Positions 1-64,000 of a stretch of 64,000 bases of DNA are shown here, one piece after another. A model generated the notes under the pieces. That model was not told the origin of the DNA and searched no databases. It was given only the letters and a program-made list of their open reading frames with translations. Source of the DNA: Lama guanicoe. Lineage: Eukaryota. Made by a program: the position numbers and the translations under genes. Positions within the stretch are counted from its first letter, which is position 1; each line of letters starts with the position of its first letter. The DNA lies in the NCBI GenBank assembly GCA_013239625.1, contig MU056262.1:9152134-9216133 (forward strand), read 5' to 3'.

Positions 1-3000
1 CCAGGGATGCAAATTGTCTCAGAAATTAGAATGAGAGAAAGTTTAAAAAAAAAAGAGCCAGGTTGAGCCCTGGAAATCACCTCACTTCAGCAGAACCCTT
101 GAATGGAGACAGAAAAGAACACCATGCAGCTGGCTCTGAAATCCAGAACCTTCTAGGGCTGCTCCAGGACATTGTTAAAGCAGACATTACTTGGTTGCTG
201 GCATAGGTTGCCAACATCTCTGATTCCAAAGCAAGCACACAGCATCCTTCCTGACTCTTGAGTTGTAACCCACTCCCTCATGTCCTTGTCCTTCACTTTG
301 TGGGCTCTGGGCAGGGACAGGTGGGGTGCAAGATTTCATTTGGTTATTCACCTCAAGTTTTAGAATACAGGTCTACTAACCTTTAAGTTGTCGCACCTTT
401 TCTCATTTTTATCTTCATTCTCTGCCTCTTTTACAAACTATTATCTTCCTTCTTTTTCTCCTCTCATGCTCTCTCCCCCAACATCCTTTTCTTTTCTGCT
501 GCTCAGACCCCCACCCATCCCCTGCCAGGTCCCAGGGTGGTGGATTCTGTCTGGTGTTAGAAGTCCAGACACCAGGAGGGTGAGTATCTTAACCAGAGGA
601 GGGGATGCTGGCTCCACCAGCACACAGTGTCTAATTCTGCTTATTTTTTCAAAGCACTTTTCCTCATGGTCAACATCAGAGTGTGCTGTTCTTGTCATAC
701 TGATCATTCTGCTCTCCCGAGTAAACATGAAGCTCCATTTCCCAGAATTTCCTCTGTGCCCTTTTCTCTGCTCTCATTTAGGCCCACGTAAGTACAGGAA
801 GGAAGCCTGTGAGGGTGGGAATGCTGGGTCTGAGAACACATCTTGAGACAAAGCTGAGGGAAGAACTGAGTCATGGGAGCAGAGTCCAGGCTTTTTTCCT
901 CCCTTCCTTCTTCCAGCAGCTCTTTGCTGTGGCTTCCTTCTCTGCCAGAGAACCTTCGCCAGAATCATCATGGGCTGGAAAAGAATCCATAGAGGTCAAG
1001 AGGTCAAGTCAGCTGAAATGTTACGTGCTCCTCACATGCAGCCAAGTGAGGAAGAAAGATGGGGAACCATCTTTTTAGAATCCAGGACTTTAGAAACTAG
1101 AAGAGACTTAGAATTCATTGCATTAATATTAAAAGTGAGGAGGCTGTGATTTCTCTATGGTCAACAGAGAAGGTAGACCTAGAATGCAGGTCATTGGGCT
1201 TGCAGCCCAACACTTACTCTGTCACCCAGATGCCATCCAGAAGAAACACAATGCCTTTTTCTCCCCTCATTTGCAAGTGGTCAGGCCTGTCTAGGGCAAG
1301 CCCTGTGAGCTGAGTTTGCTGTTAGAAGGAGGCAGCTTCCTCCTCCCTCTGCAGCCTAGGCCAAGAGAGTTGGTTCCAGCCTTTGTTCCCTTAGCCCTTG
1401 GACTCAAGGCAGGACAATGGTAGTGACTTGAGTAATGTTATTGCCAGGCCCTTATGCCATTAGAGCAAGTAAATGGGGCTGGGGCAGAAGGAAGTGTGTC
1501 CTCTGAGCTGGAATGGAAAGCCCCTTCTGGTCTGGTGCCTCCCTCTGAAGGGGGAGTTAGATTCTGCTGCGGAGGAATGACTAGTCCCACAGAAGCAGAG
1601 GGATAAAGAGGGTGAAGTTGATAAGAAAGTGCTCATGGTGGAGGTTCTTCCTCTACCCTGTTGGCCTCTCTGCTGTTACAGCATCAGAACTACATACCCA
1701 AAATGCAAGGACTCTAGGGGTTACAGGCTAGGGAGAAAGGCAGCCAGTTTGATGGTCAGAAACAGTGGGGAGGTGATACCCTTTCTCCCATAGCCTCTCT
1801 TGTCCTCCTCTTGGGGCAGAACCCAGCTGCTTACTCACACAGCTCAGAGATTTGTGGCCAGGAGGGTATGGGCTGTCACCCTGGTTGTTGCAGCTGTCCT
1901 CTGATCACACAGCAGAGGGAGACCTGAGTGTCTGGAGGCAAGCAGTCTGACATTTTAACATTCCCTTCCATGTTCCATGCCAGCCCAGAAACAGGTGGAA
2001 GCCTCTGGGAGACCGGCCAGGTGGTACTTCGGGCCTGTCCCTTTTGTCAGCCACCTGTGATCCACATGTGTCCCTGATCTGGGCCCAAGTATACTGAGGC
2101 AAGTGTTCTGTCCTTTACCCACAGCCTGCAGTTAGGAGCCGAAGGACATGACAGTTGACCATTTTTCTTCTTCTCATACCTATTTTTTTTCCCTCACTTG
2201 GCTGCCTGTGAGGAACAGAAAGCTACCTGGCCAGTTAGTCATAGGCTCCCAGACATACTCTTGTGCTCTTGGTGGCTCCAGAGACCCGCATATGTTGGGG
2301 AAGGAAATGGGTTGGTCTGCAGGAGTTGACTGCTTTCTTAGGAGGTACTGAATGGACTTAGCCAGAATCAAGGCCATGGGTGAGTGTGGAAAGCCTTGTT
2401 TTTCCTTTTTGAGCCCTGTTCGAGGCCTCAGCTGGGCTCCCAGGGGCCACTGTTCTGGAGGTCAACATAAGTTCCTGCCCCGATGTCAGTGGGCTGACTT
2501 GAAGACCACCTTCCTATGTTCAGCCTGTTTGACTTCCTGCTGCAAGTCAGTGTGTTCCTCAGTGTGTGAGGGTGAGGCTGGGTACCATTGCACAGCCCGG
2601 TTCTCAGGTCAGGACGCTGAGTCACATTGGCTTAGGGGACCCACCTGGTCTAGCTGCTCACAGCTCTTTAAACATGGGGAGATCTGGGGCCTGCCAGAGA
2701 GGAGGGTAGGCTGGCCCTCCAACTAATGAGCCCGTTGGCATTCTGCACACAGCTGCAGGTACACAGTAATTGGAGAGGCGAATGTCTAGGGGAGGAGGAG
2801 GGGCAGATCAATCTGGCTCACTTTGGCGCTAATGGCAACAAGCAGCAGGGGTTGATGCCTAGTGTGAGCCTGTGTCACTCTGGAGATGCAGATGCTTAAG
2901 CCGTGGTGCAAGTCTGGTGAGAGGCCCATCTAAGACTGCACTGGAGCTGCAGGGGGCCTTGGTTTGGCTGGGTATGGATGTGAAGTGAGGATGCCTCTGA

Positions 3001-4413
3001 TCCATCCATATTCAGGTTCCTGACTTGTGAGTCCAGCTTTGCCTCTATTTATTTTGTCATCTGCAGAGGAGTTGCCCCTCTTCTCTCTTGACTGGAGCAA
3101 GGGCCAGGAGCAGAATCCATGTCCCAGCCCTGTTTGGCTAGCCTGGGCTGCCAGCTCTGTTTGGAGCTGCCCCACCAACAGGCCAGGCTGAGCTGCAGTG
3201 TGCTCCCCAGTGATTTCTCCTTTTCTTGGAGACCATAAAAGCTGACAGGGCAGCACAGTATTCTCATGACCCAACCTGTTCCAGCTTTAGGTTTGCTGTG
3301 GCTATCAGTGGCCCCATTATGCCTGCTTCTTTCCATCTCTCAGATGAATGACAGGGGCCACAGTGAGTGTCTGTGGTCTAGGTTGGCTGGCCCCTCATAA
3401 TGGCTCTTTGTGTTCAGGTGGCAGCAGCAAGCCATGGGTACCAGCCAAAATCTACTATGTGCCTGTCCAATTCAGTCACCCTGCAGGTTGGCCTCATTAC
3501 CAGAGCCCTGAGCTACACAGGCCTGCAGGGAAATATGAGTGAGTGTCCTTTACCCTGAGGACCTGAGATTCAGCCCGGTGACAAGCTGTGCAGGCTGAGG
3601 GCTGGAGGTGGATGGCTGCTTGGTGTGTGGCTGAGACAAAGCAGCTGTGGGTGCATGTAGTAGAGCAGGCTTTGATCAGCTCCTCTGTGAGGACAGCACA
3701 TACTAAAATGAGGCTGGCACAGGGCACTGCCAGGAGCCACTGTCTGGCTTAGAGATGTCATGCAGACTGGAGAAATGCCCTGAGAAGGGTCCTGGTCCCT
3801 GCCAGGGTCCCATGTCCCCCCTGCCCTCTCAGCAGATGGAGAAATCTAGTTGCCTTGAATTGTTTCCTTCTCTCCCCATGGCTGAGAGGCTGAGGCTGAT
3901 GTAGAGAATGCAGTGGTCATTTTGACCACTTTGTCAGTTGGAAGGAGGGTGGACTTTGTCTTTAAGAACTAGGAAGTGGCTTGATATGGGCATTCAGGGG
4001 TGGGAGCTTAAGTCTGGCTCAAGATATGGTGGAAGGTTTGGACCATTCTCATTAAATTTCTCTGAGTTATACTGGTCCAAGGGTAGGTTGGGTGGTCTTG
4101 ACAGGGGCCACTTTCCTGAGCCAGACTCTGAGTCCCGGGCACCTTAGAAGTTTGCTTCTTGGGGAGGGAGCAGGTCTTTCTCCCTTGTCAGACTCCTCAC
4201 CCAGAGAGCAACCTCTGCTCAGCGGCCTGGGCCAGCATTGGCAGAAGGGGAAGCCTAGAACGTTCTACATGGGAGGAGCCAGGCAGCGCCTCTCTCTGGG
4301 AGGAGAATGCAGCAGGGCTGCTGGACAGGTCTGAGTGCTGTGGTGGTGACATCGTCAGGATGGGGAGGGCAGTGTTAAATGCACTCACTCTAATACTTGT
4401 CGTTGGCCTCTAG

Positions 4414-4731
4414 CCCTGGCCCAGCGTGTCCAACCTGGCCAAGGACTTCATTGACCGCCTGCTGACAGTGGACCCCGGCGCTCGAATGACTGCACTGCAG
4501 GCCCTGAGGCATCCATGGGTGGTGAGCATGGCAGCCTCTTCATCTATGAAGAATCTGCACCGCTCCATCTCCCAAAACCTCCTCAAACGTGCCTCGTCGC
4601 GCTGCCAGAGCACCAAATCTGCCCAGTCCACACGTTCCAGCCGCTCTACACGCTCCAACAAGTCACGCCGTGTGCGGGAGCGAGAGCTGCGGGAGCTTAA
4701 CCTGCGCTACCAGCAGCAGTACAATGGCTGA
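4414..4731 (+). CDS. PSKH1: PSKH1 serine/threonine kinase H1, last coding exon (upstream exons lie left of the window; 1-4413 is intron)
   Basis: Acceptor ...ggcctctag at 4411-4413, then [35 protein letters not shown]...[10 protein letters not shown]. This is CaMK-family subdomain XI plus the PSKH1 C-terminal tail. Synteny with CTRL/PSMB10/LCAT. Confidence 0.96.
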
Positions 4732-6635
4732 GCCACCTGGCTGGGCTGCAGACATGCCATGGTCCCAGCCTGGCCACACATTGCTGTGCCATCTGGGCCC
4801 AATGCCCTCTCTAGAGATGGGCTTGTATGGCCGGTGGTAGGTGAATGGCCCCAATCCCTTCTCTGTGCCTTCAGCAGCCCCCATCTTCACCCTGGGCCTG
4901 AGCCTGGTGAACTGGGAGCCTGGCTTGGCATGGATGCGACTTTTGGTGGGCAACTACTCTGGTACCAGTTAGGGAAAGGGCAGGCCCTGGCCTTTGGTCT
5001 CACTTCTTGGCTCTTCCCCAGACCAGAGGAGCATGCAATGCCAGGTAGACGGTGTCCTCTGGTCGCAGGACTCTTTGGGACAGTTACTTCTGGAACCCAC
5101 CTTTCCTCCACCAGGCCTTCCTCCCTGACTCTTCCCCCTTGTCCACCCCCCCCCCATATTCCATGGCATCCTGATCCTCATGATTATGCTCTGGTGAGAG
5201 GCCCAGGGAGGCACACAGCTTGTGCCTTGGCTGGACTCTCAATCCCTGGCTAAGTCTAAACAGCCCTCCACCTCCCAGCCAAGACCTATCTTGCTTCATG
5301 GTGCCCCCAGGGACCCCTCCTCTGGCCCTAGGACTTGTCAGGCTCTCTGGTGGTAAGGCCATGGAATGGTTCTTGGCCCTCTGGACTGTGTGGCTGTGTT
5401 GATAGCAGGCTTGCTCCAGGCTCCAACCTCTCCGTCTATGAGAGAGTTTCTGCCCACCAGCCTACTGCTCTCAGTGCCTGCTTTACAGAGCCTACCATCA
5501 CCTCCCTCTACCCCTTGGATGCCCATTCTGTTCCCCAGGTGCCTCCTTCCCAACTGTGGGGAGACTAAAAGGAGCCCCACTGCTGCTACCTGGAGGGTGG
5601 GGGCACCTGGGGGTGGGGGCACCTGGGCCAAAGCAAAGGGCAGGGGCTTCACAGGGAGAGCCTCATCAGGATTCCAGTGTCAGCCCTGGTTTCACGCTTG
5701 GTATTGCCCACTGCCTCTCCCTTCAGCTCTGATGTTCTCTCTTCTGCAGCTGCATGAAGGTGCCATCTAGTGTCTGGCACAAGTATGGGCAGCCTAGGAA
5801 TGACCACCTTGCTCACCTTTCATCCTCTAAGAGGAAGTGGGGAGGAAGGAGCTGCTGCACTGAGGGAGGGTCCCAGGGCTGCTCAGTTCTCTCCCCTTCT
5901 GCTGAGCTTCTGTGCGGCTTCCCCTGGAACTTAGCCATACTGTGTGACCTGCCTCTGAACCCTGAGTGCCTGGGGCACTGGCCTTTTCACAGGTGGCCCT
6001 GCCTGGTCCAGCCTGTCCCCGCTTGTTTTCATAGCATTACTCTTCCAGTCAGGGCCCTGCTGAATCTCAGACTGGAGGGAGCCCCTGCAAGAGGTGGGTG
6101 GAATTAGGTGGCCTCTTTCCCAGAGGCCTGAGCCAGACCATCCCCCTATCAGCCACAGTGCCTCCTCCCACCACAAGCAGGGCTGGAACTCAAGCCCCCT
6201 CCCTCCACAGCTACTTTCTGTGGGTGGGAAGGAGCCAGGGCCCAGCTATAGCCTTAGCTGGATTGCAGGGCCCCTGCCAGCAGGGAGGGTTTAGCCCTCA
6301 GTTCCTCTCAGTGGGTACCCTTGAGGCAGGCCCTCCTCTTTTTGCATGTGCCATCTCCAGTGGGAAACCAAGCTAAAAGAGACCACTCTGGGCCAAGTCA
6401 ACTGTGCCTTATATACCGCTTCCTTCTGTCCCCAGTGCTCCCAGCACCAGGCAGTGGAAAGCCAAAGCCCCATGGCCTCAGAATTCCTCCTATTTCCCAA
6501 AGTGCCTCTGGGGCCTAAAATCCTGGGGATTTATTTCCTCTCGGCCAGGGTGGACCTGGTCCTGAGGATAAGACAGAGGGAGTTTGGAGACTTGGGCCTT
6601 TATGCTACAGACTGTGGATGGAGAATGTGCAGTTA

Positions 6636-6641
6636 TTTATT
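6636..6641 (-). terminator. Putative CTRL polyadenylation signal (minus strand)
   Basis: TTTATT on + is AATAAA on -, about 330 nt past the ancestral CTRL stop. A weaker AGTAAA lies near 6929-6934. Confidence 0.55.
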
Positions 6642-6677
6642 TTGTGTACTCAGTTTGTAAATGTATCCTCCGTACTC

Positions 6678-6683
6678 AATAAA
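6678..6683 (+). terminator. PSKH1 polyadenylation signal
   Basis: AATAAA about 1.95 kb after the stop, preceded by U-rich TATTTATTTTGTGTA...TTTGTAAATGTA typical of 3' UTR ends. Confidence 0.8.
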
Positions 6684-6967
6684 CAGGCTGCCTTCCCCAG
6701 GGAAGGCTGCCCATTCATTCTGACAGCCCAGTCTCCTTGCTGTGGACCAAGGGGTTGCCAAGGAGGTGGGGGAGCCCAACCTGGTCTTGGCTAGTCTGGG
6801 AGGATCCTGACTCCTCAACACCTGCCATGCCAGAAGACAAAGTCAGTGTGTGGAGTGGGACTCCCAAGAGCCTCTCCTTTTCCCTGAGCCAGGAAGACAG
6901 GAATATACAAGAGGACAGAGCCTGGGGTCTTTACTGGACTGAGATGGGGAGAGGGCCTCTGGTGGGC

Positions 6968-8791
6968 TCAGTTGTAAGCTATGCCTGATTGACCCAGGTG
7001 CTGAACTTGCTAACCTGAGCGTACGTGGCAGGTGCACACACATTGCAGTCACTGGTGCCCCGGGAAACAATACTAGTAAGCACCCACACATTCCCATTCT
7101 GGCTGATAAGAGGACCTCTGGAGTCATTCCTGAGGGGAAGAAGGGCGAAGTCAGCGTGGGGGGTGCAGGGTGCCACAAGGTGCAGAGTACAGGATGGGGT
7201 GCTGTGCTCACCTGGCACAAGGAGGCCCTTGAAGCACTTGCACAAATCATGGAGTTGGTGATGTGTGAGCCCCAGAACTGCTGGCATTGACTCACGGTGA
7301 CGAGGGGCAGAACCACCTGCTGCAGGCATGCCGGAGTCACATTGTCTATGGGCCAAGAGGGGGTGGTTAGCCCCCAGATGACTTGTCCCCACCCTACACT
7401 CCCATCCAGATTTTTGATCCAAGTTCCTACTCATGCCACTGAGGCGGCCCCAGCCAGTGGTGACACACGTGAGGCCTTCAGGCAGCACCTCATTTGAGGA
7501 AGCCAGGCAAACTGGTGAGATACATGTTGTGTACTGGGCTGGGGAGGCGAGCTTCAGTAGTGTAAGATCATTATTGATGGTGGTGGGTTCCAAGAGGGGT
7601 GCGTGATGGCCTGTGGAGCCAGGAAGGGGCCATGTAGGATGGGAGTGGGCACAGGCCCCCAGGTAATGGGTGCTGAGGAGGCTAGGCTAGGCATGTCCTG
7701 AATTCCTCATCCCCAGAGCCCACACACCTGCACCACCCACTCTTCCCTATCTGCAGCCCAGGGACTCACCCGAGAGATGGACAGAACCTGCAAAGTCTCA
7801 GCACTGGATGATGGGTTGTACTCGCCCAGGATGACAAAGTGGCTGCAGTAAGAGTGGGGTTGGGCAGCCGCAGGGAGGGCAGAGTGACAAGAGAGGGGCA
7901 TCCAGGACAAAGGAGTTGAGGAGGTGTGGACTGGGGTGGGGCAGGTAGAGGGGAAGCACTCACACAACATTGCAGTAGGCAGCAATGACCATCCAGGCCT
8001 GGCTGCTGAGGGAACCACCGCAGAAGTGAAAGTCTTTGCTGTCCTGGGTTCAGGGGTCAGACATACGGTGCACTCAGGCTATGCCTAGGCATGAAGCACC
8101 TGGGATCTTGCCCCACCCGCAGGGTGCATGTACCTGCAGGGATACCTGGCAGGGCCAGGAGCCCAGCACTACCTTCTCCCCATTGACAGCCCTCTAGCTG
8201 AAGCTCAGCACCGGTTTGATGGCAGGAACACTGCAGCCTGCCATTGGGCTGGTGAGGACCTGTTTCCCACATCCCAGCCTACCTCTCACCTCCTCCTGGG
8301 TGTCCCCAGGGTAAGCCCCCTAGAGGGGTCCAAATCGAGAAGACTCATTACGCCTTCTCACCCTTAGCACCTCTGGGCCTGTAGCTATCTCAGCTGCCTG
8401 CATCCCTAGCCTCCAGGTTCTGTCCGTTCTCCCACATCTCTCCAACCTACTCCCTACCATTTCTCAATTCCACCCCGACCCCCCAGCCCAGGCCATCTTT
8501 CTCCCTGATCCCTGGGATAGTCTCCTCCCTAGCCTCTCTACCCACTCCAGATTTCAATGATCCATACCTTGCATGCAGGTTAAGGGCTCTTCCTAAACTA
8601 CAGGTCCAACCATTGCTTCTCAGCTTCCTAAACCCTCCCCCTGGGCCTGGCCAAGCTCCTGTCCCATTTGTGGGATTGCCTACCTCTTGCTTCCTCCCAG
8701 CCCTGGCACATCCTTTTTCCTCTGCCCATTCTGTCTACCTGCTTTCCTTCAAGCCAGCTGAGGGGCCAAGGGTCAGTCTGAGCAGCAACAT
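6968..8791 (-). pseudogene. CTRL: CTRL (chymotrypsin-like protease) unitary pseudogene, 7-exon structure retained
   Basis: Exons: e1 from ATG 8791 (MLLLRLTL then diverges, no in-phase donor), e2 8237-8134, e3 8043-7964, e4 7842-7770, e5 7610-7431, e6 7345-7212, e7 7129-6968. Lesions: in-frame TAG at 8194-8196, AAHC->AAYC, 1-bp deletion near 7585, extra base at e7 start with GDSGGP->NDSRGP, 1-bp deletion near 6983. Confidence 0.93.
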
Positions 8792-8956
8792 TGTGATAGG
8801 CATGAGGCTGAGAACTGGGCCTGGCTTTATGGCATTCCTTGTCCTTGGGCCTAAGGCCAAGCCAGCTGTGTAGGTTCAGCCCCCTCCCATGCTCTAGTCA
8901 GGAGGAGGGTCTCTTTAGGCCGAGGTCCTTGACCCAGGCCCTGACTTACTGGAGTC

Positions 8957-8973
8957 CAGGTGTGAGGTTCCCA
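8957..8973 (+). promoter_or_regulatory. PTF1-like bipartite acinar element (E-box + TC-box) upstream of CTRL
   Basis: CAGGTG-TGAG-GTTCCCA about 170 bp upstream of the CTRL ATG. A second E-box CAGCTG near 8863 and a CATAAA TATA-like box near 8826-8831 (-). Confidence 0.45.
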
Positions 8974-10669
8974 TCTCCTTCACTCTCCTAAAGCCTGGCC
9001 TATGACTGGCTCCTAGAACCACCTCACATCCTAAGTACTGAGCACCAGTTACCAAGGAATTAAGGTTAGACTTACAGTGACTACCTGGTGGCTGGGATCA
9101 GGAAAGTCTCCCAGGCTATCAGGGACACCAGACTCAGAGAAGCCTGCTGAGCACCCAGGGGTGTTCTGACTGGTGGAGGGAAACTCCAGCTGTTACCAGC
9201 TCCACTGTTGAGGGCCAGGGCCATGTGGCCAGGTCAGGGGTTCTGGCAGGTTGCATATCCTAACATATCATTTCAGTGATTCCTCATCAGTTTGGAACAG
9301 GAGTCACAGTTTGCTTAGAGATGGTGACTCTCCCACTACAATGTTCATTTGGACCCAAACCTTTATCTGCCTTGCTCCGAAGCCCATACTCTTCGTGATG
9401 AGATGATACCTGGAAGGGGCCTGGTGTACAGGAGGGCAAGGTGTGATGCTCGACACTGGATGGGGGTCACAGGTGGAAGGGTGACAGCCGTCAAATCTTT
9501 GACAGCTTCCAGGCCTTGGGGTTCCCATGGACAAGCCCCTGCTATCTACAGCCCATTCATTGTAGAGCTCCAGGCTGAGCCTGAACTGAGGGAGAGAAGA
9601 CGCTCCTGTGTACAAAGCTGCAATAGGTTAAGTTGGCTGGCCTCCTTCGAGGGGTATGAGGACTTTGAATGATTCAAGAACGTTATCAGCCCCAAAAAAT
9701 TAGTTAATTGTTGATTACAGGAATGGATGGATAAATCAGTGATAAAAGAAATATAACAGCATACTAATTGTAAAGTCTGTGGTGGGTATAAAGGTGATCA
9801 ATGTACAATTCTTTCAACCTTTATGTTTAAAAATCTTCGTAATAAAATACTGGAGAAAAAGCACAGTCAGGATCCCAGAGATGTCCAGACTGGAGTAGAC
9901 CCTCCCCAGAGGTTGGGAAGACTTTAACAGGTCCAAAGCTCCAGTGGAGCTCAGCCATTCTCTCCCAGGACAGGATGCTTCTGTCAGCACCGAGCATCTG
10001 GGATGGCACCCAGTGGATGCTGAACAAGTCTACTGGATAAATGTGTCGTGTCATCTCTCCCCACATGAGCCTTGTGACCCCTGTCAGCACAGAAAACTTG
10101 GGAGTCAATTCCCCTATTCACAGCCCAGCGTGTGTAAACAAGCCCAGTGTTGTGTTAGCACCTCCGGTGTGCCTAGTCATCTGAGGGGTTTCACAGATAA
10201 AGGCGTTGCAGGGGTGAGGAGTGTACCTGTGAGAACTTGCCCTTGGAGTCAGGAAGCAGCTCCTCCATCAGCATTTTAGCCATTCGCGGGGGCAGCGGGG
10301 CCCGACTGAGACGTGTGAGCTTTGTCCTGGGCCATTGATGAGCCAGGTAAAGGCTTTGGTGGGGGCAGTACATAGGGCCTTTTGGGTTTTATAACAGTTC
10401 CCAGTGGACTAGAGGGCATGGGAGTGGGTGTGGAGAGTCATGAGGGGGCTTTACACCTTGAGTCTTCAGTGCTTGCCAGGGCTGGGATTCTGGAAAGGTA
10501 GATAGATGCCTTTGGTGATGGGTGAAGGGCACCTCTTAGGTCAGGCACTGAAGCCATAGGAGGGAGTGGTCCCTGGAGGGATACCTTAGCCACAGAGCCC
10601 TGCTGGCTGCTTGTCCCCCTCCACCCAAGAACGATATAGCCATGTGTTTAGGTGTTTGTGTTCTTTGGG

Positions 10670-10675
10670 TTTATT
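10670..10675 (-). terminator. PSMB10 polyadenylation signal
   Basis: AATAAA on the minus strand about 35 nt after the stop. Confidence 0.85.
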
Positions 10676-10709
10676 CTTCCTTGTTCCAAGCTCTAAGCCT
10701 CTGCCAGCA

Positions 10710-13117
10710 TCACTCCACATCCATGGCCTGCACCGTTTCCTCCAAGAGCTCCAGGGTCAGTGGCATCACTGTTTCGGACAGGACGGCTGTGGTCCCAGGG
10801 ACAAAGCGGTACTGGCTGGACCTGGGAAGGAGAAGGGATGACCTCGCAACATGGGCCCATCACGTGGCCCATCCTCTCTTTGCAGCCCCCTATCTCCCTT
10901 GCTACCACCCCATCCTCCCCTGTGGTCCCCCGTCTCCATGCTCCTACCTTTCTATGGGCTTTGTGGGAGAGCTCAGTGTTCTCAGCAGCTTGGCACCAGT
11001 CCCCGTGATCACACATGCATCCACACTGCCCCCAGAGCCCAGGTCACCCAGGATCCCTGCAGTGATGGCTTCCACTAGCAGCCCCTGTGCTGCCTCCAGC
11101 TGTAATGATGTGTGTGTATATGAAGCTGGGTGGACCCTTCTGGTATCACCCTCAGGCTACAACCTTGAGACTTTGTTAATCTTTAAGCCTGGACTACTTA
11201 CCATTTGCTCACACCCAAACCCTTCTCTTCCCCTACACCCCCGTCTCCACCCCAAGCTCCTCTTTCTTTGTTTTAGGTTTCCTTCTCTCCAGAGACCCTG
11301 TGTTCCCACTGCCCCCCATCTTCACAAACTACTCTGAGTCACAGATATGGCTCTTGCCTGTCCACCCACCCAAGGTGGTCTTAGCCCCCGGACCCCGGCT
11401 CACTGCCTTTTTCTTTCTGGGCCTTAGACAGCTTTGAAGCAACGTCTTCTGCTTCCATCCACCACAAACAAAATCCACCAGCCCCCACCTGCTAGTCCCT
11501 CCTCCCTCAGCTCCAAATGGTTCTCTCTGACTTTCGACTTCTGGAGTGCAGTCCAAGCTTTGGCACTGACAGTGGTCTGCTGGAGTAGCACTTCTCCACC
11601 CTCACTCCACTGGCCCCTCAGTCTCCACTTAGTCGTCACCTCCCAGAAGCCCTTCCCGACTTCCAGACTAGGCCGGGGTACCTCTACGTTTCCCCAGCTC
11701 CCGGGGGGACTTCCCACCAATGCACGCAGAGTGGGGGGCGGGTGTCGCTCACCGTCATGTTCGGCTGGAACCGGTCCTCCAGCACTGCCAGGGCTGCGTC
11801 TTGGCCGGAGCCTGCAGGCAGGAGGGGTGTCTGAGGTTAGCCTCGGCCGCCCCGTCGCGGGACAAACGTGAGGCCAGGGTCACATGGGCGGGGTTCGTGG
11901 GGAAGGGGCGCAAGTGCTTACCCAGGGCCGTGAAGGGCAGACGGCTGTAAGAGCCATGGGGGTGCACGCTGTAGAGCTGCGGCCCTGTGAAGTCTACGCC
12001 ACCCACGATCAGCGAAGCCCCGACGTAGCCACGGTACCTTTTCGCGGAGTGGGCGCAGTCAGCCGAACGCACACGGATCCAGGTCCCGCCTCTCCACTAT
12101 TCCACCCCTGAACCGAGCCCCGCCCCTTCCCGTGGTCTTGCGCCCCATGACCAGCATCGCTTCTTCCTGTTGCTCTCTTAGCTCCTCTTAGGCCCGCCTC
12201 TTCCGGTCTCCCAGACCCTCGCAGCCTGGCCCTTTTTCCTGGTTTACCTCCTCAGCCCCGCCCTCCCCGCAACTGCCCCTCCCCAGAGTCATCTTAGTCC
12301 TGCCCCAATACCGGAAGAGCGTCTGGCGAAGGATGCGCGTGACCGTGGCCACTCGGGGCTCCCTGCCCGTGGACAGCGTGTGTAACTCTATGTTGGACGC
12401 CGCCATCCGCGTGGTCATCTCGGCGTCCGCGGCTACTCCAGCCCCACAGCAGCTGAGGGTGAAGGGAGGGTCAGTATGGGCGGGGCTAGGATGTGCGGGG
12501 ACTCGGGATGGGAACGATGGGGTGGTTCTTGAGTGGGGGAACCAGGCCCGGGAATTCTCACTAGATTTTGGGGGCGATGAAGTGGATCTTTTCGCAGCTC
12601 TTGTCCGCCACGACTGAATCGTCAGTGGCCCGCGTATCCGCGCCCAGTATGACCCCGTCCTGGGGAGAGGGGCGAAGAGGAGGAGCCGTTGGCTCAGTGC
12701 CCACCTCCCATTGCCGGCCGGCCCACTAAGCCGCACAGTCCAATTCCCTGCTCACTTGGAACACAAGGCCTGCGATGGTGGTCCCGGTCTTGCGTGCATG
12801 AGGGACCCGGAGCCCCGGGAGGGCGCGTTCCAAGGATGCGTTTCTGAAAACAGAAGAGAGTGGCCCAGGTTTCAGTTCTTCTGGGACCCCATCACATCCC
12901 TCGACTCCTTCCTGGTCTCCCTCACCTGGGGAAGGCCTGGGAATCCAAGTCGTACAACACACGTACCCTCCCCCAAACTCGCCCCAGTAATTTTAAAGGC
13001 TCTGGGACTCTCACTCCCGGATGCCCTCACAGCATTCGGGACCAACCATCCCCTAACTGACCTCTGGCAGTTACCGAAGGAGAAGCCCCCTCGGGGCTCT
13101 AGCGCCTTCTTCTGCAT
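10710..13117 (-). CDS. PSMB10: Immunoproteasome subunit beta-2i (MECL-1), 8 exons, 273 aa
   Basis: Exons 13117-13062, 12843-12756, 12659-12562, 12452-12312, 12037-11922, 11811-11753, 11099-10948, 10821-10710 sum to 822 nt with GT-AG introns. [14 protein letters not shown]...[12 protein letters not shown] (catalytic Thr1)...VQAMDVE*. Confidence 0.97.
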
Positions 13118-13250
13118 CTCCAGGTGGGCAGGGCAGTCCAAGGGGTTGGGGGTCGATGGTCAGACGAGTGGAATCAGCACCGAGCCGGGAAGGCGGCAGC
13201 CTTGTCCTCTGGGCTCTACGTCTGATGCTTCCCCTTTCGCTTTCACCTTT
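11700..13250. promoter_or_regulatory. CpG-rich region over the 5' half of PSMB10
   Basis: High CG dinucleotide density by eye, especially 11700-12850. Confidence 0.7.
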
Positions 13251-13295
13251 CCTCAAAGCATGCTGGCCCCTTTCTGCACCTTCTCTTTCACTTTC
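13235..13295 (-). promoter_or_regulatory. Two IRF-binding ISRE-like elements in the PSMB10 promoter
   Basis: GAAAGCGAAA (13235-13244) and GAAAGTGAAA (13286-13295) on the minus strand, 120-180 bp upstream of the ATG. PSMB10 is an established IFN-gamma/IRF1 target. Confidence 0.8.
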
Positions 13296-14609
13296 ACCTC
13301 TGGTCCTCGGCAGCTTGGGCTGGAGAAGATGTTGTTTGCCTGGCTCTCCCTTCCCAGCCCCGTCTGAACAGAGGGACAAATCTCTCCCTTCTGGCCATTG
13401 TCCAGACTGAGCCTTGAGCTATGCGTACCCTGACACCAGTCCTAACCTCAAGTCTCAATGCCCTAAGGCTGTCACACTGACCAGGTCTCTGTTCTCATTG
13501 TTACTGGCCTTCAAACAGCATCAGGCATGGCTGCCTTTTGTCCTTTGTCACCCACCTCCTGACTCCTGTCTCTCTTTTGTTGCCTTTGCCTTCTCCCTGA
13601 AACCTCAAACACCAAAGCTCAATCCTCAGCCAAAGTGGTGCTGACCCTTCCATCTTCCTTGTCTCAGGTGCTGTCTTCCCTCTGTCAAGAGGGGAACTGT
13701 GGCTGTCCATCTGGTGGCCCGTAGGCATGCTGAGCTCTACCCATGGCCAAGCCTTATTTCACCTCCCAAGTGACCTTTTTTTTAATCCACATCTTTCTCA
13801 TTACCCCTTGTCTCAGCTGGCATACTCTCTCCCCTGGATATTGCACTGGCCTCCCTGGCTTTCCCACAACTTTTGCCTCACATCCCCCACCCCAGGCTAC
13901 ACTCTACCTTTCAGAGAGGCTTTTCTAGATTGAAAATCTGGTCACACTTTCCCTGGTTAAACCCTTCAGCAGCTGCACACTGCTCTTAGGCTCAAACCAG
14001 TCTTTACAGAGGCCCATGTTACTCATTCTCCTGGTCTCAGCATAGGCACCGCCTCCTCTGGGGGAGCCTACCCTGACCCACAAGACCCACCTCCTTGTTG
14101 CTCCACAAACTCTGTTCTCAGACTACTTAGTTCCATCAATTAAAGTTAAACCTTCAGTAGTGAAATGACTTGTTTAGTGGCTGTCACCCTCCCAGATTCT
14201 AAGTTCTTGTGCTTCTGTCACCTACCTAGCACTCAAAAGGCCTATCTAGAGGTGGGGTCTCGCCTGCCCTTTTGGGAGCTAGGAGGGACAGCTCTGATCT
14301 TCCCCATCCTGCACCCTTGGCTCCATGTAAACCTATTCCACAGCTGTGTGTGCAGCTCCTCCAGTCCTCATGCCCCTAGCAGAGGCAGGCACAAGGCAGG
14401 CTGCCTAAACAACTCAACCAGGAGAGTGGGAAGCTGTACTGTCAAGGTGCCCTGTTCAATCCCAGGCTTTAGGAAAGCCCACCTTGTCCTGTGCTCCACA
14501 AAGCACCAGACCTGCAGCTCGTGATGAATGAATCCTGGTGTGTGGCACCTAATGCCTCCCTCTCACCCCACAATACACATGTCAGGGCTTATAGCAGCAG
14601 AGGAAGTCT

Positions 14610-17964
<3,355 letters not shown>

Positions 17965-18038
17965 TCAGTTCCGCCTTCTTCCCTTGGCGCCAGGGGAAAC
18001 AGAGCCGGGGCAGCAGGAGGCCCAGAAGTAAACAATGT

Positions 18039-18044
18039 TTTATT
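18039..18044 (-). terminator. SLC12A4 polyadenylation signal
   Basis: AATAAA on the minus strand about 460 nt after the stop and about 240 nt upstream of the LCAT ATG. Confidence 0.8.
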
Positions 18045-18504
18045 GAAAAAAGTCAGGCTTCAGCTGGCTAGCTCCATTCAGCTCGGCTTGGCGGGGGGTC
18101 CCTGCCCACAGTAGCCTGAGCCAGATCTTCCTGCAGGCAGGCTGGGCCAGACCCCTCCTTTGTTGCCCTTTCCCTCCTCTCTGTTGGTGACATCCGAACA
18201 ATAAATATGCAATAAATAGTGCTCCTGGTACAGCTGCCTTCAAACCCCACGTCAGCCCCCACCAGTCTTCTCCAGCCAGGGCCAGCCTCCTGGGGTGCTG
18301 AACAGGAAAGTCCCCAAACCTCTCAGGATCCTGTAGGACCTTGGGTCCATCTCCATTGCTAGGCCTGGGCCCAGTCTCCAAGGAGACCTAGCAAATTTGG
18401 GCCCAGGGCAGGGCTGGGCAAAGCAGGGCTGGTGGGTGGATGCTGGAAGGGGGCTGTTTGTTACCCTGGACTTCTCCACTCTAGGCCACAAGTCTGTATT
18501 GGGC

Positions 18505-39924
<21,420 letters not shown>

Positions 39925-42029
39925 CTCGCGCGCTCTCGGCCCTGCCGCGTCTGCCGCCCCTGCCGCCTGCTCGGCTGTCCCCGCCGCCCCAGGCCCGCGC
40001 GCCCCGCCCGTTCGCATTCCTCCCTGCTGTGCTCACTTCCTCCGCCCGCCCCCCCGGGCCGCCCCTCGGGGGCGGGGAGCAGGAGGGGCTCAGCGGGCTC
40101 CTCCCTAAGGGGGGCCCAGGCGGAGTGAAGCCCCCCCCCCCCCGAGGCAGGAGTACTACTCGCTGTATGCCTTGGGGAGAGCCAATTCCTGTGTGACCTT
40201 GGATAGTGAGCTGCCCTCTCTGAGCCTCAGTTGCAGTACTTGTAAAATGGGAAAATGGCACTTCCACCTCTTGGGGCTTCTCCGTGAGATGGGGCGCGCT
40301 GGCTCTACGCTCTGTGCCTAGTGAGCGCTGAGTGACAATTCTGTTATTTAAGGACGGGAAAGGTAGGCAGGACCGCAGAGGTCATTTCAGTCCTGCCCAG
40401 GGCCTCCCGCTATTCCTGGGTATCCCTCCCCATTTTCATCATCTCTGTCTCCTACCTTTTCTCCGCGTCTCTGGAAGCTGAACCCCCGGAAAGTTCCTGT
40501 CCCATCCCCCGTACCCTCCAGTGCGGGGGATTCCTGCCCTTTCACTAGAGGCTGCTTCCTCCTCGGTAGGAAGGACACCCGTCCCTCTTGCCCAGCCCCA
40601 TTTGCCTCTTTGGACACTGAATTGGATTCTTTAGCTAAGTTCTTTCATCTTAATGTTTACTGTCTCACCTCCTGAGGGTTCCTTTACCCAAGCAATTTAT
40701 TTTTTTGCCTTTAACTTTTCTTTCACTTTCTACTCCACTGCTTCAGGTAACTTATCCAGTTGGCTTTACTTTAACATCTTTATCTTTCAAGGTTATCCTT
40801 TCAGCTGTTTCTCTATCAGAAAACCCCAGAGCCCACCTCTGTCTCCATTTTTCTCCCTTTTATGACTCAGAGGGCTTTAGAATATCAGAACTAGTGGTAT
40901 CTTCCCAACCTGCCTCACACTCTGAGCCTCCAGCTCTGAAGTGGATTCAGGGAACAGAGTCGCTGGGCCCTGCAGGAGGACCTCAGAACTGACCACCATT
41001 CTGCCCACTACCCTACAGTCATCCCAGACAGGGCCTGCTGACTTGACCTGTCCTTAACGCCACCTTCAGTTGCCCACAGCAGCAGCCTTCCCAGTGGACT
41101 CCCTGCTCATGGTAGAGCCATCTCTTCTGAAGAGAAAGCTCAGGCTCTTCTCTTGGCCCACAAGGCCCAGTCCCAACTGGCCCCTCCAACCCTCTAGCTG
41201 TATCTCTCCCCATCCTCCTCCCCAGCCTCAGCCTCTCTGGCCCCTTTCACTTTCCCAAACTTTAAGGAGTTTCTGTTCACTCTGACAGAGTGCTTTTCTA
41301 CCATCTGCCCTCACCACTCCTCTGTATGGAGGAGGTCTCAGCTTCGAGTACCACCTCCCCCACAGAAGGCTTCTCTGATACACACCCCACCTCCCCACCA
41401 CCCCACCTCCCTCTCCCCTGGATTGGGTTCCCCTGGGGCACTTTCAGAGGGCCCACTTCAGGGAGAAATGTGTTGGTGGGGATTTTTAATGTTTTTCATG
41501 CCCACTAGACTGTGGATTTTGCATGGGTAGAACCGTTTCAGTCTCATCACCTTGGTAGTCTCAGTCCCTAGCCCCAACACATTTTTTGAATAAAGAATGA
41601 ACATGTGCCCCCTGTTTGGTCTTCCCTGATGCTCTGCAAAGGTCCCTCATAGTTCCCACCCAGCCCCTACATGTGGCCTGTCTCCTCAGGGGTGGTATCA
41701 GGTGCTGTGTGAGGAAGATAGGTGACTATGGCCCAACTGACAAGCTGAGGCTCTGAGGGACTCTGGCTGGGGTACAGCTTCCCGATGCTATTGACTGATC
41801 AAGTAGCCTGCACCATCAGGCAAAAATAACTTAACAGGCAAAAGGAAACAGACATTTAAGAAACACAGACATTTCCAAAGAAAACATCTATCAGGAAAAT
41901 GATTAGAACGCATGGGTCAAAAATTCAAATTCGTTTAACAAACATATTAGAAAAGACAAGGTAGAATATTAGCAATATGAAACAAGAAAATACAAAAAAG
42001 AACAAGCAGAAATATAAGGTAGAGACAAA

Positions 42030-42520
42030 TATAATTATTCTAGTGATCTATTGCTACATAACAAATTATCCCAAAACAACAATCAACAAAAACATTTATT
42101 TGCTCACAAATCTGCATGTCAACAAAAGCTCCACACAGCTTCAGTTAAAGTCAGAGGATTCTCTTTCAAGATGACTCATTGAACATGACTAGCAAGTTGT
42201 TACTACTGGCTGTAGGTTAAGAGCTCAGTAGGGCTGTGGACCAGGGCATTGAGTCCTCTGCATGTGAACCTCTCGCTGGGCTGCTTGGCTTCCTCATAGT
42301 ATAGTGGCTACAGTCCATGAGTAAGTATCCTAAGAAGCAGGGAGTAGAAGCTGGCAGTTTCTCTAGAACTAGGCCTGCAAACAAGTGCAGCATCACTTCT
42401 GCCATATTTTGCTGGTAAATCAGTTACAGAGCCCAGATTCAAGGGATGGGGAGATATAGAGCCCATCTCTGGAGGGAGAAGTATCAAAGAAATACAGGAC
42501 CATGTATTAAAATTACCACA
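42030..42520. mobile_element. MaLR (MLT1-type) LTR remnant
   Basis: attgctacataacaaattatcccaaaac...atttgctcacaaatctgca...catcacttctgccatatt...cagattcaaggg matches MLT1 text as I recall it. Confidence 0.65.
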
Positions 42521-42754
42521 ATAATATCTGAAACAAAGAACACAATAGGTGATATAATAGCAGAAAGTTATAACAGAATGAGTTGATAAATTGGAAAGGC
42601 CAAATTGAGAAATTCTCCCAAAATTCCTTATGATAATATGATTCCCCAAATTATGGAGGATAGAAATAGAAGTTCTAATGTCTACACAATAGGAATCCCA
42701 GAAAAAGAATAAAATAAAGATGGAGAAAAAGTATAACATGAATGAATCATGACA

Positions 42755-42980
42755 ACATTAAGCTAACTATAAGAAGCCAGATACAAAGGTCACATATTAT
42801 ATGATTCCATTGTAAGAAATATCCAGAATAGGTAAATCCATACAGACAGAAAACAGACTGGTGTTTAGGGGGGACAAGGAAATGGGGAGTAACTGCTTAA
42901 TGGGTATAGGGTTTCTTTTAGGGTGGCTGAAATATTTTGGAACTAGATAGAGGGGTGGTTGTACAACATGGTGAGTGATA
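42755..42980 (+). mobile_element. L1M 3' fragment
   Basis: aagaagccagatacaaaggtcacatattatatgattccatt...aggtaaatccatacagacagaaa... Confidence 0.7.
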
Positions 42981-44308
42981 AACATAAATTAATTCTAATG
43001 CAATCCAATTTATCAGTCTTCTCCTGTGTCATTAATGCTTTTATGTCCAGTGTCCCTATGCTGAGGTTACAAATATATTTTCCTACACTAGCTTCTAAGA
43101 GTTTTATACTTTTGTCTTTTGCATTTGGATCAAAAACATTTTCAAATTAATTTTATTTTCTATGTTGTATTCAGCATGGTGTGAGCTAGGGGTCAATATT
43201 TTTTTTTTCCAAATGGATATGCAGTTGTCGCAGTTTGTCCTTATGGGTTCATCCTTGTTCTACTCCACCCCACATTCAGCTCTCCTTCTTAACTCTGGCC
43301 CAGCTTACCTGTACAGATTTAAGACCCAACACCAGATGCACAGGTGACAGCCTTTTCCATTGTCTCCGACATGTGCATAAAGTCTAATCCCTGTAAATCT
43401 CTTATTTTATATCTTCACTGTGGATCTATTTATCTGATCAGACTGATAAGATACTCTTAAAGTGGGAAAACTTACTCTACTAGATACCAAGACTTTTTTT
43501 TAAAGTTGCTGTAATTAAGATATTGCAGTATTGGTACTAGAATAAACAAATAGCTCAAATAAATGGAACAGAATTCAGACAGACTCACACATATATGGAC
43601 ACAATTTATAACATAGGTGGCACTGCAATCTCTCTCCCAATTTCAGGTTCCCATGGAAGTAACTTAGATCTGTCTCTGGCCCACCCTTGTGGTTTGGGAG
43701 AGGAAAGTGGCTAAAGATGGAGGGTCTGTAGAAAGCTGAGCAAATGGCACTAGTTTCCTTTTTTTTTTTTTTTCAAGATTTGATTTCCCCTCTCCTCCTC
43801 TAAAAAATCAGTTTAACAAAAAGTCAGAGGATCTTATCTGAAAAATCTAAAATCTTTACAAACTTTCTCTCTTGATATTTCCAAACAAGTTAGTTCATCC
43901 TATAAAAGGTATCACCTTCTTAAAAAAAAATTTAACATTTCAGAGAGAGATTGGTATCCAGCATCACACTCCATGATGGGATCAGATCTGAATGTGATTC
44001 CTTTGTGCTTTTCTGTGGGCTCAGGCTTCTGGCATAAGAATATGGTAAGATGCCTCTGCCCTTCCTGAGACAGACAAAGCTGGACGCCAATAGGAACCAC
44101 CCATCTTGAGCAGCTGGGGCTAGAACACAAGACCCCTTACCAACCAAGAGTCTACCAGACCCAAACCCCTCTCCCTGTGAAGAAGGAAGAACACTCACAC
44201 CTGGTTCCTACCCAAAATGTTTATTCTCAGCACGTGCTTGTGCCTGGATGACTAGGAGGGGAACTTCAGGAGACTCAGCCACAGTGACCTTTGTGGGGAC
44301 TGGCCAGG

Positions 44309-47300
44309 TCACGAGGGCCACAGGACGAAGACTGAGAAGGTGGCAGCAGCTACCAGGCCTAGGATGAAGTGTGGGGAGGCTTTGGAGGGCCTTTGGAGGG
44401 CTTGATTGGCCGGCCACTTGTTCATCTCTGGGTGTGAGACCAGGTGTTCACTCTGAGGCTGAGTCAGGAGGTGGGAGTGGCAGGACCTGCCCATCTGCCT
44501 GTTTGGAAATTCATCCTCCCAAGGGCTCTGGCCACTGCTTTCCTCTCTCACCTGGGGGTGGAAGTCAGCATTTGGTGGCTTCCACAGCACCCGTACCCCT
44601 CACCTGCTCAAACCTCTGATCCATCTTTTGCCCAGCCCAGCATACCTGTTCCACTTGTCTGAAGACCCGCAGCAGATTTCCACGAAGGACACCCTGAAGC
44701 TCTTCTTCCCTCCAGCCTCGTCTCAGCAACTCCTCTATCAGTACCGGGTATGTGGATACGTCCTCCAGCCCCTGAGGGAACCTGTGTGGCTGTCAGCTGG
44801 CTAGCTGTGGAACCTCTGCCCCAGTCTTGGTCTAGGTCCCACTGTAGCATCAGCCCCAATCACATATGGGAAATGTTCTTCAGGCTACTGAATGCAGCTT
44901 TGGAAGCTCCTTGCAGACTGGAACTCTGCAGCAACTACCCGCTGAGCAGATGCTCTGCCCACAGCAGATCTACTGGGCTGGGAGTGGAACATGTGCTGGG
45001 CGGACAAGCTCTCATGGAAGAGGGTGGGGTACTTAACAACTGTTATGACCTGGAGTGGGAATGGGTGCACGGGGCCACAGGAGGGACAGGGAGAGTCTGG
45101 GAAACAGGCCCTGGAAGTGGGGAGATGTCAGGTGGGTTGAAAGACCAGACCTTGTGGTGGAGGCGGGAAGAATGGGAGGATCATGGGATGGGGAACTGAG
45201 ACTAAAGGATTCCCCACTATACCCTGGCCCAAGACAAACCCCAGGGAAACACTCACCGGCCAGATCCATCATAATTTCCACTAATCCCGATGAACTCAGA
45301 TCCAATGACTGCCCTGATGTGGTCGAAGTGATCTAGGGGGTGAGGGTTAGTGGTGGGCAGCACAAGGCTGGAGTTAGACCCTGGGACCAGCCCTGCTCTG
45401 GGGAAGCTCAGCCTGGCCAATTTCCTTGCCCACAGCACTCCAGGACATAGCAGCCAACTCCACGGAACTCCTGGCCTGTTGTGAGTTCTGAAGTGACCAA
45501 GGCTAGACACTGGACCTAGAGTGAACCTCCGAGACACCCACTCCTTTGGCCCTTTTCCTGCCCAGAAGCCACGCTTCCTCTGGGTTCCTTAAAAGCCTGG
45601 CCAGCGCTCTGCCTGTCCTAGTCCAGAGATGTGGGAGCAAAAGTGAGACTCAGAGGCACAGGCTATTACTGCCCCCAAATGCATCAGCACTGATTGTGGC
45701 CCCAGATCCAGGTAGCAGTGAAGAGCTGTATCTGCTCCCCTGGGCTGTTGGAAGGCTTGCCCGGAGCCCAGCAGGTGTGCTAAATGGCTTGAGCTGTCCT
45801 GAGGGCCCCAGCAGCCACAGGCCAAGCTAGAACTGCCCAAGGGGTCGAAGTGGGGCTCACCTGCCACAGTGGACACGTCAGCAAACAGGTTACACTGCAG
45901 CACCCCCATGGACAGCGACACCATCACAATGCCACCGTTATTCTTCTACAAGGATAAATTAATGGACACTCAGCTTGGCCTTACTGGCCTGATGGCCTGC
46001 CACCTATGCCCTGGGAGCCCTTGTAGGACAAGTGCTTAGTCTTGGCTTCAGGGATTGGGAAAGGCTTCATCTCTGTGGGTCCTTGGGTGGAAATTTTGGC
46101 CTTGAGTTTCAGGGATGGGGGAGGGTTAACCAGCCTTGGGTCCAGGGATAAGTGAGGCCTGGGTGGGTAGCTTTGTTCAGAGTCAAGGAACTTTGGATGA
46201 AGCATGCCCAGCCCTGGGTTTGAGGACTAGGGTGGCTGCTCACCAGGAGTTGCAGGATGTCATCGGGAACATTCAGCATATTGTCACATACAGCTCTGGC
46301 AGCTGAGTGGGAGAAGATCACAGGAGCCCTTGACACCTTCAGGGCTTGCCGCATCAAGGTGTCCGACCCATAGGACAAGTCCACCATCATGCCCAGGCGG
46401 TTCATTTCCCCTATTACCTTCTGCAGGGACAGTTTTTTTTTTTTTGAGGGGGCAGGGATCAGGAGGGACGCAGGAATGTGTGCATATCTGTAGGGAATGG
46501 GTGGGGTAGGGTATGGAACAGGAGTCCTTACCTCACCAAAGCTTGTCAATCCACTGATGTTGGTGTAGAAGTGGTGTTTAAACTTGGTGGAACTCTCTGC
46601 CCTGCAGGACAGCCGGAGGATGGCAATCTAGCAGGCTATACCTTGGCCAACAAAGCCTGGATATCCAGGCTCTTTGTCCATCCATCCCACCTCCAGAACA
46701 GGGGGAGGATCCAGACCAGCTGCTTTCTGGAAGTGTGTGGGACCCACTGGGAGTCCAAGCTTCCTTCTGTGGACCTCTCTCTCCTCACCAATTTGGCAGT
46801 TTACCCACCATGCTGTCAACCATTCCACCCTGGGCAGGCACTCTGCTCACCAGGGCGTGCTGCAGGTGAAGGTGAGTGTCAGGTAGCGTACTCCCAGCAG
46901 ATAGAAACTGCGTAGCACAGAGAGGCTGCTGTCTATTGAGTGACCACCCTCCACGCCAATAAGGCACGCCAGCTTTTGAGTACTGTTCAGACCTAACAAG
47001 AGGGTGGAGAATTGAGTGGTCAGACCTCAGGGCCAGAACCATTGGAGTGAGTCCCTGACTACCCTCCCGTTCCTCAGCTCACCTGTGGCTGAGGTCACAA
47101 GCTCCAGTTCAGAGTAGGACGCACACATGCGATGAATGAGGTCAATCTGCTCCAGAGTGAGGCGCACAGCATCCTCGTCCTGGCATGGGGTGTAGGCTGA
47201 CCAGAACTAGGGGTTGGCCCAAGGTTCCAGAATGAGATCAGGGTGGTCTCCAGTGCCCTTGGCCTGCCACTCCTCCTTGCCCACCAAGGTATTCATTTGG

Positions 47301-48371
47301 GTCAGTGGCCTCGACTGAGGCACTACGTGACCCAAGGTACTTTGATGACTATTCAGCTTGCTGCCAGAGGCCCAACTAGAATCGTGACACATCATTGCCT
47401 GCTGTTGGTCCATGTGCTGTGTGAGTGCCCAAGGCCAATCCACCATATCCTTTGTGCTTCCAGCAGCCTCCACACTCACCAGGGATTTTCTGATCACTTT
47501 CTGTGTGTCTCCACGGAACCTGGGCACCCATGCAGCTGGCCTGTCTTGATCTCCAACACTCCCCATCCCCTAGCAGCCACAGGATGGCACATTGCCTCCT
47601 ATCATAGTCACCCATGGCTCATGCACCCAGGTTCCTGTGCCCCCCACCACCTTCCTCAGGGGCCATTATGTGTCCCTGCAGTACCTGTGCACCCACGAGG
47701 CCATCCCTAAGCCTGTCCAGGTTGGTCTGGCCAAGACTGAAATTGCGTAGGTTGACATTTTGCAGCTTGTTTTGGAGAACCTCCTTTAGAAGCATGGGCA
47801 GGTGATTGTGGCTGAGGGTATCAAGACAAAGTTAGAGAGGGGATATGGCCTGCAGGTCAGGCAGGACATGTCAGCATGCCTGGGCATCGTGTCCTTTCCC
47901 AGCCCACCTCCCCACCTCATACAGATGATAGTCCTGAGGCACAGTTTTTAAGTGGGGGGTTCCACCAGCAACAGGGAAATGGCAGGAAAGGAAGAGAAAG
48001 GATTGGTGGTGAGGGGCCCTTCTCACTAGCCATTCACACTCAGGACCTCCTTCCATGCCCAGGGGCAAATTCAGCCCCACCAGCTGGCACACTGCACCTA
48101 CGCACCCATCCACCAGCCGGAAGACCCGCATCAGGGCCAGAGTGCGCTCCCGCAGACTCGGGGCTCTGGGGGTGCCTGGAGCTGTCGGGGCGCTGGAGGT
48201 GACCGGCCTGGTGGAGGCGCTAGGGGTTTCCAACATGGTCGGGGTGCTGGGGGCACCCGGCGTGGTCTGGACTTGGGTTACCGGCCGCAGCAGCAGACAC
48301 AGCAGGAGCAGCAGACACAGGAGAGGCCGCCGGCTGATCGCGTAGGGACCATCAAGGCCTATGGTCCGCAT
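44309..48371 (-). CDS. DPEP3: Dipeptidase 3 (GPI-anchored, M19 family), 10 coding exons, about 481 aa
   Basis: Exons 48371-48106, 47811-47685, 47206-47083, 46992-46851, 46601-46532, 46420-46244, 45945-45861, 45332-45257, 44781-44646, 44551-44309 sum to 1446 nt in frame. DPEP3-type residues LTFTC, DLSY, GNYDG. Hydrophobic C-terminal GPI signal. AATAAA at 44220-44225. Confidence 0.93.
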
Positions 48372-48750
48372 GCTGCGCGGGGCTAGGGAGGCGGGCAGAG
48401 GCCGGTCTCCGGGGCCTGAGAGAAGCAGGCCAGGGATAGAGGGCGACGATGGGGTCCCGACCATCGATGTAGGTGCCCCAGCAGTGAGGCCTCGTGAGGA
48501 GAGGGCTGGAGTCAGGACGCTCCACAGACGCACGGGGATCCGCAATGCCGCCGCACAGCACGGCCGCCAGGGGACGGTAGGCCCGTCCCGCACCAACTAG
48601 GAGGGCGTCCCAGCAGGCCAAGCCGGCCTCTGCGCGAGCGCCCACTAGCGACGCATCGCGGGCTCCCTTCGCCCCTGCTTCCGGCCCTGCATCCACCCGC
48701 TGCGAGCTCCGTGGTCCTACTGATTCCCGGAGGAGGTCAGCGCGGGGAAT
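48100..48750. promoter_or_regulatory. CpG island at the DPEP3 5' end
   Basis: Dense CpG by eye. Confidence 0.75.
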
Positions 48751-49761
48751 GAGACTGGTCCAGGAATCTTCCTAATTTCACCTCTAACCAGACAGATCGC
48801 AGGTCCACTTGGGGTTTTAGTTTCAGGGATGTGCCCCGCCCTCCAACTGGTTAAATATTCCATGAATTCTAGAAAGAAGAATTAGAATCAGAAGAGTGAA
48901 TTAGATCTGTATGTTTTGACTGACAGAAAAAAGATTCTCTATGTATTTTTAATAGAAATGAAATTCAAGAAGAATATTTTTGGGACACCGTTTTGTTTCA
49001 GCACTCTGTGGTTAATTTATATCTCATCTTTTTCTGTAATATAGTCATCTTTGGCTGAGGGAAGTCGAAGGCAGTACTGGCAAGGGCTGGCCAGGGTGAT
49101 AAGAGATTTGTGGAGGCATCAGAACTGCAGCTGAGCCTTGAAAGGATGGGGCTTGTGTCTGGCACAGGAGTGGAAAGGGCATCCTAGGTTGGCCAATAGC
49201 CCAGGCAAAGGTCTGGTCTGAGCCAGATGACTGTGCTGTAGTGGAGGAGCTAGAAGACCTTCCAAGGCAGTGAGTAGGAAGACAAGGTGTGGTTAGGCCC
49301 CTTGGTGCTAGTAGCATGAGAGCTTAGTCTGACACATGACTACCTGGGGCAGAAATTCTCCTTCAAGACAAGGTGGTTTCCAGGCTGGTCAGTGGCCTGG
49401 ACAGTAAAATTAATTTTTTTCTGCAGAAAAAGTCATGGTTTAGGTTTAGGCTGATCTCAGAACTGCATTTGGGTGGCATCTGAGCCTTCTGGGTGTGCAT
49501 CAGGTTCTACTAGGCTGAGAGGGGCCCACAGCATGGACCAAAATCTAATCTGAATTGTGCCCTGGTTTGTACCTGCATCTATCTCCTGTTCTCCCTCTGG
49601 AGCTCCCTGATAAGTAGGCCTCCCCTCTGGGTGCCCGAAGGGCCTCAGTCTCTGGTGACCACTGCCCCTTGTCCATTACTGCCCCTTTCTCATGCCTGGG
49701 GTTAAGGACCAAGTCTGACTCAGCTGCCTCCAGCTTGCCTTCCTCAGCTCAGGAAGGACAG

Positions 49762-49777
49762 AAAGAGAGAGAGAGAC

Positions 49778-49815
<38 letters not shown>
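49762..49815. repeat. (GA)n microsatellite
   Basis: Interrupted GA run. Confidence 0.9.
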
Positions 49816-49821
<6 letters not shown>

Positions 49822-50917
49822 GGAGGGAGGGAATATCTTTATATTCTGGTTTTTCATACATCTGAGCCAACCTGCCATGGAGGTCTTCATTTAAGTGAGG
49901 TTAAGCAACATAATGAATGATAACTTTGCTAATAGTTTATCAAAAGTGCAGAAGAATTTCACATACAGCTGTTTCCTATTTTAGTCTTAAGTGAAAGGGT
50001 GAAAGGAGAGGTCATAATGTTTATAGTTAATTTTTAAATATTATCAAATTAATGCATAAACAGTTTCAAATGTCTGGTTTTGGTTGACTAAGTAAATCAA
50101 AGTTATATCCCTCTAACTAGTCAACCAACTTTGAAAAGCTGGGCAAAATATAAAAAGGATCTTCTTAAAGGCATCAGGGAGTTAACAAGTTATTGAAAAA
50201 TGACTTGTCTAGGATCCAGGGAGGGTGGAAATCCAGAGATGGGCCCAGCCTTTGGGTGGTTTCTTCCACTAGGGAGGAATACAGATTAGCATCCAGGGTC
50301 CACCAGGGTTAAGGGAGAACCCTGAGGAGTTAGAACACAAAAGAACCCACCCTAGGGGAAAGAGTGATTCAGGCTTCAGCAATCCTGGTTACTCAAGCAA
50401 TTGTCTTTCAACTTCAGATCCAGCCTTCAGTTATTCTCTACACTGTGAGGCTGGGGACTGAACTCTTGAAACCATATTTCCGAGCTGCCCAGCTGGCTTT
50501 CTATTATATTCTGCCAATAGGAGTCACTGGAGAAAGGGAAATGGAAAGGCAGGAGAAGAAAAGAAGAAAGTCTCTCCAGTTTTTCCTGTTCCTTTCAGTG
50601 CTGCTCCAGCAGTGGCAGTTGGCTGTGACCTCCAACCTCTTCTGGCCATCATAGAGCAGCCCCGCCATGCCCATGCAGAACCGCTGTCCGCCAGAGCAGA
50701 GCCCCGAATTCAGAGGCCTGAGGCCCAGCAACACAGGGCCCTTCTCTCAGCTGTCTTCTGGTAACCTCTGCCTCTTCCCATTTCCCTTAAATGGACTCTG
50801 AGCTGGATCAGCTCGGCTTGCAAGGATCTGAAATGGGATTCAGGTGATCTTAGAGCACTACTCAATCAATCCAAAAGGAATCAAGAAAGGAGAGAACGGG
50901 TGAAATGAACAGAACAC

Positions 50918-51340
50918 ATTTTTTTAAATTGAAGTTTAGTCAGTTTATAGTATGTTACTTTCTGGGGTACAGCATAGTGATTCAGATATGTACATATATA
51001 GATATTCCTTTTTGTATTCTCTGTCATTATAGGCTATTACAGGGTATTGAATATAGTACCCTGTGCTATACAGTAGGACCTTGTCTGTTTATTTTATATA
51101 TAGTAGTTAGTATCTACAAATCCTGAGGTACCACTTTTTCCCTCCACACCCCACCTTTTCCCCCATGGTAACCATAAGTTTGTTTTCTATGCTTGTGAGT
51201 CTGTTTCTGTTTTGTAAATAAATTCACTTGTGTCATTTTTTTAGATTCCACAAGTAAGTGATATCATATGTTATTTTTCTTTCTTTTTCTGACTTACTTC
51301 ACTTTGTATAACAGTCTCCAGGTCCATTCATGTTGTTGCA
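50918..51340 (-). mobile_element. L1 3'-end fragment
   Basis: tttttaaattgaagtttagtcagtttatag...ggtaaccataagtttgttttctatg...ttagattccaca..gtgatatcatat. Confidence 0.85.
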
Positions 51341-51454
51341 GAAAGCATTTCTGAGTAATGATGCAGAGACCAGCCAACTTGGACCCTGAGGCAAGAGGAA
51401 AAATGGGTACTCCTACACACATATTTTTACTATATTATAGTATTTAATTGTCTA

Positions 51455-51835
51455 GTTTTTTATTGTAGTATAGTCAGTTTACAGTGTTGTATCAATTTCA
51501 GATGTACAGCATAATGTTTCAGTCATACATATATATATACATATATTTATTTTCATATTCTTTTTCATTATAGGTTACTACAAGATATTAAATATAGTTC
51601 TGTTAGCTATGCAGAAGAAACTTGTTGTTTTTTATATACAGTAGTTAGTATCTGCAAACCTCAAACTCCTAATTTATCCTTTCCCACCCTCTTTGCTTTC
51701 TGGTAACCATAAGTTTGTTTTCCATGTCTGTGAGTCTGTTTCTGTTTTGTAAATAAGTTAACTTATGTCTTTTCCTTCTTTTTTTTTAGATTCCTCATGT
51801 GAGTGATATCATATGGTATTTTTCTTTCTCTCTTA
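51455..51835 (-). mobile_element. L1 3'-end fragment (same family as 50918-51340)
   Basis: tttttttattgtagtatagtcagtttacagtgttg...ggtaaccataagtttgtttt...ttagattcc. Confidence 0.85.
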
Positions 51836-51839
51836 CACA

Positions 51840-52530
51840 CATTTTAATGTATTATTTAATGGTTAATTTTTCCAGAACATTAAAATAGTTGAAAAATATT
51901 AAAGAACCAAAAAGTAGGTGTATTAAAACTCACAATATTATTTTATATTTCTATATTTTATTTATACTCAAACCAGAATTATAATTTTACTTTCCTGGGT
52001 TTAATGAAAGCACACTCATGAATAATATTTTTAAAACCTCTTTGCTTAGCTCATTTTCTATTGAGAGGGTACATGTTTGACAATTTCTCTTGACTAACTG
52101 ACAATCTCAGATACTTTTAAAATAACTACAGCTTACCAAGACTTCTTAATTACAGGATGCTACTAGCATAGTTAAAATTTTTTTCAAGGCTGGCTATTGC
52201 CAAATTTGGATAAGATTCCACTAAGCAAAATTTGTGAATCAATTTTAAAAGATCCAAACACAATGCTGATTTTCTATTACAAAGCATCAATATTGCAGGT
52301 TTCTTAAAACTGTCTGTTGGAATTTCTACAGAACTTAAAATTTCAGAATCTATTAGCACCAAATCAATGTCTGCTTTTGACAAATCAGATGTATTCATAG
52401 AACATAACTTTTCTTCAGTTAAAAATTCAAAATCTGAAGACCCTGTTTAAATGTTTACACTTCCATTTCAAATGTGAAAATAGGGCATCTCTAGTCTCCT
52501 TAATTTCTATTTGATATGCACTTTCCCATA
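51840..52530 (-). mobile_element. Degenerate hAT DNA transposon (transposase C-terminal/dimerisation region)
   Basis: Minus-strand translation LVESYPNLAIA...(broken)...TLSIENELSKEVFKNIIHECAFIKPRK resembles the hAT motif YPNL...LSIENE...FDDIIDEFA..K.RK. Confidence 0.6.
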
Positions 52531-53690
52531 ACAATTGATATTCCCATTAGGTGGTTTATATATTTCCAGTTTCTCTCTCTATTTTTGTTGGTCTGAAAAT
52601 GTATTTACTTTCCTTCAGTTTTGAAGAATATTTTCACTGTCCACAGACTTCAACATTGGTAGTTACTTTCATTCATCAGGTTAAAGGTATTCCACTGTGT
52701 GTGGATTTCCATTATTTCTGTTGAAAATTCAGTTGTCTGTTTTATTGTTGTTCCTCATTAATATGATTTGTTTTAATATGGCAGCTTTTAAGGTAATCTT
52801 TCATCTTTGGCTCCTTGAAGTTTGACTTTGAAGTGCATTTGCATTATTATGAATAGGGCTGCTATAAATATTATTTCATATGCCTTTTGGGAAAATATTA
52901 TGCATTCCTCTTGGATATATACCTGAGGTGAAACTGCTCAGTCATGGAATATGTGTAGATTATCAGTATTAACTATTATTTTTATTAGTCATTATCTATT
53001 ATTATCATGTTATATATTATTAGCTCTCATTATTAATGCAATGTACTAACTCTTAATGTATTAACTCTTAATTCTGGCTATTCAGTTGCTATTATCATTA
53101 ATGGACTGGGAGCAGGATGGGGTAGTTCTCAGAAAGGAAGTGGCTAAGGAGCAGAGAAGGAGCTGGGCCCACATCTGGAGCAGTCCAGCCATTGGCGATC
53201 CATGGCCCATTAAGGAGGCTGACATTCTGGGCTCTGTCCTAATAGGAACAAAGATCATATGTGATCCAGGCAGGTTCTCTTCTTGGGAATCTGAACCAGA
53301 ATTCCCTGAAAGATCCCCAGGTGGTGGTCAGTGGGTCAGGATGTAGATTGAAGTTAGTTACTCAGAGGGATCCAAGTAAGGTCCACCCTCACGCAGCCAG
53401 AGCCACCCATTGTGGCTCTGTCCTCTTCCAGTCAGAGCCCAAACACCTGAGTTTCCTCAGGCCACTGCCAGCAGCTCTTCCTTGAGTATCTGGTGGTTGA
53501 ACTGCAGGATCCCCCACCAAACATCACCAGTATTGGGAGCCTGCATCACCAGACCCCACCAAAGAGAAGGACACTCATGCTGATTCCATGTGTGAAACAT
53601 TTATTTTCAGGAAATGTTTGTGCTTGCATGCGAGGGAACTTTGTGGGTTGTCTGCGGCTGCCAAAATGACATCTGACAGGATTAACTGGA

Positions 53691-56600
53691 TCACCAGAGC
53701 CACAGAATGAGGACTGGGAAGGCAGCAATAACTTTGAGGCCTGGGGCCATGTAGGGGTGGGATTTTGAGAATGACCACTTAGGTGACAAAATGAGTTTCC
53801 CATGCACTGGAGTCTCGGTTAGTTTCTGGTCTGGAGCCAGATTCTGTCTTTGACGAGGATGTGGGAGGACGGAGCGGCAAGAGCTGCCCAGCTGCTCATC
53901 CGGGAACTCGTCCTCCAAGGGACTCTGCCCCTTGTTTTCCTCCCGTACCTGGAGGCGGCAGTCAGTGGGCAGAAGCTCCCACAGCTCCCCCAACCATCCA
54001 CCTGCTCAGACCCCTGAGCTCCTCTTTTGCCCAGCCCAGCATACCTGTTCCACCTGTCTGAAGACTCGCAGCAGGTTTCCTCGAAGGACACCCTGAAGCT
54101 CTTCCTCACTCCAGTCACGACGCAGCAACTCCTCTATCAGTACCGGGTATGTGGACACGTCCTCCAGCCCCTGAGGGAACCTGTGTGGCCACCAGCCAGC
54201 CAGCTGTTGGGCCTCAGCCCTGTTCCCTGGTCCTGAGTCAGAACCTCAGCCCTATGCATCCAGGGTCCACTGAACCCCACCCCTGGTCAGATATGGGAAA
54301 TGGAGGCTTGGAGAGAGTAAATGATTCACCCCTGCTCTTCATCCATCAGAAGGGAGGCTGCAAAAGCTCCTTGAATATTCATCAGAGCTCACTGAATTGT
54401 ACTAAGATCTATGCCTTTTACTGAATGCAAAATTTTCCTCTATTTACAAATAGAAGAAAACCTTTTTAAGAACTGGGTTGATCCCCTGCACACACAGACC
54501 CAGCTGCAGGCAGAGAAGACAGTCAGTCCACACTGTACCTTGCTAAGAGTCTACTCAGGGGCCTTGGGTCTGCCAGCACTGAATGGGTGCAGATGCTGGG
54601 CAGATGAGCTCTGTCTGGTGGTTTGACCAAATGTGATGACCTTGAGTAGGTCCAATGGGCTATACATAAACAGGAAAGCCCAGGAAACAGACCCTGGGAG
54701 AGGAGAGATGCCAGCTGGGCCAGCAGACCTGAGTCTGTGGTCAAAGCCATGAAGACCACAGTGTGGTGGGCCTGGTGGCTGTGAAAGCCCCCCTGCTGCA
54801 CAGTCAGCCCACGTCAAGCCACAGGGAAGCACTTACCGGCCAGCTCCATCATAATCTCCACCAATCCCAATAAACTTGGATCCAATGACTGCCCTGATGT
54901 GGTCGAAATGATCTGAAGGATGGAGAGTCAGCGGTGTGGGGCTTCCTGGGCAGGGGTGGGAGTGGGGACTGGACTTTGTTACAGATTCCCCTTCTTGCAG
55001 CCTGTATGCCACACAGGCCAGTTCCTTCATGGACTGGCACCCAGGGTACCAACATGATAGCTCTGAGGGTTGATCTGAAGTGGTTCCAACTGGCCCCAGA
55101 CTGGACTTCAGATCTGGAGTGGACCCCAGAGCCACCCATTTGGGCCATTTCCCATCCAAGGGTCACTCTGCCTCACAGTCTCCTTGAGAACCTGTGGGGG
55201 CTCCTTTCCATGGGTGTGAAGGATGAGCGAGGGACAAGAGTACAACCGACAAAGATTATCAGAGACTTAAGGAGCTGTCCAATCCATTGGCCAGAGGCAG
55301 GGGCAAGGCACTTTCAGAGTGCCTGAAGAGGCGCAGATGGTTGGCACTTGGGCTCTGTGCCTGATTGCCTCCCTTATGTGTATCAATATCACAGTTTCAA
55401 TGCTGTGTCTCTAGTTCCACATGGCACCAAGATGCTGTTTACTCTCCATTACTGGGTTTTGGAAGGAGCTGAGGCTATTGCCAACAGGTGGATCAAACCA
55501 CTGGGGCTGTTGTGAGGTCTTCCCCAATTTTGGACCCAGATTCACATCTAAATCAGAGCTTCAGAGAGCCCAAGGTGAGGCTTACCTGCCACAGTAGACA
55601 CGTTGGCTAACAGGTTGCACTGCAGCACCCCCACTGACAAGGACACCATCACAATGCCACCATTCTTCTTCTGCCAGGTGGACAAATGGACACTCAGCTT
55701 TGCTCTCCAGCACTACTGCCCGCCTGTTCACTCTCTCAGCTCCTATGAGGACGGTGTTCAGCCCTGGCTTTGAGGTCAGAAGAGACTTCTCTCTGGGTTT
55801 GTGTGAATGGAGGAGTCTCAGCCCTGGTCTGCATGGTGTTTTGGCTCTGGGTTTGTGGGTTTGGAGGAATAGTTACCACCTAGAACCCCACCTAGGGTTT
55901 AAGAGTTCAGGGGCTGTGGGCTGTGGGTTTGTGGGGCAGAAGATGCTCCACCTGGGGTTTGGGGAAGTTGAGGGAACAGGAGCTCAGGTTCAAGGGCTCC
56001 TAGCTTGAACCTCTTGCTTTAGGTTTCACGGCCAGGGTAGTCTCTCACCAGAAGCTGCAGGATATCATCAGGAACATTCCGAGCGTCCCTGCACACGCCC
56101 CGGGCAGCTGAGTGGGAGAAGATCACGGGTGCCTGTGACACTTCTAGGGCTCGCTGTGCCACGGCGTCTGAGACATGGGACAAGTCTACCATCATTCCCA
56201 GACGGTTCATTTCTGCCACCACCTTCTGCAGGGGCAGGTTGGGGAGACAGCATCAGGGCTGCATTTATCTTGTGTGCATTTATCTGTAGGGAACTGATTG
56301 GGCACATACATTCATGTGGGGCAGGGTATGGAACCAGGGTCCTTACCTCACCAAAGCTGGTCAGCCCGCTCACATTGTTGTAGAAGGGATGGATACCCTT
56401 AGCCGAGCTCTCTGCCCTGTTGGATGGCCAGGAGGCAATCTGACTGGTGGCCATGACTTGGCCATAAAAGCCTAGCTAGAAGCCCTACTGGACCTTCTAC
56501 ACCTGCAACTCCCTGGTGTGAGAGCAGGGACCCAATCTTGGCTGTGCCTGGCAGTAACACGACCTTCTGGGGATCCAGTCTTGCTCTGCAAATCCCAGCT

Positions 56601-58020
56601 CCCCTCCCTACTCCAGGTTCAGGGCCAGATCCCAGGGGTAAAGCTTGCTGGGCCCCAATGTGATCTTGGGCAGATTCCTGTCTCTGTAGGGCCATACCAT
56701 CTGCACTGTGCTCACCAGGGTGTGTTGCAGGTGTGGGTGAGTGTCAGGTAGCGCACACCCAGCACGTAGAAGGTTCGCAAGACGGAGAGGCTACTGTCCA
56801 GTGAGTGGCCGCCTTCCACACCAATGAGGCAAGCCAATTTCTGGGTACTGTTCAGAGCTGGGGCAGATAGGTCACATGATCATTTTCAGAGGCTTAGGTA
56901 GCTCAGTCAAGTCTCTAATACCCACCACCACCAGCCCACCTACCTTCAACTGAGGTCACAAGCTCCAGCTCAGCATAGGAGGCACACATGCGCCGGATGA
57001 GATCAATTTGCTCCAGGGTAAGGCGCACAGCATCCCGTTCCTGGGTCTGGCATGGGACGTAGGCTGACCAGAACTAGGAAAAAGTCAGGGGTTGGCTTGA
57101 ACAGGGATTGCTTTGGAACTCCTTGGGCTTCTCATAGACTCCACAGCTGGCATAGCACTCACTGTGCCCACAAGTCACATGTAATGCTTTGCTTGTTCTG
57201 TGGTACTTGGATGCCCATCAAGTTGGCCCACTGTGACCTCTGCAGCCCCCAGCATCCATGTCATGGCACTTTTTAGGTCACTATAGTAACTGAGTTCCAA
57301 TGTGACTAACTTGTGGTCTCTGAGGCCCCCACACCCCAGCCCCCCACATTCCTCAGCAGCCGTGGGGGCACCTCGGGTATCCCTGTGGTACCTGGGCACC
57401 CACGAGACCATCTCTAAGCCTGTTCAGGCTGGTCTGGCCGTGGCTGAAATTGTGCAGATTAACATCCTGTAGCCCATTGTGGTAAAACTGCCTCACGACC
57501 AGGGGCATGTCGTTGTGTCTGGAGGGAAGTCAAAGCAAATAAGTGGGCTCCTTAGGCCTTGGGATCAGGCAGGACATGTTGCCTGGCCTAGGCTAGCCCA
57601 GGGGCCCCCCACCCCATACCGTCACACAGACCATACTAGAATCTGCTGAAGCCTGGGTTGAGGGGTTCCCACCAGAGAGGGGATGACAGGAGGGGAAGGG
57701 CACCCATGGATGATGGGAGAGGACATCTAGGGTGATGTCAGGGAATCTCCTCACTAGCCCCGCATGCTCCGGACATCCATCCCTGCCCAAGGGTAAGCTT
57801 GGCCCCCACCAGTCCCCACTAGTCTCTACCCCGAACCTACGCACCCGTCCACGAGCGGGAAGTCCCGCATCAGGGCCCGTGCGCGCTCTCGCAGACTTGG
57901 GGCGCTGGAGGTGTCCGGCGTGGTCGGGGCGCCAGTTACTGGTCCCATCAGCAGCCACAGGAGGAGCAAAAGCAGCCACTGGCTGAGCACATCGGGAACC
58001 TCAAGGCCACTGGGCCACAT
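53691..58020 (-). CDS. DPEP2: Dipeptidase 2 (GPI-anchored, M19 family), 10 coding exons, about 458 aa
   Basis: Exons 58020-57845, 57518-57392, 57073-56944, 56857-56716, 56416-56347, 56225-56049, 55670-55586, 54912-54837, 54180-54045, 53948-53691 sum to 1377 nt in frame. Intact GHND, VEGGH, LTH, DLSH, FSHS, GGDYDG. AATAAA at 53600-53605. Confidence 0.95.
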
Positions 58021-58280
58021 GCTTCTCAGGATAAGGGCCGCTATTGAGAGCCTGAGGGGCGGGCAGTGGGGTCTACACAGGCCACTCGGTGGCGCGTATA
58101 GCTGGGAGAGGAGCGGGCAACGAGTCACAGGACCCTGCGAACCATGCGCTGAGAGCCGCGTTCGCGAAGCACGACCTCCAGGGGGCCGCACTGCCCTCTG
58201 GCCATCCGCTAAGATGGAGCTGCTACAGGGATCGCAGGCCTCCCCCACGAGCCCACTCGCCTCCCATCGCGGGTTCCCTC
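57830..58280. promoter_or_regulatory. CpG-rich region at the DPEP2 first coding exon
   Basis: Dense CpG; CTCF-like motifs near 58081-58096 and 58175-58189. Confidence 0.6.
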
Positions 58281-58381
58281 AGCCCCTGACCCTCTCCCCA
58301 CACACACTGCTCTGAGGGGTCCACCCCAGACTGCTCTCCCGCACCCGTCTCTAACCTTGCTGTCCAAGAGAGAGAGTCTGG

Positions 58382-58385
<4 letters not shown>

Positions 58386-58428
<43 letters not shown>
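58386..58428. repeat. (CT)n microsatellite
   Basis: About 21 CT units. Confidence 0.95.
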
Positions 58429-58430
<2 letters not shown>

Positions 58431-61400
58431 GCAGTGGCCTTAAGCCACAAGGCCTCTTCAGATCACATCTTGTCCTCATCTGCCTGCAGCCTGTCCTGCC
58501 CACCCTGAGGGCTGCGTGCGAGTGTCTCTGTGGCCACAGTGCTCTGGGCTTTTGGTTTCCTGGTGCTGAGCCACATCGGGTAGGTGTGGGGGAGGAGAGA
58601 GTTTCTTGAAATGGGGAATTAATGTTGTGGATACTGGATTCTGGATTCTTCCCTGCCCCTACCCTTCTCTCTTCCCCTACTTTACTCTTTTGCCTGTATT
58701 ACTGTTTCCCTGGGACTCCAGCCAGCAACTGGGAACTGTCAGAGGCACCATTTTCTCCTCTTACCCAGTCAGCCTCAAGAACAAGCTCCCTCAGGAGTTG
58801 CTACACCTCCCTAGGGCCCAAATAGAGTTTAGGGATGTGAACTGAGCAATCATCTAGGGAGAGTCAGTGACCTTTTACACAGCAGAGCAGAAACACAGAG
58901 CAGACTATTTGAATGGAAGAAAATGAAGTCATTTCCGTGGCAGCAGAACCCCCATCCCAGCAACCTTTCTCCTGAGCTACTGGCTGACCTGCTGGCCAGG
59001 ATCCCTCCTACCTTAGTGTTGAAGGCCCGGCCTCATTGAGGTCAGAAGTAGGGGTCCTGAGGAGAGGCCTGGCACCTGGGTTCTGAAACTATATCCACCT
59101 TATTTTGTGGCTCTTATGGTTCTGGCTCTCCCAGAAACCTCAAAGACCAACTTCCTGTCCTTGCTTGGAGGCCCCACCCCATTGCCATTTCCAGCCTCAG
59201 GCCCTCACCCTAACTTCCTCCTCTAGGAACAGTCCCCTGCCACTACACACACACGCATGCACACACCAACACACACACATACACACACATACTATGCCTT
59301 CTCACAGAAGCTCCACCACTGAGATGTTTCAGGGACTTTGCCTCTCAAGGATCCACTCTGATCCTTGGCACCCCCTGAGCTGTTCCACCTTTGGAACCTT
59401 TTCCAGGTGTCAGGAGTGACTAGCACAGGGGTAGTGACCTAAGTCTGAGCCTTGGAGATCTTAGAAACCTCCCTAAAAATGAAATGAGTAAAACTCTTCT
59501 AGAGGGACTAGAAATCCTGGGCTACCCAGAAGGGGAAGGATCTGAGCTTGTGTATATTTGAGGGGCTGTGCATTTGACCTTTGTGCTTGCAGGCCAGAAG
59601 AAGGGAAAACCACTGGCACTGTGCTGGAGGGGGGTTTACTCCCTGCTTACTGCAGCTGGAGGGTTCTCTAGGCAGCCCCACTGCAGGGCGTGAGTCCCTT
59701 AGGGCTCTGCTTCAGAGAACAGCAGGGTGTATCCCTACCCTAGGTGGCTTGGGCACCTAAACTCAGACCTGGCTCTCTTTCCTCCACAGCCACCCCGTGC
59801 CCTGGCTGGCCAGTAGCCGCCACGGTCACTCTTGCTGCCAAGTAGGGAGAGGGAGGAGAAGCTCTTGGATCTCCTGGTTTTGAGGCCAAAAACATGGGCT
59901 TGGGGGATAAATAGCTTGTTTGTTCTACTCTGGGTAGCCCCCCAGGGAGTGCGGACAAATAAATAGCAGCTGCTAACAGAAGTATGGGAAGAGAGAATTT
60001 AGCTTTTTTTTAGGTTTGTTTTTTTTTTAGCTTTTTTCCAGGGAATGGATGTCTAACAACACCCTAGAGATAGGTTGTGCTGAGCTAGAGAAGGTGGGTA
60101 CCAGCAAATTTTTTATAACATTCAGCTTCAGTCCTTAAACAAGCTGGCACTGCTGGCCGTGGCCTTGAGGTGACCATATAATGACGATCATAGAAACACA
60201 GATACATCCAGATCCTTATACTTAGACTCAGGGGCAGGGCACAGAGATGGCCTTGGGTGAGGTTAAGGGGAGGACAGGCCACTCTTTTGGTTCAAATCTG
60301 CTTTCTCCTTGGGTATGAGTGCTCCCATGCCCCTGTGCAAGTGAATTCAATGAGGCCACGACCACCATATCCCAGCACCTGGCCCCACAACCTGCACTCA
60401 ACCAGCAGGTGCTTAACCAGCATTTGTTGAAAAGCGAGTTGACTTGATGCTCAGGGGGATGCTGCCTTCCCTTCCTTCCCAGGACAAGGGCATATGCCAA
60501 CAGTGATGACGTGTCAGAGAAGCTGAAGTTACTGTGTGCCTGAAGTGGTGCTACCTGTTAGTGGCACACAGTACATTCAGTCTTCACAATAGCCCACAAG
60601 GTAAGTTTTCTATGTGGAAAAATTGAGATTCTGCTAGATGAACTTAACTTTTTTACCCAAGAGCTGGCAAGTTTAGCTGGAATCTGAAACTGAAATTCCC
60701 TTATGCCCAGATCTTTCGAGCTTTGCTTCTAATTCCATTCTCCCTCTATGACCACCCCATGTTCAAAGCAGTTGCCTAGCTGATGGATGCCTTTTTCTCG
60801 ACCTCTGTTCCCCTCTGTCTGGAGACCTCCCTGAATACAAATCTGGAATGCTGGGCAGCAGAATTCCTGAATTTGGGGGCAGTCTGTGAGGACAATGGGA
60901 CTGGGATTTTGTGGAGGAGAAATATACTTAGGTCTCTGTTGTCTGGGGCTCTCTGGGACTCAGTCCAGACCCACTCAGACAGGGTCTTTGTCTCTTTTGG
61001 CTCTTCCCTATGGGTGCTCCAGGCCCTAGGGGGCAAAGCTTTGGAGAATGACTGCAAGCTGCTTGACAAAGTCTGCCCTGTCTGCTTCTGCACATGCCCC
61101 CTTACCTCTTCAGTACTGCCAGGCCCATCAGGGTTGGCCCATCACTGTTGGCCCTTCTTCAGTGAGGAGGGTTCATGGGATGTAAGGAAGGCATCTGATG
61201 AAGCCAGCAGTGGTAGGAACAGTAGCCCACCGGCCCTGGGACAGAACTCTCCTTAAACCTGGCTGAGAAGGAGGACAGGTGTGGGGAGACCAGCTGCTGG
61301 GCAGGCAATTGCTCACAGTGGTGTCCTCCTGGCCAAGTTTCATACAGGGGTTCCTTGGACTTCTTGAATTCCAGGAGCATCCTTACATCCATCTATTTGT

Positions 61401-62073
61401 CCAGATATCCTTTACTGATCCCCTGTTGGTGCCGGCCCTTTGCTGGGGTGTGCAGTGAAGGGGCTGGACAAATCTCCAGTTCTCCATCCCATGGTGCCAG
61501 CATAAGCACACAGAAGACTGGGCTGTGGGGGCTCCAGGTGCTGAGAGTCAGCCCTGATCAAGCAAATGTTAATCCATGACATATATGATTTCTCATTTAG
61601 CCTCAAGTTCAGACTTGCTGTCTCTTGTTCAACCCAGCCTGCTCATCTTTGAGGCCTGTTAGACCTGTCCTCTGCAACACCATGCTCCACACACCACACC
61701 TGGCTCCAGAGCCCGCCCTGCTTCCTGTTTCTATATGGGAATCCTGCCCTCCATTGCCTGGCTTCCATGGCTTGCACAAACTAGTTTACTCTCTGAAGGT
61801 GACCACCTGAGCCCTCACTGATTCCAAATATGGCCAAATGTCAGACAGCACCTGAGAAGCTTTTATTTTTATTTCTTTTAACTTATTAGGGTAATTTTTC
61901 CAACATATAAAAAAGTAGGGAGAAGAGTATAATGAATCCCTATGTACCCTTTGTCCAGCTTCAACAGTTATCAACTGGTGGCTCATCTGTTTCATTATAC
62001 CTTACCCATTTTTCTCTCCCTCCTTTTAATTAATCAGTCCGCCCTTATTGGGCCCAATGGGCAACTAAGAACT

Positions 62074-62955
62074 ATTTTTTATTGAAGTGTACTTGATTTA
62101 CAATGTTGTGTTAGTTTCTGGTGTACATAGTAGTGATTCAGTTTTATATATATATATACACACACACACACATTCTTTTTCATTATAGGTTATTACAAGA
62201 TATTGAGTATAGTTCTCTGTGCTATACAATAGGACCTTGTTGTTTATCTATTTTATATCTAATAGTTTGTATCTGCTAACCCCAGATTCCTAACTTATCC
62301 CTCTCTTCCCTTTTCCCTTTGGTAACCATCATTTGTTTTCTATGTCTGTGAGTCTGTTTCTGTTTTGTAAATAAGTTCATTTGTATCATCTTTTAGATTC
62401 CATATATAAGTGATATCATATAATATTTGTCTTTGACTTAATTTCACTTAATATGATAATGATAATCTCCAGGCCCATCCACATTGCTGCAAATGGTATT
62501 ATTTTACTCTTTTTTATGGCTGAGTGGTATTCCGTTGTACATATATACCACATCTTCTCTACACAATCATCTGTCAATGGACATTTAGGTTGCTTCCATG
62601 TCTTGGCTATTGTAAATAGTGCTGCTATGAACCCTGGGGTTTGTGTATTTTTTCAAATTAATGTTTTCTCTGGATATATGCCCAGGAGTGGGATTGCTGG
62701 ATCATATGGTAACTCTGTGTTTAGTTTTTTAAAGAATCTGCTTAGTGTTTTCCATAATGGCTGCAACAAATTACATCCCCACTAACAGGGTAGGTGGATT
62801 CCCTTTTGGCCATACTCTCTCCAGCATTTATCTTTTGTGGAGTTTTAATGATGGCCATTCTGACTGGTGTGAGGTGGTACCTCACTGTAGTTTTGACTTG
62901 TATTTCTCGATAATTAGTGATGTTGAGCATCTTTTCATGTGCCTATTGGCCATCT
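62074..62955 (-). mobile_element. L1 (3' UTR plus ORF2 end), antisense
   Basis: ttttttattgaagtgtacttgatttacaatgttgtg... through tggccattctgactggtgtgaggtggtacctca; ORF2 end [29 protein letters not shown]. Confidence 0.92.
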
Positions 62956-63049
62956 TGCTTCTATAGAATATTTTAAAGCAAATAAAACATTTATTTCATC
63001 CATATTTAAGATTGCATCTCTAAAAGACAGGACTCTTTTTAAAAGTCAA

Positions 63050-64000
63050 ATCATGGCAGAGGATCTGAATAGACATTTTCCCAAAGAAGGCATACCAGAT
63101 GGCCAACAGGTATGTGAAAATATGCTCAACATCAGTAATTATTAGGGAAATGCAAATGGAAACCACAATGAGTTGTCATCTCACTCCTGTTAGAATGGCT
63201 ATTAAAAAAAAAAAGAAATAAGTGTTAGTGAGGATGTGAAGGAAAAGGAAATTTTGCACACTGTTGGTGGAAATGTAAACTGGTGCAGCCACTATGGAAA
63301 ATATTTTGGAGTTTCCTCTGAAAATTAATAATAGAACTACCATATGATCTATCAATTCCACTTCTGGGCATTTATCCAAAGGAAATAAAAACACTAACTC
63401 AAAAAGATATATGCACCCCCATGTTCATTGCAGCATTATTTTCAATAGCCAAGATATGGAAGCCATCGAAGTGTCCATCAGTGGATGAATGGATAAAGAA
63501 AATGTAGTAAATGCATACAATGGCATATTACTGAGCCATGAAAAAGAAGGAAATCTTGCCACTTGAGACAGTGTGGATGGACCTTGAGGGCATTATGCTA
63601 AGTGAAATAAGTAAGAGAAAGACAAATACCACATGATCTCATTTATATATGAAATCTAAAAAAAATCCCCCAAAACTTATACAGAGACTATATTAGTGGT
63701 TGCCAGAGGTGGGGTTGGGGAATGGTGGGGTAAAGAGGGTCAAAAGGGACAAACTTCCAGTTACAAATAAATAAGTCATGGGGAATCAATGTAGAGCGTG
63801 GTGACTGTAGTTAATAATAATGTATTACATAGTTGAAAATTGCTGAGAGAGTATGTCTGAAAAGTTCTCATCACAAGGAAAAAAATTTGTAATCATATAT
63901 GGTGACAGATGTTAACTAGACTTATTGTAGTGATCATTTTACAATATACATGAATAGTGGATCATTATGTTGTATACCTGAAGCTAATATAATGTTATAT
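63050..64000 (+). mobile_element. L1 (ORF2 end plus 3' UTR, L1MA-like), sense, runs off the window
   Basis: gatctgaatagacattttcccaaagaag...gcagccactatggaaaa...atgttcattgcagcattatt...gtgactgtagttaataata. Confidence 0.92.

Follow-up and report, generated by a model that had tools for sequence, protein, structure and literature searches.

A probable multi-hit CTRL pseudogene at the ancestral locus of a camelid

CTRL is a chymotrypsin-like serine protease of the S1 family that pancreatic acinar cells make as a zymogen. Vampire bats are reported to have lost the gene (Blumer et al. 2022, PMC8956264; bioRxiv 10.64898/2026.07.24.740446), a loss that has been taken to mean that a minor chymotrypsin, one that also degrades trypsinogen, is dispensable (PMC8956264). 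CTRL also appears in a list of pancreatic genes that the folivorous howler monkey has lost (PMC13651202). The protein, a chymotrypsin isoform of low abundance, cleaves trypsinogens, and the Ctrl-knockout mouse, in which it is wholly absent, is mildly affected: chymotrypsinogen content is nearly normal and the severity of pancreatitis is unchanged (Mosztbacher et al. 2020, PMC7366634). A related pattern is the convergent loss of another pancreas-expressed digestive gene in plant eaters, PNLIPRP1, which is lost in eight herbivore lineages according to the statement cited in PMC13651202.

Here we describe the CTRL locus in a 64-kb stretch of camelid DNA (the window, to which all positions refer), where a sequence-only reading had proposed a dead gene and had correctly pointed to the vampire-bat loss (PMC8956264). 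Like the bat gene, the camelid gene appears to have been inactivated by several mutations at the ancestral locus in a mammal of specialised diet. However, the lesions and the lineage are different, and the diets are opposite, with protein-rich blood on one side and fermented plant matter on the other. The bat loss is moreover backed by reads, selection analysis, and pancreas expression, whereas the camelid loss is known from sequence comparison. The howler monkey is likewise a plant-eating CTRL loser, but it is a primate in which the gene disappeared in an independent event, together with other pancreatic-secretion genes, and CTRL is one item of a gene-loss list. The deletion in the knockout mouse was engineered in a laboratory strain, whereas the camelid loss would be an evolutionary one that has been fixed for millions of years. 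Full-text searches of the literature turned up no account of CTRL loss for camelids, ruminants, or cetaceans; the camelid loss may already be listed in the tables of lost genes that accompany large comparative screens.

Identity of the locus and its neighbors

A minus-strand chymotrypsin-family gene with seven exons occupies positions 6968 to 8791, between the 3′ end of PSKH1 and PSMB10/LCAT. The gene order across the region is PSKH1, CTRL, PSMB10, LCAT, SLC12A4. PSKH1 is a convergent neighbor on the plus strand, with its last coding exon at 4426 to 4731, which we identified by eye in the translated ORF, and an AATAAA poly(A) signal at 6678 to 6683. This gene and the C-terminal exon of SLC12A4 are what we take them to be by recognition of their ORF translations. 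Upstream of CTRL and on the same minus strand lie PSMB10 exons 1 to 7 (10950–13117), identified by PDB match and alignment, and the intact last exon of LCAT (14613–15194), which corresponds to residues 224 to 416 of human LCAT (193 residues, E = 3e-115). The seven PSMB10 exons align to PSMB10 without a stop or frameshift and serve as an assembly quality control; the lesion-free state of the neighboring genes had been pointed out from the sequence alone, and it holds for both PSMB10 and the LCAT exon. The window also includes a run of N at 16740 to 16879.

The six introns of CTRL are kept, and canonical AG/GT dinucleotides are present at 12 of 12 intron ends, which bears out and slightly extends the earlier claim that all seven exons and most splice sites survive. 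Exons 1 to 7 measure 53, 104, 80, 73, 180, 134, and 162 nt, against 52, 104, 80, 82, 181, 134, and 162 nt as expected from a 264-codon CTRL (264-aa orthologues) rather than from orthologous genomic sequence. The exons were searched singly, piece by piece, and the pieces were placed side by side only for alignment display. Pieces of exons 3, 5, 6, and 7 matched the Pfam Trypsin family (PF00089), exons 5 and 6 with 39.5 and 22.4 bits, above the curated cut-off of 20.6, and exons 3 and 7 with 15.1 and 16.3 bits, below it. The best PDB matches of the exon pieces were rat and bovine chymotrypsin A/B, and the named matches of the exon-6 ORF were CTRL-1 proteins (chimpanzee, dromedary, and hippopotamus), which sets the gene with CTRL and apart from CTRB, CTRC, and the elastases. 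The pieces are colinear with 37 CTRL orthologues in alignment; the local alignments omit places 7448 to 7485 of exon 5, which were also masked in local tblastn, but the Pfam and PDB searches included them.

Because synteny, exon structure and phases, and the nearest named proteins (CTRL-1) agree, these comparisons identify the gene as the CTRL orthologue at its ancestral position, as the sequence-only reading had placed it, and as neither a retrocopy nor another chymotrypsin.

Lesions and relaxed constraint

Each of the six lesions that had been listed from the sequence alone was found again. The exon 1 remnant (8739–8791, minus strand, as are all the exons below) keeps its ATG at 8789 to 8791 and its GT donor at 8737 to 8738 but is 1 nt too long, and it encodes MLLLRLTLGPSAGLKES instead of the hydrophobic core of a signal peptide. 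Exon 2 (8134–8237) is free of indels; a CAG-to-TAG change at 8194 to 8196 places a stop at the Gln14 codon, directly before Arg15 of the Arg15–Ile16 activation bond. In the same exon Ile16, which forms the N-terminus of a functional S1 protease, is Ala (8188–8190), and Trp29 is Cys (8149–8151). Exon 3 (7964–8043), also without indels, has TAC (Tyr) in place of the catalytic His57 codon at 7975 to 7977, along with the changes Ile47Ser and Thr54Ile at invariant positions. Exon 4 (7770–7842) has lost, in frame, the 9 nt that should follow its split codon at the 5′ end, and Pro-Gly-Arg with them.

A 1-nt deletion in the C-rich AACCCACCACC run near 7584 to 7587 of exon 5 (7431–7610) moves the reading from frame 2 to frame 1, with Asp102 (in NND) retained. 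Exon 6 (7212–7345) is without indels and carries Gly185Ser and Ser191Leu at invariant positions, as well as Tyr172Phe and Gly188Arg at mammal-invariant positions (CTRL zymogen numbering for this exon). Exon 7 (6968–7129) reaches its expected length through one gain and one loss of a nucleotide. It starts with GAATGAC where the alignment calls for Gly-Asp (GGN GAC), and the extra base at 7127 to 7128 brings a TGA into phase at 7124 to 7126, ahead of Asp194 and Ser195. The GDSGG motif has become NDSRG (Gly193Asn, Gly196Arg), and Cys201Ser and Trp215Arg follow (chymotrypsin numbering). Near 6983, a 1-nt deletion causes the frame to end in ...VNQA* where ...INQVIAYN* is expected. The ancestral TGA is still recognizable at 6968 to 6970, and about 35 nt past this old stop codon is an AGTAAA hexamer (6930–6935, minus strand), a variant resembling a poly(A) signal.

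In sum, the disruptive changes comprise one stop, three indels that shift the frame, the damage to exon 1, and the 9-nt loss in exon 4. Substitutions additional to the lesions listed earlier include His57Tyr, Ile16Ala, Trp29Cys, Gly193Asn, Gly196Arg, Cys201Ser, and Trp215Arg (chymotrypsin numbering). The His57–Asp102–Ser195 triad does not lie in one open frame, given that His57 is Tyr and that the surviving Asp102 and Ser195 codons are frame-shifted and behind stops. Independent hits affect the secretion signal, the activation site, the frame, the catalytic His, oxyanion-hole and S1 residues, and a disulphide. No functional enzyme is predicted to be obtainable from this locus: nothing is left of the signal peptide core, translation would meet a stop ahead of the activation site, frameshifts affect two exons, the catalytic His57 codon specifies Tyr, the activating N-terminus Ile16 is Ala, and both the S1-site Trp215 and the disulphide Cys201 are gone.

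CTRL protein evolution is accelerated and its constraint relaxed in the window. Against a reference set of 37 intact CTRL orthologues ranging from mammals (tetrapods) to lungfish, 14 of the 77 positions invariant in the set are changed. In a leave-one-out control with the same count of invariant sites, 36 of the 37 intact orthologues showed zero to two changes and the lungfish showed six. One candidate sequence, P0004, a Logan ORF resembling a human or ape CTRL transcript, was excluded from use. The pig CTRL model is intact over exons 4 to 7 and has no invariant-site change there, and in a Tajima relative-rate test of these exons, 19 to 24 substitutions were unique to the window versus one to six unique to the pig (six outgroups, p = 4e-6 to 9e-3). 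Identity of the window's CTRL to intact mammalian CTRL is 71 to 75%, and the intact CTRL proteins of primates, carnivores, bats, and pangolins form a single cluster at 90% identity. With the intact proteins of many orders falling into one such cluster, the lack of CTRL models from bovids and camelids in the search results was dropped as a sign of loss.

These observations support the view of the sequence-only reading that the gene is a multi-hit pseudogene, and to its lesions they add the 14 invariant-site changes. Very probably, this is the orthologous CTRL locus of a camelid that has decayed to a multi-hit, non-processed pseudogene.

Age of the loss and alternative explanations

Independent sequences carry some of the same lesions. 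The GenBank Camelus dromedarius model KAB1274020.1 (P0006; 131 aa) retains intron 6, which bridges the exon-7 frameshift, and we consider this protein an annotation artefact created by that intron retention. It matches window positions 6982 to 7203 without gaps at 71 of 74 residues, the window thus differing at about 4% of residues, and the two have in common NDSRG, ISQ, SRG, and the premature ...VNQA* ending. The exon-7 frameshifts recur in the dromedary model, as do seven of the window's invariant-site changes. Two Logan ORFs from a camel-like taxon (P0001 and P0129) cover exon-7 DNA with the same lesions, read in a different frame, and have a 1-nt insertion in intron 6 in common with the dromedary. 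In addition, 14 DNA runs with four organism labels, from five studies, contain 0.95 to 1.00 of 210 sampled 31-mers of the interval 6900 to 8900, a measure of word sharing only, although the sampling is such that any given base of the interval very likely lies within a sampled word. For the lesions outside exon 7, the independent evidence consists of this word sharing. A protein search with the out-of-frame ORF over exon 2 (8060–8272), in which the TAG would appear as Leu versus Pro, returned only one non-camelid ORF, with its CAG intact. Metagenome contigs scanned with a 35-mer across the exon-7 lesion gave no match.

Because the exon-7 frameshifts are common to both, we infer that CTRL died before the window's species split from the dromedary. 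The derived exon-7 frameshifts and substitutions in common with the dromedary model also support the camelid origin of the window that the sequence-only reading had called probable. At about 4% residue difference from that model, the window does not come from a dromedary, and the four organism labels whose runs contain the interval almost in full equal in number the New World camelid species (four, as opposed to three Old World ones; PMC12127551), so that the window is probably from a New World camelid. The separation of Old World and New World camelids is put at about 16.3 Myr ago (PMC12127551), and if the window is of New World origin, the exon-7 frameshifts would place the inactivation before that split. 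Since the pig model is intact over exons 4 to 7 and no lesion is common to other artiodactyls, the loss would have followed the branching of the camelid stem from other artiodactyls and would have occurred on that stem.

Three other explanations of the locus were weighed. One is that the copy in the window is dead while a working CTRL duplicate elsewhere maintains the function, in which case the pseudogene would not be unitary. The protein searches returned cluster representatives only, and an intact camelid CTRL could sit within the 104-member P0014 cluster. However, the decayed copy lies at the ancestral syntenic position with all of its introns and thus appears to be the remains of the orthologue itself, and no second CTRL copy lies within the 64-kb window. 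The sole camelid CTRL protein returned by two protein searches is the artefactual 131-aa dromedary fragment of this same locus. To our knowledge, CTRL is generally single-copy in mammals, which also counts against a duplicate. From a search that covered the window and these protein cluster representatives, we judge a functional second copy to be very unlikely.

A second explanation is that the locus has been re-used and still yields RNA, whether non-coding or encoding a short peptide, that serves a non-proteolytic function. The fully canonical set of splice dinucleotides is compatible with this idea, about 35% of the sampled words of 6900 to 8900 occur in reproductive-tract RNA-seq runs, and the PSKH1 poly(A) signal at 6678 lies outside this interval. 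Part of the CTRL locus may thus still be transcribed, but the RNA words could reflect intronic noise, read-through noise, or carried-over DNA. Furthermore, camel-like sequences match the window at about 94 to 96% at the residue level, without sign of exon-specific constraint, in a comparison that covered intron 5 with out-of-frame exon 6, exon 6, exon 7 together with the 3′ portion of intron 6, and the 3′ flanking sequence. With frames read by eye, no ORF survives from the ATG. A new function for the locus accordingly strikes us as highly improbable.

Finally, although short homopolymer-like runs such as the CCC of exon 5 are typical sites of indel error, it is scarcely credible that errors of assembly or sequencing produced the lesions and that the gene is really intact, given six separate disruptive events plus 14 invariant-residue changes (including a substitution-type stop and His57Tyr), the clean PSMB10 and LCAT exons alongside, the same exon-7 lesions in the independent dromedary assembly and the Logan contigs, and the recovery of 95 to 100% of the sampled words in 14 runs from five studies.

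In the likeliest history of the multi-hit pseudogene, constraint would have been lost first, with neutral decay following. Loss was presumably tolerated since CTRL, a chymotrypsin isoform, is low in abundance and largely redundant, and a natural loss would be expected to be tolerated because the Ctrl-knockout mouse is mildly affected (PMC7366634). Alternatively, the loss may have been adaptive, in that reduced degradation of trypsinogen would have been beneficial.

CTRL in other cetartiodactyls and implications of the loss

Annotated CTRL models from other cetartiodactyls look eroded as well; note that the entire pattern described here is drawn from such protein models only. The models from blue, fin, and gray whales and the narwhal have out-of-frame peptides in common: they read TCHHWLRPPQRCG instead of TCVTTGWGRLSGVG, as a frameshift after the Cys codon would encode, GASGPPR instead of GASGASSCQ, and WINHSLQRSPP... 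instead of WINQV.AYN*. The narwhal and fin whale models also carry Ser195Cys. Three muntjac models from two species have deletions in common and 12 to 14 invariant-site changes, and the hippopotamus model, which is flagged LOW QUALITY, differs from the reference at 11 invariant sites out of 80. The cetacean, muntjac, and hippopotamus models share no frame-breaking lesion with the window. Because these models look eroded without the camelid frame-breaking lesions, erosion of CTRL seems recurrent in Cetartiodactyla. The otherwise invariant Ile16 is Thr or Ala in camelids, muntjac, hippopotamus, and suids (Thr in the pig), though not in cetaceans, and the spread of Thr/Ala across these lineages may mean that the stem artiodactyl already had a weakened CTRL.

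Camelids, cetaceans, muntjac, and hippopotamus have multi-chambered stomachs, and the pig has a simple one. We tentatively propose, at less than even confidence, that CTRL was lost independently in camelids, in cetaceans, in at least muntjac deer, and perhaps in the hippopotamus, and that these losses are convergent and track forestomach digestion, the simple-stomached suids having kept the gene. The earlier suggestion of a lineage-specific loss in a foregut fermenter is weakened: its lineage-specific part is doubtful in view of the eroded-looking whale, muntjac, and hippopotamus models, whereas the dietary idea fits in a broader form that sets multi-chambered lineages against the pig, diet being a conceivable cause. 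PNLIPRP1 provides a precedent for the pattern proposed, although it is a lipase-related gene whose convergent loss is published, at least as cited in PMC13651202, whereas the cetartiodactyl pattern for CTRL comes from annotated models.

The "positive selection" on CTRL reported in river dolphins (PMC13433582) may be pseudogene decay, and the same may apply to cetartiodactyl selection scans that treat CTRL as coding. Camelids would join the short list of natural CTRL knockouts, alongside vampire bats and the howler monkey, and their loss supports the view that mammals can dispense with this chymotrypsin isoform. A link between digestion in a forestomach and a smaller set of pancreatic proteases also becomes testable. 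Should the convergent reading prove true, the camelid pseudogene would be one instance of a broader pattern rather than a camelid peculiarity.

Apparent CTRL decay in cetaceans and accelerated change in muntjacs and hippopotamus

Within Cetacea, protein searches returned CTRL models from blue whale (P0021, P0036, and P0043), fin whale (P0066), gray whale (P0116), and narwhal (P0078 and P0082), with which we grouped an open reading frame from an ENA contig (P0002). These cetacean models have in common frameshift-encoded peptides at the end of exon 5, at the end of exon 6, and at the C terminus, where the stop codon is also lost. The narwhal and fin whale models additionally carry Ser195Cys, a change of the catalytic serine. 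Judged from these sequences, CTRL appears to be a pseudogene across Cetacea, and therefore the “positive selection” on CTRL reported for five river dolphins (PMC13433582) may be pseudogene decay.

CTRL has also evolved faster than its pig orthologue in both muntjac and hippopotamus, as determined by a relative-rate test. The three muntjac models (P0113, P0130, and P0131, from Muntiacus reevesi and M. muntjak) have the deletions TW....GCLSG and AGAS....CQ in common, as well as a truncated C terminus, and 12 to 14 sites that are invariant among the intact reference orthologues are altered in them. The Hippopotamus amphibius model (P0008), which is flagged LOW QUALITY PROTEIN, is altered at 11 of 80 invariant sites, including Ile16Thr, Trp27Gly, and Gly43Ala.

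Deposited models with alternative frames, and RNA-seq words shared with the window

The dromedary entry KAB1274020.1 (P0006; 131 amino acids), deposited as “Chymotrypsin-like protease CTRL-1” of Camelus dromedarius, is an artefact. Its path runs from exon 6 through an unspliced intron 6, wherein a 1-nt insertion is present relative to the window, and into the frameshifted exon 7, and the model ends at the premature stop. The “isoform X1” models of Sus scrofa (P0059) and Phacochoerus africanus (P0132) take an ATG from the end of intron 1 as their start codon, read exons 2 and 3 out of frame, retain intron 3, and return to the normal frame from exon 4. This out-of-frame reading frame is also present in the window (8060–8272). 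A Logan open reading frame (P0004), by appearance a CTRL transcript of human or ape origin with incomplete splicing, was excluded from comparisons and from further searches.

As measured by word sharing, RNA-seq runs from reproductive-tract samples and from organism E contain approximately 35% of the 31-mers sampled from window positions 6900–8900, a stretch that does not include the poly(A) signal of PSKH1 at 6678. Elsewhere in the window, a run of 140 Ns (16740–16879) lies within the LCAT gene region.

Residue 16 among artiodactyls

Each of the 37 reference orthologues, and cetaceans too, have Ile at position 16, the residue that becomes the N terminus on zymogen activation. This position is Thr in the hippopotamus model P0008, in the muntjac model P0113, and in a non-camelid Logan open reading frame (P0128), and likewise in pig, as decoded by eye from the shifted, alternative frame of P0059. 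In the window, the corresponding codon (8188–8190) specifies Ala. This distribution of residues suggests that substitution at position 16 may go far back among artiodactyls and may have weakened the CTRL enzyme ahead of the gene losses.
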